In this document: piece after piece, positions 1-64,000 of the stretch
How positions within the stretch are numbered: the stretch's first letter is position 1
Layout: each line of letters opens with the position of its first letter
Sequence record: OK331996.1
Direction: 5' to 3' (one strand)
Origin: Escherichia phage vB_EcoM-G157lw
Length of the DNA stretch: 64,000 bases
The notes under the pieces: generated by a model
What the model saw: only the letters and a program-made list of their open reading frames with translations
What the model was told of the DNA's origin: nothing
Databases searched by the model: none
Made by a program: the position numbers and the translations under genes

Positions 1-4
1 AATC

Positions 5-298
5 CTATTTAATGAATACTTTAGATGATGCCTGAGCCACAGTATCACCGCATGATATTGGATCAGCCATTTGAACAGCTTTCTTTCCAGTGACATATAC
101 CTTAGAAGTTCTGGGTTGTGTCACTCCGCCATGTGTTTCATATGGCTTTTTAATTTCTGTATGTTCTGTAATTGGATCGCCTGCTACTAGAACAGCAATT
201 CCTCCAGTGAATACTTTACTTTGTGTAGCATTCACAACTGTTGGAGGCCACGCTTCATGACCAGCAGTAACACATTTATCATAACTTAATCCTGACAT
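5..298 (-). CDS. 5.4: PAAR-repeat baseplate spike tip protein (T4 gp5.4-like), 97 aa
   Basis: Complete track ORF; size and position next to gene 5 match T4 gp5.4; recalled similarity. Confidence 0.8.
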
Positions 299-855
299 TA
301 TTGCCTCTCATACACGTAGCTTCTCAGTTTATTAGCCCAACGACTCCAATTTCCAACTATAGTTTTAGTATAATTTTTAACGAGAGTTTTTCTTATTGGA
401 GCAGGAGGATCCGTTGGTTCAGTAGTATCAGAAGATGACCTAGAATTACTGCCAGAACCCCCAGATTCACTTTGTTCTTGGTAGTCATATATTAATGTTA
501 CTTCGTAAGTGAATGTCTTCTGGAGGTTTTGAGGAGCTTTCCATAGATATAACTGAGTATTAGAATCAGTTGGGAGGTCTTCCCATGAAGCAGCAGTTTT
601 AAATTCATCGCCTAAACGATATTTCAACGCGTCATCTCCAAATCCAAACACAGATTCATATGTTCCATATAAGCGATTTTCTTCTACTAAAACCCCAGGA
701 GTTTCTTCGTAACTAGTTATATTTATAGATACTAACGTTTCACCTGTTTCTAATTGAGCGGTAAAGGTGACGTCGATAGAAGAACCTTCCATGGATTCTC
801 CTAAATCAGCGCTCATTGGAAGTATATTAGCCAATGTCAATCCTCGATCCATCAA
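298..855 (-). CDS. hypothetical protein between 5.4 and 5 (5.1 position), 185 aa, Ser/Gly-rich low-complexity stretch
   Basis: Track ORF; overlaps gene 5 stop by about 29 nt so true start may be internal. Confidence 0.6.
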
Positions 856-2554
856 TTGTGTATTGACCGGATGAAATAGAACTCATAGATGCCATTTTTT
901 CTGTCCAATCACCACCAACGTCCCAATCAACTGTCCCAGCAACTTTCCAAGAAAGATTTCCATTTACTGTATTAGTCTGATTTCCTTCAACTAAAGTGGT
1001 AGCATCTCCTTTAACTGTAATGTCAGCATTACCTTCAACTACAATAGTAACATTACCTTTAACTAGGATAGTTCCATTACCTTCAACCGTCTTAGTTTCA
1101 TCGCCACGTACAAATATTGTATTGCTTCCATCTATTTGGTGAAGACGATTATCCATGTTGTAATAAATTTCTGATCCACCGACGTTAGTCTTTTTATCGC
1201 CGGCTACCAAAAAATTACCATCAGCGTTGGTTATATCATACAAATTATCAACAGTTTTTCTTGTTCTTCTCCCTGACGGTGATACTTCTTCATAAGTTCC
1301 AGTTGGATGAACTAATCTATATCGTTCTTGCCCAGGGGTATCATCAAATTCCTGAATATGTCCACTTTCAGTTTCCATTGTATGCACATACGGATATTCG
1401 CCTTTATATGAAGAAACTGGTTCTTTGAATAAAATTCTTGAGTCATTTGGAATAGGAGGGTCAGCTGGATCAGAAGACTTCGCCACAGTAGCAGCCATTG
1501 CCGACAAAGACCTAGCTGGTGTTTTAACTTCAATACCATATGATTCCAAATTTCCGGTAAGAATAATCATGGTAACACGGGATGCACGGCCTTTTGTTTG
1601 TTGATACCACAACGAATCACGACCAGCTTTATATGCTTTTTCCCAATCTCCTGCTAACATAGCAGTTAACATTGTGTTAAATTTAGCTACACCGCCAACA
1701 CCCATCTGAAATGCCATATTTTCTAATGCCATTTGACGAGAACGGTTGACAGCTTGCCAGACTGGTCCTACTTTAGAATGTGATTTAATGTCACGTTGCA
1801 TATCAGCTAAATCACGTTCAAATAAAGTTACCGCTTCTTCCATTGTAATAGAACCTGGATTTCCAGTAATTTCACGACCAACTTGTTTTGATAAAACTTT
1901 ATTAATTTGAGCCATATCACGAACTGGCTGTTTCATGATAAGATGACCAATACCAATTGTCGGATATCCTTCAGTATCCCAATAAACTTTTAGTCTTAAT
2001 CCTTCATCACGGCGAAGCATTTCAGCCATTGACATATTTGGATTATCATCAGTTGGAATCTCTGATAGTGGTCTATCATCGGGATTTATTGCGGTGTCTA
2101 AGTTACTATCTTGGATAACGTTAGAAGACGAATCATATCCTACTTCTCCGCCTTGGTTTAGTACGTTAGTATCATTTCCTAAACGTCTAGGATATTGTCC
2201 AGTTGGATCAGAAAATCCTTCAAGTCTATTCGGTTTTTCGCGAACTATTCCACCATACGTGCCAAGAACAATTCCGTTGGTTTTCCATTTGTCTAAAAAA
2301 TGACCATAAACTCTAGTTCCTTCTACCGGTCCAGTAACGGAGCCTCCAATTCCAGACATTGCTGCAGAAGTTATAGGTTGAATAACTGACATCCATGGTA
2401 ATTTTTCAGTTGGAATACCCATTACATCACCTTGTGCTCTTTGAGGTGGATGCAGACCAACAACACGAACACGAACACGACCTAATTTTAATGGGTCCAT
2501 TCTATCTTCAACAACACCAACAAACCAATTAAGGTTATTACTTATCATTTCCAT
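827..2554 (-). CDS. 5: baseplate central spike / tail-associated lysozyme gp5, 575 aa
   Basis: N-terminus MEMISNNLNWFVGVVED and lysozyme-like core (EMLRRDEGLRLKVYWDTEGYPTIGIGH) match T4 gp5; C-terminal beta-helix VxGxxT repeats. Confidence 0.95.
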   Translation of the reverse strand: MEMISNNLNWFVGVVEDRMDPLKLGRVRVRVVGLHPPQRAQGDVMGIPTEKLPWMSVIQPITSAAMSGIGGSVTGPVEGTRVYGHFLDKWKTNGIVLGTYGGIVREKPNRLEGFSDPTGQYPRRLGNDTNVLNQGGEVGYDSSSNVIQDSNLDTAINPDDRPLSEIPTDDNPNMSMAEMLRRDEGLRLKVYWDTEGYPTIGIGHLIMKQPVRDMAQINKVLSKQVGREITGNPGSITMEEAVTLFERDLADMQRDIKSHSKVGPVWQAVNRSRQMALENMAFQMGVGGVAKFNTMLTAMLAGDWEKAYKAGRDSLWYQQTKGRASRVTMIILTGNLESYGIEVKTPARSLSAMAATVAKSSDPADPPIPNDSRILFKEPVSSYKGEYPYVHTMETESGHIQEFDDTPGQERYRLVHPTGTYEEVSPSGRRTRKTVDNLYDITNADGNFLVAGDKKTNVGGSEIYYNMDNRLHQIDGSNTIFVRGDETKTVEGNGTILVKGNVTIVVEGNADITVKGDATTLVEGNQTNTVNGNLSWKVAGTVDWDVGGDWTEKMASMSSISSGQYTIDGSRIDIG

Positions 2555-3128
2555 AAGATTTCTCCATTATACGTATAAGGTCGTTCATAAATGAATTAAT
2601 GTCTGATTTTGCTATTATTTTTATTTGACGAAGTTTTTCATTTTCAAGAACAGCAGCTTCATACGTATTAACAGCAGCAAGCGCTCCTTCATATTGAGGA
2701 TATTTTTTAGCTTTATCGCCTTTATCATACCAAACATATGGATTATCATCGTATGATATTAAATTGTAAAATTTTTCACCGTTCTCATTCACATGATATA
2801 CTATTTGGTCTCCACCTACGTTTTTGTATTTTTGTATAGATGCTTGATAAGCAGCTTCTTGCGAAGTAATCCATCCATAATATGGATCATAATTATCATT
2901 ACACATCAATAAAACCCAATACAACTGTGGATTTCCATATATAGTATTTGCTAATTCTTCCGGGCGTGGTGAACCTTTGATATAATAAGTACGTAAGCGG
3001 TATCCCGCAAGAGCGCGTTTAAAATAGTCTTTATAGTTTCTAAAAATATCTGTCATAGGAATAGTCGGCGCGTTTTTATTCACCGTTTTGGCCGCATATT
3101 CAATCGGATCAAAAAATGTAAAGAGCAT
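2538..3128 (-). CDS. 53: baseplate wedge protein gp53, 196 aa
   Basis: Size and position (divergent from gene 4, overlapping gene 5 start); recalled T4 gp53. Confidence 0.85.
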   Translation of the reverse strand: MLFTFFDPIEYAAKTVNKNAPTIPMTDIFRNYKDYFKRALAGYRLRTYYIKGSPRPEELANTIYGNPQLYWVLLMCNDNYDPYYGWITSQEAAYQASIQKYKNVGGDQIVYHVNENGEKFYNLISYDDNPYVWYDKGDKAKKYPQYEGALAAVNTYEAAVLENEKLRQIKIIAKSDINSFMNDLIRIMEKSYGNDK

Positions 3129-3142
3129 GGGCCCTCCTGTTT

Positions 3143-3150
3143 ATAAATAT
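3143..3150 (+). promoter_or_regulatory. T4-type late promoter TATAAATA for gene 4
   Basis: Exact TATAAATA about 25 nt upstream of ATG 3176. Confidence 0.6.
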
Positions 3151-3156
3151 ATTATC

Positions 3157-3164
3157 TATTTATA
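3157..3164 (-). promoter_or_regulatory. T4-type late promoter (TATAAATA on minus strand) for gene 53
   Basis: Reverse complement of tatttata lies just upstream of the minus-strand gene 53 start at 3128. Confidence 0.5.
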
Positions 3165-3175
3165 AGGAGAATCCA

Positions 3176-3628
3176 ATGGCATATTCTGGAAAATGGGTTC
3201 CTAAAAATATATCAAAATATAGAGGTGACCCTAAAAAAATTACGTATAGATCAAATTGGGAAAAATTCTTTTTTGAATGGTTAGATAAAAATCCAGAAAT
3301 TATTGCATGGGGTAGTGAAACAGCAGTAATTCCTTATTTTTGTAATGCAGAAGGGAAAAAACGTAGATACTTCATGGATATTTGGATGAAAGATTCTTCT
3401 GGACAAGAATTTTTTATTGAAATAAAACCTAAAAAAGAAACACAACCACCAGTTAAACCAGCACATCTAACAACTGCAGCGAAGAAAAGATTTATGAATG
3501 AAATTTATACCTGGTCTGTGAACACTGACAAATGGAAAGCAGCACAATCTTTAGCTGAAAAGCGTGGAATAAAATTTAGAATTCTAACAGAAGATGGATT
3601 ACGAGCTCTTGGCTTTAAGGGGGCATAA
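3176..3628 (+). CDS. 4: head completion protein gp4, 150 aa
   Basis: Track ORF, RBS AGGAG upstream, T4 gene order 53/4/2/3/1. Confidence 0.85.
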
Positions 3629-4452
3629 TGGCTATTTTTCAAATAATTAATGAAAGCACTCCCCAAGTTCCAAAGGTTAAGCAATCATTAAACGAAAAGA
3701 AATGGATTCAGATAGGTCTTGAATATAAAAAGGCCAAAGCAAAAGGAATGACAGGAAAGCAATTTGCTGAAGAAAGAGGAATCAAATACTCTACGTTTAC
3801 TTCGGCAATGTCAAAATATGCTTCAGGAATTAAAACAGCTGAAAAGATTCAAAAGCTTGAATCAAAACCAATGAATAAGCTCAATAAGCAAGAAAGACAA
3901 CTGCTTATGATAAATTCATTCAGACAAACATTGCGTGATAAAATTCGTAATGAAGGCGCAGCAATTAATAATAAAACCAGAAAATGGTTTGCTGAAACTA
4001 TTAAGCAAGTAAAAGGACATAAAGTTGTTCGCCCGCAGCCGGGACGAATATATGCTTTTGCTTATGATGCTAAACACAAGGAAACTCTTCCTTACTGGGA
4101 TAAATTTCCTTTGATAATTTACCTTGGTTTAGGTAAGCATAATTTAATGTACGGATTAAACTTGCACTATATTCCACCTAAAGCTCGTCAGCAATTTCTA
4201 GAAGAGCTTTTAAAGCAATATGCAAATACACCTACTATTACTAATAAAACGAAATTAAAAATTGATTGGAGTCAAGTGAAAGGATTTAGGGGTGCAGACC
4301 AAATGATTAAGGCATATATACCCGGTAATATTATGGGTAGCCTTGTTGAAATCGCCCCGAAAGACTGGGCGAACGTTGTGTTGATGCCACTTCAGCAGTT
4401 CGTTTCAAAAGGAAAACGTTTCTCTGCAAACAAAGTCTGGTCAAATATCTAA
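3628..4452 (+). CDS. 2: DNA end protector protein gp2, 274 aa
   Basis: TAATG overlap with gene 4; size matches T4 gp2. Confidence 0.85.
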
Positions 4453-4558
4453 TTCTATTATCTTCCATTCTTTTCTGTTGTTTGTTCTAAATGGAATTGA
4501 ATGGAAGGGACTTAGACCCATTATACCACCAACAGTTATAAAGCATTATGAGGAATAT

Positions 4559-5089
4559 ATGTCGCAAGCTCTGCAACAAATTTTTAACCAAGCAAATACA
4601 ACTAACTTTGTAGTATCAATACCACATAGTAATACTACATCTGCTTTTACTTTAAATGCTCAGTCAGTTCCTATTCCAGGAATTAGAATACCTGTTACTG
4701 ATACCGTGACTGGGCCGTTTGGACTGGGCCGAGCACAACGTCCAGGTGTTACATTTGAGTATGATCCACTCATTGTGAGATTTATAGTTGATGAAGAACT
4801 TAAGTCATGGATAGGAATGTATGAATGGATGCTAGGAACTAGCAACTATCTTACAGGTGAAAATACTGCCCAAAAAACAGGTCCTGAGTACATTACGCTT
4901 TACATCTTAGATAATAGCAAAACTGAAATCGTGATGTCAATAAATTTTTATAAGCCTTGGGTTTCTGACCTATCTGAAGTAGAATTTAGCTATACGGAAG
5001 ATTCAGACCCGGCTTTAGTATGTACTGCAACGATTCCTTACACCTATTTTCAAGTAGAAAAAGATGGAAAAATTATAGCAGAAGTTTAA
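4559..5089 (+). CDS. 3: tail completion and sheath stabiliser gp3, 176 aa
   Basis: ATG at 4559 preceded by GAGG; track ORF begins 27 codons upstream. Confidence 0.8.
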   Translation: MSQALQQIFNQANTTNFVVSIPHSNTTSAFTLNAQSVPIPGIRIPVTDTVTGPFGLGRAQRPGVTFEYDPLIVRFIVDEELKSWIGMYEWMLGTSNYLTGENTAQKTGPEYITLYILDNSKTEIVMSINFYKPWVSDLSEVEFSYTEDSDPALVCTATIPYTYFQVEKDGKIIAEV

Positions 5090-5138
5090 TGCTTCAGTTT
5101 TGTGTGTTATAATCTTAATTAAATTTGAGGAGAAACAC

Positions 5139-5863
5139 ATGAAACTAATCTTTTTAAGCGGTGTAAAGCGTAGTGGAAAAGATACTACTGCTGATTTTAT
5201 CATGAGCAATTATTCTGCAGTTAAATACCAACTTGCTGGTCCTATTAAGGATGCATTGGCTTATGCATGGGGAGTATTTGCAGCAAACACTGGCTATCCT
5301 TGCTTAACTCGTAAAGAGTTTGAAGGAATTGACTATGATCGTGAGACTAATTTAAATCTGACTAAATTAGAAGTAATTACGATTATGGAACAAGCATTTT
5401 GCTATCTTAATGGTAAAAGCCCAATTAAGGGTGTGTTTGTTTTTGATGACGAAGGACAAGAATCAGTTAATTCCGTAGCATTTAACAAGATTATTGACGT
5501 TATAAATAATATTGAAGATCAATGGTCAGTCCGTCGTCTGATGCAAGCCCTAGGTACGGATTTGATTGTTAATAACTTCGACCGCATGTACTGGGTAAAA
5601 TTATTTGCTTTAGATTATCTTGATAAATTTAACTCAGGTTATGATTATTATATCGTTCCTGATACTCGTCAAGATCATGAAATGGATGCGGCTAGGGCGA
5701 TGGGTGCTACGGTAATTCATGTAGTTCGTCCTGGTCAAAAATCCAATGATACACATATTACAGAAGCTGGATTGCCAATTCGTGATGGCGATTTAGTAAT
5801 TACAAACGATGGTTCTCTTGAAGAACTTTTTTCTAAAATTAAAAATACACTAAAGGTACTATA

Positions 5864-5864
<1 letters not shown>
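5139..5864 (+). CDS. 1: deoxynucleoside monophosphate kinase gp1, 241 aa
   Basis: Start MKLIFLSGVKRSGKDTTADF (P-loop) after GAGGAG RBS; matches T4 gp1. Confidence 0.9.
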
Positions 5865-6560
<696 letters not shown>

Positions 6561-6561
<1 letters not shown>

Positions 6562-6605
6562 TTTCACAAAGTTGTTTACACGATGATGGAGAAGTGATAT
6601 TATCT
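6561..6605 (+). promoter_or_regulatory. T4-type early promoter (GTTTAC -35 plus AT-rich -10) upstream of ipI
   Basis: tttcacaaagttGTTTACa ... gatattat. Confidence 0.6.
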
Positions 6606-6638
6606 CCATCAACACATTTATTAATTTAGGAAAATAAA

Positions 6639-6923
6639 ATGAAAACTTATCAAGAATTCACTTCAACGACTAACGCTTCTACTTTGACTGAAGCGACCCT
6701 TACTTCTGAAGTTATTAAAGCAAACAAAGGACGTGAAGGTAAACCGATGATTAGCCTGGTTGATGGCGAAGAAGTCAAAGGTACTGTTTACCTGGGTGAT
6801 GGATGGTCCGCTAAGAAAGATGGTGCTACAATCGTTATCTCCCCTGCTGAAGAAACTGCTTTGTTTAAAGCCAAGCATATTTCAGTAGCTCAGCTTAAAA
6901 TTATTGCTAAAAATCTTTTGTAA
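6639..6923 (+). CDS. ipI: internal protein I-locus product with N-terminal capsid targeting sequence, 94 aa
   Basis: N-terminus MKTYQEFTSTTNASTLTE matches the T4 internal-protein CTS consensus MKTYQEF. Confidence 0.75.
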   Translation: MKTYQEFTSTTNASTLTEATLTSEVIKANKGREGKPMISLVDGEEVKGTVYLGDGWSAKKDGATIVISPAEETALFKAKHISVAQLKIIAKNLL

Positions 6924-6924
6924 T

Positions 6925-6975
6925 AAATTTTTCGCAAAGTTGTTTACACAGGGTTTTAGTAGTGATACTATTACC
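6925..6975 (+). promoter_or_regulatory. T4-type early promoter
   Basis: tttttcgcaaagttGTTTACa ... gtgatactat. Confidence 0.55.
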
Positions 6976-6999
6976 CTATCAACTACTGAGGAGAATAAA

Positions 7000-7185
7000 A
7001 TGAAACGTTGTGAATTAATTCGAAATGTTGCTATCGCAATTTCTGCTTCCGCTTTTAGTTTTTCAATGTTTGTTGGATTTATATGCGGATTATTAACTAC
7101 AGCAGAAAATGTATTTTCACTTGTAGTAGCATTTTTAATTGGTTTAATTGCTATCGTTATGGATAAAATTTCTAAAGGTGAGTAA
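7000..7185 (+). CDS. small hydrophobic protein, 61 aa, two predicted TM segments
   Basis: ATG after GAGGAG RBS; track ORF extended upstream through the promoter. Confidence 0.5.
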   Translation: MKRCELIRNVAIAISASAFSFSMFVGFICGLLTTAENVFSLVVAFLIGLIAIVMDKISKGE

Positions 7186-7186
7186 A

Positions 7187-7567
7187 ATGTATAAAGTATA
7201 TGCAGATTATCAGGCTAATCCATCTGAAAAGCCAGATTGCCAAATTGGATGGGCTCATGATACCTTGCTTGAAGCAGTAGATGCTGCTCAAAAATTAGGA
7301 TATAGTTATGTAGATATTGTTCAACCTGGTGGAACAGTTATTACTCTTGAAGAGTTCAATAACATTAAACCAAACTTTTTACTTTTTGCAGGTGATAATT
7401 ATTATCCTCGCGGTGGATATGCTGATTTAATCGCGAAAGCCGCTACCGAAGATGAACTCCGTGACATTATCAAAGAAAATGAGAACAAACCAATGTATGG
7501 TTCTAATCGCTTTGATTGGTGGCAAATTGTAAATGCCCACACTCATACTATTGTTGATGAAGGGTAA
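7187..7567 (+). CDS. hypothetical protein, 126 aa
   Basis: ATG 7187 after AGGTGAG; track ORF. Confidence 0.6.
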   Translation: MYKVYADYQANPSEKPDCQIGWAHDTLLEAVDAAQKLGYSYVDIVQPGGTVITLEEFNNIKPNFLLFAGDNYYPRGGYADLIAKAATEDELRDIIKENENKPMYGSNRFDWWQIVNAHTHTIVDEG

Positions 7568-7570
7568 ATA

Positions 7571-7858
7571 ATGATTCTTTATGCAAAAGTATCATCCATT
7601 GAAAATGGATATAAATATGATCAAGAAGCAGCTAAAGCCTTGATTGATGATTATGGTATTTTAACATGTTTTGAAGTTGAAAAAGTTTACATTGACCGTT
7701 CATCTTCTCAAGTTAAATTAGTGAAGGAAGACCATAAATTTAATACAGTAAATTTTGATTTCTTTATTGAAACAGAAAAAGGTCCTCTTGAATATGATAT
7801 TTTCAAGAATCCTTTGGGTCTTGAGTGCATCGTAAATATGTATTATCATAAATGGTAA
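7571..7858 (+). CDS. hypothetical protein, 95 aa
   Basis: Track ORF, tightly packed after the preceding gene. Confidence 0.55.
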   Translation: MILYAKVSSIENGYKYDQEAAKALIDDYGILTCFEVEKVYIDRSSSQVKLVKEDHKFNTVNFDFFIETEKGPLEYDIFKNPLGLECIVNMYYHKW

Positions 7859-7920
7859 ATATGCTTTAAGAATTATTTGTTATTATTAACTCATACCGCA
7901 CTGATTAATACCCTCTATCA

Positions 7921-7950
7921 TCAAGGGCTCTTGCTTGAGAGCCTTTGTTA
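7921..7950 (+). terminator. stem-loop (ggctct/agagcc) followed by T-run, before the tRNA cluster
   Basis: Inverted repeat read directly. Confidence 0.4.
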
Positions 7951-7955
7951 ATAAT

Positions 7956-8028
7956 TGGGAATTAGCCAAGTTGGTAAGGCACTGGATTTTGATTCCAGGA
8001 TGCAAAGGTTCGAGTCCTTTATTCCCAG
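7956..8028 (+). tRNA. tRNA-Gln (anticodon UUG)
   Basis: Hand-folded cloverleaf: acceptor tgggaat/attccca, anticodon loop ttTTGat, T-loop ttcgagt. Confidence 0.8.
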
Positions 8029-8029
8029 C

Positions 8030-8116
8030 GCGAGAATGGTCAAATTGGTAAAGGCACAGCACTTAAAATGCTGCGGAATGATTTCCTTGTGGGTTCGAGT
8101 CCCACTTCTCGCACCA
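8030..8116 (+). tRNA. tRNA-Leu (anticodon UAA), type II, CCA encoded
   Basis: Acceptor gcgagaa/ttctcgc, anticodon loop ctTAAaa, long variable arm. Confidence 0.8.
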
Positions 8117-8121
8117 AATTT

Positions 8122-8195
<74 letters not shown>

Positions 8196-8205
8196 ATTTA
8201 ATTTA

Positions 8206-8279
8206 CTCCGTGTAGCTCAGTTTGGTAGAGCGCCTGATTTGGGATCAGGAGGTCCAAGGTTCAAATCCTTGTATGGAGA
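8206..8279 (+). tRNA. tRNA-Pro (anticodon UGG)
   Basis: Anticodon stem cctga/tcagg, loop ttTGGga; acceptor with two G-U pairs. Confidence 0.75.
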
Positions 8280-8281
8280 CT

Positions 8282-8371
8282 GGAGGCGTGGCAGAGTGGT
8301 TTAATGCACCGGTCTTGAAAACCGGCAGTCGCTCCGGCGACTCATAGGTTCAAATCCTATCGCCTCCGCCA
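8282..8371 (+). tRNA. tRNA-Ser (anticodon UGA), type II
   Basis: Acceptor ggaggcg/cgcctcc, anticodon loop ctTGAaa, long variable arm. Confidence 0.8.
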
Positions 8372-8376
8372 GTTTT

Positions 8377-8452
8377 GCTGATTTAGCTCAGTAGGTAGAG
8401 CAACTCACTTGTAATGAGAAGGTCGGCGGTTCGATTCCGTCAATCAGCACCA
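8377..8452 (+). tRNA. tRNA-Thr (anticodon UGU)
   Basis: Acceptor gctgatt/aatcagc, anticodon loop ctTGTaa. Confidence 0.8.
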
Positions 8453-8453
8453 A

Positions 8454-8528
8454 GGCCCTGTAGCTGGAAGGTTCAAGCAAGCGACTCATAATCGCCAGAT
8501 GGTGGTTCAATTCCACCCAGGGCCACCA
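8454..8528 (+). tRNA. tRNA-Ile, anticodon CAU (lysidine type as in T4; formally Met by sequence)
   Basis: Acceptor ggccctg/cagggcc, anticodon loop ctCATaa. Confidence 0.7.
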
Positions 8529-8540
8529 AATTATGAATTA

Positions 8541-8627
8541 GGGGAGTTATCCCGTAGAGGTAGCGGTGTGGACTGTAAATCCATTGTCATTGCGACTCGG
8601 GTGGTTCGACTCCATCACTCCCCACCA
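8541..8627 (+). tRNA. tRNA-Tyr (anticodon GUA), type II
   Basis: Acceptor ggggagt/actcccc, anticodon loop ctGTAaa, long variable arm, T-loop ttcgact. Confidence 0.7.
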
Positions 8628-8631
8628 ATTT

Positions 8632-8706
8632 GGATGTGTAGCTCAATGGCAGAGCGATCGCCTGTTAAGCGATTGGTTATAGGTTCGAATCCTATCACGT
8701 CCGCCA
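8632..8706 (+). tRNA. tRNA-Asn (anticodon GUU)
   Basis: Acceptor ggatgtg/cacgtcc, anticodon stem atcgc/gcgat, loop ctGTTaa. Confidence 0.75.
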
Positions 8707-8820
8707 AATTTGTGACAGTTGTCACATTAATATCTACTTGACGCGATTATCGGGGTTGAACTGATCACTCTTCTCTTAATTTCGTGTGAAGACATCTTGA
8801 TTGTTGGAGTAGGTATTAAT

Positions 8821-8896
8821 GTGGCCGTAGTTCAGTTGGTAGAACTCGAGATTGTGATTCTCGTAGTCATGGGTTCGACTCCCATCGGTCACCCCA
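8821..8896 (+). tRNA. tRNA-His (anticodon GUG)
   Basis: Anticodon stem cgaga/tctcg, loop ttGTGat, T-arm atggg/cccat. Confidence 0.75.
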
Positions 8897-8900
8897 ATTA

Positions 8901-8976
8901 CGGGGCATAGCTCAGAAGGAAGAGCAAGGACCTTCTAAGTCCTAGGTCGTAGGTTCGATCCCTACTGCCTCGACCA
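8901..8976 (+). tRNA. tRNA-Arg (anticodon UCU)
   Basis: Anticodon stem aggac/gtcct, loop ctTCTaa, T-loop ttcgatc. Confidence 0.8.
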
Positions 8977-8992
8977 ATTAAGTGAGGAAAAT

Positions 8993-9343
8993 ATGAAAGG
9001 TAATGTTTATTTAGTAGTTCATGATTTAACATTTTACTTCAATGAATATGAAAAACATATCTCATTTCGTGAAATTAATTTACTTTATCAACACGCGGAT
9101 TATATTTATATTCAAAACGAATTTGGTCATTGGCAATTTCTCAAAAATCGTTCATTTGGCTTAGATGGTTACGAATACTTTGAACGTAAAGACCTTTTAG
9201 ATAAAATTCCGTTATCTACACAATATCAAAATCACAAGTCTTTATATAAATGCCGTCCAATTCGAAATGCTGAATCTGCGTATGAAGCAATTGATTTATG
9301 GCGTAAACGTCGTGAACAGATTGATGCTTTAAAAGAATATTAA
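8993..9343 (+). CDS. hypothetical protein, 116 aa
   Basis: ATG after GTGAGGAAA RBS immediately downstream of tRNA-Arg. Confidence 0.6.
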   Translation: MKGNVYLVVHDLTFYFNEYEKHISFREINLLYQHADYIYIQNEFGHWQFLKNRSFGLDGYEYFERKDLLDKIPLSTQYQNHKSLYKCRPIRNAESAYEAIDLWRKRREQIDALKEY

Positions 9344-9349
9344 GAAACC

Positions 9350-9650
9350 GGGTCGCTACCGGTAAGTCGTCGGACTGATGTTCCCTGAGTAAGGAATTGT
9401 GTTAATAAATCTTTATGATTTGTTGATGCCCTCTTACATCACAGCTGAAACGGCGCACCGAATTATCGATTCGAGGAAATATCTTTGCCGTAAGCCGAGT
9501 AGCGTTTTTGACGGAACGTTCGGATATGGTCGAGATATGGCCTTTTAAAAATATTGAGTAGCGTCAACTGCTTGATAACCGGGTTCGAATCCCGGCGTTT
9601 CGTACAAACACTTGCCTTAGCAGGTGGAACCCCGACAAGGTTGCCGCAAG
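9350..9650 (+). ncRNA. candidate stable small RNA(s) with a tRNA-like T-arm (position of T4 species 1/2 RNAs)
   Basis: Non-coding 300 nt with several hairpins including ccgggttcgaatcccgg; ends in a terminator. Confidence 0.35.
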
Positions 9651-9651
9651 G

Positions 9652-9682
9652 CTTAGCCCCAGCCGAAAGGTTGGGGCTTTTT
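9652..9682 (+). terminator. terminator hairpin; upstream copy of a 31-bp direct repeat
   Basis: cttagccccagccgaaaggttggggcttttt. Confidence 0.6.
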
Positions 9683-9684
9683 AG

Positions 9685-9692
9685 TATAAATA
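9685..9692 (+). promoter_or_regulatory. T4-type late promoter TATAAATA
   Basis: Exact TATAAATA about 35 nt upstream of ATG 9729. Confidence 0.5.
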
Positions 9693-9728
9693 AGTATATT
9701 AAATCTACAAATTAAAACAGGAAATAAG

Positions 9729-10202
9729 ATGAAATCATATACTCAATTTTTAAATGAAGCGGTGTTAAATGAAGCATCTAGCACCGAAATTCAAGCTGTC
9801 GCAAAAGCAGCCATTGCAGCGGGTAAATATTCTTACAAAGATGCTTCTGATGAATCACGATTCCAGTTCGCACGCGACATGAAAGCGGAAGGATTTACGG
9901 GAAATGCAGTTAGTATGGCCTGGAAAAGTTTAGTTGCTACTGGCGCTGCTTTTGCAAAGGCTTCGGGTAAACCTGCTCCTAAAGCAGATCCTAAAGTCGC
10001 ACAAGAGAAAAATATTGTTAAAGGAATTATCTCCAAATATGAAGCTATCCTTAAAGAGCTTTTAGTAATCAAAACTGAAGGCCAAAAACTAGCTCGTGCT
10101 TATAGTTTCAAAGATAACCCACATGCTCACTCTCTTGAGTATGTTGAAGACATCCAAAAAATTATTAAAGACCGCATTTGGTCTGCTAAACAAATCAAAT
10201 AA
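9729..10202 (+). CDS. internal-protein-like protein with CTS-like N-terminus, 157 aa
   Basis: N-terminus MKSYTQFLNEAVLNE resembles CTS; flanked by direct-repeat terminators. Confidence 0.7.
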   Translation: MKSYTQFLNEAVLNEASSTEIQAVAKAAIAAGKYSYKDASDESRFQFARDMKAEGFTGNAVSMAWKSLVATGAAFAKASGKPAPKADPKVAQEKNIVKGIISKYEAILKELLVIKTEGQKLARAYSFKDNPHAHSLEYVEDIQKIIKDRIWSAKQIK

Positions 10203-10206
10203 CATT

Positions 10207-10237
10207 CTTAGCCCTAGCCGAAAGGTTGGGGCTTTTT
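10207..10237 (+). terminator. terminator hairpin; downstream copy of the 31-bp direct repeat
   Basis: cttagccctagccgaaaggttggggcttttt, one mismatch to the copy at 9652. Confidence 0.6.
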
Positions 10238-10330
10238 GGTATCTAGGCCTTTCCAGGCCTCTCTAGACATCATTTAGTTTCTACCCTTTATAATATATTA
10301 TCCTATCCTTTGATTTCCCCTCCCTGCCCT

Positions 10331-10443
10331 AGAATTCCCCAAAACTTTTTAAAAATTTTTTCACAAAACTGTTTACATCCTTGTCCTTCCATGGTACTAT
10401 ACAACTATCAACTACTGATACAGAAAACAACTTGGAGAATGAA
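10331..10443 (+). repeat. promoter-leader module copy A (early promoter plus conserved leader GGTACTATACAACTATCAACTACTGATACAG)
   Basis: Near-identical copies at 25195, 27351 and 53045; the GTTTAC -35 hexamer within this copy is at 10371-10376. Confidence 0.75.
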
Positions 10444-10707
10444 ATGGATAATTACGGTGAACTGTTCAACTTCTTTATGAAATGTGTTTCAGAAGATTTC
10501 GGTCGTACGGTGAATGATATTAAAGTTATCGGTCCTGATCATCCGATGTTTGAAACCTATGCAGTAATGGGTAATGAAGATGGTCAGTGGTATACTGTAA
10601 AGGTTGTGATTAACATGTTCACTGCTGAAGGTTATGTTAAACTGTCTTCTAAAGTTTACCATGATAACGACGAAATCGCAGAAGAATATTTCAATAATAT
10701 GAAATAA
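10444..10707 (+). CDS. hypothetical acidic protein, 87 aa
   Basis: ATG 8 nt after GGAG; track ORF N-terminus is an artefact of translating the leader. Confidence 0.6.
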   Translation: MDNYGELFNFFMKCVSEDFGRTVNDIKVIGPDHPMFETYAVMGNEDGQWYTVKVVINMFTAEGYVKLSSKVYHDNDEIAEEYFNNMK

Positions 10708-10763
10708 GTTTACATAGGCTCATGATTGAGATATTATGAGCCTATAATTTGAGGAAAACTGTT

Positions 10764-11282
10764 ATGTCTCTTTATACCGAACTGAATGAAACTTCCGAAA
10801 AATCTTTTGATGGTATCTTATCAATAATGCAAAAGCAGGTATTAGAAGAGCTTAGTGAAGCCGCAAGCAATGGGTACAAAGCTTGTCGAGTTCAAAGCCC
10901 ACATCGCCGCATGTATGAACGCCCTCTTATTAATTGGCTAGAAAGCGAAGGTCTTACGGTTAAGATTTGCCCTGCTAAATTTGATGTTCCACGTATTCTT
11001 AATATTTACTGGGATAAACCGGTTGAGAAAAGTGACACTTGGGTTGTTAATGTAAAAACATGCGATAATGGATGCTCACTTGAGGTGTCTGCTGTAATTA
11101 AAGGCACCCATGGTGAAAAATCGTGGGGTTGGCCTGGTAAAGATAAAGAAATCGTGTTAAGTGTAAAAGCTACTAGTATTAGTACTCCTATAGCTAAAAG
11201 CATTATCACTGCCGCTGTTGAAGAAGCTGAACGAATTTGTAAAATTAAAAATAGTTTACATCTCTTAAGTAGCATGATATAA
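10764..11282 (+). CDS. hypothetical protein, 172 aa
   Basis: ATG after GAGGAAA; preceded by perfect inverted repeat aggctcat...atgagcct. Confidence 0.6.
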   Translation: MSLYTELNETSEKSFDGILSIMQKQVLEELSEAASNGYKACRVQSPHRRMYERPLINWLESEGLTVKICPAKFDVPRILNIYWDKPVEKSDTWVVNVKTCDNGCSLEVSAVIKGTHGEKSWGWPGKDKEIVLSVKATSISTPIAKSIITAAVEEAERICKIKNSLHLLSSMI

Positions 11283-11325
11283 TTCTTCTGCAGATTTTAA
11301 TTTCTAATCAACCTAAGGAAATACT

Positions 11326-11919
11326 ATGAACACACTGAAGAAAATTGTTGAGTTTATTCGCACTAAACTTGGTTCTGCTATGGCTAAAAATCTATCTGTT
11401 GAAGAGCAGTATACTGCCGCAGCAGCAAAATTGCTTGATAAAATTAAAGATCTAAAAACTGCTTCTGTTAAATCTATTAATGAAGAAAAGCGTATTCGTG
11501 AACTTATTGTCGAAAAGAATAAGCAGGCCGAATCAAAAGAGCGTGAAATTCGCAAGCTCCTTTCTGAAGGTCAAGATGTAACAATGCATGCTAAACTCGG
11601 TTTACTATATCGTCGAACAGCTGAGCAGTTGACTACTAAAGCTGATGGTTATGCTGAAATGCGAATTGAAATCGCCAAGAAAGTAGTTGAGTTAGATGAT
11701 GCTCGCCAAGAACTTGCAGTTAAATTGGAATATATCCGTGAAACTCGCGCCGCGAATGCCCTTGGAATTAGTACTGCTGATGATGTAGTTGAAATTGCAG
11801 CACTGACTAAGGTTGATATTGAAGATACTCTTGCTCGAGTTGAAACCTTTAATGGTAATATTTCTGGGGTTGAAACTACCTCTGCCGATGTTCAGGAATA
11901 TATTAATTCTCTGAAATAA
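11326..11919 (+). CDS. hypothetical coiled-coil protein, 197 aa
   Basis: Track ORF; heptad-rich, charged. Confidence 0.6.
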
Positions 11920-11924
11920 TGATA

Positions 11925-11940
11925 AGGGGCTTCGGCCCCT
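11925..11940 (+). terminator. UUCG-tetraloop hairpin
   Basis: aggggcttcggcccct. Confidence 0.5.
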
Positions 11941-11960
11941 ATTACTTGGAGTAAGTAGGA

Positions 11961-12569
11961 ATGAAAATGCAAAGTGATTTCAATTCAATGTTTGAAGAGT
12001 TCCAAAGACAGGTTGATGTTCCAGACCAATTATTAAATGCTCTTAAACGTATGGCAGAAGGACGTAATTATTATTGGGGTTCTTCATATGAAACTGTTGA
12101 AAATCTTTCTGGAAGATTTTCTAGAGGTAAAAAGTCTTTAATACGTCCTGGAATACTTATTAACAGTATTGAATCAATTCATTTATTAACATGCGATTTT
12201 GACGTTGAATTTACTGATTTTGTTTCTCCTGAATGGACGGTCTGTTATTTAAACGACGATTATGATTATCTTGGCGTTTATAGTTTAAGTGATGCATGGT
12301 TTAAACGTAATTTACAAAAGTCAAATTTATTCTATATTGATACTACTGTAAAATTTCAGGGCAAGAAATATTTCTTTACTCTTATAGTTGACTCTGAAAC
12401 AAAATATGAAAATAAACGTATTCTTAGTAAAAAGAATATCTTAACTATTGTCGATGATCTTTTTGATAAATTCGTAGAAAATCCCAATTTTGAAAGCGAT
12501 TTATTATTAGAAAAATTTGTTAAGGAATGTAGAGAATATGTCAAAACCATCACTATACCTTCCAAGTAA
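11961..12569 (+). CDS. hypothetical protein, 202 aa, C-terminal FVKECR motif; first member of paralog array
   Basis: Track ORF; 3-prime end carries the conserved junction. Confidence 0.6.
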   Translation: MKMQSDFNSMFEEFQRQVDVPDQLLNALKRMAEGRNYYWGSSYETVENLSGRFSRGKKSLIRPGILINSIESIHLLTCDFDVEFTDFVSPEWTVCYLNDDYDYLGVYSLSDAWFKRNLQKSNLFYIDTTVKFQGKKYFFTLIVDSETKYENKRILSKKNILTIVDDLFDKFVENPNFESDLLLEKFVKECREYVKTITIPSK

Positions 12570-12930
12570 ACCGTTGAAGTATGAATTAAAGCGTCAGATA
12601 ATTTCTACTGATGTGTTAATAGGTCCTGTGGTAGTTGTATCATTTGTGATTCTGGTGATTGCTGGAATGGTTATAGACGTTATGACTGATATTGAATCTG
12701 GTGCAATATTTGGAGCAACACTAATTCTTCCGTTGGTAGTTCCGCTTTTATTAGTACCTATAAATTGGATAGGATATTGGTATCAAGGAAGACACTATCG
12801 TAAACGTGTACGTGATTGGAAAGCTCAGTGTAAAAAGATTAAAAAGGAACATCAGCTTAAACTTGCTGCGCATGAATTTGATGAAATTATGAAATTTGTT
12901 AAGGAATCACGATGCAAAAGCCAAAACTAA
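12538..12930 (+). CDS. small membrane protein (two TM), 130 aa, C-terminal FVKESRCK
   Basis: ATG 12538 placed after the AAGGAA embedded in the upstream gene end. Confidence 0.55.
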   Translation: MSKPSLYLPSKPLKYELKRQIISTDVLIGPVVVVSFVILVIAGMVIDVMTDIESGAIFGATLILPLVVPLLLVPINWIGYWYQGRHYRKRVRDWKAQCKKIKKEHQLKLAAHEFDEIMKFVKESRCKSQN

Positions 12931-13286
12931 ATAAAGTCAAATATTCTCTTCCTGAGTCATTTTTAATTTTTACTGTAGCGTTGGCTGCATCTCTTGCGGG
13001 TAGTCTTTTTGGATTGTTAATTGACTGTCTTATTTTAAACATCCGTAGTAACGTCAGCGGTATAATAGATATAATAGAAGTTTGGAGTGAACTTCATTAT
13101 ACTATAGCGATTTCATTATTTTCATTCTTTGGTACAATGTTATATTTTCATTATGATAATTTTAAAATAAATTGGCAAAGAAAAAAAGATTACAAAATAC
13201 AATTAAAGGAATATAATAGCTACATGTCTTATATTGAAAAAGAATCAATGGAAGAGTTTGTGAGTGATTGTAGGAAAATTAAATGA
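12912..13286 (+). CDS. small membrane protein (two TM), 124 aa, C-terminal FVSDCRKIK
   Basis: Track ORF; start embedded in the RC codons of the upstream gene. Confidence 0.6.
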   Translation: MQKPKLNKVKYSLPESFLIFTVALAASLAGSLFGLLIDCLILNIRSNVSGIIDIIEVWSELHYTIAISLFSFFGTMLYFHYDNFKINWQRKKDYKIQLKEYNSYMSYIEKESMEEFVSDCRKIK

Positions 13287-13767
13287 TTTTAAAAACTCGC
13301 TGGTATGATTTAGATGATGGGGATGATGGCATTTCAGTTGATAGAGTTGACTGGAATGGTTGTTCCGAAGATATGAAAAATTTGTTGATTAGGGAGTTTA
13401 GAATGGGATATCAAGCAGCTAAGCCATCTATTATAACAGATGATAAATTCGTGTGTATTCATAATGGTCGCGCTAAGTTAACGAACGCTGATTGGTTCAC
13501 AGATAAAATTATGATTCTGTGGTATATTATTAGTCTTCCTGTGACATCATTCGTATTTTACTTTTTTATAAAAAATCCAATGGACAGAATAGGAGATTGG
13601 ATTCTTTTAACCATACTTGTTAATATTTTTACTGCAGCAATATTATCTGGGATATGGTGCGTGTTCATTGAAATGCCATGGCGGCTACGCAGACAGCAAA
13701 AGATTTTTGATGAAAAGAAATACACTCAAAATTTAAATAACTTTATCACTGAATGCAGGAAATTAAA

Positions 13768-13771
<4 letters not shown>
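13283..13771 (+). CDS. small membrane protein (two TM), 162 aa, C-terminal FITECRKLK
   Basis: ATGA overlap with the upstream gene; track ORF. Confidence 0.6.
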
Positions 13772-14780
<1,009 letters not shown>

Positions 14781-14828
14781 AGTTGCTTGAAGAGACAAAT
14801 TACTAATTAAAATATTTAAAGGAAACCC

Positions 14829-15302
14829 ATGAAAACATATCAAGAATTTATCACTGAAGCAGCTATTAATTCTCAAATTATTGCTGAATCTTTTACTGAT
14901 CTTTTGAAATTTAAAAAAGGTCAAAAAATTACTGCTGTATTGGATGATGGTACAGAAGTTGAGATGGATGTACAGGGATATAATTATGCAGTAGATGGAA
15001 AATTGTATAATAAATCTCATGCTAAATTTGATTCATTTGACGACTTTGTTAATGCAGTTGAAGATGAAAAAACTCGTCGATCCATTGCAACTGGTGATGC
15101 TAAGGTTCTTATGGCACATGGTCATGAACGCATTCGCGCTAAACAGAATAAAATGGGTGAAGATAATTTTGCATTAGTTGGTTATCAATCTGGTAAACAA
15201 ACCTATGGTTATCAGCGTACTGCTACCATGTATAATAAAAATGGTAAAATTGCCTTTGTGAATAGTAAAGGTTCTATTCAGTACGTTAAATCGTTCAAAT
15301 AA
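14829..15302 (+). CDS. internal protein (ipII/ipIII locus) with canonical CTS, 157 aa
   Basis: N-terminus MKTYQEFITEAAINSQIIAE; follows gene e as the ip genes do in T4. Confidence 0.75.
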   Translation: MKTYQEFITEAAINSQIIAESFTDLLKFKKGQKITAVLDDGTEVEMDVQGYNYAVDGKLYNKSHAKFDSFDDFVNAVEDEKTRRSIATGDAKVLMAHGHERIRAKQNKMGEDNFALVGYQSGKQTYGYQRTATMYNKNGKIAFVNSKGSIQYVKSFK

Positions 15303-15442
15303 TATGGGAACAACCTGGACCTCATGATTCTATGAGGGATTCCCGCCAACCTGTAATAAGGTCGAGTCCAGGTGCGGTAATGGGTAAATACAGAAATGGA
15401 CAATTCATGCGCCATGGAATGGCCCAAACTTAGAGAGAAGAA

Positions 15443-15982
15443 ATGAGAACATTTTTAACTGGTCCTTATCTATCCCTGATGAATGCTTTTACACACCATT
15501 CTGATGCTAGAGTAGAAGAAATTTGTAAAAACGAATATATCCCGCCATTTGAAGAATTACTTAAACAGTACTGCACACTTCGACTAGACGGTGGACGTCA
15601 ATCTGGTAAATCAATTGCTGTGACTAACTTTGCTGCTAATTGGCTGTATGATGGCGGAACAGTTATTGTTCTTTCTAATACTTCAGCTTACGCTAAAATT
15701 TCTGCAAATAACATTAAAAAGGAATTTTCGCGTTATTCTAATGATGATATACGTTTTCGTTTATTTACTGATTCTGTGCGCAGTTTTATTGGTAATAAAG
15801 GAAGCAAGTTCAGAGGTTTATCGCTTTCGCGAATTTTGTATATAATTGATGAGCCTGTCAAATCTCCTGATATGGATAAGATTTATAGTGTCCATATTGA
15901 CACTGTACACTACTGCTGTAATAGTAAATGTTGCATTGGTGGTATTACTCGTCCTCAATTTTTTGTGATTGGAATGCAATGA
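15443..15982 (+). CDS. small P-loop NTPase-like protein, 179 aa
   Basis: Walker A-like GGRQSGKS and Walker B-like ILYIIDEP. Confidence 0.6.
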   Translation: MRTFLTGPYLSLMNAFTHHSDARVEEICKNEYIPPFEELLKQYCTLRLDGGRQSGKSIAVTNFAANWLYDGGTVIVLSNTSAYAKISANNIKKEFSRYSNDDIRFRLFTDSVRSFIGNKGSKFRGLSLSRILYIIDEPVKSPDMDKIYSVHIDTVHYCCNSKCCIGGITRPQFFVIGMQ

Positions 15983-16308
15983 TGACAGACACTCAGCTTT
16001 TCGAATATCTTTATTTTTCGCCAAAAACTATTAAAAATAAATTGGTGAATCATTTTGAAATTTTGGCAAAAAATAACATTTTAAGCGAATTTTATCCTAA
16101 GCAATACAAATTACAAAAAGGCGTATTCAAAGGATGCAGAGTTTTATGTACTGCTCCTAATGCACGGCTAATGAATAAAATTCCATATTTTACCATGGAA
16201 TTTATTGATGGGCCTTTTAAAGGACTAATCACACAGAGTTTAATGGCATATGATTCTGAGCCATTTTTAATTAAAGAACAATCTTGGATAAATTTATTTT
16301 CTAATTGA
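15979..16308 (+). CDS. hypothetical protein, 109 aa
   Basis: ATGATGA stop/start overlap with upstream gene. Confidence 0.5.
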
Positions 16309-16315
16309 GGTTTAT

Positions 16316-16678
16316 ATGAAAGCATATCAAATTCTTGAAGGCACACATAAAGGTACTATTTATTTTGAAGATGGTATTCAAGCACGAATTATTGTCTCCA
16401 AAACCTTTAAAGAGGACTCTTTTGTAGACCCAGAAATTTTCTACGGTTTGCATGCCCGTGAAATTGAAATTGAGCAACAGCCTACAGTTAAAATTGAAGG
16501 TGGTCAACACCTGAACGTTAACGTTCTGCGTCGCGAAACTCTGGAAGATGCAGTTAAGCATCCGGAAAAATATCCGCAGCTGACCATCCGTGTATCCGGT
16601 TATGCAGTTCGCTTTAACTCTCTGACTCCGGAACAGCAGCGCGACGTTATCGCTCGTACCTTTACCGAGAGTTTGTAA
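16316..16678 (+). CDS. autonomous glycyl radical cofactor (GrcA/YfiD-like; T4 Y06I homolog), 120 aa
   Basis: Glycyl radical motif [25 protein letters not shown]. Confidence 0.85.
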
Positions 16679-16899
16679 TGGCAAAGATAATTATTGAAGG
16701 TTCTAAAGATGTGCTAAATGCTTTCGCAGAATGGTTTAGTAATTCAGGCGAACAGCAATTTAATGAAGCGTGGAACATGGGTGATATTAATGGAATTTAT
16801 CCTACGACAGAAATTTCTGTTCAAGGATATGGCATTCATGAACCTATTCGTTTAGTTGAATATGATTTATGTACTGGTGAGGAAGTCAAATATGATTGA
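16678..16899 (+). CDS. hypothetical protein, 73 aa
   Basis: Track ORF, TAATG-coupled to the preceding gene. Confidence 0.5.
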   Translation: MAKIIIEGSKDVLNAFAEWFSNSGEQQFNEAWNMGDINGIYPTTEISVQGYGIHEPIRLVEYDLCTGEEVKYD

Positions 16900-17158
16900 A
16901 GACATTAAAGGTTATAAGCCGCATACTGAAGAGAAAATCGGTAAAGTGAATGCTATTAAAGACGCTGAAGTTCGTTTAGGACTTATCTTTGACGCTTTAT
17001 ACGATGAATTCTGGGAAGCACTAGATAATTGTGAAGATGATGAACTCGCGAAGAATTATGCTGAAAGCCTCGATCAGTTAACTATTGCTAAAACGAAACT
17101 CAAAGAAGCCAGTATGTGGGCTTGTCGTGCAGTGTTCAAACCAGAGGAAAAATACTAA
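16892..17158 (+). CDS. hypothetical protein, 88 aa
   Basis: ATG after GGTGAGGAAG, overlapping upstream stop. Confidence 0.5.
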
Positions 17159-17436
17159 TGGCGCAATTAAGTGCAGGGTTTGGTTATGAGTATTATACTG
17201 CACCTCGTCGTGTATCTGCCGCTTCTAAGAAAATTCAAAGTCTTGATGACTTCCAGGAAGTAGTCCGTAAAGCTTTTCAGGACTATGCACGTTATCTTAA
17301 AGAAGATTCACAGGACTGTCTCGAAGAAGATGAAATTGCTTACTATGAGCAGCGTCTTGAACAGCTTAAAAACTTACATGAGGTTCGTGCAGAAGTTTCA
17401 AAGTCTATGAATAAATTGATTAGATTTAAAGAATAA
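17158..17436 (+). CDS. hypothetical protein, 92 aa
   Basis: TAATG overlap. Confidence 0.5.
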
Positions 17437-17475
17437 CTGTTTACTTTTCCTCTTGACTGTGGTATAATTTTTCTA
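17430..17475 (+). promoter_or_regulatory. T4-type early promoter for regB
   Basis: actGTTTACttttcctcttgactgtggTATAAT. Confidence 0.6.
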
Positions 17476-17495
17476 TCAGTTAAGAGGAGAATAAC

Positions 17496-17957
17496 ATGAC
17501 TATCAATACAGAAGTTTTTATCCGTCGAAATAAGCTTCGTCGTCACTTTGAGTCGGAGTTTCGTCAAATTAACAATGAGATTCGTGAGGCATCAAAAGCA
17601 GCAGGGGTCTCATCGTTTCATCTAAAATATTCTCAGCATCTTCTTGATCGTGCAATTCAACGGGAGATTGATGAGACATATGTTTTTGAATTATTCCATA
17701 AAATAAAAGATCATGTTTTAGAAGTTAATGAATTCCTGAGTATGCCTCCGCGTCCTGACATTGACGAGGATTTTATTGATGGGGTTGAATATCGTCCTGG
17801 ACGTTTAGAAATCACAGATGGAAATCTTTGGCTTGGATTTACAGTTTGTAAGCCTAATGAGAAGTTCAAAAACCCGTCACTTCAATGCAGGATGGCAATT
17901 ATCAACAGTCGTCGTTTACCAGGAAAGGCTTCTAAAGCAGTAATTAAAACTCAATGA
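17496..17957 (+). CDS. regB: RegB site-specific endoribonuclease, 153 aa
   Basis: MTINTEVFIRRNKLRRHFESEFRQINNEIREASK recalled as T4 RegB; same size. Confidence 0.85.
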   Translation: MTINTEVFIRRNKLRRHFESEFRQINNEIREASKAAGVSSFHLKYSQHLLDRAIQREIDETYVFELFHKIKDHVLEVNEFLSMPPRPDIDEDFIDGVEYRPGRLEITDGNLWLGFTVCKPNEKFKNPSLQCRMAIINSRRLPGKASKAVIKTQ

Positions 17958-17964
17958 GGTAAAC

Positions 17965-18510
17965 ATGAGAAAAGCACTACTCGCTGGTCTATTGGCCATT
18001 TCAATGATGGCACATAGCTCCGAGCATACTTTCAGTAATGTCCAACTCGATAACATGCGTTACGCGTATCAATTCGGGGAACAATTTTCTAAGGATGGAA
18101 AATATAAAACACACAAAAATATCCACAAGAGCGGATTAGGTCATATAATGGCTGCTATTTTATGGCAAGAAAGCTCTGGCGGAGTTAATTTAAAATCTAA
18201 ACCAAAGCATCACGCCTATGGAATGTTCCAAAATTATTTGCCTACTATGCGAGCAAGAGTTAAGGAACTTGGTTATAATATGACCGATGCTGAAATAAAA
18301 AGAATGTTGAATAAACGGTCCAATTCAGCTTCCTGGGCGTACATTGAACTTTCTTATTGGTTAAATATACATAAGGGCGATATAAGAAAAGCAATATCCT
18401 CTTATAATTCGGGATGGAATGTTAAAGCAGGTTCTAAATATGCTTCTGAAGTCCTAGAAAAGGCTAATTACCTTAAAAATAATAAACTTTTGGAAATAGT
18501 AAATGACTAA
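17965..18510 (+). CDS. secreted lytic-transglycosylase-like protein (vs.1 position), 181 aa
   Basis: Signal peptide; SLT-like ILWQESSGG ... YGMFQ. Confidence 0.65.
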   Translation: MRKALLAGLLAISMMAHSSEHTFSNVQLDNMRYAYQFGEQFSKDGKYKTHKNIHKSGLGHIMAAILWQESSGGVNLKSKPKHHAYGMFQNYLPTMRARVKELGYNMTDAEIKRMLNKRSNSASWAYIELSYWLNIHKGDIRKAISSYNSGWNVKAGSKYASEVLEKANYLKNNKLLEIVND

Positions 18511-18844
18511 AATTTTGGTTTTATGTATAGGATTAATTTCATTTTCTGCGTTAGCAGATACATCATATACTGAAATTAGAGAGTATGTAAACCGTACTGC
18601 AGCGGATTATTGCGGGAAAAATAAAGCATGCCAAGCTGAATTTGCGCAGAAATTAATATATGCATATAAAGACGGAGAAAGAGATAAATCAAGCAGATAC
18701 AAAAATGATACATTGTTAAAACGATATGCTAAAAAGTGGAATACCTTAGAATGTTCAGTTGCGGAGGAGAAAGATAAAGCCGCTTGTCATTCAATGGTTG
18801 ACCGTTTGGTAGATTCTTATAATCGAGGATTGAGTACTAGATGA
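18503..18844 (+). CDS. secreted protein (T4 vs position), 113 aa
   Basis: Signal peptide; position between vs.1-like gene and macro-domain gene. Confidence 0.55.
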   Translation: MTKILVLCIGLISFSALADTSYTEIREYVNRTAADYCGKNKACQAEFAQKLIYAYKDGERDKSSRYKNDTLLKRYAKKWNTLECSVAEEKDKAACHSMVDRLVDSYNRGLSTR

Positions 18845-19320
18845 TTGTAAAATATATCAAGGGCGATATTGTCGCCCTATTTCTTCAAGGTAATATTATT
18901 GCGCACGGGTGCAATTGTTTTCATACTATGGGTTCAGGTGTAGCGGGTCAATTAGCAAGAGCCTATCCCAAAATTTTAGAAATAGATAAAACCACTACTG
19001 AGTACGGTTCTCGTGATAAATTAGGCGATATGTCTATTATTTTTAAACATAAACCTAATGGTTTTGGCATATGTTATAACTTGTATACGCAATACGAACC
19101 AGGTCCTAATCTTGATTATGGTGCTTTAGTAAACTGCATGATAGAATTAAATCTACAGGCAGAAACCCTTTTGTTTAAACCAGTAATTTACATTCCACGC
19201 ATAGGTTGTGGTATTGCTGGCGGCGATTGGGATAAGGTTTCTAAATTAATCGACATGTTTACTCCTGATATTGATTTAATAGTGGTGGATTATGAAAGTA
19301 CATTACCCACATCCGTTTGA
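18841..19320 (+). CDS. macro-domain (ADP-ribose binding/processing) protein, 159 aa
   Basis: HGCNCFHTMGSGVAGQLA and IGCGIAGGDW resemble macro-domain glycine-rich motifs. Confidence 0.65.
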   Translation: MIVKYIKGDIVALFLQGNIIAHGCNCFHTMGSGVAGQLARAYPKILEIDKTTTEYGSRDKLGDMSIIFKHKPNGFGICYNLYTQYEPGPNLDYGALVNCMIELNLQAETLLFKPVIYIPRIGCGIAGGDWDKVSKLIDMFTPDIDLIVVDYESTLPTSV

Positions 19321-19504
19321 TCCTAAAAACAAAGTGGAAATTATTCGTCAATGGGAACGCATTTGCCGTACTAAATGTCCAATTAATAGTCCACATGATG
19401 TAGATAAAGACTACATTGGAACATTCGTTGAATATACCTTTATTGATAAGAAAGGTCGTAAACAACATGTAGAAGAATATTGCTTAAAGGTTACATGGTT
19501 ATGA
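19292..19504 (+). CDS. hypothetical protein, 70 aa
   Basis: Track ORF. Confidence 0.45.
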   Translation: MKVHYPHPFDPKNKVEIIRQWERICRTKCPINSPHDVDKDYIGTFVEYTFIDKKGRKQHVEEYCLKVTWL

Positions 19505-19707
19505 GCCAAACTAGTATTCTTAAAAATGCCCACTGTGAAAAGTGTAAGTGGCCTGTTGTTTTTGCTTTATGTAATGATGAAATGGCTTGTGATTTCGATT
19601 ATTGGTGCTATTGTTCTAATAAAGGATGCATCAATCATAAAGGTGAAGGATTTTATTCGGGATTTTATCCTTATCCTGATTTCGTTAAAGAAGGTAAACC
19701 AAAATGA
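19501..19707 (+). CDS. Cys-rich small protein (putative zinc binding), 68 aa
   Basis: ATGA overlap; 10 Cys in CxxC-like spacing. Confidence 0.5.
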   Translation: MSQTSILKNAHCEKCKWPVVFALCNDEMACDFDYWCYCSNKGCINHKGEGFYSGFYPYPDFVKEGKPK

Positions 19708-19880
19708 ATGATGATTTAAAATATCAATTATTACGTGAACTTGATGTTTTGATTGAACTTTCTGCACAAAAAGGATTTATAATTGGATCGGGTCAAAAAG
19801 ACCCCAACGGTCATTCAATCGTAGCGGTTATGAATCAGAAACGAGTCATTTTAAAACTTTTGGGGATTGACATACTGTGA
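19704..19880 (+). CDS. hypothetical protein, 58 aa
   Basis: ATG overlapping upstream stop; below track length cutoff. Confidence 0.4.
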   Translation: MNDDLKYQLLRELDVLIELSAQKGFIIGSGQKDPNGHSIVAVMNQKRVILKLLGIDIL

Positions 19881-20062
19881 GCCTAAGCAAAGAACAAAAA
19901 GATAAATTGTTTGAGCTTATCCATGAACTTCTAGATGAGCATGCAGAAGCAAACACCTTTTATGATGAATACGGCCCGCTATCTCCCGAACAGCAGGAAG
20001 AATTTGCTGATCGGTTTGATAAGAAAGAAAATGAATTAATAGCTTATGTGAATACGCTTTAA
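19877..20062 (+). CDS. hypothetical acidic protein, 61 aa (GTG start)
   Basis: Track ORF; GTGA overlap with upstream ORF. Confidence 0.4.
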   Translation: MSLSKEQKDKLFELIHELLDEHAEANTFYDEYGPLSPEQQEEFADRFDKKENELIAYVNTL

Positions 20063-20071
20063 GAAGGTGAT

Positions 20072-20653
20072 ATGGCGAGTTTAATTTTTACTTATGCAGC
20101 AATGAATGCTGGAAAATCTGCTTCTCTTTTGACTGCTGCACATAATTATAAAGAACGTGGAATGAGTGTATTAGTTCTTAAGCCTGCTATTGATACTCGC
20201 GATTCTGTCTGTGAAGTTGTTTCTCGCATTGGAATTAAACAGGAAGCGAATATTATTACAGATGATATGGATATTTTCGAGTTCTATAAATGGGCTGAAG
20301 CACAAAAAGATATTCATTGCGTATTTGTAGATGAAGCTCAGTTTTTAAAAACTGAACAGGTGCACCAATTAAGCCGAATTGTTGATACATATAATGTTCC
20401 TGTTATGGCTTATGGATTAAGGACTGATTTCGCTGGAAAATTGTTTGAAGGTTCTAAAGAACTTTTAGCGATTGCAGATAAACTTATTGAACTAAAGGCA
20501 GTTTGTCATTGCGGCAAAAAAGCGATTATGACAGCTCGATTAATGGAAGATGGAACACCAGTTAAAGAAGGTAATCAAATCTGTATTGGTGATGAAATTT
20601 ATGTTTCTTTGTGCAGAAAACATTGGAATGAATTAACTAAAAAGCTTGGTTAG
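20072..20653 (+). CDS. tk: thymidine kinase, 193 aa
   Basis: P-loop AMNAGKSASLL and C-terminal CxxC pairs typical of TK; matches T4 tk size and position. Confidence 0.9.
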   Translation: MASLIFTYAAMNAGKSASLLTAAHNYKERGMSVLVLKPAIDTRDSVCEVVSRIGIKQEANIITDDMDIFEFYKWAEAQKDIHCVFVDEAQFLKTEQVHQLSRIVDTYNVPVMAYGLRTDFAGKLFEGSKELLAIADKLIELKAVCHCGKKAIMTARLMEDGTPVKEGNQICIGDEIYVSLCRKHWNELTKKLG

Positions 20654-20662
20654 TGCAAAAGT

Positions 20663-20670
20663 TATAAATA
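20663..20670 (+). promoter_or_regulatory. T4-type late promoter TATAAATA
   Basis: Exact TATAAATA upstream of rI.-1/rI. Confidence 0.5.
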
Positions 20671-20695
20671 GGTTTATCTAACTAAAGGGGTATAT

Positions 20696-20908
20696 ATGCT
20701 ACAATTAACTGAAAAGCAACTTCGCAATCTTACTGTGCTTCAATTAGATGAAATTCGTAGGGAAGTTGGAAATATCATTTCAGCTTTGCGTCGAGAAGTA
20801 TCACTCAACCAATCTCCGGCAGACTATACTAGATTGCGAAATTTTGAAAAATACCTTGATAAAGTTAAGGCCGTGCATCGGCATAAAGTAAATACAGGAC
20901 AAAAATGA
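20696..20908 (+). CDS. hypothetical protein (rI.-1 position), 70 aa
   Basis: Track ORF with AGGGG RBS. Confidence 0.55.
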
Positions 20909-20920
20909 TAGGAGGCCTTT

Positions 20921-21214
20921 ATGGCCTTAAAAGCAACGGCACTATTTGCCATGCTAGGATTGTCATTTGTTTTATCTCCATCGATTGAAGCGAATGTCGA
21001 TCCTCATTTTGATAAATTTATGGAATCTGGTATTAGGCACGTTTATATGCTTTTTGAAAATAAAAGCGTAGAATCGTCTGAACAATTCTATAGTTTTATG
21101 AGAACGACCTATAAAAATGACCCGTGCTCTTCTGATTTTGAATGTATAGAACGAGGCGCGGAGATGGCACAATCATACGCTAGAATTATGAACATTAAAT
21201 TGGAGACTGAATGA
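20921..21214 (+). CDS. rI: lysis inhibition regulator RI (periplasmic), 97 aa
   Basis: Signal-anchor N-terminus MALKATALFAMLGLSFVLSP; 97 aa as in T4 RI; downstream of tk. Confidence 0.75.
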   Translation: MALKATALFAMLGLSFVLSPSIEANVDPHFDKFMESGIRHVYMLFENKSVESSEQFYSFMRTTYKNDPCSSDFECIERGAEMAQSYARIMNIKLETE

Positions 21215-21597
21215 AATTCAGCGACTTTTCACAAAGTGGAAAACCTTCAAAGGCAGATGAATACTTAGGTTTATTAATGGCTGCACAAGCTTATTTTCAT
21301 TCTGCACATTTTGAAACTAAAAGTTATGCTAGACACAAAGCATACGATTTTATTTTCTCCGAGTTGCCAGATTTGATTGATAAATTTGGTGAGCAATATT
21401 TGGGGTATTCTGGTAGAAAATACACACCTTCAATTCCAGATGCCAGTAAACTTCCTACCGACACAATTAAAATGATTGATCACATACTAGACCAATCTAA
21501 CAGCATTTATAAAGAAATGCCTCCAGCCATTCAAAGCACGATAGATGATATTACTGGAATGTTTTACCAGAGCAAATATCTTCTTTCCCTCGAATAA
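21211..21597 (+). CDS. hypothetical protein (rI.1 position), 128 aa
   Basis: ATGA overlap with rI. Confidence 0.55.
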
Positions 21598-21601
21598 CAT
21601 T

Positions 21602-21624
21602 AGTCTCCTTCGGGAGACTTTTTC
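21602..21624 (+). terminator. UUCG-tetraloop intrinsic terminator
   Basis: agtctccttcgggagact followed by ttttt. Confidence 0.7.
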
Positions 21625-21670
21625 ATTTTACCAGTTTACTTTCAATTTGAGCTGTGATACTATACAACCA
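21625..21670 (+). promoter_or_regulatory. T4-type early promoter
   Basis: ccaGTTTACtttcaatttgagctgtgatactat. Confidence 0.55.
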
Positions 21671-21691
21671 TCGGATAAAGAGGAGAACATC

Positions 21692-21880
21692 ATGAAAATT
21701 GAAGCACTCAATCAAGAAGGAAATATCTACGTCATCATTAATGGTGATTTTTTCGTCGACATGGATGAAGTTACTAGTGAAGAACTTGTAGAACTTCTTA
21801 AGAAACGTTATGATATGTGTGATGAAGCTGCAACTCATATGGCGTGTGCAATATTCTCTCTTTCATATGTGGTGGAATAA
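21692..21880 (+). CDS. hypothetical protein, 62 aa
   Basis: ATG after AAGAGGAG; track ORF extended upstream. Confidence 0.5.
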
Positions 21881-22083
21881 TGACTAGAATTGAACAAGCA
21901 GATAAAATTAAAGAATTGGTAGCTTTAATTCGCAAAGCAGATGAGGAACTTAGTGACTTTGCTTGGTTTTCGGCAGGCATTGCAAATAAAGGTATTGAAA
22001 AATTTGAAGCTAAAGTTGATAATGCTGTAGAAGCTTTAGATATGTTTCTTGATGAAATTATCGATCATAATACGAGAGTTTAA
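21880..22083 (+). CDS. hypothetical small helical protein, 67 aa
   Basis: TAATG overlap; junction ggtggaataatga. Confidence 0.5.
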   Translation: MTRIEQADKIKELVALIRKADEELSDFAWFSAGIANKGIEKFEAKVDNAVEALDMFLDEIIDHNTRV

Positions 22084-22085
22084 GT

Positions 22086-22280
22086 ATGCTAACACGTGAA
22101 CAGTTTGAAAAAATTATTAAATTAGCACGTGATGTTGAAATAGATTCATATCAATTAGCAGTTGAGCACTGTGAAGGATACTCATACGATGGTATAGAAG
22201 CAGCTAAAAAGGATTTGGATAAATCCAAAGCTAAGTTAGTTCAATATCTTGAAATGATTAGGTGGAATAATGAAAACTGA
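22086..22280 (+). CDS. hypothetical small helical protein, 64 aa
   Basis: Track ORF. Confidence 0.5.
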   Translation: MLTREQFEKIIKLARDVEIDSYQLAVEHCEGYSYDGIEAAKKDLDKSKAKLVQYLEMIRWNNEN

Positions 22281-22443
22281 AAAGCAGATGTTTTTAATGA
22301 AGCTAATTGAAGAATATGCTAATGCAGTTTCTGACTATGAGTATTCTGCTAGGGAAAGAGGTACAGCTTTCGCAAAGGAAGAAATGAAAATCATGGTTGA
22401 TGCTCACACAAAGCTTCAGAATTTTATTGAAAACGTCATTTAA
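22270..22443 (+). CDS. hypothetical small helical protein, 57 aa
   Basis: ATG in repeated junction ggtggaataatga; below track cutoff. Confidence 0.4.
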   Translation: MKTEKQMFLMKLIEEYANAVSDYEYSARERGTAFAKEEMKIMVDAHTKLQNFIENVI

Positions 22444-22482
22444 TGGTTTACAAGTTGGCAAGGTTATGATATAGTAATCTTG
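22440..22482 (+). promoter_or_regulatory. T4-type early promoter
   Basis: tggtttacaagttggcaaggttatgatatagtaat. Confidence 0.5.
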
Positions 22483-22610
22483 TCAACTGCCAAGGAGAAG
22501 AGAATGAAAGTTTTGTTTGTTGTGTATGTGATGATTCAATATAATTATCCAATGTTTACTTATAATCTGGTGAACAACATTATTGATATTATTCAAAGGA
22601 GTATGTAATT

Positions 22611-23168
22611 GTGGGTGAGTCGAAGAGAATCAATATGAAACGATTAGTATTAGAAGTTAGTCCGCTTTTTGGTGAATTAGCTATAGAAAAAGTAAATAAT
22701 ATGTATCGTTTGACACAAGAAGACGATATGCTATATTTTACGCCTAGTGAAATCATTCATTTAACCCAAATTGAATATCCTTATACTGATAAAATAGTAA
22801 GCATCAATGATGAGCACAAAATTCATTTTTATTCTTCATGCCCAGGATTTAATATTAAAAGTGAGTCAATGTGTTTATCAGTTATCCATTGGGATAGTTT
22901 TATAGATAAGATTAAATATTTTTATTATTCTAATGAAAGAAAACATAGTTTAAAATGGCTCAAAAATTGCAATGCTATTATTACTAACGCTTGCAATCAG
23001 AATGATGAAACTGTTTTAAACGTATCAAAATGCTATGAAGATGGTGATGTCTTAACTATTCGTCAAATTGATGATTTTCGATCGTATATTGTCACATTTA
23101 CCAAAGACGAAGCTATTGCGCTAAAGACTTATCTCGATTCTGTCATTCCAACTATGATTTCAAAGTGA
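22611..23168 (+). CDS. hypothetical protein, about 177-185 aa (start ambiguous: GTG 22611 or ATG 22635)
   Basis: Track ORF; C-terminus similar to the next gene. Confidence 0.55.
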   Translation: MGESKRINMKRLVLEVSPLFGELAIEKVNNMYRLTQEDDMLYFTPSEIIHLTQIEYPYTDKIVSINDEHKIHFYSSCPGFNIKSESMCLSVIHWDSFIDKIKYFYYSNERKHSLKWLKNCNAIITNACNQNDETVLNVSKCYEDGDVLTIRQIDDFRSYIVTFTKDEAIALKTYLDSVIPTMISK

Positions 23169-23174
23169 GGAAAT

Positions 23175-23696
23175 ATGTTTATTTCAAGTGGAAGTGGTTT
23201 AATTCGTGTTGAATTTAAAAATGACATCTTCCTTATTCAAGGAGATGATATTATTAAAATGAGTTATGATGAAATTAAGAAAATTTGTAATGCTCTTGAA
23301 AGTCATGGAAAAGTGAACGCTGTTATTGATATTGGTGATTTATGGGTGACACTTTATGAAGTATCCGAAGGATTTAATATTGAAGATGAAAACAACATCT
23401 TAGCTATTGATAAAAGAAGCGATTTGTTTGATGTGTTAAAAGTTTATGAACAGTCAAACGGTGGAAGAAAAGCTGTATTGATTTATCAAAAACCACATTC
23501 ATGTGGAACTGCTTCAATCATTTCAGATATTGAAGATGAAACTGATACTTATATGTGTGTTTTAAAAGCTGGTGGTGACCGTCATCCGGATTTTATTTCT
23601 ATTCGTCAAAACAATGGAGAAATTTCATTATCAAAATCAGAAGCTGAAGCTATGATTAAGTATTTAACAACTGTTACACCTTCAATGAAAGGATAA
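23175..23696 (+). CDS. hypothetical protein, 173 aa, likely paralog of preceding gene
   Basis: C-terminus EAMIKYLTTVTPSM versus EAIALKTYLDSVIPTM. Confidence 0.55.
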   Translation: MFISSGSGLIRVEFKNDIFLIQGDDIIKMSYDEIKKICNALESHGKVNAVIDIGDLWVTLYEVSEGFNIEDENNILAIDKRSDLFDVLKVYEQSNGGRKAVLIYQKPHSCGTASIISDIEDETDTYMCVLKAGGDRHPDFISIRQNNGEISLSKSEAEAMIKYLTTVTPSMKG

Positions 23697-23698
23697 TT

Positions 23699-24160
23699 AT
23701 GATTATTAATGAAAACTCTTGGCACTATAAATTATTCAAACTGTTTAACGACGAATGGAAACGACCTAAGACACTGTGTGCATACTTTTGGTCTATTGTT
23801 ATCCCTACATTTTTCGTTTCTTTTTTCGGATGTACTATACTCGCAGGTCTAACTATTATCTGTGCAGAAATCATACAGAAATGGCTTATTTTTGGTAGTT
23901 TATGGACTCTTATTCCATCAGCATTTATACTTGCCATTTTGCTTATTTTACTTATTATTGGTTCATTTGTTATTCCTGCACAACTGCATGAAAAATATAA
24001 AGATTATAAATGGAAAAAGGATTATGCTTTACATGTAGAAAATATTGATAGGGCGTATAAAGGTTTACCTCCTATTCAACCCAAGAAATCTATTATCGTT
24101 GAATTTTTAAAAGCTCGTAAAGCTAAAGTATGTCCTGTTATTGAATATAAGGCTGAATGA
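23699..24160 (+). CDS. membrane protein (3-4 TM), 153 aa
   Basis: Hydrophobic segments; ATGA overlap. Confidence 0.55.
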   Translation: MIINENSWHYKLFKLFNDEWKRPKTLCAYFWSIVIPTFFVSFFGCTILAGLTIICAEIIQKWLIFGSLWTLIPSAFILAILLILLIIGSFVIPAQLHEKYKDYKWKKDYALHVENIDRAYKGLPPIQPKKSIIVEFLKARKAKVCPVIEYKAE

Positions 24161-25170
24161 TGAAAACAGTAATGAAAAGCTATTTTGGTAGTCATCTTTA
24201 TGGAACTTCTACCCCAGAATCTGATGTAGATTTTAAAGAAATCTTTGTTCCTCCTGCTCGCGATATTCTTATCGGAAATGTCAAAGAGCACATGAGTAAA
24301 AACACTAACAACACATCATCTAAAAACACTAAAGATGATATTGACCATGAACTATACAGTCTTAAATATTTCTTTAAATTAGCAGCAGATGGTGAAACTG
24401 TAGCGTTGGATATGCTTCACACTCCACCTGAACTAGTGGTTAAATCTGATTTGCCTGATGTGTGGAAGTTTATTCAAGACAACCGTTCTCGTTTTTATAC
24501 GACTAACATGAAATCATATTTAGGATATGTCCGCAAGCAAGCTTCTAAATACGGTGTCAAGGGTTCTCGTTTGGCTGCATTACGTGATGTATTGAAAGTA
24601 GTTAATCAAATCCCTGAGCAATGGGTTGATTACCAAGAAGATGGTTCTATTAAGCAGCGTCGTACTAAAGTTGAAGATATTAAGCATCGTCTTCCAGAAA
24701 ACGAATTCTGTGAATGGGTGTTCCATAATCATGAGAAAACAGGCCCACAAACGTTCTACACTGTGTTGGGTCGTAAATATCAGACAACTCTTTCTCTTAT
24801 TGAGCTTAAGCAGTCACTGAACAAATTAGATGCTGAATACGGTGAACGTGCTCGTAAGGCCGAAGCCAACGAAGGCATTGACTGGAAAGCTCTGAGCCAT
24901 GCTTGTCGTGGTGGACTTCAACTATTGGAAATTTACAAAACTGGTGACTTGGTTTATCCACTCCAAGATGCTCCATTTATTCTCGACGTGAAGTTGGGTA
25001 AGCATCCATTTAAAACAGTTCAAGAGTTTTTGGAAGATGTGGTCGATCAAGTAGAAGCAGCATCTATTGAAGCTTCTAAGAACGGTATGCAGCAAAAAGT
25101 AGACATGGGTTTCTGGGATGACTTCCTTGAGAAGGTCTATCTTGAAAACCATCGAAGTTATTATAAATGA
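24157..25170 (+). CDS. nucleotidyltransferase-fold protein, 337 aa
   Basis: FGSHLYGTSTPESDVDF = G-S-x(n)-D-x-D signature, with a downstream acidic DIDHE. Confidence 0.65.
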   Translation: MMKTVMKSYFGSHLYGTSTPESDVDFKEIFVPPARDILIGNVKEHMSKNTNNTSSKNTKDDIDHELYSLKYFFKLAADGETVALDMLHTPPELVVKSDLPDVWKFIQDNRSRFYTTNMKSYLGYVRKQASKYGVKGSRLAALRDVLKVVNQIPEQWVDYQEDGSIKQRRTKVEDIKHRLPENEFCEWVFHNHEKTGPQTFYTVLGRKYQTTLSLIELKQSLNKLDAEYGERARKAEANEGIDWKALSHACRGGLQLLEIYKTGDLVYPLQDAPFILDVKLGKHPFKTVQEFLEDVVDQVEAASIEASKNGMQQKVDMGFWDDFLEKVYLENHRSYYK

Positions 25171-25172
25171 TA

Positions 25173-25196
25173 GGGAGCCTTCGGGCTCCCTTTTTT
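25173..25196 (+). terminator. intrinsic terminator
   Basis: gggagccttcgggctccc followed by tttttt. Confidence 0.7.
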
Positions 25197-25284
25197 ATTT
25201 CAAAAATTTTTCACAAAACGGTTTACAAGCATAAAGCTTTATGGTACTATACAACTATCAACTGATACGGATTTGGAGAATAAA
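25195..25284 (+). repeat. promoter-leader module copy B
   Basis: tttcacaaaacgGTTTACaagc ... atggtactatacaactatcaactgatac. Confidence 0.75.
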
Positions 25285-26253
25285 ATGAAAACTGTAACTA
25301 TCAATAAGGGTATCTACTTCGGTAAAGAAATCTCTGGAACTTTTGAGCTCTTAGGCGAATGGTTCCCGGATAATGCTCCGGTAGATGCACAAGGAGATGG
25401 TAAAGTTTTTGTTGAAATTGACGGTAAACGTCGCGGTGTTTGGGTTTACAAATCAGACATTTCATATGATGGTGTAAAAGTTGAAGAAGTTAAAGAATCG
25501 TATGAAGATATGAAAACCCGCATTAATAAAAGATTTAATGTTATGGGAATGATGACGAATGGTATTATTAACGGAAACATTCGTTCATTAATTATTTCTG
25601 GTGCGGCGGGTATTGGTAAAACGTATTCTTTAGATAAAGCTTTAAATAAAGCAAATGATATTGGATACATTGAATATAAAAGCATTAATGGTAAAATCTC
25701 TGGTATTGGTCTTTATGAACAGCTTTGGAATAATCGTGAAGAGAATTCTGTCCTTTTGATTGATGATGTGGATGTTTTCTCTGATATGGACATTCTTAAT
25801 CTTCTGAAAGCTGCTCTGGACACTGGAGAGACCCGTAAAGTCTGCTGGAGCACTGCATCTTCTTACTTAGAAGAAAAAGGAATTGAGCGTGAGTTTGAAT
25901 TTAAAGGAACGATTGTTTTTATCACAAACGTTGACATTGACCGCGAATTAGACCGTGGTACTAAACTTGCTCCACATTTACAAGCATTAGTGTCCCGCTC
26001 AGTTTATTTGGATTTGGGTGTTCACACTAATGAAGAAATTATGGTCAGGGTTGAAGATGTTATTCTTTCAACTGACATGATGCAAAAGCGCGGTCTTTCT
26101 GATGAAGAAACTTATAAAGCATTATCATGGATGAAAGTCAATGTTAATCGTTTACGCAATGTTTCACTGCGTACTGCTCTTTATCTTGCTGACTTTATTA
26201 TGACCGACAAAAACGGTTGGGAAGAAATCGCTGAAACGGTATTATTAAAATGA
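25285..26253 (+). CDS. AAA-type ATPase, 322 aa
   Basis: Walker A GAAGIGKT, Walker B LLIDDVD; ATG after the GGAG of the conserved leader. Confidence 0.7.
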   Translation: MKTVTINKGIYFGKEISGTFELLGEWFPDNAPVDAQGDGKVFVEIDGKRRGVWVYKSDISYDGVKVEEVKESYEDMKTRINKRFNVMGMMTNGIINGNIRSLIISGAAGIGKTYSLDKALNKANDIGYIEYKSINGKISGIGLYEQLWNNREENSVLLIDDVDVFSDMDILNLLKAALDTGETRKVCWSTASSYLEEKGIEREFEFKGTIVFITNVDIDRELDRGTKLAPHLQALVSRSVYLDLGVHTNEEIMVRVEDVILSTDMMQKRGLSDEETYKALSWMKVNVNRLRNVSLRTALYLADFIMTDKNGWEEIAETVLLK

Positions 26254-26968
26254 AAAAATATTTTACTATCTATAAAACTGAAATATTAAATTTAAAGACA
26301 GGTATTAAGAAATACTATTATGGTCGACATATAACTAATAACATCAATGATTCGTATGTTGGTAGTGGAAATTATATAGAACGTGTAAAAGTGTCAAATG
26401 ACCACATATTATCAAAAACGGTTTTAGAAGTTTTTGATAATTATGATAAAATGGTACAAGCTGAAATATTATATATCATGGCAGGTAAATTGAAATATGG
26501 AAAAACTGTGTTAACCTGTCATACGGGGGTGAAGGAGGAAAGGTTGCAGATGAAACTAGGATAAAATGCAAAAAGCATTCTATAAATTTATGGAAAAATC
26601 CTAATCATATACAGCATATGAAGAAAAAGATGAAAGAGGTCACATCCACGCCGGAAGCTAAATTAAACACTTCAATAAAAACTTCGCAACGATATAAGGA
26701 CCCAGTTTTTGTTAGAAAAGTTAGTAATATTATTAAAAAGAAACTAAACAATCCTGCAGTAAAAGAAAAGCATATTAATGGAATTAAAGCTGCAAAGCGT
26801 TCTCATTTAACTATATGGCAGTATGAAGATGAATTATTCGAGCTTTGGAAAGAAACTAAATATGGATGGAGAAAATTTACAAAGGAAGCTATAAAACACG
26901 GATATCCAAATGAACCGTATCGTAGTATGGTATCAACTTTTCAGAAAAGACATTTAGAAGAATCCTAA
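26250..26968 (+). pseudogene. GIY-YIG homing endonuclease-like gene split by a frameshift near 26500-26560
   Basis: N-terminal ORF has GIY-YIG-like FTIYKTEILNLKTGIKKYYYG ... YVGSG; reading continues in another frame into ORF 26618-26968. Confidence 0.45.
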
Positions 26969-27038
26969 GACAAAAAGGCAGTTCAGAAATAGATTATATG
27001 GACTGCCATCAAAAAGATGACTAGAATTAAACTGGTAA

Positions 27039-27353
27039 ATGGAGGTAATGATGTTATACTCAAAGGCTCGTGAAATTTACGAAACTAAAATTAAAGAAGC
27101 AGTATTTCAGTTCGCAACAACAATGCGATGGACAAATGATTGGGAGTATTCAAAAAATCATAAGAAGCCTTTGGTGACAAGAAAGGCTCATATGTTAGTG
27201 TTAATAGACCGTGAGCAGATTAAAGCCCGAGAAGCCCTCCAGAATCATAAAAAGGCTGCCTTTGAATGGTTTATGGATAACACTGCTCCTGAGACTAAGA
27301 AAGCAGTGAGCGCTTGGTTCAGTGGAAAAAATTGTGAAAGAAGTTTCTTTTAG
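27039..27353 (+). CDS. hypothetical protein, 104 aa
   Basis: Track ORF. Confidence 0.55.
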   Translation: MEVMMLYSKAREIYETKIKEAVFQFATTMRWTNDWEYSKNHKKPLVTRKAHMLVLIDREQIKAREALQNHKKAAFEWFMDNTAPETKKAVSAWFSGKNCERSFF

Positions 27354-27413
27354 TTGTTTACAAGACCGTTCCTCTGTGGTACTATACAACTATCAACTAC
27401 GGAGGAACAGAAA
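27351..27413 (+). repeat. promoter-leader module copy C
   Basis: GTTTACaagaccgttcctctgtggtactatacaactatcaactac; two mismatches to copy D. Confidence 0.75.
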
Positions 27414-27941
27414 ATGAACGCTAAAGATATTTTCAACCTGGTAAATTATAACGATGGTAAATTTAAATCTGAAGCTCAAAGCAAGTTCTTTAATGATGTC
27501 TCAATCGGTGGTGAAATCACTGTTGATGGAGGACAAATTTACAAATCCCGTTGGAATTGGATCGTTATTATCGATGAGATTGGTATTGTAGAAATTTACA
27601 AGAATACGAATAAAAATCGTACATTACACTGGTCTCGTGATACTAACGAACAGTACAAAAAGGATAAAGCATCTAAATTATCTCGTGTAACTCAAGAAGA
27701 TATTGAGTTCATCAAGAAAGATATTTTGATGTATGATAACTTAATTGCTGAAGAGCAAGCTGTTATTGATAAATTTGACGAGATTAAAGCTTCTCGTGAA
27801 ATTCCTGATTTTATGAAAGAATCAGTAAATGAACGATACACTCTCATTTCAGAGCGTATTGAAACTTACAAAAAGCAAAGAGCTGAACGCCAGAATACTC
27901 TTCGGAAGTTTGAAGAACGGTTAAAGACGGTACTCGCATAA
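27414..27941 (+). CDS. hypothetical protein, C-terminal coiled coil, 175 aa
   Basis: ATG after GGAGGAA of the leader. Confidence 0.6.
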   Translation: MNAKDIFNLVNYNDGKFKSEAQSKFFNDVSIGGEITVDGGQIYKSRWNWIVIIDEIGIVEIYKNTNKNRTLHWSRDTNEQYKKDKASKLSRVTQEDIEFIKKDILMYDNLIAEEQAVIDKFDEIKASREIPDFMKESVNERYTLISERIETYKKQRAERQNTLRKFEERLKTVLA

Positions 27942-27996
27942 CCGCTTTATACCAAGGATGGTATAATGGTTCTAAGCCCTTTTAATTGAGATTATT

Positions 27997-28401
27997 ATGA
28001 AACAGTTGATAATTAAAAGATTGAATTTATTGATATGTTGTTTATGTATAGTAATTGCATATGGTTATTATGCTATTAATGATTATATGCATTATAAAGA
28101 TTATGATGTTACTGTAGTTAATACCATTACAGGAACTCAAGGAAAGGGGTCTAATTTATCGTTTATTGCCGTATATGAACTCAAAGACGGTTATAGATTT
28201 AGTGAATATATTTCCCCAGAGATGTATTCTTCAATAGAAAAAGGTGATAATATTACTGTAAGTTTACGTCCTTTCGACGTAAAACAGACATTGTTTGATA
28301 ATATCGTTTGGTTCTTTGGAATGGTATTAGTTCAATCTGTATGCGGTGCTTATATAGTCTTTTCCATCATATTCTGCGTATTTAGTAAAATTGAAAATTG
28401 A
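27997..28401 (+). CDS. membrane protein (N- and C-terminal TM), 134 aa
   Basis: Track ORF; hydrophobic termini. Confidence 0.55.
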   Translation: MKQLIIKRLNLLICCLCIVIAYGYYAINDYMHYKDYDVTVVNTITGTQGKGSNLSFIAVYELKDGYRFSEYISPEMYSSIEKGDNITVSLRPFDVKQTLFDNIVWFFGMVLVQSVCGAYIVFSIIFCVFSKIEN

Positions 28402-28412
28402 GTGAGGAAAAT

Positions 28413-29300
28413 ATGTCAGTAGTAATTAATAATGTCAATGCAGTAATTAAATCTTTAGTTAATAAAAAATTGAATGAATGGACTGTACTTCGTCGTGGAG
28501 AGCCAGATAAATTTTTTCATAGATTTAACCCAACTTTGGATTTGAATGTTATTGACAGAGATGTTCATGCTGAAATTTTAGATAAATTTAAAGTTGATAT
28601 TGGATTTGGATTAGAAAAACATTTACAGCGAACAAACGGGTCTGGAATGGGTTTATCTAATCGCATTATGAAAGCCCTTAATAAAATTGGAGCATTGTCT
28701 CGTATTAATGCAAGTGAAATTCTTCGCAATTATAATAAAGGATATGACCTTTATGGTCGACTAATGCCAAAATTATCATTCGATCAAATGATTGAGGATT
28801 TGTGGGAAAATCAACGACGATTATTAGCATTAGGCGCTCGATTAGCTAAAGGTCTAGATAAACAAATGATTTTTAAGACCAATAATACAGAAGACCTTAA
28901 ATGCTTTAAATTTAGCACTCGTGGAGATGATTATTACGTCAGAGCTCGCTCTACTGATTATGTCAATATGGGTCATCATCTCTGTTTAGCTTTTGAAGTT
29001 TTAAAAGAATCTGGAACATTAGAATATTCATCTGGTGCAAAATGTCCAATTGGTTCAAGTTGTATTTTAATTTATCGCCCGGATGAATCCAGTTCAACTA
29101 AATTGCCTACAAAACCTGTACCAGTTCGTAGTAACGAAAAACATTCTGAGCAAATTGATTATTTTAATAAGCAAATTGAAGAGCTGAATATTTCTATTCA
29201 ACAATATGACGATGAAATCTTTAGACTATCTGGATTGAGTAGTAAAGCTAAATCTGAGCGTGAAAAGTTAATTAAAATTGTTGATTTACTTAAATCTTAA
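28413..29300 (+). CDS. coiled-coil-tailed protein, paralog 1 of 4, 295 aa
   Basis: ATG after GTGAGGAAAAT; KPVPV linker plus C-terminal heptad helix. Confidence 0.65.
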   Translation: MSVVINNVNAVIKSLVNKKLNEWTVLRRGEPDKFFHRFNPTLDLNVIDRDVHAEILDKFKVDIGFGLEKHLQRTNGSGMGLSNRIMKALNKIGALSRINASEILRNYNKGYDLYGRLMPKLSFDQMIEDLWENQRRLLALGARLAKGLDKQMIFKTNNTEDLKCFKFSTRGDDYYVRARSTDYVNMGHHLCLAFEVLKESGTLEYSSGAKCPIGSSCILIYRPDESSSTKLPTKPVPVRSNEKHSEQIDYFNKQIEELNISIQQYDDEIFRLSGLSSKAKSEREKLIKIVDLLKS

Positions 29301-29308
29301 GGAACACT

Positions 29309-30328
29309 ATGAAAACTCGTTCTCAAATTGAAGATATGGTTCGTAATGCCAGCTATACTCGTGATGTTATGACATTTTTGTGCCAAAATAATTTAGACCC
29401 TGATAGAGTTAATAGTTCCATTCACTTTAAGTATATGAATAGCAGTGAATGGTTACGTCATTTTAGTAAAGCGGGATATATTACACAAATGACTGCTCGT
29501 GAGCAGCTCACCGATTTCTGTAAAACTATTGATTATAAAAATCCTCTATTTGTTCAAGGTGTTGGTCAGAGTAAGGTTGATTTATCATCTGGATTTTTCA
29601 ATCCCAATCATTATCGTATTGAATGGAGATTTATTGCTCTATTCCGTAAACAGTTAAAGCAAATTTTGTCGACAGCTAGTCGATTAAAAGGTTCTGACAT
29701 TAACTTAAAGAACCTGAAATTTGATGGTTATACTCTTCAGATGGAAGTAAGACCATTAAAAGAAAATAATAGAACTGCACGAATTAGCTTTAAACCTAAT
29801 ACAAAAAATTCTCTTTCAATTTGTGAATGCCTTAAATCACAGTTGACAGAAGCATTTAAGTATATGGATGTTGTTGCCGCTGTTCAGTCTAAGATTTTAC
29901 CTCGTTTTGAACGATTTAAGTTAGATACAACATCATATGAACTTGATATGATCGTTTCATTTAAATACGATTTTTTGAGAAAGGACGAAGTCCCGCAAGA
30001 GAAAAAGCAGGAAGTACAAGATAACTTAAATTTATCCAATTACTTATCAAACGATCCTAAATTTTGGATGTATAGTTCAGGTAATAATGATGCATGGAAA
30101 TTCAATAAAGTGAATTTTCTTCCTGTTGAAAATCCGAGTCTTAAACCTGTTGAAAAATGGCACGCGGATGCGATTGAGAAGTCTATCAAGGCAGTAGATG
30201 ATGAACTCGTTAAAGCGACCAATGAAGTGCTAGAAGCTGAAAAGGCGTTAGAACAAGCTCAGTCAAGGGTTCAAAATCTGACAAAGCAACGTTCTAAACT
30301 GAACAATGCATTAAATGCACTGAACTAG
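29309..30328 (+). CDS. coiled-coil-tailed protein, paralog 2 of 4, 339 aa
   Basis: MKTR N-terminus; LKPVEK linker plus C-terminal coiled coil. Confidence 0.65.
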   Translation: MKTRSQIEDMVRNASYTRDVMTFLCQNNLDPDRVNSSIHFKYMNSSEWLRHFSKAGYITQMTAREQLTDFCKTIDYKNPLFVQGVGQSKVDLSSGFFNPNHYRIEWRFIALFRKQLKQILSTASRLKGSDINLKNLKFDGYTLQMEVRPLKENNRTARISFKPNTKNSLSICECLKSQLTEAFKYMDVVAAVQSKILPRFERFKLDTTSYELDMIVSFKYDFLRKDEVPQEKKQEVQDNLNLSNYLSNDPKFWMYSSGNNDAWKFNKVNFLPVENPSLKPVEKWHADAIEKSIKAVDDELVKATNEVLEAEKALEQAQSRVQNLTKQRSKLNNALNALN

Positions 30329-30362
30329 TTTACTTTGCCACAAGGATGTGGTATAATGTTCT
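30325..30362 (+). promoter_or_regulatory. T4-type early promoter
   Basis: taGTTTACtttgccacaaggatgtggTATAAT. Confidence 0.55.
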
Positions 30363-30385
30363 TACTTTCTACTGAGGAGATTAAT

Positions 30386-31390
30386 ATGACTCGTAACGAA
30401 TATATCAAATCATTCAATAGGGTTATTGATGATAAAGTTAAACCCATGTCTAGTCAGAATGCTGTTCTTTCTATTATCAATCAATGGCTCAGCAGTATTG
30501 ATGCAAGTATTGTTTCTTCCAGTAAATTTATTCATGAAGTTCGTGAAATTTCTAGCCGTGTAGATAAAGATGATATTAAGATAATCTTTAAAGGGTCTCG
30601 TCTTCTTTCATATTTAGTTAATCGGGATATTCTTGGTAATTTTGGGAAAGAAATTAAACGAACTAAAGGTGTAATAGGATACAATTGGTTCGGTGATGTT
30701 AATTCTTCTTATCATCTTAATATCAAAGAAGACCCTAAGAATATTTTTACTCGTCGTTGGATTAGTAATTTCAGACTTTTTAAAGGACAAATTCTAAAAT
30801 CAGCTTCTAAATTATGTTATGGCGATTATCGTCAAATTCATCCTTTGGCTTCTGATATGATTATCGTAAAAGAATATGAGCTTGATAAAAATAAAGTAGC
30901 TATTTTTGTGAATTATGAATTTTTTACACCAGAAGCTAACCAAAAGAATATTAATAAATTTTTCTCAATTGCTAGCACTATAACTCATCAATTAGAGACG
31001 GCTTTGGATTGTATGGAAACTGTAAAAAGTATTCATACATATCCTTTCAAAAATATTGGTGGTTGGGAAGGATATAAAATTGTAATTAGTCTTCGTGAAG
31101 TGAAATGTGCTTATTCACTAACTGATAAAGAAATTTACCAACAAAAATGCGAAGAAATTGTGAATACTCCTAAAGAAGAAACTACCCTTGAGGAACTAAT
31201 GGATAATCTTGACGATTCACTTGAACCGGTAGAAATTCGTCCAGAAGTTGTTGCACTAGAAAAAGCTTATAAAGAAGTTCTAGAAATTTCTAATAAAGCG
31301 CAGAAAGAATATGAGAAGGCTAAAAAGATTTGGGAAGAATCTGTTAATCGCTTGGATCGTCTTGAACAAGCTTTACAGTTAATTAAGTAA
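30386..31390 (+). CDS. coiled-coil-tailed protein, paralog 3 of 4, 334 aa
   Basis: ATG after GAGGAG; MTRNEY N-terminus; LEPVEI linker plus coiled coil. Confidence 0.65.
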   Translation: MTRNEYIKSFNRVIDDKVKPMSSQNAVLSIINQWLSSIDASIVSSSKFIHEVREISSRVDKDDIKIIFKGSRLLSYLVNRDILGNFGKEIKRTKGVIGYNWFGDVNSSYHLNIKEDPKNIFTRRWISNFRLFKGQILKSASKLCYGDYRQIHPLASDMIIVKEYELDKNKVAIFVNYEFFTPEANQKNINKFFSIASTITHQLETALDCMETVKSIHTYPFKNIGGWEGYKIVISLREVKCAYSLTDKEIYQQKCEEIVNTPKEETTLEELMDNLDDSLEPVEIRPEVVALEKAYKEVLEISNKAQKEYEKAKKIWEESVNRLDRLEQALQLIK

Positions 31391-31441
31391 TTTAAAGCCA
31401 AGGATGGCTCGGAGTATAAATCATTAACAAGTGAGAAGAAC

Positions 31442-32371
31442 ATGAAAACTCGTAAACATTATATTGATTATTTTGACAGTCTTATTACTAAACATCGTAA
31501 TTATCAGATCGGACACAGAGCAGTAATCAATAATATTCTTCGTGATTTCCTTCAATATGTTGGCCAGGAAAATCATATCTGTAAAGATACTCAAAACGCT
31601 TATTCTCATTCGTTAGGCAATTTGCTTGAATGGTTTAAACGTTCTCGTATGTTATCTTCTACTATAGCTCGTGATAACATTAAAAACTTTATGAAGCCGA
31701 GCTTCATTAAATCTGAGACATCTATAACCGATTTGGTTCAATTTACTATTGTTAACGATGTTAAAAAGACCCATTTGGCTGATTGGTTATCTACCATTCC
31801 TGAAACTAAATTTGCTGATAAATTTGCTTGTCAATTCAATACCCAAGTGAATATGCTTTTTAAGCATGCTCGCAAACTGTTTACCGCGGGCGATGATCGT
31901 ACAAATACAGTTCATGTTAAGGACTGGGTTATTGCTGATGAAGTAACACACAAGCCAGGTGGTTCATCAGTATTAATTAATATCCAGGTTCCTTATTATT
32001 ACTCACGTAATCTCGGCACCATGACAGCTAAAGAAATTAATAAGCACAACAAAACTATTCGTTCGTTGTCTTATAAACTCCGCATGATGTTAAAAATTAT
32101 GGACGTAGTGGAAATGTATGACGAAACCGAAGATAATGGTTCAATGTTATACAGTTCACGCATTCTAATTAAACTGAAGAACCCTAATACATATAAGACA
32201 GTTGTAAAAGAGCCTAAAGTAGAAAAGGTTGATAATCTGGGTGAAGAACGTGAATATCTCAATGCCCGTTTGACTGAAGTTGAAAAACAAATTGAAGAGC
32301 ATACTAAAGTTCTTAAGGCTTTAACCGCCAAAGCAAATGGTTTACGTAATGCTATTGAGGTATTGAAATGA
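31442..32371 (+). CDS. coiled-coil-tailed protein, paralog 4 of 4, 309 aa
   Basis: MKTRKHY N-terminus; KEPKVEK linker plus coiled coil. Confidence 0.65.
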   Translation: MKTRKHYIDYFDSLITKHRNYQIGHRAVINNILRDFLQYVGQENHICKDTQNAYSHSLGNLLEWFKRSRMLSSTIARDNIKNFMKPSFIKSETSITDLVQFTIVNDVKKTHLADWLSTIPETKFADKFACQFNTQVNMLFKHARKLFTAGDDRTNTVHVKDWVIADEVTHKPGGSSVLINIQVPYYYSRNLGTMTAKEINKHNKTIRSLSYKLRMMLKIMDVVEMYDETEDNGSMLYSSRILIKLKNPNTYKTVVKEPKVEKVDNLGEEREYLNARLTEVEKQIEEHTKVLKALTAKANGLRNAIEVLK

Positions 32372-32757
32372 AAAAGCGTTTATTAGAAGACATTGCAGCT
32401 TCAAGTAATTCTAGTCTAATTAAAATTATTATGGCTGGTGAGGAAGATGATATGGAAATGCGTGGAAAGATTCACGGCTGCGATGATTTAGATTTTAAAC
32501 CTCCAGCATGGGATGCTATTATGGCTATGGTTGAACGTCGCGAAAGGGCTTCTAAAAACGTTCCTAATTGCCCTGAATGCGGTACTGAACAAGTTCAATT
32601 GATTAACTGGCGTAAACCAGAGCTTGAATATAAATGCCGTCAATGTAAACATAAATTCAGTAAGCATGCTCCGGAAATGGTTAAATTGCCTGACTCTACT
32701 GAGTTCTTTAAAGAACTTGTGAGTGTTCAACCAATGCCTAATAATATTTTGGATTAA
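32368..32757 (+). CDS. zinc-ribbon protein, 129 aa
   Basis: CPECG...CRQCKH four-Cys motif; ATGA overlap. Confidence 0.6.
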
Positions 32758-32759
32758 AA

Positions 32760-33002
32760 ATGACCAAGCGTAAAGAATATATGGAGGCTGCTGAAAAGGC
32801 AGTCCGTGAATTAGCAATAGCTTATTATAATGAACATGGTAAATTTCCTGATAGATACAGCGTGCTTAAATCTGCTGTAACTCGTTCATACAAAAATATG
32901 CTATCAGAAGTAAGTGATATTATATACAAACATAAAGAACAAACGGGCCAAAGTCTTGATTACGACGAGACTTTTAAACAAGTACTAGGAATTAAGGAAT
33001 AA
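32760..33002 (+). CDS. hypothetical protein, 80 aa
   Basis: Track ORF. Confidence 0.5.
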
Positions 33003-33003
33003 T

Positions 33004-33267
33004 ATGTTTAAAGTATATGGTTATGATAGCAACATTCATAAATGTGTGTATTGCGATAATGCAAAACGTCTTTTGACCGTGAAGAAACAGCCGTTTGAAT
33101 TTATTAACATTATGCCGGAAAAAGGTGTTTTTGATGATGAGAAAATCGCTGAGCTTCTGACTAAACTAGGTCGTGATACTCAAATTGGATTGACAATGCC
33201 GCAGGTATTCGCTCCAGATGGAAGTCATATTGGTGGATTTGACCAATTGCGGGAATACTTTAAATGA
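33004..33267 (+). CDS. nrdC: phage thioredoxin/glutaredoxin NrdC, 87 aa
   Basis: MFKVYGYDSNIHKCVYCDNAKRLL with CVYC active site. Confidence 0.9.
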   Translation: MFKVYGYDSNIHKCVYCDNAKRLLTVKKQPFEFINIMPEKGVFDDEKIAELLTKLGRDTQIGLTMPQVFAPDGSHIGGFDQLREYFK

Positions 33268-33479
33268 TGCTCGAAGGAACCGATTATATCCATGACTACC
33301 GCGGAAGCGCGGTATATGTAGGTGATGAGGTTGCAGTTTATTATGGGTATGGAACTTTGATGACAGCCAAGGTTATTCAAATTAAAAATAATCGTGCTAA
33401 ACTCGAAGTTTATTATTCTAATGGTGAAAAGTCTATTTCTAAGTGGAAATACGGCGATTGCATGGTCAAACTGGGGTAA
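33264..33479 (+). CDS. hypothetical protein, 71 aa
   Basis: ATGA overlap with nrdC. Confidence 0.5.
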   Translation: MMLEGTDYIHDYRGSAVYVGDEVAVYYGYGTLMTAKVIQIKNNRAKLEVYYSNGEKSISKWKYGDCMVKLG

Positions 33480-33662
33480 ATATGATTTACGATATTAATG
33501 TATCACGAGCTCCGTCAATGGTTACTATTCCAGCCGAAGAACTAGATCGTCTTCAGAAAATTGAAGAACTTCTTTGGGAAATTGAATGTGACCTGCCATC
33601 AGGACTAGAATCCTGGATTGATGATGAAGAACTTAATAAATTGCGAAATTAATTGGTGAAAA

Positions 33663-33983
33663 ATGACTATTGAAAATAAATTAGATGTTGATGCAGTTCT
33701 GAGCGAAATCATTGAAGACCATGATGCATTTTCGGAAAACTATGATTTCGATTTTTCCGATTATCTTAAACCTGTCGAAATAGAAGACTGGGTGCAAGAT
33801 GGTAAATGTCAATATCGTCAGTGTGTTTACTTTAGTCCAAAACATAATGTACATGTAGCGGTAAATGAATCTCGGTCAGGTTCTTATCATTCTGACTGGT
33901 ATTATGCAGTTCCGACTGTTGAACTAGTCGAGCCCCGTGAACGTGTAGTAACTCAGATAGTACGAGAATGGATTACGCTATAA
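33663..33983 (+). CDS. hypothetical protein, 106 aa
   Basis: Track ORF. Confidence 0.5.
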   Translation: MTIENKLDVDAVLSEIIEDHDAFSENYDFDFSDYLKPVEIEDWVQDGKCQYRQCVYFSPKHNVHVAVNESRSGSYHSDWYYAVPTVELVEPRERVVTQIVREWITL

Positions 33984-34106
33984 AACCTTGGTGGGCGGCT
34001 AGATGGGAAACTGTAGAGCCAGAGCCGGAAGAACCGGTTTACACTGATGAAGAAACAGTATATAATGAACCAACGATAAATGACTTAATTGATATGGAGA
34101 TGGGAC

Positions 34107-34592
34107 ATGATTACAGTAGATAAGTGGTTTAGAATTAATCGTGCTGATGCAGGGCTGTGTAATTACTGGCCGGAACTTAGTGCAGGTACTGTCTTTAAAG
34201 TTCGTGAACTTGCAAAAGAATGTGAAGATGATATAGAGCCTGATACTGGAATTATTGAAATTGAACTTTCTGATGGAAAGATTATTAACATCTACGATAA
34301 GCCAATTACGTATTGGTGCTTGTGGAATACTGAATCAGTCGAAAATGGCGAAATTGAAGAAGTTGTAGAGCGAACTAATCAAGTTGTTCAGAAGCCTAAA
34401 GCTGATTTTCAAGGTGAACGTATTTCATACGCATTAGCTAAATTAGCTGCACAAGAAAATAACGATGGCTATGAAGGAAATTTGATGCAAGCTGCCGCAG
34501 AATATATTGAATGGCTTGAAACCCAAATTTCTTTTTCTGACCAAAAGATTCGGCAATATAAGCGATTGAATCAAATGTTTTACAATACTTGA
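34107..34592 (+). CDS. pin: Pin (inhibitor of host Lon protease)-like protein, 161 aa
   Basis: 161 aa from ATG 34107, adjacent to gene 49 as in T4; sequence identity not verified. Confidence 0.6.
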   Translation: MITVDKWFRINRADAGLCNYWPELSAGTVFKVRELAKECEDDIEPDTGIIEIELSDGKIINIYDKPITYWCLWNTESVENGEIEEVVERTNQVVQKPKADFQGERISYALAKLAAQENNDGYEGNLMQAAAEYIEWLETQISFSDQKIRQYKRLNQMFYNT

Positions 34593-34634
34593 AAATAATA
34601 AATACCCTTATCTATTTAAGGTAAGGGTTTTATT

Positions 34635-35108
34635 ATGTTATTGACTGGCAAATTATATAAAGAAGAAAAACAGAAATTTTATGATGCACAAAATGGTAAA
34701 TGTTTAATTTGCCAACGAGAACTAAATCCTGATGTTCAAGCTAATCATCTTGATCATGACCATGAATTAAATGGACCGAAAGCAGGAAAGGTGCGTGGAT
34801 TGCTTTGTAATCTCTGCAATGCCGCAGAAGGTCAAATGAAACATAAATTTAATCGTTCTGGCTTAAAGGGGCAAGGTGTTGATTATCTTGAATGGTTAGA
34901 AAATTTACTTACTTATTTAAAATCCGATTACACCCAAAATAATATTCACCCTAACTTTGTTGGAGATAAATCAAAGGAATTTTCTCGTTTAGGAAAAGAG
35001 GAAATGATGGCTGAGATGCTTCAAAGAGGATTTGAATATAATGAATCTGACACTAAAACACAATTAATAGCTTCATTTAAGAAGCAGCTTAGAAAGAGTT
35101 TAAAATGA
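34635..35108 (+). CDS. 49: endonuclease VII (Holliday junction resolvase) gp49, 157 aa
   Basis: Zn-binding Cys/His cluster (CLICQ...HLDHDH...CNLCN) and size match T4 gp49. Confidence 0.85.
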   Translation: MLLTGKLYKEEKQKFYDAQNGKCLICQRELNPDVQANHLDHDHELNGPKAGKVRGLLCNLCNAAEGQMKHKFNRSGLKGQGVDYLEWLENLLTYLKSDYTQNNIHPNFVGDKSKEFSRLGKEEMMAEMLQRGFEYNESDTKTQLIASFKKQLRKSLK

Positions 35109-36922
35109 CAATTGAAAAAGAAATTGAAGGATTGATTCATAAAACTAATAAAGACCTTTTAAACGAGAATGCTAATAAAGATTCTCGTGTTTTTCCAACT
35201 CAACGGGACCTTATGGCTGGTATTGTGTCTAAACACATTGCCAAAAATATGGTCCCGTCTTTTATTATGAAAGCGCATGAAAGCGGAATTATCCATTTCC
35301 ACGATATTGATTATTCCCCTGCTCTTCCATTTACTAATTGTTGTTTAGTAGATTTAAAAGGAATGCTTGAGAACGGATTTAAGCTTGGTAATGCACAGAT
35401 TGAAACTCCTAAATCAATTGGAGTTGCTACTGCAATTATGGCACAAATTACTGCACAGGTTGCTTCCCATCAATACGGCGGAACGACTTTTGCTAATGTA
35501 GATAAAGTACTTTCTCCTTATGTTAAACGCACCTATGCAAAACATATTGAGGATGCAGAAAAATGGCAAATCGCTGATGCGTTGAATTATGCTCAATCTA
35601 AAACAGAAAAAGATGTATACGATGCATTCCAAGCTTATGAATATGAAGTAAATACTCTCTTTAGTTCAAACGGACAAACGCCTTTTGTAACAATTACATT
35701 TGGTACAGGAACTGACTGGACTGAACGAATGATTCAGAAAGCAATTCTGAAAAATCGTATTAAAGGTCTTGGTCGTGATGGGATAACTCCTATTTTCCCT
35801 AAACTTGTTATGTTCGTTGAAGAAGGTGTTAATCTTTATAAAGACGATCCGAACTATGATATTAAACAGCTTGCTCTAGAGTGCGCAAGCAAAAGGATGT
35901 ATCCTGATATTATTTCAGCTAAGAACAATAAAGCTATCACTGGTTCATCTATTCCTGTTTCTCCAATGGGTTGCCGCAGTTTCTTGAGTGTATGGAAAGA
36001 TTCGACTGGCAATGAAATTCTTGATGGACGTAATAATCTCGGTGTTGTAACACTGAATCTTCCTCGTATCGCATTAGATTCTTATATTGGAACACAGTTC
36101 AATGAACAGAAATTTGTTGAATTATTCAATGAACGAATGGATTTATGTTTTGAAGCATTGATGTGTAGAATTAGTTCCTTAAAAGGAGTTAAAGCGACTG
36201 TTGCTCCTATTCTTTACCAAGAAGGTGCATTCGGGGTTCGTCTTAAACCTGATGACGATATAATTGAGTTATTTAAAAACGGCAGAAGTTCAGTGTCTTT
36301 AGGATACATTGGTATTCATGAATTGAATATTCTTGTCGGTCGTGATATTGGACAAGAAATTTTAACTAAAATGAATGCTCGTCTTAAGCAGTGGACTGAA
36401 AGAACCGGATTTGCTTTTAGTTTATATTCGACTCCTGCTGAAAACCTTTGTTATCGCTTCTGTAAACTCGATACCGAAAAATATGGAAGTGTAAAGGATG
36501 TTACCGATAAAGGCTGGTACACTAACAGTTTCCATGTTTCAGTAGAAGAAAATATTACTCCGTTTGAAAAGATTTCTCGCGAAGCGCCGTATCATTTCAT
36601 TGCGACAGGCGGTCACATTTCTTATGTTGAACTTCCAGATATGAAAAACAATTTAAAGGGTCTTGAGGCTGTCTGGGATTATGCTGCACAACATTTAGAT
36701 TATTTTGGTGTTAATATGCCGGTAGATAAATGTTTTACATGCGGAAGTACCCATGAAATGACTCCTACTGAAAACGGATTTGTTTGTTCTATCTGTGGAG
36801 AAACTGATCCTAAAAAGATGAACACAATAAGAAGAACATGTGGTTATTTGGGAAATCCGAACGAACGTGGATTTAATCTCGGTAAAAATAAAGAAATCAT
36901 GCATAGGGTTAAACACCAATGA
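35105..36922 (+). CDS. nrdD: anaerobic ribonucleoside-triphosphate reductase NrdD, 605 aa, uninterrupted
   Basis: Full-length contiguous ORF with C-terminal Zn-ribbon and glycyl radical region RTCGYLGNP. Confidence 0.95.
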   Translation: MTIEKEIEGLIHKTNKDLLNENANKDSRVFPTQRDLMAGIVSKHIAKNMVPSFIMKAHESGIIHFHDIDYSPALPFTNCCLVDLKGMLENGFKLGNAQIETPKSIGVATAIMAQITAQVASHQYGGTTFANVDKVLSPYVKRTYAKHIEDAEKWQIADALNYAQSKTEKDVYDAFQAYEYEVNTLFSSNGQTPFVTITFGTGTDWTERMIQKAILKNRIKGLGRDGITPIFPKLVMFVEEGVNLYKDDPNYDIKQLALECASKRMYPDIISAKNNKAITGSSIPVSPMGCRSFLSVWKDSTGNEILDGRNNLGVVTLNLPRIALDSYIGTQFNEQKFVELFNERMDLCFEALMCRISSLKGVKATVAPILYQEGAFGVRLKPDDDIIELFKNGRSSVSLGYIGIHELNILVGRDIGQEILTKMNARLKQWTERTGFAFSLYSTPAENLCYRFCKLDTEKYGSVKDVTDKGWYTNSFHVSVEENITPFEKISREAPYHFIATGGHISYVELPDMKNNLKGLEAVWDYAAQHLDYFGVNMPVDKCFTCGSTHEMTPTENGFVCSICGETDPKKMNTIRRTCGYLGNPNERGFNLGKNKEIMHRVKHQ

Positions 36923-37389
36923 ATTATGATAGATTTTATCCTTGCGATTTTGTGAATGGCCCTGGTTGCAGGGTCGTTCTTTTCGTTACAGGTTGTTTGC
37001 ATAAATGTGAAGGGTGTTATAATAAATCAACATGGAATGCTAGAAATGGTATTCCATTCACTGGTGAAACACTAGAACAATTAATTGAATGTTTGAATAA
37101 TGATTATATAGAAGGATTAACTATAACTGGGGGTGACCCTCTTTATCCTGATAACAGAGACGTGATTCACTCTGTGGTTCAAACTATTAAAAATCTTTAT
37201 CCCAATAAAAGCATTTGGTTGTGGACAGGATATAAGTTTGAAGATATTAAACAACTAGAAATGCTTAAATATGTTGATGTTATTATTGATGGGAAGTATG
37301 AGAAAAATCTTCCGACTAAAAAGCTGTGGCGAGGATCAGATAATCAGCGACTTTGGTCAAATACCGATGGGGTGTGGACACATGATTAA
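36919..37389 (+). CDS. nrdG: anaerobic RNR activating enzyme NrdG (radical SAM), 156 aa
   Basis: CxxxCxxC cluster (CLHKCEGC); ATGA overlap with nrdD. Confidence 0.9.
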   Translation: MNYDRFYPCDFVNGPGCRVVLFVTGCLHKCEGCYNKSTWNARNGIPFTGETLEQLIECLNNDYIEGLTITGGDPLYPDNRDVIHSVVQTIKNLYPNKSIWLWTGYKFEDIKQLEMLKYVDVIIDGKYEKNLPTKKLWRGSDNQRLWSNTDGVWTHD

Positions 37390-37504
37390 ATTGAATTACA
37401 TTATGGATACTATAAATGATATGATTTTTCATTTTGGTCCAGAATTTTATTCGCAATATAGTTTAGTGCTTATCAATGCTTGGTTAATCAATTAAGGGTA
37501 AAAT

Positions 37505-37720
37505 ATGTATAAATTTCGTAAAGGTTTAGCTGATTTTCTTACAACTGTAACGTTCTTTCTGTTTATGGCAGTTGGAGCTATTTTCCTTATTCCTTTTATT
37601 GTTGTATTTTTCGTGATTAGTTTAATTTCTCCAGAAAAGGGCTTATCTTCTAGTGAGTTCAATGAGCGTCTGGATAAAATTACTAACAAGCTGAATGCTG
37701 TTCTTGATAAAAAGGCTTAA
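37505..37720 (+). CDS. small membrane protein, 71 aa
   Basis: Track ORF; one long hydrophobic segment. Confidence 0.5.
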   Translation: MYKFRKGLADFLTTVTFFLFMAVGAIFLIPFIVVFFVISLISPEKGLSSSEFNERLDKITNKLNAVLDKKA

Positions 37721-37722
37721 TT

Positions 37723-38034
37723 ATGATTAGTTTTGAGCGGTATGTAGTAGAGAGTTGGAAGGGGTTTGATATGTTTGGTAATGACTATTATTTTTACGAA
37801 TGTAGTCTAAATCCTAGTTTTTGGGCTGGACGTGAACGAGATCTCGAAGAAATTAATGCTCGTGCCGAATTGTTAGGTGAACTGCCTACGGTTTATTTTA
37901 CCTTTGATGCATCTGGATTTGTTATCCAGGTTTATTTTCCTGAAGAAAACTCTGGTGAGGATTCTGTTAATCCTCCTTATTGGGCTTACCAAGGAATTAT
38001 TTCTCGTGGAACAAAACTCGAACTTAAAGAATAA
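37723..38034 (+). CDS. hypothetical protein, 103 aa
   Basis: Track ORF. Confidence 0.5.
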   Translation: MISFERYVVESWKGFDMFGNDYYFYECSLNPSFWAGRERDLEEINARAELLGELPTVYFTFDASGFVIQVYFPEENSGEDSVNPPYWAYQGIISRGTKLELKE

Positions 38035-38035
38035 G

Positions 38036-38329
38036 ATTGAAGTCTATGGAATTCCAGATGAAGTAGGTCGTTGTCCTGGATGTCAATCAGTTACAAAACT
38101 TCTAAAGGAGCTCAATGCTCCTTTTACTTTCTATAAAGTTCTTACTAATAATGGTAAGATTGAGTACGATCGCCCATTGATTGTATCTCTTGCTAAACGC
38201 GCTGGATTCACATCTCTTAATATTCGGTATCCTGTCATTTTCATTAATGATTCTAGACAAAAGAACATTAAACACTTCAAAGAAACTCTCATTTCACTTG
38301 GATATGATAGAGATATCATAGAAGACTAA
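38036..38329 (+). CDS. glutaredoxin-like protein (nrdH position) with no canonical start codon at its 5-prime end
   Basis: CPGC redox motif; frame opens at ATT 38036 directly after upstream stop; track start 37877 would overlap upstream gene by about 158 nt. Confidence 0.5.
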   Translation: MEVYGIPDEVGRCPGCQSVTKLLKELNAPFTFYKVLTNNGKIEYDRPLIVSLAKRAGFTSLNIRYPVIFINDSRQKNIKHFKETLISLGYDRDIIED

Positions 38330-38332
38330 GAC

Positions 38333-38355
38333 GGGCCCTCTGGGCCTTTCTTTCT
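38333..38355 (+). terminator. short GC hairpin plus T-rich tract
   Basis: gggccctctgggcc tttctttctt. Confidence 0.4.
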
Positions 38356-38409
38356 TACATTCTGTATATTACCATTCTAAGCTATCGTTCCCTTCTTATC
38401 ATTCCCTAA

Positions 38410-38462
38410 AATAATTTTCACAAAGTTGTTTACAACAAGTTCAAACCGTGGTATTATTAACA
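38410..38462 (+). promoter_or_regulatory. T4-type early promoter; upstream half resembles the promoter-leader modules
   Basis: ttccctaaaataattttcacaaagttGTTTACa ... gtattatt. Confidence 0.55.
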
Positions 38463-38656
38463 TATGAATTACCTTTGAGGAATTGATATGATTGATAAAG
38501 AGATTAAAATTGACCAGTACTATCGTGTTAACGGACATATCGTTATTGTTACAGCAGTCGATGATTTAGATGTTCATTATACTTTGCTTAAATGGAACAA
38601 ACGTTTGATTTGTGATCGTGCTGTATTTAGTTCAGTTGCTAAGGAAATTAAACTCC

Positions 38657-38950
38657 ATGGGTAAAACGTATCGTCGTAAAGACTTAAAAGTGCGTGATTA
38701 TGACTATTTCGGAAAGCGTAAAGCTCCTGATGGTGTAAGTCATAAAGATATGGTTGAAAACATTTTTCGCTCAGATAAATGGCGTAGAATGAAAGGTATT
38801 GATTCAGAAGTTAAAGATGAGCTAAATCGCCAATTACGTGGTGAAGTAAGAAAGTTGAAAAAATCAGTTTACATTGACGATGATTTTGATTATAATACTT
38901 CTCAACGAGTTGCTAAACGTAAATCAAACGAGTGTTATCGTTATAGCTGA
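38657..38950 (+). CDS. hypothetical basic protein, 97 aa
   Basis: ATG 38657; overlaps a 58-aa upstream ORF (38487-38663). Confidence 0.5.
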   Translation: MGKTYRRKDLKVRDYDYFGKRKAPDGVSHKDMVENIFRSDKWRRMKGIDSEVKDELNRQLRGEVRKLKKSVYIDDDFDYNTSQRVAKRKSNECYRYS

Positions 38951-39089
38951 GGAAAATATGAATATCAAACGAATGCTTTTTAAGCAGGGGTTATACACTT
39001 TAAATGTTACTCCAAAAGGCGATACAACTAGGTGGTCAGTAAATGACTGGATTAAATTTATTGATGAAAATGGTAATTGGGAAATTTAA

Positions 39090-39290
39090 ATGAATCCTGA
39101 ATCTAAATTATCGCAGCGAATTGCCGAAGCTCGTCGTCAGTTCTTTGAAAATATGATAGCACAAGGTATTGATGACGAAGTTTTTCTAAACTGGTTTTGG
39201 AATCACAAATATTCAAGTTGCTCAGGAGCAATATTAATATCAGCCGCAATGATGTACGAAGGCTGGAAGGGTGCCAAAAAGTTTAGCTAA
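39090..39290 (+). CDS. hypothetical protein, 66 aa
   Basis: Track ORF, followed by terminator. Confidence 0.5.
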   Translation: MNPESKLSQRIAEARRQFFENMIAQGIDDEVFLNWFWNHKYSSCSGAILISAAMMYEGWKGAKKFS

Positions 39291-39308
39291 GGGCTTCGGC
39301 CCTTTTTG
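39290..39308 (+). terminator. UUCG-tetraloop intrinsic terminator
   Basis: agggcttcggccct followed by ttttt. Confidence 0.65.
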
Positions 39309-39342
39309 GATAATAAAATTTTAATGCAATTGAGGATAATGT

Positions 39343-39669
39343 ATGACTATTCAAATTAAAAACGCCATCAATTCTTACGCATATGATAAAGTAGTTTCTT
39401 TGCTAGAAAAAGGCGATATTGTAACTCCTCAAATTTTGGATAAATGGGAAAAAGAGCTTCATCAAACGATGAAACAGAATGATCAGAAGATTGGACGCAA
39501 TACTGTCCGTGAATTATTGGTTCAATATATCTTGTCAGAATTTGATGTTAAAGCTTTTGGTGTAGAATCTAAAGCTTATCAAAAGCATGAAATTTCCGAT
39601 AAAACTATTCGTCGCATGAAAAATCAACGCAAGAAAAAATTTGCAGACCTGAAAATTACTAAGGTATAA
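39343..39669 (+). CDS. hypothetical protein, 108 aa
   Basis: Track ORF with GAGGA RBS. Confidence 0.55.
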   Translation: MTIQIKNAINSYAYDKVVSLLEKGDIVTPQILDKWEKELHQTMKQNDQKIGRNTVRELLVQYILSEFDVKAFGVESKAYQKHEISDKTIRRMKNQRKKKFADLKITKV

Positions 39670-39671
39670 TT

Positions 39672-39887
39672 ATGAACGAAGCTCTTATTAACGATTTACG
39701 TCTTGCTGGATATGAAGTAAATACAAATGGCATTGGTTTAACTCAAATTGAAGGAAACGGATTCATCCTTGAGTATGAATTTAGCCAATGGTGGTTATAT
39801 GCCAATTATGGCGAATTGATTGAATATGTTGACCAATTTGATTCACTAGATGCAGCTCTTGGAGCGGCTAAGCTGATGAATGTATGA
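39672..39887 (+). CDS. hypothetical protein, 71 aa
   Basis: Track ORF. Confidence 0.5.
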   Translation: MNEALINDLRLAGYEVNTNGIGLTQIEGNGFILEYEFSQWWLYANYGELIEYVDQFDSLDAALGAAKLMNV

Positions 39888-40153
39888 AATTTATTAATAT
39901 TTCTATTACTATTGAAAATTATGGCATTTTCTATGTTGATCAATACATGAAAATTTCATTTTTCCCAAATAAGACTGGTGTTGGATATTGGGAAAGCCAT
40001 GTTTCTGAATTAAATGAAAGCGAATATGCTAGTACACATGAAAAGTTTTTAGACTTTTTATATCATGCTGATCTAACTAGTCATTATATAGATATTCATG
40101 AATTTAAAAAGATGATGGAGAAAGTGTTCCAAGCATACTGTTTACTTAGATAA
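39884..40153 (+). CDS. hypothetical protein, 89 aa
   Basis: ATGA overlap. Confidence 0.5.
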   Translation: MKFINISITIENYGIFYVDQYMKISFFPNKTGVGYWESHVSELNESEYASTHEKFLDFLYHADLTSHYIDIHEFKKMMEKVFQAYCLLR

Positions 40154-40231
40154 CTGATATCCTCTATGCTTTAAGATAGATCTTCAAATATTATGATATA
40201 ATAGATCTATGAATTGAGCTAAGAGGTGAAA

Positions 40232-40789
40232 ATGTCAGAAACTAAGCCTAAATATAATTACGTAAACAATAAAGAGCTTTTACAAGCTATTATTGATTGG
40301 AAAACAGAATTAGCAAATAATAAAGACCCAAATAAAGTAGTTCGTCAGAATGATACTATCGGATTAGCCATTATGCTTATTGCAGAAGGCTTATCTAAAC
40401 GTTTCAACTTTTCAGGATACACCCAGTCTTGGAAACAAGAAATGATTGCAGATGGTATAGAAGCTTCTATTAAGGGGCTTCACAATTTTGATGAAACGAA
40501 ATATAAAAACCCACATGCATATATAACTCAAGCTTGTTTTAATGCATTCGTCCAGCGTATTAAAAAAGAACGTAAGGAAGTTGCAAAGAAATATAGTTAC
40601 TTCGTTCACAATGTCTATGACAGCCGTGACGACGATATGGTTGCGTTAGTAGATGAAACTTTTATTCAAGACATCTACGATAAAATGACGCATTACGAAG
40701 AATCAACCTATAGAACACCGGGGGCTGAAAAGAAAAGTGTTGTAGACGATTCTCCTAGTTTGGATTTTTTATATGAGGCTAACGATTAA
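40232..40789 (+). CDS. 55: late-transcription sigma factor gp55, 185 aa
   Basis: [26 protein letters not shown] matches T4 gp55; ATG after AGAGGTG. Confidence 0.93.
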
Positions 40790-40991
40790 CCTCTCCGGAT
40801 TCTTGGAAGAAATACCTGAAGTTGAAGCTATTCCCTATTTACTTAAAATGTATCTCAGGGAAGTTTTAGCTCTTGACATTGATATTGATCCAGAAAATCC
40901 GTATGATACCGCTTTTAAATCTAATGGTGTAGAATTAAACTATCGGTATCATTTAACAGATGATGATTTTTATTTTATATTAGAGAAATAA
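40773..40991 (+). CDS. hypothetical protein, 72 aa
   Basis: Track ORF overlapping the gene 55 stop. Confidence 0.45.
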
Positions 40992-40992
40992 T

Positions 40993-41310
40993 ATGACTGA
41001 TAAACCCGAAATTAATGATGAAGTGGAAAAGCTTATTTCTTCTATTGAAGAAAAGAACCGTCTTGAAGCAGAAAGAAAAGCAAATAAGTTATTGTCTAAA
41101 AACAAACGCGAACTGAATCGTCTTTATAAGCATGCTCAGATCGCAGCTGAAAACAATAATTTTGCTCAATACGAATATGCTATCAAGAAAAGTCGGGATA
41201 TTCTAAAACAGCCATATAACGATGAACTCATCAGTATTCTTTGGAAGACTACTAGATCGCAGATTGAGGATATGATTGATGCTTACACACGTAAAATTCA
41301 AGCGTCTTAA
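40993..41310 (+). CDS. hypothetical coiled-coil protein, 105 aa
   Basis: Track ORF. Confidence 0.5.
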   Translation: MTDKPEINDEVEKLISSIEEKNRLEAERKANKLLSKNKRELNRLYKHAQIAAENNNFAQYEYAIKKSRDILKQPYNDELISILWKTTRSQIEDMIDAYTRKIQAS

Positions 41311-41658
41311 AATTAATGCAGGATTTACTGAATCTTTGAATGGTCATCTTTGCGTGAAAATTTCTGAAAAAGAATACCACGATAGTTCAATTAAAGAAGT
41401 TAATCCTCCTATTGTAAGAGCAGACCCTAATATGAAAGTGTGGGTTGATTCCTATCAAGTCAAAAAATGGTGGCAGCTGTGAAAGATGAACGCCCAGACT
41501 TGTGAAATAGATTATAATAAAATTCGTTCCTCTAAAGTAGAAATGATGAGACGCTTTAAAGAATCTCATGATAAAGCTAAAGCAGAAGGAACTATAACAT
41601 ATAAGCGTATAAAATTTAGAAGCTCTAATGAGCCTCTGTATGGTGTATTATGCGGATA

Positions 41659-41677
41659 GGAGCTTCGGCTCCTATAT
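41659..41677 (+). terminator. UUCG-tetraloop hairpin
   Basis: ggagcttcggctcc. Confidence 0.5.
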
Positions 41678-41725
41678 TGCTTTATAAATTTTTGGTAAAA
41701 TAAACCAAAACAATGAGGATATTAA

Positions 41726-42928
41726 ATGAAAGTATGCATTTTTATGGCTCGAGGTCTTGAAGGTTGTGGCGTAACTAAATTTTCTCTTGAGCAACGTGAT
41801 TGGTTTATTAAAAATGGTCATGAAGTAACTTTGGTTTATGCTAAAGATAAATCATTTACTCGTAATTGCGCGCATGATTATAAGTCATTTTCAATTCCGG
41901 TTTTATTGGCAAAAGAATACGATAAAACACTTAAGCTGGTAAATGATTGTGATATTCTAATTATCAATTCAGTTCCTGCTACTTCAGTCGAAGAAGACAC
42001 TATTAATAACTATAAAAAAATTATTGATAACATTAAACCTTCTGTTCGTGTTGTAGTTTATCAACATGACCATTCTTCTCTTTCTTTGCGCCGAAATTTG
42101 GGATTAGAAGAAACTGTTCGTCGAGCTGATGTTATTTTTAGCCATTCTGATAATGGTGATTTTAATAAAGTTTTGATGAAAGAATGGTATCCAGAAACCG
42201 TTTCTCTGTTTGATGATATTGAAGAAGCACCGACCGTATACAACTTTCAGCCTCCTATGGATATTGCGAAGGTTCGATCAACCTACTGGAAAGATGTTTC
42301 TGAAATTAACATGAATATCAACCGTTGGATTGGTCGCACGACTACATGGAAAGGTTTTTATCAGATGTTTGATTTTCATGAAAAACATCTTAAACCTGCA
42401 GGACTAAGTACTATTATGGAAGGTCTGGAACGTTCTCCAGCGTTCATTCCTATTAAAGAAAAAGGAATTCCATACGAGTATTATCGTCTTCATCAAGTAG
42501 ACCAAATTAAAATTGCTCCTAATTTGCCAACGCAAATTCTTGACCGTTATGTAAATAGCGAAATGCTTGAACGTATGAGTAAATCCGGTTTTGGTTATCA
42601 GTTGAGTAAGTTGGATAAAAAATATCTACAACGTTCTTTAGAATATACTCATCTCGAGCTTGGTGCATGTGGAACAATTCCGGTATTTTGGAAATCTACT
42701 GGCGAAAATTTAAAATTCCGTGTTGATAATACTCCGTTAATTTCTCATGATAGCGGTATCGTTTGGTTTGATGAAAATGACATGGAATCAACATTTGAAC
42801 GTATTAAAGAACTGTCATCTGACCGAGCTCTTTATGACCGCGAACGCGAAAAAGCTTATGAATTTTTGTATCAGCATCAAGATTCAAACTTCTGCTTTAA
42901 AGAACAGTTTGACATTATTACAAAATAA
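41726..42928 (+). CDS. a-gt: DNA alpha-glucosyltransferase, 400 aa
   Basis: Near-identical to recalled T4 alpha-gt (ICIFMARGLEGCGVTKFSLEQRDWFIKNGHEVTLVYAKDKSF...). Confidence 0.9.
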   Translation: MKVCIFMARGLEGCGVTKFSLEQRDWFIKNGHEVTLVYAKDKSFTRNCAHDYKSFSIPVLLAKEYDKTLKLVNDCDILIINSVPATSVEEDTINNYKKIIDNIKPSVRVVVYQHDHSSLSLRRNLGLEETVRRADVIFSHSDNGDFNKVLMKEWYPETVSLFDDIEEAPTVYNFQPPMDIAKVRSTYWKDVSEINMNINRWIGRTTTWKGFYQMFDFHEKHLKPAGLSTIMEGLERSPAFIPIKEKGIPYEYYRLHQVDQIKIAPNLPTQILDRYVNSEMLERMSKSGFGYQLSKLDKKYLQRSLEYTHLELGACGTIPVFWKSTGENLKFRVDNTPLISHDSGIVWFDENDMESTFERIKELSSDRALYDREREKAYEFLYQHQDSNFCFKEQFDIITK

Positions 42929-42948
42929 AGGGCTTCGGCCCTTTAGCT
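42929..42948 (+). terminator. UUCG-tetraloop hairpin
   Basis: agggcttcggccct. Confidence 0.55.
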
Positions 42949-43104
42949 TTATACGGAGTTTGATATAATGATATTTCTTGGATATGTGATACTTTTTCTT
43001 GCATTTTATCTATTCACTAGAGCATGTTGTGTTGGGTTCTTTAGCACACCAGATGGGTTTATTTCAATAATTTTATTTTGCATTTCAATGACGGTTCTTG
43101 ATAT

Positions 43105-43728
43105 ATGAAAAAATATATAACTTATTTAACAATATATAGTGGAGATAAACTTCCTCCTTTTTATATTGGATCTACGTCTTTAGATAGGCATTTAGCTGGA
43201 TATCATGGTTCAGTTTTATCTAAAAAGTATAAGAAAATTTATAATAAAGAGCTTTCAGATAATCCTCACTTATTTGATTCATGCATTTTAGCTGAATTTG
43301 ATACGCGTGAAGAAGCTATTAAATGCGAGTTATATTATCAACGATTGCATGATGCAGTTAAAAATCCATTATTCTTTAATATGTCATATGCTGCTCCAAA
43401 AGGTTCATTTGGAAGAGATAATAAAGGACAAAATCATCCATTATATGGTTCTCATAATTGTAAAGGAAATATACATTCACATGATCCATTAACAGGAAAA
43501 TCTGCCTTTTTGCCTTATATTCCAGAAGGTTATGTAAAAGGAAGGTCAAATAAATTTAAAGCTTCATCACATAATAAAGGTAAAAAATGGTATAATAACG
43601 GAGTTAAGCAAATGTTATGTCATGAACCTCCTGGTCCTGAATGGACAAAAGGAAAAATTAAAGAACTGGTTTCAAAAGCAGCTAAATTAGGATGGAAAAG
43701 ACACCATGAAAATACTAAACTTGGGTGA
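43105..43728 (+). mobile_element. free-standing GIY-YIG homing endonuclease gene (seg-like), 207 aa
   Basis: GIY-YIG-like YITYLTIYSGDKLPPFYIGSTS; basic C-terminal half; 3-prime end overlaps the start of gene 47. Confidence 0.6.
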
Positions 43729-44725
43729 TTGGCATTTAGGCGTTAAAGCTGATGATGAGTGGATTCGCGGTATTCAAATTGATGGAATTAAGCAAGCGAT
43801 AGAATATTCTAAGAAAAATGGAATTACTGTATGGATTCAATACGGTGATATTTTTGATGTGCGAAAAGCGATCACGCATAAAACTATGGAGTTTGCCCGT
43901 GAAATAGTTCAAATGCTTGATGGTGCTGGAATCACATTACATACTATTGTAGGAAATCACGATCTTCACTACAAAAATGTAATGCATCCAAATGCCTCTA
44001 CTGAGCTTTTGGCTAAATATCCTAATGTTAAAGTATATGATAAGCCTACTACAGTAGATTTTGACGGATGTTTGATTGATTTAATTCCTTGGATGTGTGA
44101 AGAAAATACTGGTGAAATTCTTGAACACATCAAAACTTCATCTGCTTCTTTTTGTGTTGGTCACTGGGAGCTGAATGGATTTTATTTTTATAAAGGAATG
44201 AAATCTCATGGTCTTGAACCTGATTTCCTTAAGACTTATAAAGAGGTGTGGTCTGGTCACTTCCATACTATCTCTGAGGCTGCTAACGTCAGATATATTG
44301 GGACACCATGGACACTAACTGCAGGTGACGAGAATGACCCTCGTGGGTTCTGGATGTTTGATACAGAAACAGAACGAATGGAATTTATTCCAAACAACAC
44401 TACCTGGCATCGTAGAATTCATTATCCATTTAAAGGAAAAATTGACTATAAAGATTTTACAAATCTATCAGTACGTGTTATAGTAACTGAGGTAGACAAA
44501 AATCTGACGAAGTTCGAATCTGAACTAGAAAAAGTTGTGCATTCATTACGAGTTGTGTCAAAAATTGATAACTCTGTCGAGTCAGATGACAGTGAAGAAG
44601 TTGAAGTTCAATCTCTTCAGACGTTAATGGAAGAATACATTAATGCAATTCCAGACATCACTGATTCTGACCGTGAAGCACTTATTCAATATGCGAATCA
44701 GCTATATGTAGAGGCAACACAATGA
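43706..44725 (+). CDS. 47: recombination endonuclease subunit gp47 (Mre11-like), 339 aa
   Basis: Phosphoesterase motifs LNLGDWHLG, GNHD; size matches T4 gp47. Confidence 0.9.
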   Translation: MKILNLGDWHLGVKADDEWIRGIQIDGIKQAIEYSKKNGITVWIQYGDIFDVRKAITHKTMEFAREIVQMLDGAGITLHTIVGNHDLHYKNVMHPNASTELLAKYPNVKVYDKPTTVDFDGCLIDLIPWMCEENTGEILEHIKTSSASFCVGHWELNGFYFYKGMKSHGLEPDFLKTYKEVWSGHFHTISEAANVRYIGTPWTLTAGDENDPRGFWMFDTETERMEFIPNNTTWHRRIHYPFKGKIDYKDFTNLSVRVIVTEVDKNLTKFESELEKVVHSLRVVSKIDNSVESDDSEEVEVQSLQTLMEEYINAIPDITDSDREALIQYANQLYVEATQ

Positions 44726-44985
44726 CTTTTGATGAATTTAAAAATGTTATGATGAGTCAGCATTTTGAATGCGAAGTAAAAGATGATATTGGGCATAAAG
44801 AAATTATTGAATATTGGTTTGAACCGTTAGAGGTTGAAGATAATTGTATTAAAAAGGTTACGGTATGCACTGATTGGGCCGTATCTTTTAACTTCAACAT
44901 TTTAGATAATGATACACCTAAATCATTACAAGATATGGCTGTATCTTGTATTAAGGATGCATACTGTGAAGTTTTCGACATTTGA
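44722..44985 (+). CDS. hypothetical protein, 87 aa
   Basis: ATGA overlap with gene 47. Confidence 0.5.
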   Translation: MTFDEFKNVMMSQHFECEVKDDIGHKEIIEYWFEPLEVEDNCIKKVTVCTDWAVSFNFNILDNDTPKSLQDMAVSCIKDAYCEVFDI

Positions 44986-45168
44986 CATTAATGATGAATT
45001 CATAGCAAATATTGATTATACCGAAGAAGATTCTAGATATGTTGGAATAATTTATATCACATCAAAAGTAGCACAAGGTGTTGTTTGCATGGCTGAATTT
45101 GATGAATACTTTTTAGATTATGATGATATGATAGAATGGTCTAAAAGATACATTAAAAGGAATCTTTT

Positions 45169-46851
45169 GTGAAGAATTTTAAACTAAACCGAGTTAGGTA
45201 TCAAAATATAATGTCAGTAGGTGGAAATCCTATTGACATTCAATTAGATAGGGTTCAAAAAACTCTTATTACTGGCCGAAATGGCGGTGGTAAGTCTACT
45301 ATGTTAGAAGCCATCACATTTGGGCTTTTTGGCAAGCCATTTCGTGATGTAAAGAAAGGTCAATTAATAAACAGCACAAATAAGAAAGAACTTTTAGTTG
45401 AACTGTGGATGGAATATGATGAGAAAAAGTATTATATCAAAAGAGGACAAAAACCAAACGTTTTCGAAATCACCGTTAACGGTACACGTCTTAATGAATC
45501 TGCCAGCAGTAAAGATTTCCAAGCAGAATTTGAACAGCTTATCGGAATGTCATATGCCAGTTTCAAGCAGATTGTTGTCCTTGGTACAGCAGGGTATACC
45601 CCTTTCATGGGTTTGTCGACCCCTGCGCGAAGAAAGCTTGTGGAAGACCTGCTTGAGGTAGGAACATTAGCTGAAATGGATAAGCTTAATAAAGCACTAA
45701 TACGTGAATTAAATTCACAAAACCAAGTGCTTGATGTTAAAAAAGATAGTATTATCCAACAAATTAAAATATATAATGATAACGTTGAACGCCAGAAAAA
45801 ATTAACGGGTGACAACCTTACTCGTCTTCAAAATATGTATGATGATTTGGCAAAAGAAGCTAGAACGCTAAAATCGGAAATAGAAGAAGCTAATGAAAGA
45901 TTAGTTAATATTGTTTTAGATGAAGACCCGACTGATGCATTTAATAAAATCGGTCAAGAAGCAGTTTTAATTAAATCAAAAATTGACTCGTATAATAAAG
46001 TCATTAATATGTATCACGAAGGTGGATTATGCCCAACCTGCTTGTCACAATTAAGTTCAGGTGATAAAGTTGTTTCTAAAATTAAAGATAAAGTTTCTGA
46101 ATGTACGCATTCGTTTGAACAGCTTTCAACACATCGTGATAATTTAAAAGTTCTTGTTGATGAATACCGAGATAATATTAAAACCCAGCAGTCGTTGGCA
46201 AATGATATTCGCAATAAAAAGCAATCTCTGATCGCAGCAGTAGATAAAGCTAAAAAGGTTAAAGCGGCTATAGAAAAAGCATCTTCTGAGTTTATTGACC
46301 ATGCTGATGAAATAGCACTGCTTCAAGAAGAACTTGATAAAATTGTTAAGACAAAAACTAATTTAGTAATGGAAAAATACCACCGAGGAATTTTGACTGA
46401 TATGCTCAAAGATTCTGGTATTAAAGGTGCTATTATTAAAAAGTACATTCCATTATTTAATAAGCAGATTAACCATTATCTTAAAATAATGGAAGCGGAT
46501 TATGTGTTTACATTAGATGAAGAATTTAATGAGACAATTAAATCACGTGGTCGTGAAGATTTTAGTTATGCTTCATTCAGTCAAGGTGAAAAAGCGCGAA
46601 TTGATATTGCTCTTTTATTTACTTGGCGTGATATTGCTGAAAAAGTTTCAGGCGTTAAAATAAACACACTAATTCTTGATGAAGTTTTTGATTCAGCGAC
46701 CGACGTTGAAGGTGTAAAAGCTATTTCAACTATTTTAGATAGTTTAAAAAATACTAATGTTTTTGTTATTTCGCATAGAGACCATGACCCGCAAGCATAC
46801 GGTCAGCATCTTCAAATGAAGAAAGTTGGTCGATTTACTGTAATGGTTTAA
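45169..46851 (+). CDS. 46: recombination endonuclease subunit gp46 (Rad50/SbcC-like), 560 aa
   Basis: Walker A GRNGGGKST, zinc hook CPTC, Walker B LILDEV; GTG start. Confidence 0.92.
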   Translation: MKNFKLNRVRYQNIMSVGGNPIDIQLDRVQKTLITGRNGGGKSTMLEAITFGLFGKPFRDVKKGQLINSTNKKELLVELWMEYDEKKYYIKRGQKPNVFEITVNGTRLNESASSKDFQAEFEQLIGMSYASFKQIVVLGTAGYTPFMGLSTPARRKLVEDLLEVGTLAEMDKLNKALIRELNSQNQVLDVKKDSIIQQIKIYNDNVERQKKLTGDNLTRLQNMYDDLAKEARTLKSEIEEANERLVNIVLDEDPTDAFNKIGQEAVLIKSKIDSYNKVINMYHEGGLCPTCLSQLSSGDKVVSKIKDKVSECTHSFEQLSTHRDNLKVLVDEYRDNIKTQQSLANDIRNKKQSLIAAVDKAKKVKAAIEKASSEFIDHADEIALLQEELDKIVKTKTNLVMEKYHRGILTDMLKDSGIKGAIIKKYIPLFNKQINHYLKIMEADYVFTLDEEFNETIKSRGREDFSYASFSQGEKARIDIALLFTWRDIAEKVSGVKINTLILDEVFDSATDVEGVKAISTILDSLKNTNVFVISHRDHDPQAYGQHLQMKKVGRFTVMV

Positions 46852-46906
46852 TTTATAAGAGATTATGCTTTAATTTATTAGAGTATAATCTCTATGGAGG
46901 AAAAAC

Positions 46907-47095
46907 ATGGAATATTCAACTGGACAGCATCTATTAACTATTCCTGAAATAAAACGATATATTCTGAGAAATAATTTTTCTAATGAAGAGCATATAGTTA
47001 CTGAATCTATGCTTAGGAATGCATTTAAAGCAGAATATACAAAAATAATGTCCAATAGAAATGAAGCTTGGACTGTTACTGATTATTATGACTAA
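46907..47095 (+). CDS. hypothetical protein (45.2 position), 62 aa
   Basis: Track ORF with GGAGG RBS. Confidence 0.5.
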   Translation: MEYSTGQHLLTIPEIKRYILRNNFSNEEHIVTESMLRNAFKAEYTKIMSNRNEAWTVTDYYD

Positions 47096-47104
47096 AGGTG
47101 TATT

Positions 47105-47494
47105 ATGACTAAAATTACTGTGAATTATACTGTTGATGTAAAAGATATTCAGCCAAAACACGTGCGTTCTGACTCAAATCCGCAAAACCAAAATAAAATT
47201 CGTCGCGCATGGGTTTTGTCTCTTTCTGATAACGCAATGGAAGTTATTCAGAACAAAATTAAATCTGCACCTGCTCGTCATGCATATTATGAAGCTATCG
47301 ATCGTGAAGTAAGTAATAAATGGATTGAACTAATGCGCAAACATACGACAGAATCTCTAAATGCTGGTGCTAAATTTATTATGACTTCATGCGGTGAACG
47401 CCTTGAAGATGATTATTGCGGTAATGCAGATGAACGTCTAATTGTTGCTGCTCAAATTGTTGCGGAAACAATTGCTGCTGATTTTAATCGTTAA
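47105..47494 (+). CDS. rpbA: RNA polymerase binding protein RpbA-like, 129 aa
   Basis: Size and position between 46 and 45 as in T4. Confidence 0.7.
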
Positions 47495-47525
47495 TTGCTT
47501 TATTAAATTAGTTATAAAATTAAAT
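47490..47525 (+). promoter_or_regulatory. candidate T4 middle promoter (MotA box TGCTTtA) for gene 45
   Basis: ttaatTGCTTTAttaaattagttataaaat about 30 nt upstream of gene 45. Confidence 0.45.
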
Positions 47526-47549
47526 CTCATTTGAATTGAAGGAAATTAC

Positions 47550-48236
47550 ATGAAACTGTCTAAAGATACTACTGCTCTGCTTAAAAATTTCGCTACTATT
47601 AACTCTGGTATTATGCTTAAATCCGGTCAATTTATTATGACTCGTGCAGTTAATGGTACAACTTATGCGGAAGCAAATATTTCTGACACTATTGATTTTG
47701 ATGTAGCAATTTACGATTTGAATGGTTTTCTCGGTATTCTGTCTTTAGTTAATGATGATGCAGAAATTTCCCAGTCAGAAGATGGAAATATTAAAATTGC
47801 TGATGCCCGTTCAACAATTTTTTGGCCAGCAGCCGATCCGAGTACAGTAGTTGCTCCTAATAAACCAATTCCATTCCCAGTAGCATCTGTTGTTACTGAA
47901 ATTAAAGCTGAAGACCTTCAACAGCTGTTGCGTGTATCTCGTGGTCTGCAGATTGATACAATTGCTATCACGGTAAAAGAAGGTAAAATCGTAATTAACG
48001 GTTTTAATAAAGTAGAAGATTCTGCTCTGACCCGTGTTAAATATTCTTTGACTCTTGGTGATTATGATGGTGAAAATACATTTAATTTCATTATCAATAT
48101 GGCAAATATGAAAATGCAACCAGGAAATTATAAACTTCTGCTCTGGGCAAAAGGTAAACAAGGTGCTGCTAAATTTGAAGGTGAACACGCGAATTATGTA
48201 GTAGCTCTTGAAGCTGATTCTACCCACGATTTTTAA
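47550..48236 (+). CDS. 45: sliding clamp gp45, 228 aa
   Basis: MKLSKDTTALLKNFATINSGIMLKSGQFIMTRAV matches T4 gp45. Confidence 0.95.
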   Translation: MKLSKDTTALLKNFATINSGIMLKSGQFIMTRAVNGTTYAEANISDTIDFDVAIYDLNGFLGILSLVNDDAEISQSEDGNIKIADARSTIFWPAADPSTVVAPNKPIPFPVASVVTEIKAEDLQQLLRVSRGLQIDTIAITVKEGKIVINGFNKVEDSALTRVKYSLTLGDYDGENTFNFIINMANMKMQPGNYKLLLWAKGKQGAAKFEGEHANYVVALEADSTHDF

Positions 48237-48238
48237 TA

Positions 48239-48260
48239 GAGGGCTTCGGCCCTTTATAAT
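48239..48260 (+). terminator. UUCG-tetraloop intrinsic terminator
   Basis: agagggcttcggccctt. Confidence 0.6.
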
Positions 48261-48287
48261 TTACACTAAAACTTGAATGAGGAAATT

Positions 48288-49247
48288 ATGATTACCGTAA
48301 ATGAAAAAGAACACATTCTTGAACAGAAATATCGTCCATCTACTATCGATGAATGTATTCTTCCCGCCTTTGATAAAGAAACCTTTAAATCTATTACAAG
48401 TAAAGGTAAGATTCCACATATTATTCTTCATTCTCCTTCTCCAGGAACAGGTAAAACAACTGTAGCAAAAGCATTGTGTCATGATGTAAATGCTGATATG
48501 ATGTTTGTGAATGGATCAGATTGTAAAATTGATTTCGTTCGCGGTCCTTTGACTAATTTTGCCAGCGCCGCTTCATTTGACGGTCGTCAAAAAGTAATCG
48601 TTATTGATGAATTTGACCGTTCAGGATTAGCAGAGTCTCAGCGACATCTTCGTTCCTTTATGGAAGCTTATAGTTCGAACTGTAGTATTATTATTACTGC
48701 TAACAATATTGATGGTATTATTAAACCGCTTCAGTCACGCTGCCGAGTTATCACATTCGGTCAACCGACCGATGAAGATAAAATTGAAATGATGAAGCAG
48801 ATGATTCGTCGATTGACTGAAATCTGTAAGCATGAAGGAATTGCTATAGCTGATATGAAAGTTGTAGCAGCTTTGGTTAAAAAGAATTTTCCTGATTTTC
48901 GTAAAACTATTGGCGAGCTCGATAGTTATTCATCTAAAGGTGTTTTGGATGCTGGTATTTTATCACTGGTTACTAACGATCGTGGTGCTATTGATGATGT
49001 TCTTGAGTCTCTCAAAAATAAAGATGTTAAACAACTCAGAGCTTTAGCACCAAAATATGCAGCCGATTATTCGTGGTTCGTGGGTAAACTTGCCGAAGAA
49101 ATCTATTCACGTGTAACTCCACAGAGTATTATTCGTATGTACGAAATTGTCGGCGAAAATAATCAGTATCATGGTATTGCAGCTAATACTGAATTGCATC
49201 TAGTTTATCTTTTCATTCAGTTAGCATGTGAAATGCAGTGGAAGTGA
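48288..49247 (+). CDS. 44: clamp loader large subunit gp44, 319 aa
   Basis: [22 protein letters not shown]..., Walker [11 protein letters not shown]. Confidence 0.95.
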
Positions 49248-49248
49248 T

Positions 49249-49812
49249 ATGAGCTTATTTGAAGATGATATTCAATTAAACGAGCATCAAGTTGCTTGGT
49301 ATTCAAAAGATTGGACAGCTGTCCAATCCGCTGCTGATTCTTTTAAAGAAAAAGCTGAAAATGAATTTTTTGAAATAATTGGAGCTATTAATAATAAAAC
49401 TAAATGCTCTATTGCTCAAAAAGATTATTCAAAATTCATGGTTGAAAATGCATTATCACAATTTCCAGAGTGCATGCCAGCTGTATATGCTATGAATTTA
49501 ATTGGATCAGGCTTAAGCGATGAAGCTCATTTTAATTATCTAATGGCTGCAGTTCCTCGTGGTAAAAGATATGGTAAATGGGCAAAACTAGTTGAAGATT
49601 CCACCGAAGTATTGATTATTAAGTTACTTGCTAAGCGGTATCAAGTTAACACAAATGATGCAATTAACTATAAATCAATTCTTACTAAAAATGGAAAACT
49701 TCCTTTAGTATTAAAAGAACTAAAAGGTTTAGTCACGGATGATTTTTTGAAAGAAGTGACTAAGAACGTAAAAGAACAGAAACAACTCAAAAAACTAGCA
49801 TTGGAATGGTAA
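49249..49812 (+). CDS. 62: clamp loader small subunit gp62, 187 aa
   Basis: ATG one nt after the gene 44 stop; size matches T4 gp62. Confidence 0.88.
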
Positions 49813-49813
49813 A

Positions 49814-50182
49814 ATGATTGAAATTACTCTTAAAAAACCTGAAGATTTTCTGAAAGTAAAAGAAACTTTGACTCGTATGGGAATTGCTAATAATAAAGAT
49901 AAAGTTCTGTATCAGTCCTGTCATATTCTTCAGAAAAAAGGACTATACTATATCGTTCATTTTAAAGAAATGCTTCGTATGGATGGTCGCCAAGTTGAAA
50001 TGACAGAAGAAGATGAAGTTCGTCGTGATTCGATTGCATGGCTGTTAGAAGATTGGGGACTAATTGAAATCGTTCCTGGACAAAGAACTTTTATGAAAGA
50101 TTTAACTAATAACTTCCGAGTTATTTCTTTTAAACAAAAGCACGAATGGAAACTCGTTCCTAAATATACGATTGGTAATTAA
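49814..50182 (+). CDS. regA: translational repressor RegA, 122 aa
   Basis: Size and position between 62 and 43. Confidence 0.85.
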   Translation: MIEITLKKPEDFLKVKETLTRMGIANNKDKVLYQSCHILQKKGLYYIVHFKEMLRMDGRQVEMTEEDEVRRDSIAWLLEDWGLIEIVPGQRTFMKDLTNNFRVISFKQKHEWKLVPKYTIGN

Positions 50183-50186
50183 GCAA

Positions 50187-50206
50187 GGGGCTTCGGCCCC
50201 TTATTT
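50187..50206 (+). terminator. UUCG-tetraloop hairpin
   Basis: ggggcttcggcccc followed by ttattt. Confidence 0.55.
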
Positions 50207-50260
50207 GGAGTATAATATATCAAGAGCCTAATAACTCGGGCTATAAACTAAGGAATATCT

Positions 50261-52957
50261 ATGAAAGAATTTTATATCTCTATCGAAACAGTCGGAAATA
50301 ACATTGTTGAACGTTATATTGATGAAAACGGAAAGGAACGTACTCGTGAAGTAGAATATCTTCCAACTATGTTTAGGCATTGTAAGGAAGAGTCAAAGTA
50401 CAAAGACATCTATGGTAAAAACTGCGCTCCTCAAAAATTTCCATCAATGAAAGATGCTCGAGATTGGATGAAACGAATGGAAGACATCGGTCTCGAAGCT
50501 CTCGGTATGAACGATTTTAAACTCGCTTATATCAGTGATACATACGGTTCAGAAATTGTTTATGACCGAAAATTTGTTCGTGTAGCTAACTGTGACATTG
50601 AGGTTACTGGTGATAAATTTCCTGACCCAATGAAAGCAGAATATGAAATTGATGCTATCACTCATTACGATTCAATTGATGATCGTTTTTATGTTTTCGA
50701 CCTTTTGAATTCAATGTATGGTTCAGTATCAAAATGGGATGCAAAGTTAGCTGCTAAGCTTGACTGTGAAGGTGGTGATGAAGTTCCTCAAGAAATTCTT
50801 GACCGAGTAATTTATATGCCATTCGATAATGAGCGTGATATGCTCATGGAATATATCAATCTCTGGGAACAGAAACGACCTGCCATTTTTACTGGTTGGA
50901 ATATTGAGGGATTTGACGTTCCGTATATCATGAATCGCGTTAAAATGGTTCTCGGTGAACGTAGTATGAAACGCTTCTCTCCAATCGGTCGAGTAAAATC
51001 TAAACTTATCCAAAATATGTACGGTAGCAAAGAAATTTATTCTATTGATGGCGTATCTATTCTTGATTATTTAGATTTGTATAAGAAATTCGCATTTACT
51101 AATTTGCCGTCATTCTCTTTGGAATCAGTTGCTCAGCATGAAACCAAAAAAGGTAAATTACCATACGACGGTCCTATTAATAAACTTCGTGAGACTAATC
51201 ATCAACGATACATTAGTTATAACATCATTGACGTAGAATCAGTTCAAGCAATTGATAAAATTCGCGGGTTTATCGATCTAGTTTTAAGTATGTCTTATTA
51301 CGCTAAAATGCCTTTTTCTGGTGTAATGAGTCCTATTAAAACTTGGGATGCTATTATTTTTAACTCATTGAAAGGTGAACATAAGGTTATTCCTCAACAA
51401 GGTTCGCACGTTAAACAAAGTTTTCCGGGTGCATTTGTATTTGAACCTAAACCAATTGCTCGTCGATATATTATGAGTTTTGACTTGACGTCTCTATATC
51501 CTAGCATTATTCGTCAGGTTAACATTAGTCCTGAGACTATTCGTGGACAATTTAAAGTTCATCCAATTCATGAATATATCGCAGGAACAGCTCCTAAACC
51601 GAGTGATGAATATTCTTGTTCTCCGAATGGATGGATGTATGATAAGCATCAAGAAGGTATCATTCCAAAGGAAATCGCTAAAGTATTTTTCCAGCGTAAA
51701 GACTGGAAAAAGAAAATGTTCGCTGAAGAAATGAATGCCGAAGCTATTAAAAAGATTATTATGAAAGGCGCAGGGTCTTGTTCAACTAAACCGGAAGTTG
51801 AACGATATGTTAAGTTCAGTGATGATTTCTTAAATGAACTATCGAATTATACTGAATCTGTTCTCAATAGTTTGATTGAAGAATGTGAAAAAGCGGCTAC
51901 ACTTGCTAATACAAATCAGCTGAACCGTAAAATTCTTATTAACAGCCTTTACGGTGCTCTTGGTAATATTCATTTCCGTTACTATGATTTGCGAAATGCT
52001 ACTGCTATCACAATTTTTGGTCAAGTTGGTATTCAGTGGATTGCTCGTAAAATTAATGAGTATCTGAATAAAGTGTGCGGAACTAATGGTGAAGATTTCA
52101 TCGCAGCAGGTGATACTGATTCGGTATATGTTTGTGTAGATAAAGTTATTGAAAAAGTTGGTCTTGACCGATTCAAAGAGCAGAACGATTTAGTTGAATT
52201 CATGAATCAGTTCGGTAAGAAAAAGATGGAACCTATGATTGATGTTGCATATCGTGAGTTATGTGATTATATGAATAACCGCGAGCATCTGATGCATATG
52301 GACCGTGAAGCTATTTCTTGCCCTCCACTTGGTTCAAAGGGCGTTGGTGGATTTTGGAAAGCGAAAAAGCGTTATGCTCTGAACGTTTATGATATGGAAG
52401 ATAAGCGATTTGCTGAACCGCATCTAAAAATCATGGGTATGGAAACTCAGCAAAGTTCAACGCCTAAAGCGGTTCAAGAAGCTCTTGAAGAAAGTATTCG
52501 TCGTATTCTTCAAGAAGGCGAAGAGTCTGTTCAAGAATATTATAAGAACTTTGAGAAAGAATATCGTCAACTTGACTATAAAGTTATTGCTGAAGTAAAA
52601 ACTGCGAACGATATAGCGAAATATGATGATAAAGGTTGGCCAGGATTTAAATGTCCATTCCATATTCGTGGTGTGTTAACTTATCGTCGAGCTGTTAGTG
52701 GTCTGGGTGTAGCTCCAATTTTGGATGGAAATAAAGTAATGGTTCTTCCATTGCGTGAAGGAAACCCATTTGGTGACAAATGCATTGCTTGGCCGTCGGG
52801 CACAGAACTTCCAAAAGAAATTCGTTCTGACGTACTGTCTTGGATTGACTACTCAACTTTGTTCCAAAAATCGTTTGTTAAACCGCTTGCGGGTATGTGT
52901 GAATCGGCTGGTATGGACTATGAGGAAAAAGCTTCGTTAGACTTCCTGTTTGGCTGA
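50261..52957 (+). CDS. 43: DNA polymerase gp43 (family B, with 3-5 exonuclease), 898 aa
   Basis: Exo motifs (ANCDIEV), pol motifs (DLTSLYPSII, YGDTDS); matches T4 gp43. Confidence 0.97.
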   Translation: MKEFYISIETVGNNIVERYIDENGKERTREVEYLPTMFRHCKEESKYKDIYGKNCAPQKFPSMKDARDWMKRMEDIGLEALGMNDFKLAYISDTYGSEIVYDRKFVRVANCDIEVTGDKFPDPMKAEYEIDAITHYDSIDDRFYVFDLLNSMYGSVSKWDAKLAAKLDCEGGDEVPQEILDRVIYMPFDNERDMLMEYINLWEQKRPAIFTGWNIEGFDVPYIMNRVKMVLGERSMKRFSPIGRVKSKLIQNMYGSKEIYSIDGVSILDYLDLYKKFAFTNLPSFSLESVAQHETKKGKLPYDGPINKLRETNHQRYISYNIIDVESVQAIDKIRGFIDLVLSMSYYAKMPFSGVMSPIKTWDAIIFNSLKGEHKVIPQQGSHVKQSFPGAFVFEPKPIARRYIMSFDLTSLYPSIIRQVNISPETIRGQFKVHPIHEYIAGTAPKPSDEYSCSPNGWMYDKHQEGIIPKEIAKVFFQRKDWKKKMFAEEMNAEAIKKIIMKGAGSCSTKPEVERYVKFSDDFLNELSNYTESVLNSLIEECEKAATLANTNQLNRKILINSLYGALGNIHFRYYDLRNATAITIFGQVGIQWIARKINEYLNKVCGTNGEDFIAAGDTDSVYVCVDKVIEKVGLDRFKEQNDLVEFMNQFGKKKMEPMIDVAYRELCDYMNNREHLMHMDREAISCPPLGSKGVGGFWKAKKRYALNVYDMEDKRFAEPHLKIMGMETQQSSTPKAVQEALEESIRRILQEGEESVQEYYKNFEKEYRQLDYKVIAEVKTANDIAKYDDKGWPGFKCPFHIRGVLTYRRAVSGLGVAPILDGNKVMVLPLREGNPFGDKCIAWPSGTELPKEIRSDVLSWIDYSTLFQKSFVKPLAGMCESAGMDYEEKASLDFLFG

Positions 52958-52970
52958 TAGAATAAATCTA

Positions 52971-52991
52971 GGGACCTCCGGGTCCCTTTTT
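52971..52991 (+). terminator. intrinsic terminator
   Basis: gggacctccgggtccc followed by ttttt. Confidence 0.7.
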
Positions 52992-53044
52992 CATACAAGT
53001 AATATAAATCTATACTTATGAAAAACAGATGATTCTGGACATTT

Positions 53045-53140
53045 AGAATTCCCTAAAAAATTTTCACAAAACTGTTTACAAGACTGTTCCTCTGCGGTAC
53101 TATACAACTATCAACTACTGATACAGATTTGGAGAATAAA
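53045..53140 (+). repeat. promoter-leader module copy D
   Basis: gaattccctaaaaaattttcacaaaactGTTTACaagactgttcctctgcggtactatacaactatcaactactgatacag. Confidence 0.75.
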
Positions 53141-53377
53141 ATGAAAATTGTTATGGGATGCTTAGCAGTTTGTTTAGTTGCATTAGCAGCAGTTCCATTT
53201 GTTAGTGTTGAAAATGATACTCAACCTATGATTGAATCTAGCACCGTTATTCACACTAATGGTAAAATATCAGTTAAAATTGATGATAATCTTCATGTGA
53301 ATACAAATGGATCTTTAGGTGTACAAATAGGTAATACCTGCATAAGCACTACTGGAGTAATTACTACTTGCATTTGA
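53141..53377 (+). CDS. small secreted protein with signal peptide, 78 aa
   Basis: ATG after the leader GGAG; N-terminal hydrophobic signal. Confidence 0.55.
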   Translation: MKIVMGCLAVCLVALAAVPFVSVENDTQPMIESSTVIHTNGKISVKIDDNLHVNTNGSLGVQIGNTCISTTGVITTCI

Positions 53378-53387
53378 GGAAATTATT

Positions 53388-53768
53388 ATGAAAATCGCTA
53401 TTTTGGTTATTGCATTAGGTCTTACTGGTTGTGTAGCTCAAGGACCGGTAGTAAATCAGTCTGATGTAGGAAAAATTGTAAATTGTTCAAGTAAATTTTA
53501 TAATCCTAATGTCAAGTGTTATAAAGAAGCTCCAAAGCAAACAGTAGAACAAATGCAGGCGAATTTTGACGAAGCTATTCGTCCAGATGAATCTGCTCAA
53601 GCATATCGTAATTCGGATGTAATTACACGCGAAGAAAAAATTGAAAACTACTGCGCCGAGCTTTGGGCTAATTGGGCTAATAATTACCAATGGCGTACCG
53701 GTAAAAATGCTCCGATGGAGTATGTAGTGAATTCTTATAATTCATGCGTAAAAAATTTAACTAAGTGA
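53388..53768 (+). CDS. predicted lipoprotein, 126 aa
   Basis: Signal peptide MKIAILVIALGLTGC with lipobox L-T-G-C. Confidence 0.6.
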   Translation: MKIAILVIALGLTGCVAQGPVVNQSDVGKIVNCSSKFYNPNVKCYKEAPKQTVEQMQANFDEAIRPDESAQAYRNSDVITREEKIENYCAELWANWANNYQWRTGKNAPMEYVVNSYNSCVKNLTK

Positions 53769-53775
53769 GGAAAAC

Positions 53776-54027
53776 ATGGAAACTTTAGTAGCAGGTTCAA
53801 TTTTTATGGTTTTAGTTTCAGGTGTGTTGGCTATTATTATATACATGCTTCCATGGTTCATCGCCTTGATGCGTGGGTCAAAATCGACAGTAGGAATCTT
53901 TTTCACGTCTTTACTGTTTAACTGGTCAATTATTGGTTGGTTTATTACATTTATTTGGTCAATTGCGGGTGAAACTAAAAAGTCTGCACAGCCAAATCAG
54001 GTAATTATCATCAGAGAGAAGGAATGA
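53776..54027 (+). CDS. imm: immunity to superinfection membrane protein Imm, 83 aa
   Basis: Two-TM 83-aa protein between 43 and 42; recalled similarity to T4 Imm. Confidence 0.75.
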   Translation: METLVAGSIFMVLVSGVLAIIIYMLPWFIALMRGSKSTVGIFFTSLLFNWSIIGWFITFIWSIAGETKKSAQPNQVIIIREKE

Positions 54028-54180
54028 AAAGCAAAATTATAGCAGTGTTGCTTTTAATCTTGATGATTATAATAAGTATATACTATAGTGTAACGGTTCC
54101 TCTTATGATTCCAACTATTATTTTAGGTTGGAGCTTATTACTGTTACAAGTTAAATATGAATGTATCAATTGAGGTTTAA

Positions 54181-54921
54181 ATGATTAGTGACTCTATGAC
54201 AGTTGAAGAAATCCGTCTTCATTTGGGGCTTGCATTAAAAGAAAAAGATTTCGTAGTTGATAAAACTGGTGTTAAAACTATTGAAATTATTGGCGCATCA
54301 TTTGTAGCAGATGAACCGTTTATTTTTGGCGCTCTTAATGATGAATACATTCAGCGTGAACTTGAATGGTATAAATCTAAGAGCTTGTTCGTTAAAGATA
54401 TTCCAGGTGAAACACCGAAGATTTGGCAACAAGTAGCATCTTCTAAAGGCGAAATTAACTCGAATTATGGTTGGGCTATTTGGTCAGAAGATAACTATGC
54501 CCAGTATGATATGTGTTTAGCTGAACTTGGTCAAAATCCTGATTCTCGACGTGGTATCATGATTTATACTCGTCCATCCATGCAATTTGACTATAATAAA
54601 GATGGTATGTCAGATTTCATGTGTACTAATACAGTACAGTACCTGATTCGTGATAAGAAAGTAAATGCAGTAGTAAGCATGCGCTCAAATGACGTGGTCT
54701 TCGGATTCCGTAATGATTATGCATGGCAAAAATACGTATTAGATAAATTAGTATCTGATTTGAATGCCGGCGATTCAACTCGTCAGTATAAAGCAGGTTC
54801 TATTATATGGAATGTCGGAAGTCTTCATGTATATTCTCGTCATTTTTACTTGGTTGATCATTGGTGGAATACTGGCGAAACTCATATTGTGAAAAAAGAC
54901 TATAAAGGTGTGTGGAAATGA
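54181..54921 (+). CDS. 42: dCMP hydroxymethylase gp42, 246 aa
   Basis: Thymidylate-synthase-like fold; size and position match T4 gp42. Confidence 0.9.
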   Translation: MISDSMTVEEIRLHLGLALKEKDFVVDKTGVKTIEIIGASFVADEPFIFGALNDEYIQRELEWYKSKSLFVKDIPGETPKIWQQVASSKGEINSNYGWAIWSEDNYAQYDMCLAELGQNPDSRRGIMIYTRPSMQFDYNKDGMSDFMCTNTVQYLIRDKKVNAVVSMRSNDVVFGFRNDYAWQKYVLDKLVSDLNAGDSTRQYKAGSIIWNVGSLHVYSRHFYLVDHWWNTGETHIVKKDYKGVWK

Positions 54922-55760
54922 TTCAATTCGTAATTCCAAGTTATCAGCGTGTCGGGGCAGTTTCTGCCCTTGATATGTTTCCGACTGATTATGAACCGCA
55001 TATTGTAGTGCGTGAACATGAAGAAAAAGCTTATTATGATGCCTATGGGTCTAGAGCTAAAATTATAACTATTCCTGATGATGTAAACGGAATTGCCGGT
55101 ACTCGTAAAGCAATTACTGATATGTATGCAGGTCAACGAATCTGGATGATTGACGATGATACTACTATTCGTATGAGTTCAATGCGAAAAAGAGATGACC
55201 GTCGTTGTGTAGATAAAGTCAATCAATTAACCCGTGAACAGTTCTATGAATTGATTCAATACGTCGAAGATGCCATGGATTGCGGGTATTATCACGGTCA
55301 TGCTCGTCTACCTATTTTTAAAATTACTTCATCTTGGGGTAATTATCGTGAAAATTCATATGGATTCACGAATACATGGTATGACCTTGGAAAACTTACG
55401 ACAGAACAAATTGGGTATGGAAAAATTGATTTGTGCGAAGATATGTATGCATTTCTCAATTTAATTAATCAAGGTTATCCGCATTTGGCCTTGTTCAAAT
55501 ATCTGGTTGTATCTGGAAAAGCACAAGCTCCTGGCGGGTGTAGTTCAATTCGTAGTAATTCTAAACATAATAGAGCGCTTGAGCAAATCAATAGAGAGTT
55601 TCCAGAGCAAGCTCGTTGGAAAACTTCTAATATTGAAAAACGAAAATCGTTGGGTGAAGAAGACGAGCCATTAAAGGTTCTTCGCATGTGTGTTTCGCGT
55701 AAAGAAAAATCAGAAGCATTTCATAAGTTTAATGCTATTCATCCAATAGCAGTTGATTAA
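54918..55760 (+). CDS. GT-A-type glycosyltransferase at the beta-gt locus (not T4 beta-gt), 280 aa
   Basis: DxD-like RIWMIDDDTTI; no similarity to recalled T4 beta-gt; ATG overlaps gene 42 stop. Confidence 0.65.
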   Translation: MIQFVIPSYQRVGAVSALDMFPTDYEPHIVVREHEEKAYYDAYGSRAKIITIPDDVNGIAGTRKAITDMYAGQRIWMIDDDTTIRMSSMRKRDDRRCVDKVNQLTREQFYELIQYVEDAMDCGYYHGHARLPIFKITSSWGNYRENSYGFTNTWYDLGKLTTEQIGYGKIDLCEDMYAFLNLINQGYPHLALFKYLVVSGKAQAPGGCSSIRSNSKHNRALEQINREFPEQARWKTSNIEKRKSLGEEDEPLKVLRMCVSRKEKSEAFHKFNAIHPIAVD

Positions 55761-55837
55761 TGCCTAAATTTATTGTGTTATAATTACTCTATCTTTAACC
55801 AGTGAGGAAAATATAATGATGCCTATGGAAAAAATGA

Positions 55838-57019
55838 ATGTCTATTGCAGATTTAAAATCCCGTTTGATTAAAGCTTCCACTTCTAAAATGACTGCTGAA
55901 CTGACTACATCTAAATTCTTTAATGAAAAGGATGTAATTCGTACAAAAATCCCAATGCTTAATATTGCTATTTCTGGTGCGATTGATGGCGGTATGCAGT
56001 CTGGTTTAACTATTTTTGCAGGTCCTTCTAAACACTTTAAATCAAATATGTCTTTGACTATGGTTGCGGCATATTTGAACAAATATCCTGACGCGGTTTG
56101 TCTATTCTATGATAGTGAATTTGGTATTACTCCAGCTTATTTGCGATCCATGGGAGTTGACCCGGAACGAGTAATTCATACGCCGATTCAGTCAGTTGAA
56201 CAGCTGAAAATTGATATGGTGAACCAGCTTGAAGCTATTGAGCGCGGTGAAAAGGTTATTGTATTCATCGACTCAATCGGTAATATGGCTTCTAAGAAAG
56301 AAACGGAAGATGCCTTAAATGAAAAATCTGTGGCAGATATGACTCGTGCTAAATCACTGAAGTCATTATTCCGTATCGTTACTCCTTACTTTAGCATTAA
56401 AAATATTCCATGTGTTGCGGTTAACCATACAATTGAAACAATTGAAATGTTTAGTAAAACCGTGATGACAGGTGGTACAGGCGTAATGTATTCGGCTGAT
56501 ACAGTATTCATTATCGGTAAGCGTCAGATTAAAGATGGTTCTGATCTTCAGGGGTATCAATTTGTTCTAAATGTAGAAAAATCTCGTACCGTTAAAGAAA
56601 AAAGTAAATTCTTTATTGATGTTAAATTTGACGGTGGTATTGATCCTTATTCTGGATTGCTAGATATGGCTCTTGAATTAGGATTTGTAGTAAAACCTAA
56701 GAATGGTTGGTATGCTCGTGAATTTCTTGATGAAGAAACCGGTGAGATGATTCGCGAAGAAAAATCTTGGCGTGCAAAAGATACCAACTGCACTACATTC
56801 TGGGGTCCTTTATTTAAGCATCAACCATTCCGAGATGCTATTAAGCGTGCTTATCAGTTAGGTGCTATTGATAGTAATGAAATTGTTGAAGCTGAAGTTG
56901 ATGAATTGATTAACTCAAAAGTTGAAAAATTTAAATCTCCAGAAAGTAAAAGTAAATCAGCTGCTGATTTAGAAACTGACCTCGAGCAGTTAAGTGATAT
57001 GGAAGAATTTAATGAATAA
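55838..57019 (+). CDS. uvsX: recombinase UvsX (RecA-like), 393 aa
   Basis: Closely matches recalled T4 UvsX over its whole length. Confidence 0.95.
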   Translation: MSIADLKSRLIKASTSKMTAELTTSKFFNEKDVIRTKIPMLNIAISGAIDGGMQSGLTIFAGPSKHFKSNMSLTMVAAYLNKYPDAVCLFYDSEFGITPAYLRSMGVDPERVIHTPIQSVEQLKIDMVNQLEAIERGEKVIVFIDSIGNMASKKETEDALNEKSVADMTRAKSLKSLFRIVTPYFSIKNIPCVAVNHTIETIEMFSKTVMTGGTGVMYSADTVFIIGKRQIKDGSDLQGYQFVLNVEKSRTVKEKSKFFIDVKFDGGIDPYSGLLDMALELGFVVKPKNGWYAREFLDEETGEMIREEKSWRAKDTNCTTFWGPLFKHQPFRDAIKRAYQLGAIDSNEIVEAEVDELINSKVEKFKSPESKSKSAADLETDLEQLSDMEEFNE

Positions 57020-57356
57020 AGATGATTTAGATTTAGATCTAGAAATTATCGATGAATCCCCCTCTTCGGAGGGGGAAGAAGAAAGAAAAGAACGTCTTTT
57101 TAATGAGTCTCTTAAGATAATTAAATCTGCTATGGAAAATGTTATCCAGGAGATTGTCATTAAACTAGAAGATGGTTCTACACACATTGTGTATGTGACA
57201 AAATTAGATTGGGTTGATGGAAAAGTCGTAATGGACTTTGCTGTTCTTGACCAAGAAAGAAAAGCTGAGTTAGCTCCTCATGTAGAAAAATGTATTACAA
57301 TGCAACTACAAGATGCATTTAATAAAAGGTCAAAGAAAAAATTTAAATTCTTTTAA
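57012..57356 (+). CDS. 40: head vertex assembly chaperone gp40, 114 aa
   Basis: Position between uvsX and 41; start ATG 57012 overlapping the uvsX end. Confidence 0.7.
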   Translation: MNKDDLDLDLEIIDESPSSEGEEERKERLFNESLKIIKSAMENVIQEIVIKLEDGSTHIVYVTKLDWVDGKVVMDFAVLDQERKAELAPHVEKCITMQLQDAFNKRSKKKFKFF

Positions 57357-57365
57357 GGAGTAAGT

Positions 57366-58793
57366 GTGGTAGAAATTATTCTTTCTCATCTCATATTTGA
57401 TCAAGCTTATTTTTCAAAAGTTTGGCCATATATGGATTCAGAATATTTTGAAAGTGGTCCAGCTAAAAATACATTCAAATTAATTAAATCTCATGTCAAT
57501 GAGTATCATAGCGTTCCATCTATTAATGCGTTAAATGTTGCATTAGAAAATAGTTCATTTACTGAAACAGAATATTCTGGTGTAAAAACACTTATTTCAA
57601 AACTAGCTGATTCTCCAGAAGACCACAGTTGGTTAATAAAAGAAACAGAAAAATATGTTCAGCAAAGGGCGATGTTTAATGCTACGTCTAAAATAATCGA
57701 AATTCAAACTAATGCTGAGCTTCCTCCGGAAAAACGAAATAAGAAAATGCCAGATGTAGGTGCTATTCCTGACATCATGCGCCGAGCATTATCAATTTCA
57801 TTTGATAGCTACGTTGGTCATGATTGGATGGATGACTACGAAGCACGTTGGCTATCTTATATGAATAAAGCTCGTAAGGTTCCATTTAAACTCAGAATTC
57901 TGAACAAAATTACTAAAGGCGGAGCTGAGACTGGAACACTGAACGTTTTAATGGCTGGCGTTAACGTTGGTAAGTCATTAGGATTGTGTTCATTGGCAGC
58001 AGATTATTTGCAGCTCGGACATAATGTTCTTTACATCTCCATGGAAATGGCAGAAGAAGTCTGTGCTAAGCGTATTGATGCTAATATGCTTGATGTTTCT
58101 CTTGATGACATTGATGATGGGCATATTTCTTACGCTGAGTATAAAGGAAAAATGGAAAAATGGCGTGAGAAATCTACCCTTGGTCGTTTAATCGTTAAGC
58201 AATATCCTACTGGTGGAGCAGACGCTAACACATTCAGGTCTCTCTTGAATGAATTGAAGCTCAAAAAGAATTTTGTTCCAACAATCATTATTGTCGACTA
58301 TCTGGGTATTTGTAAATCTTGTCGCATCCGAGTTTATTCAGAAAATAGTTACACAACTGTTAAAGCTATCGCAGAGGAATTGCGTGCTCTGGCTGTTGAA
58401 ACCGAAACTGTTCTTTGGACTGCAGCACAGGTCGGTAAACAAGCTTGGGACTCTTCCGATGTTAACATGAGTGATATCGCAGAATCTGCTGGTCTTCCAG
58501 CAACAGCTGATTTTATGCTTGCGGTCATTGAAACCGAGGAGCTAGCAGCTGCTGAACAACAACTCATTAAGCAAATCAAATCACGATATGGCGATAAGAA
58601 TAAGTGGAATAAGTTTTTGATGGGTGTTCAAAAGGGAAATCAGAAATGGGTAGAAATTGAACAAGATTCTACTCCAACTGAAGTGAGTGAAGTAGCAGGT
58701 TCACAACAGATTCAGGCTGAACAGAATCGCTATCAAAGAAATGAATCCACTCGAGCTCAGTTAGATGCTTTGGCAAATGAATTAAAATTTTAG
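57366..58793 (+). CDS. 41: replicative DNA helicase gp41 (DnaB-like), 475 aa, GTG start
   Basis: Matches recalled T4 gp41 (VEIILSHLIFDQAYFSKVWPYMD...; Walker A GVNVGKS). Confidence 0.95.
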   Translation: MVEIILSHLIFDQAYFSKVWPYMDSEYFESGPAKNTFKLIKSHVNEYHSVPSINALNVALENSSFTETEYSGVKTLISKLADSPEDHSWLIKETEKYVQQRAMFNATSKIIEIQTNAELPPEKRNKKMPDVGAIPDIMRRALSISFDSYVGHDWMDDYEARWLSYMNKARKVPFKLRILNKITKGGAETGTLNVLMAGVNVGKSLGLCSLAADYLQLGHNVLYISMEMAEEVCAKRIDANMLDVSLDDIDDGHISYAEYKGKMEKWREKSTLGRLIVKQYPTGGADANTFRSLLNELKLKKNFVPTIIIVDYLGICKSCRIRVYSENSYTTVKAIAEELRALAVETETVLWTAAQVGKQAWDSSDVNMSDIAESAGLPATADFMLAVIETEELAAAEQQLIKQIKSRYGDKNKWNKFLMGVQKGNQKWVEIEQDSTPTEVSEVAGSQQIQAEQNRYQRNESTRAQLDALANELKF

Positions 58794-58830
58794 TTTACAA
58801 ACTGACAAGACTATGGTATAGTAGTCTTGT
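58785..58830 (+). promoter_or_regulatory. T4-type early promoter for dmd
   Basis: taGTTTACaaactgacaagactatggTATAGT. Confidence 0.55.
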
Positions 58831-58851
58831 TGGTTAAATGAGGAGATTGTT

Positions 58852-59034
58852 ATGGAATTGGTAAAGGTAGTTTTTATGGGGTGGTTTAAGAATGAAAGCA
58901 TGTTTACTAAAGAAATCACAATGATGAAAGATGACGTTCAATGGGCTACTACTCAATATGCTGAAGTTAATAAAGCATTAGTTAAAGCTTTCATTGATGA
59001 CAAGAAAGTGTGCGAAGTGGATTGCCGAGGATAA
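58852..59034 (+). CDS. dmd: Dmd (61.5) antitoxin against host RnlA/LsoA, 60 aa
   Basis: 60-aa ORF immediately downstream of gene 41; recalled sequence similarity. Confidence 0.7.
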   Translation: MELVKVVFMGWFKNESMFTKEITMMKDDVQWATTQYAEVNKALVKAFIDDKKVCEVDCRG

Positions 59035-59035
59035 T

Positions 59036-59293
59036 ATGCATATTGTTTTATTTAAACCTACTCCGTATAACGTCAGGAAAAATACTCAATTCAAAGCACT
59101 TATTGCGGATACGTGGGAATTGGTGTTAGATATTCCGGCAGAAGAAAGCCCTCCATTTGGTCGAGTGGAATTTATTAAGTTTGCTGTACGTCCTACGAAA
59201 CGGCAGATTCGTCAATGCAAAAGATACTTTCGTAAGATCGTTAAGCTAGAGAAACAGTTTGTAACATGTGATTATGCAGAAGTTTTAAAATAG
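59036..59293 (+). CDS. hypothetical protein (61.4 position), 85 aa
   Basis: ATG 2 nt after the dmd stop. Confidence 0.5.
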   Translation: MHIVLFKPTPYNVRKNTQFKALIADTWELVLDIPAEESPPFGRVEFIKFAVRPTKRQIRQCKRYFRKIVKLEKQFVTCDYAEVLK

Positions 59294-59332
59294 CTGTTTA
59301 CTTTTGTTGGAAATTGAGATACTATATAAACA
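59288..59332 (+). promoter_or_regulatory. T4-type early promoter for sp
   Basis: gctGTTTACttttgttggaaattgagatactat. Confidence 0.5.
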
Positions 59333-59353
59333 TAAACTACTGAGGAGATTATC

Positions 59354-59647
59354 ATGAAAAAATTTATTTTTGCTACAATTTTTACTTTGGCTTCTTGTGC
59401 TGCTCAGCCTGCTATGGCAGGATATGATAAAGACTTGTGTGAATGGTCTATGACTGCAGATCAGACTGAAGTTGAAACTCAAATTGAAGCGGATATTATG
59501 AATATTGTTGAGCGCGATCGTCCTAAAATGAAAGCTGAAGTGCAAAAACAACTTAAGTCTGGTGGTGTAATGCAGTATAATTATGTTCTGTATTGCGATA
59601 AAAACTTTAATAACAAAAATATCGTAACCGAAATCACAGGTGAATAA
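59354..59647 (+). CDS. sp: Spackle (61.3) periplasmic superinfection-exclusion protein, 97 aa
   Basis: Signal peptide MKKFIFATIFTLASCAAQPAMA; size and position match T4 sp. Confidence 0.7.
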   Translation: MKKFIFATIFTLASCAAQPAMAGYDKDLCEWSMTADQTEVETQIEADIMNIVERDRPKMKAEVQKQLKSGGVMQYNYVLYCDKNFNNKNIVTEITGE

Positions 59648-59648
59648 T

Positions 59649-60281
59649 ATGATTTATTATATGCACAAAAATCCACCGTTTAAATACGGTAAATTTCCTG
59701 ATGCACAATGTTATAATATAACGCCTGATGAAAATAACCGTGGATATCTTATTGACACAATTTTTGTAATTGTTAAAGATAACGAAATCGTTGCCTGGGC
59801 AGATTTTAAAGGTACAACACATGATGTTAATCCGGTGCCTTTCACATATTACAATATAATGGATTTGGCATATGATTATAATTGGTTTAATCATGACGCG
59901 TTGGCTCATATTGAAGGTGTAGGATTTGACATCTCTTATTCTAGCTACTCATTGTGTCCTATGAGTCGGGCTCATAAAGAACCTGAATATTTTTCATTTA
60001 GGAAACGTGTAAACTTTAAACGCAACACAGAGTATGTCGGTGGAATATTTGTTAAAGATAATCGAATTACTCGCATTATTTATCCTTTGGGCTGTGGTCA
60101 AAAAGATATTGATGTTGATTTAGACTTTACTGAAAACATCATTAATCATATTGCTTCTGTGTATTTTGATATTGATCACAAAATTGTAATATGTGGATAT
60201 GAATTACCATCAGAAAAACAGTCTAAAGTAAATGTTTCTATTGATGACCAAATTTTTAATGCTTTTATGAATAGAGGTTAA
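59649..60281 (+). CDS. hypothetical protein (61.2 position), 210 aa
   Basis: ATG 2 nt after the sp stop. Confidence 0.6.
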   Translation: MIYYMHKNPPFKYGKFPDAQCYNITPDENNRGYLIDTIFVIVKDNEIVAWADFKGTTHDVNPVPFTYYNIMDLAYDYNWFNHDALAHIEGVGFDISYSSYSLCPMSRAHKEPEYFSFRKRVNFKRNTEYVGGIFVKDNRITRIIYPLGCGQKDIDVDLDFTENIINHIASVYFDIDHKIVICGYELPSEKQSKVNVSIDDQIFNAFMNRG

Positions 60282-60282
60282 T

Positions 60283-60447
60283 ATGAAAACATATAAAGAA
60301 TTTATTAAAGAAGATATGGTAGCTGGAGATTCAGGTGGTAATCCTGAAAATATCTCTACTGGAACAACGTCAGGCGCTGTAGTAAATAAAGGTCCTGAAC
60401 AGATTCCTAAAAAGAAGAAAGAGGAATCTAAAGAAAAAGAAGAGTAA
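60283..60447 (+). CDS. small protein (61.1 position), 54 aa, CTS-like N-terminus
   Basis: MKTYKEFIKE...; TAATATG coupling upstream, ends 2 nt before gene 61. Confidence 0.45.
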   Translation: MKTYKEFIKEDMVAGDSGGNPENISTGTTSGAVVNKGPEQIPKKKKEESKEKEE

Positions 60448-60449
60448 AA

Positions 60450-61478
60450 ATGTCATCAATACCTTGGATTGATAATGAGTTTGCGTATCGTGCATTAGCT
60501 CATTTACCTAAATTCACACAAGTAAATAATAGTTCAACTTTTAAATTGCGGTTTAGATGCCCTGTTTGTGGAGATTCAAAAACCGATCAGAATAAAGCTC
60601 GTGGATGGTATTATGGTGATAATAATGAAGGAAATATTCATTGTTATAACTGTAACTATCATGCACCAATCGGAATATATTTAAAGGAGTTTGAACCCGA
60701 TTTATATCGTGAGTATATCTTTGAAATAAGAAAAGAAAAAGGTAAAAGTCGTCCAGTAGAAAAACCTAAAGAACTTCCTAAACAACCTGAGAAGAAAATA
60801 ATTAAATCTCTTCCGTCGTGTGTTAGATTAGATAAACTGGCGGAAGACCATCCAATTATAAAATATGTAAAAGCTCGTTGTATTCCAAAGGATAAATGGA
60901 AATATCTTTGGTTTACAACCGAATGGCCTAAATTAGTTAATAGCATAGCACCGGGAACATACAAAAAGGAAATTTCTGAGCCTCGTCTTGTTATTCCAAT
61001 TTATAATGCTAATGGAAAAGCTGAGTCTTTTCAAGGACGTGCATTAAAGAAAGATGCTCCTCAAAAATATATCACCATTAAAGCTTATCCTGAGGCAACA
61101 AAAATATATGGAGTCGAACGAGTTAAAGATGGCGATGTATATGTTCTAGAAGGACCTATAGATTCACTTTTTATTGAAAATGGTATAGCTATTACGGGTG
61201 GTCAATTAGACCTAGAAGTTGTTCCATTTAAAGATAGGCGTGTGTGGGTCTTAGATAATGAACCTCGTCATCCTGACACTATTAAGCGAATGACTAAATT
61301 AGTTGATGCAGGAGAAAGGGTTATGTTTTGGGATAAATCTCCCTGGAAATCAAAAGATGTTAATGATATGATTAGAAAGGAAGGTGCAACCCCTGAACAA
61401 ATTATGGAATATATGAAAAATAATATTGCCCAGGGGTTGATGGCTAAAATGCGGCTATCTAAATATGCTAAGATTTAA
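60450..61478 (+). CDS. 61: DNA primase gp61, 342 aa
   Basis: Zn-ribbon CPVCGDS...CYNC plus TOPRIM-like region; size matches T4 gp61. Confidence 0.9.
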   Translation: MSSIPWIDNEFAYRALAHLPKFTQVNNSSTFKLRFRCPVCGDSKTDQNKARGWYYGDNNEGNIHCYNCNYHAPIGIYLKEFEPDLYREYIFEIRKEKGKSRPVEKPKELPKQPEKKIIKSLPSCVRLDKLAEDHPIIKYVKARCIPKDKWKYLWFTTEWPKLVNSIAPGTYKKEISEPRLVIPIYNANGKAESFQGRALKKDAPQKYITIKAYPEATKIYGVERVKDGDVYVLEGPIDSLFIENGIAITGGQLDLEVVPFKDRRVWVLDNEPRHPDTIKRMTKLVDAGERVMFWDKSPWKSKDVNDMIRKEGATPEQIMEYMKNNIAQGLMAKMRLSKYAKI

Positions 61479-61675
61479 ATTAACCCAACTAAAGCAAATG
61501 CTAAATCTACAAATGTATCAAGAGTAACTACTGGAATATTAATACCATGCGCAATTGCAACAGGTGATAGAATAAAGTTCCAGAGTAAAATTCCTACCAT
61601 AGCAGAAATAGTAAAAGCTATACGTTTTTTATTACCTTTTATGGCATTAACAAGTGCCATTAATTTTTGTACCAT
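61475..61675 (-). CDS. small hydrophobic protein on the opposite strand, 66 aa
   Basis: Strong SD AAGGAGG 5 nt upstream of ATG on minus strand; two hydrophobic segments; convergent with gene 61. Confidence 0.5.
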   Translation of the reverse strand: MVQKLMALVNAIKGNKKRIAFTISAMVGILLWNFILSPVAIAHGINIPVVTLDTFVDLAFALVGLI

Positions 61676-61748
61676 ATGTCCTCCTTATTGCTTTATATAT
61701 TTATTGTATAATTAATCTACTAATCCATGAATTGAAAGGAAAAATAAC

Positions 61749-62267
61749 ATGCCACATTTCAACGAATGTAGTCAACTGATCGAAGGCGCTGATAAAGCTC
61801 AAAATGAATATTGGGATATTCTCGGTGATGAAAAAGACCCGCTGCAGGTAATGCTTGACATGCAGAAATCTCTGCAAATTCGTTTAGCTAAAGATAAACC
61901 TGAATATAATCGTCATCCTGATGACTTGGCTACTGCCGGTGAAGTTGTTGATTGGTTGCGTAATCAGAAAGATTATATTGACGATGAATTCCGTGAACTT
62001 CTGACTTCTCTTGGTGGTATGAGTAATGGTGAAAAAGACGCATCTGCTGTATGGAAACCTTGGAAGTCGCAGCATGGTGAACGTCGTGAAACTCTGATTA
62101 CTGATTTGTCTCCACAAGACCAACTGGAAATTAAATTTGAAATGATTGATATTCTCCATTTCGTTCTGAATATGTTCCAAGGTCTTGGTCTTACAGCAGA
62201 AGAAATCTTTAAACTTTATTATCTGAAAAATGCCGAGAACTTTGCTCGTCAGGACCGAGGTTATTAA
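61749..62267 (+). CDS. 56: dCTP pyrophosphatase gp56, 172 aa
   Basis: HFNEC..LIEG.DKAQNEYWDILGDEKDPLQVMLDMQ matches recalled T4 gp56. Confidence 0.85.
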   Translation: MPHFNECSQLIEGADKAQNEYWDILGDEKDPLQVMLDMQKSLQIRLAKDKPEYNRHPDDLATAGEVVDWLRNQKDYIDDEFRELLTSLGGMSNGEKDASAVWKPWKSQHGERRETLITDLSPQDQLEIKFEMIDILHFVLNMFQGLGLTAEEIFKLYYLKNAENFARQDRGY

Positions 62268-62409
62268 TGTCTCGTTTAAATAAACGTCAACTCAAAAAGT
62301 TGAATAAGAAAAGGGCGAAGGCCCTTACTGCTTTATTACGTAATGAAATAACTAAAGAAATAGACCAAGAGATTATTGAACAACTCTGGAAAGCCGCTAA
62401 ATTGTAAGT

Positions 62410-62417
62410 TATAAATA
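62410..62417 (+). promoter_or_regulatory. T4-type late promoter TATAAATA for soc
   Basis: Exact TATAAATA about 30 nt upstream of soc. Confidence 0.6.
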
Positions 62418-62448
62418 CACCTGTAATTAAACAATAAAGGAGTTTATT

Positions 62449-62685
62449 ATGGGTGGTTTCGTTAACATCAAGACCTTTACTCATCCAGCAGGTGAAGGCA
62501 AAGAAGTTAAAGGTATGGAAGTTTCTGTTCCGTTTGAAATCTATTCTAACGAGCATCGTATTGCAGATTCTCATTATCAGACCTTTCCTTCTGAAAAGGC
62601 GGCATATTCTACTGTAGTTTCTGATGCAGCTGACTGGAAAACTAAGAATGCTGCGATGTTTACGCCCACAGAAATAGGTGGTTAA
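62449..62685 (+). CDS. soc: small outer capsid protein Soc, 78 aa
   Basis: Central HYQTFPSEKAAYSTV block matches T4 Soc. Confidence 0.8.
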   Translation: MGGFVNIKTFTHPAGEGKEVKGMEVSVPFEIYSNEHRIADSHYQTFPSEKAAYSTVVSDAADWKTKNAAMFTPTEIGG

Positions 62686-62693
62686 TAATTCAA

Positions 62694-62717
62694 GGACTCC
62701 TTCGGGAGTCCTTTTTT
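62694..62717 (+). terminator. intrinsic terminator
   Basis: ggactccttcgggagtcc followed by tttttt. Confidence 0.7.
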
Positions 62718-62719
62718 CA

Positions 62720-62762
62720 TTTAAATAGTTTACTTTCCAAAATGAGTATGGTATAATAGAAT
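62720..62762 (+). promoter_or_regulatory. T4-type early promoter
   Basis: taGTTTACtttccaaaatgagtatggTATAAT. Confidence 0.6.
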
Positions 62763-62783
62763 TATCTTATAGAGGAGAGCACT

Positions 62784-62990
62784 ATGTTAAATCGTTGGAT
62801 TAAACCAAATGAAGATTTAGATATTATCATTTCACGGCATGTAATGAAGAAATATGAACTGTAGCCATGGTCCACAGAAGTTGTTGTGCATTCATTTATG
62901 ATGTACGCAGATGGTTCTGTCGAATTTAATGCAGAGATTCGATATGATTATGACGATAAGCAAGTCGAATTCAAAAGAGGCTTTTTGTAA
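62784..62990 (+). pseudogene. 68-codon ORF interrupted by an in-frame TAG at 62862-62864
   Basis: ATG after AGAGGAGAG; frame stays open through the TAG to TAA at 62988, which overlaps the next ATG. Confidence 0.4.
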
Positions 62991-63331
62991 TGTTTATCTT
63001 TAATTGGTTTAAAAATTTCTTTACGGATTTTTTCTCTACGACTCCTGGAGAAGGTGTAGTTCCTATTTCAAATGACTACCTTCCTTTAACTGTAGTTGAG
63101 TATGTTTATATGGGAGATGGAACAGTAGAAGCAGTTACTATGACTTATGAAGAAGCCCAAGAATATTATAAAAATCCTTGGCGCTGGTCAGTACCTACTA
63201 CATCATCTAACGTACAGAATACACAGTCTAGTTCTGATTCATATGATACTAATGTTCCTGTTCATGTATGGACGGGCGATTCATGTGGAAGTTCTTGTGA
63301 TTCTAGTTGTTCATCTACATCTTGTGATTGA
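62990..63331 (+). CDS. hypothetical protein with Ser/Cys-rich C-terminus, 113 aa
   Basis: Track ORF. Confidence 0.55.
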
Positions 63332-63339
63332 GGAAAATT

Positions 63340-63825
63340 ATGGAAGCGATTTTGTTTGAAATGTATATTAGCAGTAATAGCATGTCGTTTGCTAAAGATG
63401 TTCCAATTACTGTAGCAGTAATGATTGATAAGGGTTATTGTGACCCAATGTATCTCGTAAAAAAATTCGTTTCAATGCCAGTTCCAGAAGATGCTGAAAT
63501 AAAACTTAAAAAGATTGGTATTATTGAAACTGTACAAAATATTCCATTTAGAGCAATTGAAGCATTTACTAAATCAGAATACATTAATGTTAACACAGAA
63601 AAATATAATGATGAACCTTTATCTTTTTATTCATATGATTCAGCATATAGTTGGGAAATAGATAAAGGAAATAAGTTTATAATTGTGGACGAAGATGCTT
63701 TATCATATTTTATTACTTCTTTATGGAATAATTTAAATCCAAATTTGCTAAAAATTCATGAATTTGACGGTGTCCATACTATTGTTTTAGGTAAAATAAA
63801 TGAAAGCTCTCAAGAAGATTCTTGA
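63340..63825 (+). CDS. hypothetical protein, 161 aa
   Basis: ATG after TGAGGAAAAT; track ORF starts 4 codons upstream. Confidence 0.55.
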
Positions 63826-64000
63826 ATGGTTCAATAGACCAAACTCAATGTATATTGATGATGGTTGGGTTGAACAAGCAAATAAAGAAATGCAGAACGA
63901 GTCAGAAGAATGGATGAAATCAATGATTAGTGCTGAGAAAGAAAAGAAATTAGAACGCTCAAGCGCTTAAATTGATGAGAGACATCTATGGTGATAAATC

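What the first reader, a model, noticed from the sequence alone, without database searches (positions are those of the whole stretch)
9652..10237. Internal-protein-like gene in a cassette flanked by 31-bp direct-repeat terminators
The ORF at 9729-10202 starts MKSYTQFLNEAVLNE, resembling the capsid targeting sequence of T4 internal proteins (MKTYQEF..., cleaved by the prohead protease after L/I-x-E). It is bracketed by two near-identical terminator hairpins (9652-9682 and 10207-10237, one mismatch) and preceded by a late promoter TATAAATA (9685-9692). CTS-bearing genes are also present at 6639 (ipI locus) and 14829 (ipII/ipIII locus, 157 aa, not the size of either T4 protein). Proteins with a CTS are packaged and injected with the DNA; T4 IPI* blocks the GmrS/GmrD restriction system, so variable CTS cargo is a plausible anti-defence payload. 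The flanking repeats suggest the cassette was acquired by recombination.
Basis: partly seen in the sequence, partly recalled or inferred. Interest (0 to 1): 0.7.

Follow-up and report, generated by a model that had tools for sequence, protein, structure and literature searches.

The report
Likely new T4-type internal protein cassette
A late-expressed gene that T4 lacks but most of its close relatives carry has the short N-terminal tag that loads proteins into the phage head for injection, so it is probably an uncharacterised injected (possibly anti-defence) protein, in a slot where such genes come and go by recombination between repeated terminators.

Summary
The window is an RB32/RB51-like Tequatrovirus. 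Two near-identical terminator hairpins (9652-9687 and 10207-10242) bracket TATAAATA (9685-9692) and a 157-aa ORF (9729-10202). T4 has one terminator copy and no ORF, an exact 555-bp difference.

The ORF is a real gene (dN/dS 0.08) of phrog_2280, annotated everywhere as hypothetical. Its N-terminus, MKSYTQFLNE|AVLNE|A, keeps the four residues shown experimentally to matter in the IPIII capsid targeting sequence: Y4 and F7 for targeting, position 8 (L for I) and E10 for gp21 cleavage. This leader stays conserved in homologues only 24-30% identical, across five Tevenvirinae genera. In each locus read, the gene follows the tRNA cluster and a late-type promoter.

The slot is modular. It is empty in T4 and T6, holds this gene, holds a 187-aa paralogue that also carries the leader, or holds both. 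All junctions lie at the terminator.

The gene is probably ancestral at this site and lost in T4, not acquired here. Packaging, cleavage and anti-defence function remain inferred, and the fold gives no functional clue. GenBank (RB51) already notes the repeat. I class it as a new member of a known kind, of moderate interest.

The parts
9466..9604 (+). rnaC-like stable RNA (species 1), the last gene of the tRNA/stable-RNA cluster. Context: the left border of the slot. Coordinates are approximate.
   Evidence: Read by eye against the annotated T4 rnaC (L002 6409-6547, minus strand). A megablast probe of 9560-9700 lies under 'rnaC' features in several records.
9652..9687 (+). Terminator copy 1: hairpin 9655-9678, then a T-run. 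It ends the tRNA/rnaC transcripts and is the left arm of the direct repeat.
   Evidence: The orthologous single copy in T4 and T6 is shown.
9685..9692 (+). T4 late-promoter motif TATAAATA, 37 nt upstream of the ATG and directly after the terminator.
   Evidence: The same arrangement is present in Jiaodavirus phiKp_22 and Muldoonvirus VP8. No sigma-70-like site lies between the terminator and the ATG.
9719..9724 (+). Shine-Dalgarno-like AGGAAA, 4 nt before the ATG.
   Evidence: Read directly from the sequence. The ipI, ipII and ipIII starts have the same AGGAAA context.
9729..9773 (+). Predicted propeptide, the capsid targeting sequence: MKSYTQFLNE|AVLNE|. It has two tandem L-N-E gp21-type sites, each followed by Ala.
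   Evidence: The AlphaFold model has pLDDT below 50 for residues 4-14, consistent with a flexible leader.
9729..10202 (+). 157-aa ORF (RB32ORF132c family, phrog_2280). The predicted mature protein is about 15.5-16 kDa, pI 9.5 and all-helical.
10207..10242 (+). Terminator copy 2: hairpin 10210-10233, then a T-run. It is the right arm of the direct repeat and ends the cassette.
10372..10400 (+). Sigma-70-type early promoter (TTTACA-17-TACTAT with TG) for e.8, whose ATG is at 10444. Context: the right border of the slot.
   Evidence: T4 has the same sequence directly after its single terminator.

Best explanation
The ORF at 9729-10202 encodes a previously unrecognised member of the T4-type internal proteins.

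Proposed mechanism:
1. The gene is transcribed only late, from TATAAATA. The tRNA-operon terminator upstream and its own terminator copy downstream insulate it. (Inferred from motifs.)
2. The first 10 residues (MKSYTQFLNE) act as a capsid targeting sequence that carries the protein into the prohead scaffolding core. (Inferred from conservation of the experimentally mapped residues.)
3. The prohead protease gp21 removes the leader after L-N-E10 and/or L-N-E15. (Inferred from the L/I-X-E|A motif.)
4. The basic, helical mature protein of about 15.5-16 kDa stays in the head with the DNA and enters the cell with it. (Inferred.)
5. There it most likely neutralises a host defence that acts at DNA entry. 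By analogy with every characterised CTS cargo, this would be a type IV (modification-dependent) restriction enzyme variant. (This is the weakest step; about 0.4 on its own.)

Locus behaviour, shown by comparison: the gene lies in a modular slot between rnaC and e.8. The slot holds 0, 1 or 2 paralogous CTS genes, and units are lost, gained and permuted by recombination inside the repeated terminator. The empty T4 site is most simply a deletion between the two repeat copies.
For: It is a gene:
- dN/dS is 0.08 against the Mosigvirus orthologue.
- tblastn matches 511 phage records, 469 of them over at least 80% of the query.
- It matches phrog_2280 over its full length, E 2.9e-60.

The leader:
- T4 ipII and ipIII start MKTYQEFIAE|A, and ipI starts MKTFKEF...ITE|A.
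- Targeting depends on residues 4 and 7 and processing on residues 8 and 10. The gp21 site is L/I-X-E (PMC9026906).
- The candidate has Y4, F7, L8, E10 and then Ala.
- The motif hits only 3 of 655 ORFs in the window.
- Across 11 members of 24-80% identity, only M1, F7, F47 and F75 are invariant and L8 is nearly so. Position 4 is always Tyr or Phe, and an L/I-x-E follows in all members; it ends 8-15 residues from the N-terminus.

Co-occurrence:
- The 187-aa paralogue starts MKTYAEFLTE|A.
- Klebsiella phage phiKp_22 has CTS genes at the ipI locus, after e, and at this locus.
- Cronobacter phage VP8 has two tandem CTS ORFs here, behind GGTATAAATA.

Timing:
- TATAAATA lies right after the terminator in three genera.
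- There is no sigma-70 site in between.

Modular slot: the junction tables show rnaC | ORF157 | ORF187 | e.8 joined at ...GGGGCTTTTT in T4, T6, Manna, RB14, RB51, G9062, HMD-9, JK1, EcNP1 and PhAPEC2.

Function by analogy: Ip1, Ip2 and Ip3 each block a distinct GmrSD (PMC12373910). Bas37_0260 blocks McrBC.
Against: - I found no virion proteomics or N-terminal sequencing for this family. No paper in the searchable library names it.
- Five of the ten leader residues differ from T4 IPII/IPIII (S3, T5, Q6, L8, N9). Only residues 2, 4, 7 and 8 were probed by suppression in T4, and residue 10 by an Asp substitution.
- Some homologues have a shortened or shifted leader (MKFKEFLAE, MISFNEFVDGNLITE).
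- The TATAAATA count in the window is at chance level.
- The mature part has no Pfam match and no significant structural match to any protein of known function, including known anti-restriction proteins.
- There is an internal L-K-E at residues 108-110, which gp21 could in principle cut.
Confidence: 0.65

Rival explanations
1. The protein is packaged through the CTS but has no anti-defence role. It acts as a basic DNA-associated filler or condensing protein inside the head, as was long assumed for IPII and IPIII, or it assists DNA ejection.
For: The mature protein is basic (pI 9.5; 24 K+R against 16-17 D+E). It has a Pro/Lys-rich linker (PAPKADPK) and long helices. No similarity to any known inhibitor was found.
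Against: All CTS cargos with an assigned function are defence inhibitors, including the basic IPII and IPIII (PMC12373910). The gene is dispensable and polymorphic: T4 and T6 lack it. That fits an accessory host-range function better than a structural one.
Confidence: 0.2
2. The protein is not packaged. The CTS-like N-terminus would be a relic of descent or recombination with ip genes, or a conserved translation-initiation region, and the protein would act inside the infected cell late in infection.
For: There is no proteomic evidence. Gene 61.1 (60283-60447) also begins MKTYKEFIKE although it sits in the primase/helicase region. So the motif alone does not prove that a protein is an internal protein. 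Half of the leader residues differ from T4.
Against: A relic would not stay conserved while the rest of the protein diverges to 24-30% identity. F7 is invariant, L8 is nearly so, position 4 is always aromatic, and L/I-x-E is retained. The gene has a late promoter in three genera. At the DNA level the leader codons are diverged from ipII and ipIII, so recent recombination does not explain the similarity.
Confidence: 0.12
3. The cassette was recently acquired by this phage lineage from outside, by insertion at the rnaC terminator.
For: T4, T6, Manna and RB10 have a precise empty site with one terminator copy. The unit carries its own promoter and terminator, like a moron.
Against: Orthologues occupy the same post-tRNA slot in Mosigvirus, Jiaodavirus and Muldoonvirus. 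About 470 records carry the gene, against at most about 80 empty sites. No homologue was found outside T4-like phages in 5.8 billion clusters or 1.84 billion representatives. Recombination between direct repeats deletes as readily as it inserts.
Confidence: 0.2

Closest known systems
T4 internal proteins IPI, IPII and IPIII (CTS-bearing, gp21-processed, injected; inhibitors of GmrSD-type type IV restriction enzymes)
   Same: The N-terminal leader is of the MKTYQEFIAE type, with aromatic-4, Phe-7, L/I-8, Glu-10 and then Ala. The protein is small and the gene is non-essential, polymorphic among T-even phages and preceded by an AGGAAA ribosome-binding site.
   Different: The mature part shows no sequence similarity (no PF11634 or DUF7412 match). 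The locus is a third one, between rnaC and e.8, not the ipI or ipII/ipIII loci. Expression is predicted to be late only. There are two tandem LNE sites. Nothing has been shown experimentally.
Ip4 to Ip12-type internal proteins of T-even phages found by their signal sequence (Repoila et al. 1994, as cited in PMC12373910), and Bas37_0260, the McrBC inhibitor at the ipI locus
   Same: They are recognised only by the shared N-terminal leader, and the mature parts are otherwise unrelated. They sit in variable cassette-like slots with conserved flanks. The window itself carries Ip4 at 14829.
   Different: Those genes lie at the two classical IP loci. This family (phrog_2280) lies after the tRNA/rnaC cluster. 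It is not labelled Ip in any record inspected.
RB14ncORF136c / RB69ORF149c (187 aa)
   Same: It belongs to the same PHROG (phrog_2280, E 1.6e-53) and has the same leader (MKTYAEFLTE|A). It occupies the same slot, alone or in tandem with this gene.
   Different: It is only about 28% identical. It has a different downstream terminator and a non-canonical late-promoter region.
PeSL cassettes (promoter-early stem-loops) of RB49/phi1 (Arbiol et al. 2010, PMC2839356), and lambdoid 'morons'
   Same: An accessory gene is flanked by repeated stem-loop regulatory elements. A related phage has a single element in its place, and recombination within the stem-loop is implied.
   Different: The repeat here is a terminator followed by a late promoter, not a sigma-70 early promoter. 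The repeat is 31-36 nt rather than about 100 nt. Mini-circles were not tested.

Membership tests
T4-type internal proteins (CTS cargo) | An N-terminal capsid targeting sequence of about 10 residues, with the targeting determinants at positions 4 (Tyr) and 7 (Phe) | tested here: met
   MKSYTQFLNE against T4 MKTYQEFIAE. The determinants are taken from PMC9026906. The motif hits only 3 of 655 window ORFs. F7 is invariant and position 4 is always Tyr or Phe in 11 diverse homologues.
T4-type internal proteins (CTS cargo) | A gp21 prohead-protease site L/I-X-E| at the end of the leader (positions 8 and 10), typically before Ala | tested here: met
   L8-N9-E10|A11 and L13-N14-E15|A16. The motif is taken from PMC9026906. 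L/I-x-E is retained in all homologues, although displaced in two of them.
T4-type internal proteins (CTS cargo) | Expression when proheads assemble (late transcription) | tested here: inconclusive
   TATAAATA lies 37 nt upstream, right after a terminator, and is conserved in Jiaodavirus and Muldoonvirus. The motif frequency in the window is at chance level, and there are no transcript data.
T4-type internal proteins (CTS cargo) | The processed protein is physically present in mature virions and is injected with the DNA | not testable with these tools
   No proteomic report was found.
T4-type internal proteins (CTS cargo) | A dispensable gene with presence/absence or replacement polymorphism among close relatives | tested here: met
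   The slot is empty in T4, T6, Manna and RB10. It holds ORF157 only (window, RB51, JK1), ORF187 only (RB14), or both (G9062, HMD-9, EcNP1, PhAPEC2).
T4-type internal proteins (CTS cargo) | Inhibition of a host defence (type IV restriction) by the mature protein | not testable with these tools
   This rests only on analogy with Ip1-3 and Bas37_0260. The fold search gave no match to a known inhibitor.
IPI (PF11634) / Ip4 (DUF7412, PF24183) | Sequence homology of the mature domain | tested here: not met
   The 157-aa ORF has no Pfam hit at E up to 0.1, whereas 6639 matches PF11634 and 14829 matches PF24183.
PeSL mobile regulatory cassettes (Arbiol 2010) | Repeated stem-loop elements flank an accessory ORF, with a single element at the empty site in a relative | tested here: met
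PeSL mobile regulatory cassettes (Arbiol 2010) | A strong sigma-70-like early promoter within the repeated element | tested here: not met
   There is no sigma-70-like site between 9683 and 9729. The promoter motif is the late TATAAATA and lies mostly outside the repeat.

The most novel reading that the evidence does not exclude
phrog_2280 proteins define a third, ancient internal-protein locus of the Tevenvirinae, just after the tRNA/rnaC cluster. Their injected mature forms would inhibit a defence not yet linked to internal proteins: a different class of entry-stage immunity, not another GmrSD or McrBC variant. The terminator-plus-late-promoter repeats would be a late-gene counterpart of PeSLs, shuffling injected cargo between co-infecting phages.
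Probability: 0.25. Interest if true: 0.6.

Novelty: new member of a known kind. Interest (0 to 1): 0.45.

Why it matters
Every T-even internal protein studied so far has turned out to be a specific inhibitor of a type IV restriction enzyme (Ip1, Ip2, Ip3, Bas37_0260). Each one also helped reveal or define the host system it targets.

This family is carried by roughly two thirds of the sequenced Tequatrovirus and Mosigvirus records that contain the rnaC region, including many phages proposed for therapy or biocontrol. It is annotated only as hypothetical. T4 lacks it, which may explain why it has been overlooked.

If it is packaged, it is a ready-made probe for an unknown host defence and a host-range determinant. 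The 0/1/2-cassette slot is also a clean natural example of terminator-mediated gene shuffling in lytic phages. The prediction can be tested directly with standard virion mass spectrometry and a deletion mutant.

Tried and rejected
- Pfam, NCBIfam and PHROG annotation of the ORF gave only phrog_2280, of unknown function.
- An AlphaFold2 model (pLDDT 75) searched with Foldseek against PDB and BFVD matched nothing of known function. The only hits were its own family and an uncharacterised Serratia phage PS2 protein. No functional inference is possible from the fold.
- A profile search of 1.84 billion representatives found 13 proteins. All those inspected carry the same leader, and none is outside this small family.
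- Literature searches for the locus names (RB32ORF132c, RB69ORF149c, RB14ncORF136c) and for T4-like virion proteomics found nothing on this family. Repoila 1994 is not held.
- I tested whether the two repeat copies evolve in concert within each genome. The result is only partial. Both Mosigvirus copies share a genus-specific stem variant, but Tequatrovirus genomes mix variants. I make no strong claim.
- I suspected homology between the N-domain and SP18 gp147, which occupies the same slot. BLASTP aligned only the Lys/Pro linker (E 0.014), so I rejected it.
- 'Not a gene' is rejected by dN/dS of 0.08.
- Rfam has no family for rnaC or rnaD, so only tRNAs were returned.

Full report
**Context**

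The window is a Tequatrovirus closely related to RB32, RB51 and RB68. A 951-nt probe across the feature is 98-99% identical to many such genomes. The gene order is as follows:
- gene 1, 57A and 57B;
- ipI at 6639;
- trna.2-4 and eleven tRNAs (7956-8976);
- an RB69ORF150c-like ORF;
- rnaD and rnaC (about 9400-9604);
- the feature;
- e.8 (ATG at 10444), then onward to nudE, e (14246) and Ip4 (14829).

**Observation**

- The repeat is 9652-9687 / 10207-10242: 36 nt at 94% identity, with the 31-nt core carrying one mismatch. None of 100 shuffles gave two matches.
- Each copy folds into a 10-bp hairpin with a GAAA loop and a U-run (z about -3.5). The mismatch becomes a G-U pair.
- The terminator scan reports both copies.
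- In phage HMD-9 the second copy carries a compensatory C-G to T-A change, which argues that the hairpin itself is under selection.
- TATAAATA is at 9685-9692. It occurs 11 times in the window against 10.6 expected, so only its placement matters. It sits directly after a terminator and 37 nt before the ATG, ahead of an AGGAAA ribosome-binding site. No sigma-70-like site lies in between.
- Jiaodavirus phiKp_22 (AGTATAAATAT) and Muldoonvirus VP8 (GGTATAAATAGG) have the same arrangement.

**It is a gene**
- The ORF belongs to phrog_2280, of unknown function (E 2.9e-60, full length), and has no Pfam or NCBIfam match.
- tblastn finds it in 511 phage records, 469 of them at 80% coverage or more. It is always annotated 'hypothetical'.
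- dN/dS against the Mosigvirus orthologue PhAPEC2_134 is 0.08, with dS 1.65.
- Searches of 5.8 billion clusters and 1.84 billion representatives return only 13 proteins each. The named hits all come from T4-like phages.

**The leader**

T4 ipII and ipIII begin MKTYQEFIAE|A, and ipI begins MKTFKEFTSTTTPVSTITE|A. According to the review PMC9026906:
- the first 10 residues of IPIII suffice for packaging;
- targeting depends mainly on residues 4 and 7, and processing on residues 8 and 10;
- gp21 cuts after L/I-X-E.

The candidate reads MKSYTQFLNE|AVLNE|A. It keeps Y4, F7, L8 and E10 followed by Ala, with a duplicated LNE|A site.

The strict pattern MK[ST]Y..F[ILV].E matches only 3 of 655 ATG ORFs of at least 40 aa in six frames: this ORF, Ip4, and a gene 61.1-like ORF.

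The strongest argument is evolutionary. I aligned 11 family members of 24-80% identity from Tequatrovirus, Mosigvirus, Jiaodavirus, Yersinia phage fHe-Yen9-01, Cronobacter phage VP8 and metagenomes.
- The only invariant columns are M1, F7, F47 and F75, and L8 is nearly invariant.
- Position 4 is always Tyr or Phe.
- An L/I-x-E follows in every member. Examples are MKSYAEFLTE|Q, MKFKEFLAE|A, MLEYSEFLKE|L, MLKFNEFLAE|G, MINFSDFLNE|G, MKSFSSFLNE|G and MISFNEFVDGNLITE|S.

A vestigial or recently recombined 5' end would not behave this way. At the DNA level the leader codons have diverged from those of ipII and ipIII. The AlphaFold model gives pLDDT below 50 for residues 4-14, as expected for a flexible propeptide.

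**The mature protein**

After cleavage it would be 142-147 aa, 15.5-16 kDa, with pI about 9.5. The model (mean pLDDT 75) shows three parts:
- a three-helix N-domain (residues 18-71), conserved in all genera;
- a Pro/Lys-rich linker (PAPKADPK);
- a long helical hairpin (residues 88-154), which differs between the Tequatrovirus/Mosigvirus type and the Klebsiella/Yersinia type.

Foldseek against PDB gave nothing significant. Against BFVD it matched only its own family and an uncharacterised Serratia phage PS2 protein. The activity therefore cannot be read from the fold.

**The locus is modular**

T4 has one terminator copy. Its left flank equals the flank of copy 1 and its right flank equals the flank of copy 2. 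The window thus differs from T4 by exactly one unit of 555 bp: late promoter, ORF and terminator. Junction tables for twelve phages show four states:
- empty: T4, T6, Manna;
- ORF157 only: window, RB51, JK1;
- ORF187 only: RB14;
- ORF157 plus ORF187 in tandem: G9062, HMD-9, EcNP1, and Mosigvirus PhAPEC2.

ORF187 (RB14ncORF136c / RB69ORF149c) occurs in 165 records. It also belongs to phrog_2280 (E 1.6e-53) and starts MKTYAEFLTE|A, so it is a paralogue with the same leader.

Every junction lies at ...GGGGCTTTTT of the terminator. Three right-hand flank types (e.8 promoter region, ORF157 promoter, ORF187 upstream region) combine with two left-hand flank types (rnaC end, ORF157 3' end) as expected for recombination within the hairpin.

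The paralogues are only about 28% identical, yet the terminator copies are 94-100% identical. The repeats therefore cannot simply be relics of the old duplication. They must be kept alike by selection on the hairpin, by homogenisation, or by recent exchange.

Gaprivervirus SP18 has unrelated early genes without a CTS in the slot.

**Direction of the event**

The counts below are of records and include RefSeq/GenBank duplicates.
- A T4-type empty junction is covered at 80% or more in at most about 80 records.
- About 470 records carry ORF157.
- The rnaC/terminator probe hits 672 records.

Orthologues occupy the same position in every locus I read: after the last tRNA or stable RNA, behind a terminator and a late-type promoter motif, and before the e.8 early promoter. 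These loci are Mosigvirus, Jiaodavirus, Muldoonvirus and a metagenomic contig. The locus of the Yersinia phage homologue was not read. The simplest reading is an ancestral post-tRNA internal-protein locus that T4 and T6 lost by deletion between the direct repeats. The same repeats would equally allow re-insertion from a co-infecting relative.

**Function**

This part is inference. In the papers read here:
- Ip1 inhibits GmrSD of strain CT596;
- Ip2 and Ip3 inhibit distinct GmrSD variants (PMC12373910);
- IPIII is needed for growth on ECOR17 and works without its CTS when supplied in trans (bioRxiv 10.1101/2022.04.14.488369);
- the CTS-bearing Bas37_0260 at the ipI locus inhibits McrBC (bioRxiv 10.1101/2025.11.20.689424).

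This window's phage lacks ipII, ipIII and denV (tblastn). It carries IPI, Ip4 and this gene, so its set of injected proteins differs from that of T4. An entry-stage anti-defence role is therefore the most likely one, but I rate that step at only about 0.4. A DNA-associated structural role is the main alternative.

**What is already known**

The gene is in hundreds of GenBank records. The RB51 record already notes 'flanked by 34 bp imperfect direct repeat'. Internal proteins defined only by their leader are an established class (Repoila 1994, as cited), and shuffling by repeated stem-loops is established for PeSLs (PMC2839356).

Neither the annotation nor the searchable literature records the following:
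- that this family carries the leader;
- that it marks a third, conserved internal-protein locus with tandem paralogues;
- that the repeats here are terminator and late-promoter units.

**Verdict**

It is a new member of a known kind, of moderate interest, and can be tested directly.

Noticed in passing
window 60283-60447 (+): A 54-aa gene 61.1-like ORF, just upstream of primase gene 61, begins MKTYKEFIKE, a near-perfect CTS with an I-K-E site. It is conserved in about 1400 T4-like phage records, including T4. Its residues 1-38 hit the annotated gene 23 (major head protein) of Acinetobacter phage 133 at 45% identity (E 3e-4), which suggests similarity to the gp23 cleavage-site region. It sits among replication genes, so the motif alone does not prove that a protein is an internal protein.
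   Followed up: partly
window 14246-15982: Lysozyme e is followed directly by Ip4 (14829-15302; DUF7412, phrog_3155) and then by vs.8. tblastn finds no denV, ipII, ipIII or e.7 anywhere in the window. RB51 has denV between e and Ip4. The first 75 residues of Ip4 align weakly with T4 IPII (33% identity, E 2e-4).
   Followed up: partly
window 3628-4452 (+): The gp2-like protein (274 aa, a DNA-end protector located in the head) starts MAIFQIINE|S. The Klebsiella phage phiKp_22 homologue starts MAIFEFITE|A. This is an L/I-X-E motif at residues 7-9, reminiscent of a CTS with a gp21 site.
   Followed up: no
window 10341-10446; also 53055-53143, 25198-25287, 27377-27414, 6911-6989: The element of about 95 nt upstream of e.8 (an A/T-rich stretch plus the TTTACA-17-TACTAT early promoter and a ribosome-binding site) is repeated at 72-89% identity at four other places in the window. 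It is a dispersed extended early-promoter element, comparable to PeSL-type repeats.
   Followed up: partly
window 7956-9343: The tRNA array has 11 genes, including Tyr, Asn and His, which T4 does not have at this locus, and there is no segB homing endonuclease. A 116-aa ORF (8993-9343; phrog_3355, RB69ORF150c-like) sits between tRNA-Arg and rnaD.
   Followed up: no
L016 2786-3510 (Cronobacter phage vB_Cdu_VP8, OQ361773.1): Two CTS-bearing ORFs lie in one late unit after the tRNAs. A 72-aa ORF (MKSFTEFLTE|SADLTLTE|A) overlaps by ATGA the start of the phrog_2280 member (MKSFSSFLNE|G). A terminator plus GGTATAAATAGG precedes them, and a different terminator and an e.8-type early promoter follow.
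   Followed up: partly
L013 about 1378-1410 (phage HMD-9, second terminator copy): The second repeat copy reads AACCCTGACCGAAAGGTTAGGGCT. It carries a compensatory C-G to T-A change in the stem relative to other phages, which is evidence that the hairpin is selected.
   Followed up: no
L007 2232-3184 (Shigella phage SP18, Gaprivervirus): The same rnaC-to-e.6 slot holds two paralogous early genes (141 and 147 aa) without a CTS. They share a C-terminal ...SVQSYASNFRK motif, and each has its own sigma-70-like promoter. The slot therefore accepts cargo other than internal proteins in other genera.
   Followed up: no

Follow-up and report, generated by a model that had tools for sequence, protein, structure and literature searches.

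What are the four near-identical promoter-leader segments dispersed through a 64,000-nucleotide stretch of the genome of Escherichia phage vB_EcoM-G157lw (OK331996.1; this whole stretch is hereafter the window), and why are they so alike? The original prediction described them as copies of one module, with a common early promoter and an almost invariant leader, and likened them to promoter-early-stem-loop (PeSL) recombination cassettes; a post-transcriptional operator in the leader was offered as a second possibility. Searching the whole window, we found the 21-nt block GGTACTATACAACTATCAACT exactly at 10393, 25243, 27378 and 53096, always on the + strand, and obtained no match in 100 shuffles of the window. 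The four copies thus lie where they had been predicted. An unbiased repeat search ranked this four-copy family (D1) first among the direct and dispersed repeat families of the window. Alignment confirmed that the copies at 27378 and 53096 (modules C and D) differ at only 2 of 45 positions from GTTTAC through CTAC, with 16 of 18 spacer positions identical. Modules A (at 10393) and D are 96% identical across the 25 nt downstream of the -10.

Similarity of this kind might reflect the consensus common to early promoters, plus chance. Other early promoters of the window and of T4 do carry a weak version of an a..c.tAtcaa.ta motif, together with GTTTAC, a TGn/-10 and GGAG, and the remaining window promoters display a weak a.tc.Tat....Ta skeleton at the same place after the -10. 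When 18 early-type promoters of the window were aligned on their -35 and -10 elements, the 25 nt after the -10 showed 71% mutual identity among the four copies, compared with 36-41% for all other pairs, and the identity of the four is therefore well beyond the generic early-promoter consensus, as the original prediction had maintained. In addition, four exact 21-mers stand against an expectation of zero, the non-consensus spacers are held in common (C and D, 16/18), and upstream and TIR blocks are common to varying pairs. The 21-mer count, the alignment and the identity after the -10 refute an origin in generic consensus plus chance, to which we assign a probability close to nil.

Each module joins an early promoter to a leader and a TIR, on the + strand. 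Module A (10337-10446) serves e.8 (10444-10707, +) and consists of a UP-like A/T tract (10337-10370), the -35 GTTTAC (10371-10376), TGn and the -10 TACTAT (10395-10400), a predicted +1 at about 10407, the Shine–Dalgarno (SD) sequence GGAG (10434-10437) and the ATG at 10444. In module B (25195-25287, +), which serves nrdC.10 (25285-26253, +), the -35 lies at 25221-25226, the -10 at 25245-25250 and the predicted +1 at about 25257; the SD (25275-25278) is inside GGAGAATAAAA, and the ATG is at 25285. Module C (27337-27416, +) serves nrdC.8 (27414-27941, +), with its -35 at 27356-27361, -10 at 27380-27385, predicted +1 at about 27392, SD GGAGG at 27401-27405 and ATG at 27414. The nrdC.9 ORF has its 3′ end within the sequence 5′ of this -35, where no terminator is present. 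Module D (53045-53143, +) has its -35 at 53074-53079, -10 at 53098-53103 (lacking the TG), predicted +1 at about 53110 and SD at 53131-53134, again inside GGAGAATAAAA; it was found as predicted, and its start codon is at 53141, a small correction. The gene that begins there is a 78-aa ORF (53141-53377, +; PHROG 4189) with no assigned function, located between the module and imm.1 (53388-53765). As had been proposed, the modules precede non-core genes: e.8, nrdC.10, nrdC.8 and the 78-aa ORF followed by imm.1 are non-essential.

All four modules contain GTTTAC-N18-TACTAT. The predicted common promoter is thus present throughout, except that the TG of an extended -10 precedes the hexamer in A, B and C and not in D. 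The UP-like A/T-rich element reads AAAAATTTTTCACAAAAC in A, B and D; module C has the weaker AAAGAAGTTTCTTTTAG, inside the end of the nrdC.9 ORF. Counted from the predicted +1, an A seven bases past the -10, the leaders of A, B, C and D measure 37, 28, 22 and 31 nt. The ATG of every module follows GGAG or GGAGG at a distance of 4-6 nt, which agrees with the predicted leader ends as far as GGAG is concerned; three of the SDs are GGAG followed by an A-rich tail, and that of C is GGAGG. Modules B and D have a 35-nt TIR block in common (94% identity).

The nrdC.10 protein gave only weak Pfam matches, below the curated cut-offs, to AAA/STAND NTPase families (AAA_14, E 6e-5; nSTAND3, E 5e-4). Conservation of the gene extends to T4-like phages whose copies are as little as 60% identical (37 loci), always after an early promoter.

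Parts of the module recur elsewhere in the window. The upstream 20-mer TTTTCACAAAACTGTTTACA is exact in modules A and D, in line with the upstream segment that these two had been said to have in common; it has one mismatch in B and two at 38415. The latter site belongs to the partial fifth copy of the original prediction (38409-38490, +), in which only the upstream half (UP-like tract and -35) is common and the -10, TATTAT, and the leader differ. Further relatives of TTTTCACAAAACTGTTTACA with three mismatches, at 6561 and 6929 (search expectation 0.02), had been missed. The second of these regions holds a degenerate family member (6923-7003, +), a trna.4-type promoter of the form GATACTAT-TACCCTATCAACTACTGA followed by GGAGAATAAAATG.

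The window is from a Tequatrovirus: over bases 9000-12000, identity is 98.9% with Escherichia phage JY01 and 97.6% with RB51. It runs opposite to the conventional T4 map and corresponds approximately to T4 78-14 kb. Orthologous T4 modules were located at 70672 (e.8), 55360 (nrdC.10), 53919 (nrdC.8) and 27056 (imm.1), and the complete T4 genome has further exact cores at 163649 (motA) and 167062 (ndd region). Two family members are annotated as promoters in the 1994 T4 record of the ndd region (X75802). T4 also contains a half-copy at 146851 (frd.3), where the whole upstream half is as in module B, and degenerate relatives at 73548, 65390, 20085 and 6606. Yersinia phage PST, the relative of T4 for which PeSLs have been catalogued, has the module as well. 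Scans of public viral and metagenome contigs returned the same loci, plus a C-type copy before an unrelated small gene; five chance hits of these pattern-based scans (L025, L037, L048, L026 and L035) were discarded. A comparison of insertion points with other T-even genomes had been suggested, and it gave a divided answer: one homology breakpoint coincides with a module, D, but all four copies occupy orthologous sites in T4.

The T4 member near 6606 (6540-6665), which is outside the span covered by the window, has its -10 within a perfect 12-bp inverted repeat, TCAGTAGTTGAT ... ATCAACTACTGA, so that the leader box is present on both strands. Its -35, TATATACA, is poor.

T4 early promoters form the Pe class, described as "uber" promoters with UP, -35, TGn and -10 elements (Hinton 2010, PMC2988021). 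The window copies have the same GTTTAC, the same 18-nt gap, TAnnnT with a preceding (T)GG, a UP-like tract and early-strand orientation; they lie at sites orthologous to T4 promoters, and nothing essential differs. Within that class they make up a tight subfamily (seven T4 loci), distinguished by identity that extends about 15 nt past the -10 and reaches the spacer, upstream tract and TIR in pairwise combinations.

What holds those 15 nt constant? The distance of the invariant block to the -10 is fixed, whereas its gap to the SD is 18, 11, 0 and 12 nt in A, B, C and D. This register argues for a start-site or initial-transcribed element of the promoter and against an operator tied to the ribosome-binding site, and the block ACAACTATCAACTAC accordingly behaves, as far as can be read from sequence, like the promoter's discriminator, start site and initial transcribed sequence. 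A strict-pattern search of T4 recovered 32 early promoters, all on the early strand, and the 26 of them outside the family have the consensus a..c.tAtcaa.ta after the -10; given this T4-wide skeleton, the invariant block is, in its perfect form, the start-site element general to T4-type early promoters. YATCAA, the generic form of the box, is kept 5-10 nt past the -10 before nrdC.10 orthologs with as little as 60% protein identity. Promoter and leader sequences of these orthologs vary by lineage, and an A/C-rich, G-poor leader is retained.

The block could instead be an operator at which a specific trans-acting factor, distinct from RNA polymerase, acts on RNA (as a leader-binding protein or small RNA) or on DNA (for instance to shut off early promoters). 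Its invariance in the paralogs would suit such a role, as would its near-invariance in Tequatrovirus orthologs retrieved independently of the block (4-7 sequences per locus, a small but unbiased set, loci fetched by the core pattern being biased toward an intact core). The start-site motif is, moreover, kept across T4-like lineages, with lineage variants common to several loci, and reviews call the mechanism of early-promoter shut-off not understood. The leader, however, is without secondary structure: in the folding check that had been proposed, five leaders folded no better than shuffles (z -0.1 to +1.7), and a stem-loop or riboswitch-like operator was rejected on this ground. We found no complement of at least 11 nt to the block within the window, and a leader duplex with the rnaC/rnaD-homologous region scored no better than that of a shuffled leader, and so pairing with a small or antisense RNA was likewise rejected. 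The core sequence itself was looked for verbatim in the literature, and no paper contained it. Nothing specific is required 5′ of GGAG by the endoribonuclease RegB and S1, and the block is in register with the -10 rather than with the SD or ATG, grading continuously into the generic early-promoter consensus, as expected for an element contacted by the polymerase or initially transcribed. We therefore regard an operator of this kind as quite improbable. A narrower variant, judged slightly less probable again, would make the box ACAACTATCAACTAC the cis-target of the early-promoter shut-off mechanism or of another lineage-specific early factor, its one positive argument being conservation. In that case, the concerted evolution of the box across loci, including the RB69-like lineage variant AGACCTATCAA common to several of them, would reflect coevolution with the factor.

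The SD end of the leader is a different matter. Strong T4 RegB/S1 sites follow the consensus GG*AGRAYARAA, and GGAGAAUAAAA is the efficient T4 site; 24 of 68 intergenic GGAG/U sites of T4 are efficiently cut by RegB, and the SD of T4 nrdC.8 is reported to be moderately cleaved (PMC1702504; PMC3014915). The enzyme requires single-stranded RNA and has no sequence requirement 5′ of GGAG (Durand et al. 2006, PMC1702504; Uzan and Miller 2010, PMC3014915). The window encodes regB (17496-17957, +), an endoribonuclease that, according to the literature, cuts GGAG in early TIRs; the product is 99.3% identical to T4 RegB. Three exact matches to the RegB consensus occur in the window, where 0.43 are expected, and two of these are modules B and D, both of which end in GGAGAATAAAA, exactly the efficient T4 site. 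Scored against the tail RAYARAA, B and D match at 7/7 positions, A at 6/7 and C at 4/7. All six RegB-type TIRs of the window sit behind predicted early promoters. The likeness to known RegB/S1 sites, at the level of sequence, therefore extends to A, B and D, with a single-stranded leader and regB itself in the window; module C (GGAGGAACAGA) is a poor fit, and the site reported as only moderately cleaved is that of its T4 ortholog. These sites account for the 3′ end of the module but not for the invariant block beside the -10. Thus, the predicted operator is right for the SD region, a part already explained by RegB/S1, and not for the invariant block, which is anchored to the -10, unstructured and without a pairing partner.

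Near-identity of paralogous promoters may also be maintained by exchange between them. Aligned as mosaics, the copies resemble one another in different combinations: A and the T4 6606 copy have a long 3′ leader in common, C and the D copy of the window are alike in the spacer, and A and D are alike in the upstream tract. The spacer at locus D exists in a hybrid form (T4, L005 and L028), an A-like form (L014, L021, L036 and L054) and a C-like form (this window and L032), such that three of the four possible combinations of the two halves were seen. At locus A, one sequence (L033) has a D-type spacer. At locus C, another (L070) carries a 6-nt replacement, with six changes within 10 nt, that converts the site to the TACCCTATCAAC type of other promoters; the changes hit the -10 and discriminator, and the surroundings are nearly unaltered. 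In RB69-like phages, e.8, nrdC.8 and nrdC.10 have TAT-AGACCTATCAA instead of TAT-ACAACTATCAAC, and because this core is common to them, paralogs within the lineage match better (19/19) than orthologs between lineages (16/19). In RB69 early promoters, C is preferred genome-wide at -3 to -1 (Nolan 2006), which means that conversion and lineage-wide selection are not fully separable for the core. The spacer mosaics are the cleaner and stronger evidence for ectopic exchange. Taken together, the mosaic spacers, the clustered replacement and the lineage-specific common cores indicate exchange between copies, without deletion of the DNA between them.

In T4, the frd.3 promoter matches module B exactly from the T-tract of the terminator through the spacer, the -10 and ACAACTATC, after which the two diverge fully. 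This half-module looks like a recombination product between promoter cassettes.

Are the modules, then, primarily devices for moving genes? In the PeSL concept, a repeated composite consists of an AT-rich tract, TTTACW-N17-TAYWAT and, at its 3′ end, an SD and ATG (PMC2839356; PMC4122927). For RB49 and phi1, inverse PCR supplied evidence for the model, with crossovers mapped to the interval from the -10 to the ATG (Arbiol et al. 2010, PMC2839356); the concept, from the Krisch laboratory, was later applied to T4 and PST as well (Comeau, Arbiol and Krisch 2014, PMC4122927). The window copies are likewise repeats detectable by dot plot, with accessory ORFs downstream and with ORF insertions and deletions at their 3′ ends in relatives. 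On the strict form of this explanation, the modules would be mobile recombination cassettes in the first place, with promoter function secondary, and their identity would be kept as the substrate of frequent, possibly factor-assisted recombination via mini-circles. The published model, with its inverse PCR data, mapped crossovers and extension to PST and T4, speaks for it.

Several gene arrangements fit as well. At module D, homology to T4 breaks exactly at the start codon, and the 78-aa ORF is inserted ATG-to-ATG, with GGAGAATAAAATGAAAAT and GGAAATTATTATGAAAAT at its two junctions. The ORF is present in 28 of 45 sampled relatives (evenly spaced among 520 related records) and absent by direct fusion in 13; T4, RB32 and PST are among those that lack it. 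In one relative (L041), module B and nrdC.10 are separated by an additional 458 bp that contain a 49-aa ORF and another promoter and are bordered by a 21-bp TIR repeat, which places a gene between two promoter modules. In L046, the ndd-region locus has gained a 68-aa ORF by ATG-to-ATG insertion, and duplicated TIRs flank such ORF indels in relatives at B, D and the ndd-region locus. Upstream of nrdC.10 genes that are 99% identical, phages have any of three modules, each joined at GGAGAATAAAATGAAAACT, and a C-type module stands before an unrelated gene at another locus in L022 and L046. Insertions, deletions or replacements flank A, and relatives have other genes or modules at B and at the ndd-region locus; no variation was seen beside C.

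The 78-aa ORF has a hydrophobic N-terminus (MKIVMGCLAVCLVALAAVPF...), and a variant beginning MKIVYG... occurs in other contigs.

Position and frequency point the other way. Each of the four copies has its T4 counterpart at the same position, and homology between the window and T4 runs uninterrupted through B and C. Breaks near A are in flanking sequence, and only D coincides with a homology breakpoint; the proposition that T4/window breakpoints are generally at modules was rejected. Modules B and C form direct repeats 2.1 kb apart that flank non-essential genes, yet a synthetic query for the B x C deletion junction (at least 80% coverage) matched in 0 of 658 matching phage records, and a module-mediated B-C deletion was likewise rejected as a candidate. 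Finally, the observed junction homologies are 8-21 bp of TIR sequence, which is within the range used by general T4 recombination (Srikant 2022 and references therein). Nothing observed requires a dedicated recombinase.

The stem-loop of the PeSL name is a further point of difference. Terminator-like hairpins on the + strand precede three of the copies: one resembling an intrinsic terminator at 25172-25191 ends 29 nt upstream of the -35 of module B, another at 52970-52987 ends 86 nt upstream of that of D, and a third at 10210-10233 ends 137 nt upstream of that of A. Three copies had been predicted to follow a strong terminator, and hairpins do precede A, B and D, but at greatly differing distances. 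Only module B has the adjacent stem-loop of a PeSL, and module C has none. The motA copy in relatives has the same hairpin arrangement as module B. As a class of sequence, in the exchange between copies and in the ORF indels at the SD-ATG end, the modules agree with the predicted PeSL-type shuffling elements; in their stable T4 positions, the missing B x C junction and the stem-loop confined to B, they do not. We consider it unlikely, on this balance, that they are primarily mobile cassettes. The ORF indels located exactly at the SD-ATG end nevertheless fit the published shuffling model.

The neighborhood of the modules contains other repeats and replaced genes. The hairpin before module A is one of a duplicated pair (9652-9687 and 10207-10242; 36 nt, 94% identical). 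This terminator pair (repeat family D9) flanks an ORF at 9729-10202 (157 aa, PHROG 2280), which the RB51 annotation describes as "flanked by 34 bp imperfect direct repeat"; the ORF is absent from T4, where rnaC adjoins the e.8 promoter directly. Its first codons belong to a repeat family, ATGAAAACATATCAAGAATTTAT, found at 9729, 14829 and 60283. This family presumably resembles the capsid-targeting N-terminus of T-even internal proteins; if so, the ORF is an internal-protein-like cassette inserted between copies of a stem-loop. Repeats based on early promoters, with stem-loops, border swappable small genes at the polymorphic internal-protein loci of T-even phages (Repoila et al. 1994, as described in PMC2839356). 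In the window, ipI lies between two related promoters (6555-6603 and 6923-6971), and the internal-protein-like ORF at 9729-10202, with its duplicated terminator, is just upstream of module A; here, in contrast to those loci, the duplicated element is a terminator hairpin and not a promoter module.

A second class of dispersed repeats comprises GC-rich hairpins, (A/G)GGGCTTCGGCCC(C/T), in five copies (11922, 39282, 42925, 48236 and 50183); the GGGCTTCGGCCC family presumably represents intrinsic terminators with a UUCG-type loop. Downstream of e.8, at 10749-11282, T4 e.7 is replaced by an unrelated, RB32ORF130c-like ORF, which is similar to RB69ORF146c according to the RB51 annotation; the breaks, at about 10759 and 11309, are in flanking promoter/RBS regions. 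Between nrdC.10 and nrdC.9 (26250-26968) are two consecutive ORFs of 104 and 116 aa that match consecutive parts of the phrog_314 homing-endonuclease profile (E 6e-11 and 1e-7). Together they resemble a homing endonuclease gene that has been split or is decaying, and the segment of about 730 bp that contains them is absent at the same position from T4 and L041. A GIY-YIG domain, called by eye in these ORFs, was rejected after no Pfam hit was obtained, the PHROGs assignment being "homing endonuclease" in general.

We conclude, with a probability of roughly 80%, that the four copies are paralogous T4 early promoters, each a complete immediate-early cassette for an accessory gene. Going by the consensus and T4 orthology, host sigma-70 RNA polymerase would bind the UP-like tract, GTTTAC, (TG)n and TACTAT, and transcription would start at the A about 7 nt downstream of the -10, within CT-A-TCAAC. 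The resulting transcript would have a G-poor, unstructured leader of 22-37 nt, whose SD in A, B and D (A at 6/7) would present the RegB/S1 target GGAGAAUAAAA; phage RegB could then cut the SD and stop translation after the early period. We infer promoter activity, the +1 position and RegB cleavage in this phage from the consensus and the T4 literature. Common descent, selection on the promoter and TIR, and ectopic homologous exchange (gene conversion) probably together explain the near-identity of the copies, and the SD-ATG end probably also offers a short stretch of homology for the gain or loss of whole ORFs in PeSL-type modular shuffling.

The repeats are real and explained, and their class is already known: they are T4 early-promoter/PeSL-type elements at T4's own sites. 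Given this positional stability and a class described between 1989 and 2014, current understanding is unchanged. The additions made here are modest, namely the census of a seven-locus T4 subfamily, the argument from -10 anchoring, the evidence for conversion and the frequency of the ORF at locus D. For annotation, the repeats are regulatory cassettes, not mobile elements or assembly artefacts, and the four accessory genes are assigned, by prediction, to an immediate-early, RegB-limited expression class. The mosaic spacers and ATG-to-ATG indels lend small comparative support to the swapping of accessory genes at standardised promoter/TIR junctions.

Follow-up and report, generated by a model that had tools for sequence, protein, structure and literature searches.

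A shared C-terminal tail containing the ribosome-binding site of the following gene in the e.5–e.2 early block of Escherichia phage vB_EcoM-G157lw

Four consecutive genes of Escherichia phage vB_EcoM-G157lw end in closely similar peptides, and the start codon of the following gene lies at or within each of these ends. This arrangement raises the question of whether the common tail marks the serial duplication of one gene, selection on a peptide, or the demands of translation initiation on the underlying RNA. The window analyzed herein, a 64,000-nt stretch of the phage DNA, belongs to Tequatrovirus, with 99% identity to wV7 and RB51, and the RB51 annotation covers the genes from e.5 to e in the matching stretch. 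As summarized in Table 1, the four genes were identified as e.5, e.4, e.3 and e.2, matching PHROGs 2607, 2604, 2330 and 2203, respectively (hits of 1e-62 to 1e-108). Against the T4 e ORFs, the comparison suggested by the original prediction, they proved to be direct orthologues with 75–95% protein identity (75–93% in tblastn against NC_000866), syntenic and followed by nudE, with the gene order and orientation of T4 (e.6, e.5 to e.2, nudE, e). The e.2 gene is intact in this phage, whereas the T4 reference carries a frameshift that truncates it.

The genes e.5, e.4, e.3, e.2 and nudE are thus a T-even block of five early cistrons without intergenic DNA, overlapping by 32, 19, 4 and 4 nt. In T4, early RNA has been recorded for all five products, each of which has a protein-kinetics class: e.5 and e.4 accumulate as early proteins, e.2 and nudE as middle proteins, and e.3 as a late protein (supplement of PMC9697503). 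Databases hold the T4 ORFs e.5–e.2 as separate families of unknown function, including the Pfam families Phage_T4_Y06P, Y06O and Y06M for e.5, e.4 and e.2, and our Pfam search gave no usable match for e.5 to e.2. Literature searches on e.2–e.5 found no functional or paralogy statement, and both the shared tail and the kinship of e.3, e.2 and ORF133c described below are unrecorded in the annotations and literature searched.

Table 1. Positions and properties of the genes, tails and repeats in the e.5–nudE region (coordinates of the window).
Feature	Position	Strand	Properties
e.5 CDS	11961..12569	+	202 aa; soluble, bears the tail only; RB51 annotation, 99% identity; PHROG 2607; no TM segment
e.5 tail motif FVKECR	12516..12533	+	SD for e.4: AAGGAA, 12522-12527; 10-nt spacer
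e.4 CDS	12538..12930	+	130 aa; two TM segments; charge distribution indicates N-in/C-in
e.4 tail motif FVKESR(CK)	12895..12912	+	SD for e.3: AAGGAA, 12901-12906; 5-nt spacer
Exact 16-nt direct repeat AAATTTGTTAAGGAAT	12513..12528, second copy 12892-12907	+	empirical p = 2.5e-4
e.3 CDS	12912..13286	+	124 aa; two TM segments, the second weak
e.3 tail FVSDCRKIK with stop and ATGA overlap	13257..13286	+	SD for e.2: AGGAAA, 13272-13277; 5-nt spacer
e.2 CDS	13283..13771	+	162 aa; N-terminal soluble domain plus a two-TM-and-tail module homologous to e.3
e.2 tail FITECRKLK with stop and ATGA overlap	13742..13771	+	SD for nudE: AGGAAA, 13757-13762; 5-nt spacer
nudE (Nudix hydrolase), last cistron of the overlapping chain	13768..14208	+	Pfam NUDIX 8.5e-14; RB51 annotation; SD test of two candidate starts
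GC hairpin GGGGCUUCGGCCCC between e.6 and e.5	11925..11940	+	upstream end of the uninterrupted chain

The four-gene C-terminal motif noticed in the original prediction is real. Among approximately 340,000 codons in the six frames of the whole genome, the pattern F-[VI]-x-[ED]-[CS]-R had five matches, all in the window, and four of the five are the C-termini of e.5, e.4, e.3 and e.2; the remaining 106 kb of the T4 genome had none. Nor is it confined to close relatives: orthologues in Mosigvirus, Dhakavirus and metagenomes (27–50% identical) retain F-[IV]-x-x-C-R, written with four Arg codons and both Cys codons, contrary to the refuting outcome named in the original prediction, in which homologues would lack the motif. 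In an alignment of 11 e.2 sequences (27–98% identity), F154, I155, C158 and R159 were four of the 16 invariant columns, and the distant relatives of e.2 end in FIKECRK, FIKMCRNS, FIKGCRK or FIKGCRNGHN. Across Tequatro-, Mosig- and Dhakavirus, the tails of five gene families retain F, I/V, C and R, written with TTT/TTC, GTT/GTG/ATT/ATC, TGT/TGC and AGA/AGG/CGA/CGT, the tail of ORF133c included. Because the residues are constant while the codons vary across genera, the tail is best regarded as a protein-level motif kept by selection on the peptide.

The same bases also serve the next gene, since each of the four tails holds its Shine-Dalgarno sequence (SD) 5–10 nt before the ATG. The spacers were 10, 5, 5 and 5 nt and the anti-SD duplexes −6.1, −6.1, −4.2 and −4.3 kcal/mol for e.4, e.3, e.2 and nudE, respectively, and the SDs of all junctions across the genera fell between −3.3 and −6.2 kcal/mol at 5–10 nt spacing. 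The proposal that an ECRK motif doubles as the ribosome-binding site therefore holds insofar as an SD lies inside every tail, but the SD is not formed by the invariant residues F, I/V, C and R, and its codons differ by member. Rather than being spelled by E-C-R-K, AAGGAA comes from K-E codons in the e.5 and e.4 tails and AGGAAA from R-K codons in those of e.3 and e.2. More generally, the SD codon pair is K/E-E, R-K, R-G or W-R, and tail length and codon choice shift to match: short tails (ECRK and stop) have the SD in K/E-E and encode Arg by AGA or CGT, long tails (CRK[IL]K or CRNLR and stop) have it as AGG-AAx with S, T or I at position 3, and ORF133c has it in CGA-GGA.

The gene ends differ from the simple picture as well. 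The e.5 gene does not stop at FVKECR, as first read, but runs on for 11 codons (EYVKTITIPSK) into e.4, and e.4 in turn overlaps e.3 by 19 nt; ATGA overlaps occur only at e.3/e.2 (13283-13286) and e.2/nudE (13768-13771). As the reading frames indicate, the Cys codon TGC of RCK in the e.4 tail is forced by the overlapping e.3 ATG. The nudE start at 13768, chosen originally from the last junction, has an SD, whereas the alternative 151-aa start of the T4 reference record has none, and the 146-aa start is supported; the MSKP start of e.4 is conserved in Mosigvirus. The junction DNA, described earlier as near-identical throughout, is so only within pairs: the e.5/e.4 and e.4/e.3 junctions have the exact 16-mer AAATTTGTTAAGGAAT in common, and those of e.3/e.2 and e.2/nudE are similar at p = 3e-3, while cross-pair comparisons were not significant. 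RNA structure at the four junctions was not above that of shuffled sequence (z = +0.85, +1.56, +0.03 and −0.55), and the Rfam search yielded nothing below E = 0.5 or close to a gathering score. The junctions contain no intergenic DNA, promoter or terminator-like hairpin, the sole hairpin lying upstream of e.5. RegB cleavage is inapplicable to the junctions, as their SDs lack GGAG. T4 prohead-protease sites have the form L/I-x-E.

Of the three members expected to be two-TM membrane proteins, e.4 and e.2 showed two hydrophobic segments, and the second segment of e.3 was weak (Kyte-Doolittle 1.5) yet aligned with TM2 of its relatives. The tails were placed in the cytoplasm by charge distribution, and an AF2 model of e.2 (pLDDT 69) predicted residues 103–160, comprising TM2 and the tail, as a single continuous helix. 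Foldseek matches of the poor e.5 AF2 model (pLDDT 56) to small alarmone synthetases had TM-scores of approximately 0.15 and an rmsd of 15 Å, from which no functional inference was drawn, and a profile search of PDB sequences with e.5 found nothing.

Profile comparisons bore out serial duplication, the origin first suggested for the array, for a part of its members. By hhalign, the e.3-family profile aligned with the C-terminal half of e.2 at P = 1.2e-7 (probability 94%, 77 columns; reversed decoy 3.6e-3) and with RB69ORF133c at P = 1.9e-5, so that ORF133c bridges the e.3 and e.2 families; the homology of these three is supported by such sequence comparisons. The kinship of e.4 and e.3 appears moderate: they aligned colinearly at full length over 112–117 columns (P = 6.4e-5, probability 64%) with shallow profiles (Neff ~1.5) and have an M-x-K-P-x-L N-terminus in common, whereas an enlarged e.3 profile gave only P = 1e-3 and e.4 against e.2 did no better than decoys. 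A place for e.5 among the paralogues was not supported: the protein is soluble, and only 9–13 columns of its tail aligned with the other members (P = 2e-4 to 5e-3). On the divergent metagenomic contig L037, adjacent e.3-like genes of 126 and 120 aa (34% identity over 125 aa, E = 4e-19), each with a separate tail, are unmistakably tandem duplicates. Word-indexed protein searches yielded close Tequatrovirus relatives almost exclusively, with one 48% Mosigvirus e.5 match, and added little depth; IMG/VR scans gave few loci. An UNVERIFIED_ORG record (BEU50, L028) with e.5 fused to an ORF132c-like end was left out of the evidence.

The tails have also left traces in gene loss. In T2, the e.3-nudE junction is e.3 on its left side and e.2 tail on its right, with the crossover falling within TGCAGGAAA, which is common to the e.3 and e.2 tails, and T2 e.3 bears the e.2 tail, CRKLK. 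This contiguous junction was present in 51 of the best 60 records, and Tequatrovirus records numbered 498 for e.3 and 447 for e.2, a deficit equal to the 51 junction records. T2-type phages (51 records) thus lost e.2 by crossing over inside TGCAGGAAA with the reading frame preserved. Another natural deletion, which gave the UFV05-type e.4::e.2 fusion, arose at a 7-nt microhomology inside TM1, and therefore the tails are not the sole crossover sites. At least e.2 is dispensable, given its frameshift in T4 and its deletion in T2-type phages.

Such exchanges invite the reading that a tail of approximately 10 codons, together with the SD and start, is a junction cassette spread by recombination or gene conversion, in which case the peptide need do nothing. 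The slight likeness of e.5 to the others, the transferred tail of T2 e.3 and the exact 16-mer of the e.5 and e.4 tails all fit it, as does the fact that Tequatrovirus e.3 has the long AGG type of tail found in e.2 while Mosigvirus e.3 has the short type. Against this, the membrane members are alike far beyond the tail, over 77–89 columns, and the peptide has outlasted synonymous and two-step codon changes between genera, unexpected of a neutral passenger; we therefore regard this reading as unlikely. A metagenomic candidate that might have served as direct evidence for it (P0120; 83 aa, with a foreign N-terminus and an e.2 tail) was set aside as a likely assembly chimera because identity changes on both sides of a 115-nt T4-like stretch in its 524-nt scaffold.

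Still less probable is a convergent by-product of RNA constraints, namely the SD, its spacer and the overlapping start and stop codons, without selection on the protein. Some residues do answer to such constraints, as the SD is spelled by K-E, E-E and R-K codons, ATGA needs a last codon ending in A, and the Cys of RCK in e.4 is imposed by the ATG. Yet none of the residues F, I/V, C and R falls within the SD, and all four stay constant despite varying codons; the SD occupies four different places relative to the motif, and the junctions show neither RNA structure above shuffles nor an Rfam match. On contig L037, moreover, an e.2-like tail persists with the SD mostly downstream of the stop codon. 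The codon table largely refutes this explanation. A chance likeness of short C-terminal peptides in an AT-rich genome, conceivable for a motif of only six residues, can be dismissed, as four of five matches in 340,000 codons end four adjacent genes and orthologues retain the motif.

Taken as a whole, we consider it probable that the array combines tandem paralogues, a selected cap, embedded SDs and tail-mediated recombination. According to this account, e.4, e.3 and the C-terminal half of e.2, and likewise RB69ORF133c in RB69-like phages, would be diverged tandem paralogues, each a small inner-membrane protein with two TM helices in an N-in/C-in arrangement, in which a basic cytoplasmic helix after TM2 would lead to an amphipathic cap, hydrophobic-x-x-F-[IV]-x-[ED]-C-R-[KN]; e.5 would be an unrelated soluble protein bearing the cap only. 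Peptide selection would keep the cap, and because the next cistron must start right there, its SD would be written into the cap codons 5–10 nt before the ATG in one of four solutions: K/E-E as (A/G)AGGAA, R-K/N as AGGAA, R-G as CGAGGA and W-R as TGGAGG, with the length of the tail, its third motif residue and its choice of Arg codon adjusting to the SD site. The repeated tail DNA would in turn provide short homology for unequal recombination, by which whole genes could be lost or duplicated in frame without damage to the motif, its SD or the following start codon.

As for what the cap does, it may be a common docking or assembly element through which these proteins, expressed together, bind one another or a single shared partner. 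More specifically, it is possible, though we propose it only tentatively, that the cap is a docking peptide joining e.5 with e.4, e.3 and e.2 (ORF133c elsewhere) in an early inner-membrane complex or on one host target, the tail DNA acting as an in-frame recombination boundary. Translation of each cistron may be partly coupled to that of the preceding one, which is plausible from the gene overlaps; the differing accumulation classes of the T4 proteins argue against tight stoichiometric coupling.

The arrangement resembles several known systems without coinciding with any. Termination-reinitiation coupling at ATGA or TGATG pairs, which often encode subunits of one complex (PMC6728339; PMC10666635; PMC12548453), is matched by the ATGA overlaps of e.3/e.2 and e.2/nudE with an SD in the upstream ORF at 5 nt, whereas the overlaps at e.5/e.4 and e.4/e.3 measure 32 and 19 nt, and simple reinitiation at the stop codon is therefore inapplicable to them; here, moreover, the SD is embedded in a conserved peptide motif, within which its position shifts. 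The PeSL cassettes, whose promoter-early and stem-loop repeats mediate modular shuffling in T4-type phages (PMC2839356; PMC4122927), likewise place short repeats at gene boundaries, where they supply the homology by which accessory genes of a hyperplastic region are precisely gained or lost. They are intergenic promoter-terminator elements, whereas the repeats found here are coding tails with an SD and start codon, the four junctions lack an intergenic early promoter and stem-loop terminator, and the resulting genes remain in frame along a single translation chain. Adjacent paralogous duplications in T4-like phages, alt/alt.-1/alt.-2 and motB/RB69ORF010c (PMC1524935), also consist of an accessory gene copied in tandem beside its parent, the copies then diverging; in contrast to these, the e array has three to five members, e.2 has gained an extra N-terminal domain, and the unrelated e.5 has the tail only.

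The shared C-terminal tail and its embedded SD are a modest new detail on already known genes, and the understanding of phage biology is unchanged by these results. They nevertheless give four early genes of T4, along with relatives from at least three genera, a testable feature, namely four invariant residues at the tip of a cytoplasmic helix, and would allow e.3, the C-terminal half of e.2 and RB69ORF133c, related families kept apart in databases, to be linked. A peptide motif and a ribosome-binding site on the same bases are also a natural case of overlapping constraints, the conflict apparently being resolved by shifting the SD among neighbouring codons, and the loss of e.2 in T2-type phages shows how short coding repeats allow precise gene deletion from overlapping cistrons without polarity. 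If the docking reading were true, phages could add, drop and swap subunits with the translation chain intact, and the tails would be a coding-sequence analogue of the PeSL cassettes.

The DNA comes from a Tequatrovirus (99% identity to phages wV7 and RB51 by megablast), and gene names were assigned by mapping from the RB51 annotation. In T4, early RNA has been recorded for all five genes from e.5 to nudE, and their proteins fall into early (e.5, e.4), middle (e.2, nudE) and late (e.3) classes (supplement of PMC9697503), kinetics which indicate that all five are real, expressed genes. The searched literature was silent on ORFs e.2-e.5, and a Pfam-A search gave no usable match for the four proteins, each of which was assigned to a separate PHROG of unknown function; newer Pfam families, found by contig look-up, separate e.5 (Phage_T4_Y06P), e.4 (Phage_T4_Y06O) and e.2 (Phage_T4_Y06M). 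The five-gene overlapping chain begins at a strong GC hairpin, GGGGCUUCGGCCCC, whose loop is UUCG and which is followed by no T-run on the + strand. Two TATAAATA boxes, the T4 late-promoter consensus, stand directly upstream of the strong Shine-Dalgarno (SD) site (TAGGAGGTA) of the lysozyme gene e.

Features of the e.5-nudE region and of related loci (L-numbers, fetched comparison loci)
Feature	Location	Detail
Hairpin	window 11925-11940	between e.6 and e.5
e.5	window 11961-12569	RB51 annotation
e.4	window 12538-12930	RB51 annotation
e.3	window 12912-13286	RB51 annotation
e.2	window 13283-13771	RB51 annotation; intact, 162 aa
nudE	window 13768-14208	RB51 annotation
Boxes	window 14213-14236	upstream of e
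Lysozyme gene e	window 14246-14740	RB51 annotation
T4 e.2	L008 3001-3489	annotated ORF 102 aa
Frameshifted e.2	L005 2860-3347	remainder, 63-aa ORF in another frame
RB69ORF133c	L003 5509-5814; also L021, L022, L023, L024	C-terminus NFIKECRGK, then stop; fifth tail-bearing gene in Mosigvirus
RB69ORF139c/138c, 137c, 136c	L003 3357-4152; L021 3357-4151	ends GAWVSSPALC, GGWVASSHTC, QGWVSSSYSC, each then stop; taaGGAA after each
e.4::e.2 fusion	L031 3001-3321	vB_EcoM-UFV05 group, OP555981.1; 106 aa; e.3 removed; crossover TCCTGTG inside TM1 of both genes
Contig SRR8048112_18403	L037	metagenome, 1926 nt; divergent T4-like phage

According to the original prediction, four consecutive genes end with a motif whose E-C-R-K codons spell the next gene's SD at near-identical junctions. 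The motif was found in all four (e.5 FVKECR, e.4 FVKESR, e.3 FVSDCR, e.2 FITECR), but e.5 runs 11 codons past it and e.4 runs 5. When the window was translated in all six frames, the pattern F[VI]x[ED][CS]R matched five times, four of these being the e.5-e.2 tails, and it never matched in the other 106 kb of the T4 genome (5 in total per ~340,000 codons); its recurrence in four adjacent genes is not chance. An SD does lie inside each tail, although the codons differ, AAGGAA being formed by K-E codons in e.5 and e.4 and AGGAAA by R-K codons in e.3 and e.2. From e.5/e.4 to e.2/nudE, the spacers to the ATG were 10, 5, 5 and 5 nt, and the predicted duplex energies -6.1, -6.1, -4.2 and -4.3 kcal/mol. 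The likeness of the junction DNA held only pairwise: e.5/e.4 and e.4/e.3 have an exact 16-mer in common (empirical p = 2.5e-4), and e.3/e.2 and e.2/nudE align over ~64 columns (p = 3e-3), whereas the cross pairs were not significant. The predicted nudE start at 13768, which lies in an ATGA overlap, was supported by its SD, an AGGAA that the duplex scan places at 6-nt spacing ahead of it; the alternative T4-reference start 15 nt upstream (13753; 151 aa, MQEIKMKT) has none.

Matches to e.5, e.4 and e.3 were confined to Tequatrovirus and Mosigvirus, while e.2 also reached Dhakavirus (tblastn), and every orthologue found in the three genera carried the tail. Homologues elsewhere thus do not lack the motif, as seen in RB69 e.5 (FIMECREYV) and e.4 (FVKEIRCK) and, up to the stop codon, in RB69 e.3 (FIKECRK) and e.2 (FITECRNLR) and Dhakavirus e.2 (FIEECRK or FIKECRK). 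An exhaustive HMMER search returned just 14 e.2 relatives among 1.8 billion representatives; among the distant relatives that are full length, at 29-36% identity, the C-termini read FIKECRK, FIEECRK, FIKMCRNS, FIKGCRK, FIKGCRNGHN or FITECRNLR, and F154, I155, C158 and R159 are among the 16 invariant columns of the 11-sequence e.2 alignment. Across the tails of the orthologues and of RB69ORF133c, F is encoded by TTT and TTC, V/I by GTT, GTG, ATT and ATC, C by TGT and TGC, and R by AGA, AGG, CGA and CGT; for Arg to be retained across both codon families, selection must act on the amino acid. Taken with these varied codons, junction RNA folding no better than that of shuffled sequence and the lack of an Rfam match at the junctions indicate that F-[IV]-x-x-C-R is a protein-level motif. 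The exception would be the Cys of e.4 SRCK, apparently forced by the overlapping e.3 ATG (cgA TGc).

The SD is overlaid on this peptide opportunistically, the codons following a consistent compensation rule. Short tails ending in ECRK (Mosigvirus e.3, Dhakavirus e.2) hold it in the K/E-E codons as (A/G)AGGAA, 8 nt before the ATG, with AGA or CGT for Arg, and long tails ending in CRK[IL]K or CRNLR (Tequatrovirus e.3 and e.2, Mosigvirus e.2) as AGG-AAx, 5-6 nt before the ATG, with S, T or I (non-SD codons) at position 3. In RB69ORF133c (FIKECRGK) it is drawn from CGA-GGA codons and in an e.3-like gene of the metagenome contig L037 (FIDDCKNWR) from TGG-AGG, and the e.2-like tail of that contig (FIKMCRNS) is retained though the SD (TAGGAAAA) starts within the stop codon.

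The array had also been attributed to serial duplication. Pairwise BLAST of the e.5-e.2 proteins within the window was weak, and orthologue profiles covering Tequatrovirus, Mosigvirus and Dhakavirus were compared, with reversed-sequence decoys as controls. The e.4 and e.3 profiles matched colinearly from a common M-x-K-P-x-L N-terminus through the tail (P = 6.4e-5; decoys 1e-3 or worse), and e.3 matched e.2 over just the last 27 residues (P = 3e-5). A tail scan over all fetched loci uncovered RB69ORF133c, a two-TM protein of 101 aa from Mosigvirus, which bridges the two families at profile level (P = 1.8e-5 to e.3, 3.4e-7 to the C-terminal half of e.2). In L037, four genes precede a Nudix gene, the first ORF133c-like, the next two e.3-like and adjacent, the last e.2-like, with the tails FVKECRGQ, FIREVRNAKTR, FIDDCKNWR and FIKMCRNS in that order. 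The middle two genes share 34% identity across 125 residues (E = 4e-19), each is similar to e.3 of the window (E = 2e-7 and 2e-5), and they are clear tandem duplicates. With both added to the e.3 profile, the match to the C-terminal half of e.2 extended over 77 columns (TM1, TM2, helix and tail; P = 1.2e-7, decoy 3.6e-3), that to ORF133c over 89 (P = 1.9e-5), and e.4 gave P = 1e-3. Our reading is that the two-TM module of e.2 shares its descent with e.3 and ORF133c, and probably with e.4, and that e.2 has acquired a soluble domain at its N-terminus (W-x-x-[LI]-D-D-G-D-E-G-I ... V-D-W-x-x-C). Duplication does not extend to e.5, which aligned with other members over 9-13 tail columns only and appears otherwise unrelated.

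Hydropathy and charge distribution predict an N-in/C-in topology with cytoplasmic tails. In the AF2 model of e.2 (pLDDT 69), TM2 and the tail form a single continuous helix (residues 103-160). Aligned on F, the tails are hydrophobic at -3, 0, +1 and +4 (the Cys), positions on one helix face with E, R and K alongside, a pattern that would fit a helical interaction surface. The model of e.5 was of insufficient quality for use. Small alarmone synthetases (RelP/RelQ) filled its first 11 Foldseek places in the PDB and 12 of the first 13; at E 5e-3 at best and TM-scores of ~0.15 from a low-confidence model, these matches were treated as noise and are recorded solely since NudE, a nucleotide-acting enzyme, closes the same gene chain.

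In T2, e.2 is absent and e.3 leads directly into nudE across a junction whose left side is that of e.3/e.2 and whose right side is that of e.2/nudE. The switch point lies inside TGCAGGAAA, the Cys-Arg-Lys codons including the SD, so that T2 e.3 ends with the CRKLK of e.2. Of the 60 best-scoring records, 51 have this contiguous junction, the same number by which Tequatrovirus records with e.3 (498) exceed those with e.2 (447). Since e.2 lies near nudE in Tequatrovirus, Mosigvirus and Dhakavirus alike, the T2 state represents loss rather than insertion elsewhere. The reciprocal product of such unequal exchange at the tails would be a tandem duplication, as in L037. UFV05-type phages carry a separate deletion, an in-frame e.4::e.2 fusion via 7-nt microhomology in TM1, so the tails are favoured but not sole crossover sites. 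Apparent e.2-tail or e.5 recombinants in a 524-nt metagenome scaffold (L030) and in BEU50 (L028, UNVERIFIED_ORG) are probably assembly chimeras, unfit as evidence. The e.2 gene is frameshift-split in T4 and intact in most Tequatrovirus records. In RB69-like phages, a second run of consecutive small genes directly downstream of e.3 (RB69ORF139c/138c-136c) bears a different C-terminal motif and could represent a further tandem family, one whose conserved tail ends in Cys.

Neighbouring genes overlap by 32 nt at e.5/e.4 and 19 nt at e.4/e.3, with the 4-nt ATGA overlap only at e.3/e.2 and e.2/nudE. These overlaps, together with prior knowledge of ATGA pairs (PMC6728339, PMC10666635), suggest translational coupling along the chain, whereas the differing T4 protein kinetics of e.5-nudE argue against strict coupling. 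The original observation was real and its interpretation half right: the array appears to combine true tandem paralogues with one unrelated gene, all bearing a selected C-terminal peptide on which the next gene's ribosome-binding site is superimposed at a position that can move. This is not a new kind of system; it adds new detail on known, uncharacterised T4 genes.

Follow-up and report, generated by a model that had tools for sequence, protein, structure and literature searches.

A Poa1p-like macrodomain protein at the tk.4/adfM position of Escherichia phage vB_EcoM-G157lw and its probable role against DarT2

Between regB and tk, Escherichia phage vB_EcoM-G157lw (OK331996.1) carries a short early-region gene with two glycine-rich motifs, which raises the question of what kind of protein it encodes and from which molecule that protein would remove, or on which it would bind, ADP-ribose. 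The analysis covered a stretch of 64,000 nucleotides of this genome (hereafter the window). An earlier note, made from the letters of the window, had read the gene as a macro domain of the regB-to-tk early region and had suggested that it reverses or reads ADP-ribosylation, which would be relevant to the modification of host proteins by the T4-type enzymes Alt, ModA and ModB as well as to ADP-ribosylating defences of the host.

A stand-alone macrodomain protein in the tk.4 slot

The ORF list and the sequence place a 159-aa ORF with an ATG start at 18841-19320 (+), stop codon included. The gene does lie where the earlier note had put it, between regB (17496-17957) and tk (20072-20653). Its immediate neighbours are vs upstream and tk.3 downstream, and RB14, T4 and Shigella phage A2 all have the gene string regB-vs.1-vs-tk.4-tk.3…tk in the same order as the window. 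The features of the locus are as follows.

18841..19320, plus strand: tk.4/adfM ortholog encoding a single-domain macrodomain protein (ORF, Pfam Macro, PHROG 335, identity to T4 and RB14, gene order, AF2, Foldseek)
18841..18844, plus strand: ATGA overlap of the tk.4 start codon with the stop codon of vs, 18503-18844 (coordinates and sequence)
19292..19320, plus strand: 29-nt overlap of the 3' end of tk.4 with the start of tk.3, 19292-19504 (coordinates)
17440..17468, plus strand: sigma-70-like promoter match ahead of regB, TTTACT-17-TATAAT with an upstream TG (consensus match only)
18880..19330, no strand assigned: mosaic block over the body of tk.4 (sliding nucleotide identity against the T4-type phage RB14)

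A Pfam search had been named in the earlier note as the check on its macro-domain call, and the lack of any profile match as the outcome that would speak against it. The search returned Macro (PF01661) at E=4.9e-8, with 33.4 bits against a gathering cut-off of 22 and with profile positions 2-117 of 118 covered. PHROG 335 ('phosphatase') matched residues 1-156 at E=2.7e-71. Strands and helices alternate in the AlphaFold (AF2) model (mean pLDDT 93.3, pTM 0.88), and all 50 PDB matches listed by Foldseek were macrodomains or designs built on one, the best being TARG1, BT1257, Poa1p and DarG (E 2e-10 to 4e-8, TM about 0.7-0.8). With a Pfam score above gathering and a macrodomain fold, the call holds and is far beyond chance. 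The family is large: 793 homologs were found in a large protein database, and tblastn with the window protein gave matches in 2,763 phage records, including phages of Klebsiella, Salmonella, Pseudomonas, Vibrio and Acinetobacter. The ORF encodes a stand-alone macrodomain protein, and its family is Poa1p-like, not DarG-like.

T4 Tk.4 (NP_049723) and the window protein are identical at 89/155 positions (57%) in an alignment free of gaps (E=1e-69), and RB14 Tk.4 also shows 57% identity over 155 aa. The T4 gene occupies the same slot between vs and tk.3, the proteins have 155 and 159 aa, and all family-invariant residues are common to both. The window gene is the positional ortholog of T4 tk.4, recently named adfM. 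Its product is longer than T4 Tk.4 by a C-terminal extension of 4 aa, and the tk.4/tk.3 overlap is only 4 nt in T4. In the T4 record (NC_000866) tk.4 is labelled 'phosphatase; contains A1pp phosphatase motif', and 'macro domain containing protein' is the label of a 99%-identical protein in Shigella phage A2. T4 Tk.4 received the name AdfM, for anti-DarT factor Macrodomain, in a 2025 preprint (bioRxiv 10.1101/2025.11.20.689424). The macrodomain call is thus correct but not new, the gene being already annotated and already tied to anti-defence; the earlier note had not linked it to the long-annotated T4 tk.4.

The ATGA arrangement of vs and tk.4 is likewise present in RB14 and T4, and suggests translational coupling in the early gene string regB-vs.1-vs-tk.4. 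The match at 17440..17468 is a candidate early promoter of the co-directional string from regB to tk; sigma-70 matches in this region were no more numerous than in shuffled sequences, so the scan provides no real evidence on transcription. A hairpin at 18860-18878, picked up in a terminator scan, had an unremarkable folding z-score (-1.1) and was kept only where the encoded KGDIVAL peptide was kept; it was treated as a by-product of coding.

Within the mosaic block, nucleotide identity to RB14 falls to 37-75%, against 98-100% in the directly flanking DNA. At the amino-acid level the identities are 99% for regB, 100% for vs.1, 97% for vs, 57% for tk.4, 93% for tk.3 and 100% for tk. The window allele is 94% identical to the protein of JS98-type phages (Mosigvirus), in which the flanking genes reach no more than 45-74% identity to those of the window. 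These identities mark the allele as a cassette of Mosigvirus type in a backbone that is otherwise T4-like, with essentially only the body of tk.4 exchanged.

Active-site residues

Three segments of the protein correspond to the parts of the macrodomain that handle ADP-ribose.

18904..18945, plus strand: first ADP-ribose-binding loop, residues 22-35, HGCNCFHTMGSGVA (invariant columns, alignments)
19078..19092, plus strand: NLYTQ, residues 80-84, with N80, Y82 and Q84 invariant (profile alignments)
19195..19230, plus strand: second glycine-rich loop (diphosphate and distal ribose), residues 119-130, PRIGCGIAGGDW (alignments)

The longer stretches HGCNCFHTMGSGVAGQLARAYP and IGCGIAGGDWDKV are residues 22-43 and 121-133. 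In the first loop, H22, G23, N25, C26, G33 and A35 are family-invariant. N25 has as its aligned counterparts N23 in PhiKZ gp104 and, in DarG, the Asn of 'VNTVG'; H22 aligned to H23 of yeast Poa1p, the residue mutated in PDB 6lfs. Poa1p S30 aligned to T29, a position at which 50/83 members have Thr. Alignments of 57 and 83 members showed MGSGVAG (residues 30-36), GCGIAGG (122-128) and N25, the Asn following the initial core strand, to be invariant or nearly so. The polar residues H22, N25, N80, Y82 and Q84 line the predicted active site and are strictly conserved across the 83 diverse members, and the window allele carries all the family-invariant residues.

TARG1 (K84) and DarG (K80, in 'NFPTKK') have their catalytic lysine in the column of Q84, as found concordantly in three profile-based alignments (hmmsearch against PDB, local hmmsearch and hhalign), and Gln occupies this position in 83/83 family members. 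When the window protein was aligned to BT1257, TARG1, DarG and PhiKZ gp104 with MAFFT alone, the T-K motif came to lie two columns off, with compensating gaps, and the profile alignments were preferred. In the second loop, A126 occupies the position of TARG1 D125 and of Poa1p F152, the latter inferred from the F152A chain of PDB 6lfu; F152 is not conserved at A126. The lysine is important for hydrolases of the DarG/TARG1 type (PMC8120803). Because it is replaced by an invariant Q84, and TARG1 Asp125 by A126, the DarG/TARG1 catalytic route would not be available to the window protein. From these replacements, a mechanism mediated by water or assisted by the substrate, like that of Poa1p-type and MacroD-type macrodomains, appears more likely.

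The second loop reads GIAGGDW in the window protein and GIGKGNW in T4 Tk.4. Lys127 of the T4 loop was considered as a stand-in for the missing catalytic lysine, and was rejected as not being a general feature: it is Gly in the only other alleles with T4's GIG-x-GNW loop (L012 and L013), and it is absent from the window allele.

Probable role and alternatives

The best explanation, which we hold to be probable, is that the window carries a copy of tk.4/adfM whose Poa1p-like macrodomain enzyme removes DarT2-attached ADP-ribose from phage DNA. By extension from the T4 ortholog, for which the data are genetics only, the enzyme would hydrolyse the bond at C1'' of ADP-ribose during infection: the host toxin DarT2 would put ADP-ribose on thymidines of single-stranded phage DNA, the phage enzyme would take it off, and replication could then continue in hosts that carry DarTG2. 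In a transposon screen on a DarTG2 host, tk.4 was the only T4 gene to reach significance, and a clean tk.4 knockout made T4 sensitive to DarTG2 (bioRxiv 10.1101/2025.11.20.689424, a preprint with genetic evidence only). Between the two functional suggestions of the earlier note, the one concerning host ADP-ribosylating defences matches the genetics of T4 tk.4/AdfM, while the reversal of Alt, ModA or ModB marks found no support and stays speculation. The macrodomain fold, both glycine-rich loops, and N25 and H22, which correspond to active-site residues of relatives already characterised, all speak for the DarT2 reading. Moreover, phage stand-alone macrodomains are capable of such chemistry: in vitro, PhiKZ gp104 clears TNTC ssDNA of the ADP-ribose that DarT2 has added, and an N23A exchange lowers this activity (PMC13309987). 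Against it stand the mere 57% identity of the window allele to the genetically tested T4 protein, with a different second loop, its weak similarity to DarG, and the absence from the family of a lysine on which DarG (K80) and TARG1 (K84) depend. Apart from DarG and TARG1, no macrodomain is known to cleave ADP-ribose linked to thymidine.

An 'orphan antitoxin' origin was addressed by searching for DarT2 neighbours. With tblastn and one DarT2 query (E<=1e-3, a search that could miss divergent DarTs), no DarT2 homolog was found within 4 kb at 162 related viral and bacterial loci. Genes of NAD+ reconstitution or salvage recur near the related loci, and this pattern of neighbours also counts against the DarT2 reading.

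These neighbours bear on the alternative that survives best, a possible but on balance unlikely one, namely that the protein is an Adpp-type ADPR-1''-phosphate phosphatase, or a processor of soluble ADP-ribose derivatives. It would convert the ADPR-1''-P made by RES-domain NAD+ phosphorylases (aRES, RES toxins) to ADPR, and DNA de-ADP-ribosylation would be absent or secondary. The closest family labels point this way (PHROG 335 'phosphatase' and the 'A1pp phosphatase motif' of the T4 record), as does Poa1p, which is among the best matches in sequence and fold and whose H23 and S30 align to H22 and T29. Adps, Namat/NAMPT or NadM-Nudix genes adjoin ~14-18 of about 160 related loci, and a DarT2 homolog adjoins none. 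Adpp itself, KNV71_gp137 of Vibrio phage Gary, is the ADPR-1''-phosphate phosphatase associated with NARP1 (bioRxiv 10.64898/2026.01.28.702374). The comparison with Adpp was made through gp177 of Vibrio phage Luma, a counterpart by operon position only and not the Gary sequence itself, which is 40% identical to the window protein, of similar length and of the same Poa1p-like family. Luma gp176-178 show the same Adps-macro-Namat arrangement; gp177 contains every family-invariant residue, has the H/N/C, N-x-Y-x-Q and GxGxAGGDW motifs in common with the window protein, and scores higher than T4 Tk.4 with the DarG model.

Several observations weigh against a phosphatase role. Adpp sits in an Adps-Adpp-Namat operon and acts together with it, whereas the window gene has vs and tk.3 as neighbours, and a search of the 64-kb window for NARP1 and NARP2 genes found no homolog of Adps, Namat, NAMPT or NadM-Nudix, nor a second macrodomain. 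T4-type genomes are not known to carry NARP1. In NARP1-AP the phosphatase alone is insufficient, as inactivating any one of the three genes ended the anti-aRES effect. Finally, DarTG2 sensitivity is the only phenotype reported for T4 tk.4, and hydrolysis of ADPR-1P does not explain it.

Because both would cleave the C1'' substituent of ADP-ribose, the phosphatase activity and the removal of DarT2 marks are not mutually exclusive. A broader proposal, doubtful but worth stating, is that T-even Tk.4-type proteins and the NARP1 Adpp form one family of lysine-independent C1'' hydrolases acting on DarT2-modified thymidine as well as on ADPR-1''-P. If this were true, one small gene would counter both DarTG2 and RES/aRES, NAD+-based defences that differ in mechanism; the substrate or toxin variant covered would be adjusted as T4-like genera swap tk.4 alleles in the manner of cassettes; and the DarG/TARG1 lysine would not be needed to free thymidine of ADP-ribose.

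Very unlikely, in our estimate, is a protein that binds ADP-ribose without catalysis, or inhibits DarT2 stoichiometrically, and would protect by sequestration of modified sites or by toxin block. The protein does lack both the catalytic lysine of DarG and TARG1 and the Asp125 of TARG1, and toxin binding is the reported mode of action of AdfA and AdfB, other anti-DarT factors. However, the strict conservation of H22, N25, N80, Y82 and Q84 in 83 members is a pattern typical of an enzyme; the Adpp of the NARP1 operon is catalytically active, and its Luma counterpart has the same invariant residues; SCO6735, another macrodomain of the TARG1 branch that lacks the catalytic pair, still hydrolyses ADP-ribosyl-glutamate; and the DarT-binding C-terminal domain of DarG has no counterpart in this single-domain protein of 159 aa.

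We give hardly any credence to an eraser or reader of the ADP-ribosylation or RNAylation marks that the phage itself sets on host proteins through Alt, ModA and ModB: T4-type phages do have three ADP-ribosyltransferases, writers and an eraser in one genome are suggestive, and the near-identical Shigella phage A2 has a ModB-like gene at a position matching the right edge of the window, but tk.4 is unlinked to modA/modB, about 45 kb away, showed up only as a conditional requirement, on DarTG2 hosts, and belongs to a family widespread in phages of many other groups, and the Alt/Mod enzymes modify arginine, a linkage cleaved by ARH/DraG-type enzymes and, to our knowledge, by no macrodomain.

Comparison with known macrodomains

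Among solved structures, the best sequence matches were Bacteroides BT1257 (PDB 2afc/2fg1; function unknown) and yeast Poa1p, an ADP-ribose-1''-phosphate phosphatase (PDB 6lfq-6lfu), at only 21-28% identity and Foldseek TM of about 0.7-0.8. BT1257 was matched at E=2e-10 with the sequence alone and 4e-19 with a profile, and Poa1p at E=9e-10 and 2.6e-14. BT1257 has the N-x-x-x-Q motif in common with the window protein and a GCGLAGGKW loop. Poa1p differs in having Phe152 where the window protein has Ala126, and Ser in place of Gln84, and its role is clearance of a tRNA-splicing by-product, not defence.

Human TARG1/OARD1 (PDB 4j5q-s) was the top Foldseek match (E=2e-10, TMt 0.84), with a profile E-value of 2.5e-17 and a gap-free alignment over residues 77-105. 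Its catalytic pair is nevertheless replaced at both positions, K84 by Q84 and D125 by A126. The DarG macrodomain (T. aquaticus and M. tuberculosis; PDB 5m31, 5m3e, 5m3i) likewise has the fold in common (Foldseek E 2-4e-8, TM about 0.74-0.78), yet in sequence the window protein matched DarG at E=3e-5 only, and its score with the NCBIfam DarG model NF048014 was 27.3 bits against a cut-off of 250. For DarG, the sequences used were those in the PDB alignments that PhiKZ gp104 had yielded; a tblastn search of plasmids for annotated DarG had returned generic 'macro domain-containing' and 'SLOG family' proteins and no DarG. The window protein also lacks the C-terminal DarT-binding domain of DarG and an adjacent darT.

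PhiKZ gp104 belongs, with DarG, to a different clade from the window protein: it matches M. tuberculosis DarG at E=9e-25, carries the FPTK lysine and scores 132.9 bits with the PADLOC DarG model, as compared with 27.3 bits for the window protein. The latter matched gp104 at E=1e-3 over 33 aa only, and has Gln84 instead of the lysine. What DarG, gp104 and the window protein have in common is the active-site Asn and a proposed role in undoing the DNA modification made by DarT2.

No new kind of system is added by these results, and their value is one of caution for workers on AdfM. T-even AdfM is no 'orphan antitoxin' of the DarG type, and the catalytic lysine of DarG and TARG1 is missing from it; it shares its family with Adpp, an ADPR-1''-P phosphatase, and it bears a name that has also been given to PhiKZ gp104 (PMC13309987), so that two non-orthologous proteins go by one name.

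Orthology to T4 tk.4 and gene neighbourhood

The ORF studied here starts with ATG and comprises 159 codons. It is accompanied by the following features:

17496-17957, regB
18503-18844, vs ('valyl-tRNA synthetase modifier', 113 aa), whose stop codon overlaps the start of the next gene (ATGA)
18841-19320, + strand, tk.4 ortholog
18860-18878, hairpin within codons 7-13 of tk.4
19292-19504, tk.3, whose start shares the final 29 nt (19292-19320) of the tk.4 ortholog
20072-20653, tk
~63960-64000 (right edge), predicted ModB-like gene starting at, or running past, the window end

Because regB and tk bracket the ORF, the earlier note placed it correctly in the regB to tk early region, which also contains an SLT-domain gene (vs.1), vs and several small ORFs, with rI.1 and rI nearby. 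The order regB-vs.1-vs-ORF-tk.3…tk is common to RB14 and T4, where the slot is occupied by tk.4, and the window protein aligns gap-free over 155 residues with Tk.4 of T4 and RB14, at 57% identity. The feature is already known: T4 has carried an annotation for years (the RefSeq entry reads "phosphatase; Tk.4; contains A1pp phosphatase motif"), the gene is annotated in near-identical genomes too, and a function has been assigned in T4. Over 3.3 kb, the region matches Tequatrovirus genomes including Aplg8 and Shigella phage A2 at 99.4% identity, and the A2 protein (99% identical) is recorded as "macro domain containing protein, IPR002589". Phages of Escherichia, Klebsiella, Salmonella, Pseudomonas, Vibrio and Acinetobacter are among the 2,763 phage records with homologs; macro domains have been reported in 41% of myoviruses (PMC9503650).

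Several side observations were made. The N-terminus of Vs (MTKILVLCIGLISFSALA/DT) resembles a cleavable Sec signal peptide, an unexpected feature given its supposed target, a cytoplasmic synthetase; in minimal medium, vs was the T4 gene depleted most strongly (HIDEN-SEQ preprint). A terminator scan flagged the GC-rich 8-bp hairpin and following T-rich tract at 18860-18878 (GGGCGATATTGTCGCCC + TATTTCTT). Its folding z-score is just -1.1, and it is kept in T4, JS98-like and L012 (a related macrodomain locus) sequences, where the KGDIVAL peptide is conserved, and missing elsewhere; it is probably a coding by-product. At the right edge of the window, a gene for a ModB-like NAD-protein ADP-ribosyltransferase is predicted to start or run off, by coordinates transferred from the near-identical phage A2.

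A macrodomain outside the DarG clade

The ORF product is a macro domain protein, as the earlier note had proposed from two motifs mapping to residues 22-43 (HGCNCFHTMGSGVAGQLARAYP) and 121-133 (IGCGIAGGDWDKV). Profile searches returned Pfam Macro (PF01661) at 33.4 bits (cut-off 22, E=4.9e-8) with nearly the full profile covered, and PHROG 335, labelled "phosphatase" (E=2.7e-71). The best solved-structure sequence matches were macrodomains without exception: Bacteroides BT1257 (2afc/2fg1, E=2e-10), yeast Poa1p (6lfu, 9e-10), Streptomyces SCO6735 (5e3b), DarG (5m3i, 3e-5) and human TARG1 (8e-3). With a profile built from 57 family sequences, these became 4e-19, 2.6e-14, 6e-16, 2e-12 and 2.5e-17, respectively. 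An AlphaFold2 model computed from the same 57-sequence alignment (pTM 0.88, mean pLDDT 93.3) matched, in Foldseek against the PDB, TARG1 (E=2e-10, TM 0.75/0.84), BT1257 and Poa1p, DarG macrodomains also being among the leading matches (E 2-4e-8, TM ~0.74-0.78). The analysis thus shows directly a macrodomain fold, loops for ADP-ribose binding, conservation of the Asn and His, and orthology to T4 tk.4. Since profile searches do hit a macro domain, the outcome that would have refuted the earlier note did not occur, and its macro-domain interpretation stands.

The resemblance to DarG is limited. The window protein scored 27.3 bits against the NCBIfam DarG model (cut-off 250), and 27.3 bits against the PADLOC DarG model, to which PhiKZ gp104 scored 132.9; it is not a member of the DarG clade. 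Moreover, three profile-based alignments (hmmsearch against the PDB, a local family-HMM hmmsearch of DarG, TARG1 and PhiKZ sequences, and hhalign against a DarG alignment) concordantly aligned N80-L-Y-T83-Q84 with DarG N-F-P-T-K and TARG1 L-I-T-K84, which places Q84 in the catalytic-lysine column. By alignment, TARG1 D125, the second catalytic residue, corresponds to A126. The catalytic lysine of DarG/TARG1 is therefore missing, and N25, N80, Y82 and Q84 are invariant across 83 family members from T4-like and unrelated viral contigs. Mutating K80 inactivates DarG, and in TARG1 the catalytic pair consists of K84 and D125 (PMC8120803).

Allele exchange at tk.4

The proteins on either side share 93-100% identity with those of T4-type RB14 (regB 99%, vs.1 100%, vs 97%, tk.3 93%, tk 100%), whereas Tk.4 reaches only 57%. 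Nucleotide identity is 100% to ~18873, falls to 37-75% at ~18880-19330 and returns to 98% from ~19341. The window Tk.4 is 94% identical to its counterpart in JS98 (Mosigvirus), but the genes flanking tk.4 in L004, a JS98-type contig, are only 45-74% identical to those of the window. The sharp divergence block, the JS98-like allele and the Tequatrovirus flanks show that a Mosigvirus-type tk.4 recombined into a Tequatrovirus backbone, the swap being almost exactly gene for gene. This first divergent block covers the tk.4 body only. The hairpin at 18860-18878 sits at the left edge of this block. A second divergent block (~19700-20070), likewise sharply bounded within DNA that is otherwise 93-100% identical, spans the two small ORFs upstream of tk, which share 54-57% identity with RB32ORF110c and tk.2; T4 tk.1 lacks a counterpart. 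The tk.4/tk.3 overlap is just 4 nt in T4 and RB14 as opposed to 29 nt here, and the window Tk.4 has four additional C-terminal residues (PTSV), where model confidence is low. In the second active-site loop, T4, the tested allele, reads GIGKGNW, whereas the window allele has the family consensus GIAGGDW. The exchange is consistent with an accessory counter-defence gene; it is also typical of T4-like plastic regions.

Substrate and relation to known systems

When a library of T4 transposon mutants was run on a host expressing DarTG2, tk.4 was the sole significant gene, and T4 with a clean tk.4 deletion became sensitive to DarTG2 (10.1101/2025.11.20.689424, November 2025 preprint). The authors named Tk.4 AdfM (anti-DarT factor Macrodomain) and proposed, given its structural similarity to M. 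tuberculosis DarG, that it removes ADP-ribose from DNA (10.1101/2025.11.20.689424). By orthology, we lean towards DarT2-made ADP-ribosyl-thymidine on single-stranded phage DNA as the relevant substrate. The window Tk.4 would be made early, probably co-translated with vs, bind C1''-attached ADP-ribose and hydrolyse the C1'' bond. With neither the Lys nor the Asp present, the reaction is expected to be of Poa1p/MacroD type and not the TARG1/DarG lysine route; catalysis should be water- or substrate-assisted, as in Poa1p/MacroD.

The main rival is a phosphatase acting on ADPR-1''-phosphate. In Vibrio phage Gary, the Poa1p-like Macro protein Adpp, encoded within phage NARP1 operons, dephosphorylates this product of RES-domain NAD+ phosphorylases, allowing NARP1 to rebuild NAD+ and overcome aRES defence (10.64898/2026.01.28.702374, January 2026 preprint). 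The window protein appears to belong to the same family as Adpp, represented here by Vibrio phage Luma gp177, which was chosen by operon position: gp177 is flanked by Adps-like and Namat-like genes (gp176-178, L003:2632-5659), the layout known from Adpp. It shares 40% identity with the window protein, has HxCNC, N-x-Y-x-Q and GCGLAGGDW motifs in common with it, and scores higher against the DarG model than T4 Tk.4 (44.5 and 37.2 bits). Among 79 viral and 80 bacterial loci with family members, Adps-like (PRPP-synthetase fold), Namat/NAMPT-like or NadM-Nudix genes adjoin the macrodomain gene in roughly 14-18. These NAD+ reconstitution or salvage genes stand beside distant members (loci L003, L028, L055, L058, L062, L063, L077, L081, L082, L087, L104, L106, L112 and L122). 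The other genes that recur nearby belong to the T4-type synteny (vs.1, tk); at bacterial loci, housekeeping neighbours recur, e.g. aminoacyl-tRNA-synthetase-like and RNA polymerase β'-like, as judged by sequence. No DarT2 homolog was detected within 4 kb of any of 162 family loci by tblastn with a single DarT2 query, a search of limited sensitivity. The published NARP1 system requires three genes together, and a search found NARP genes neither nearby nor anywhere in the 64-kb window. Both points weaken the phosphatase reading, which is rather unlikely but would be compatible with DNA de-ADP-ribosylation. A non-catalytic binder is very improbable; SCO6735, a TARG1-branch macrodomain without the K/D pair, still hydrolyses as an active enzyme. 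That the protein erases Alt/Mod marks is likewise very unlikely.

The DarG-clade mismatch, the missing lysine, the kinship with Adpp and the neighbourhoods argue that, in evolutionary terms, this is a Poa1p-like enzyme and not an orphaned DarG antitoxin, a picture compatible with the genetic results in T4.

The name AdfM was given independently by two groups to non-orthologous macrodomain proteins, T4 Tk.4 and, in a 2026 Cell Reports paper, PhiKZ gp104 (PMC13309987). In vitro, gp104 takes DarT2-added ADP-ribose off TNTC ssDNA and an N23A mutant is impaired (PMC13309987). Its match to M. tuberculosis DarG has E=9e-25, and it contains the DarG "FPTK" motif with its lysine, whereas the alignment of the window protein with gp104 is confined to 33 residues (E=1e-3). 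PhiKZ gp104 is a DarG-clade protein with the lysine and a biochemically demonstrated DNA activity, whereas T4 Tk.4 is Poa1p-like, with Gln at the lysine position and a DarTG2 role known from genetics only.
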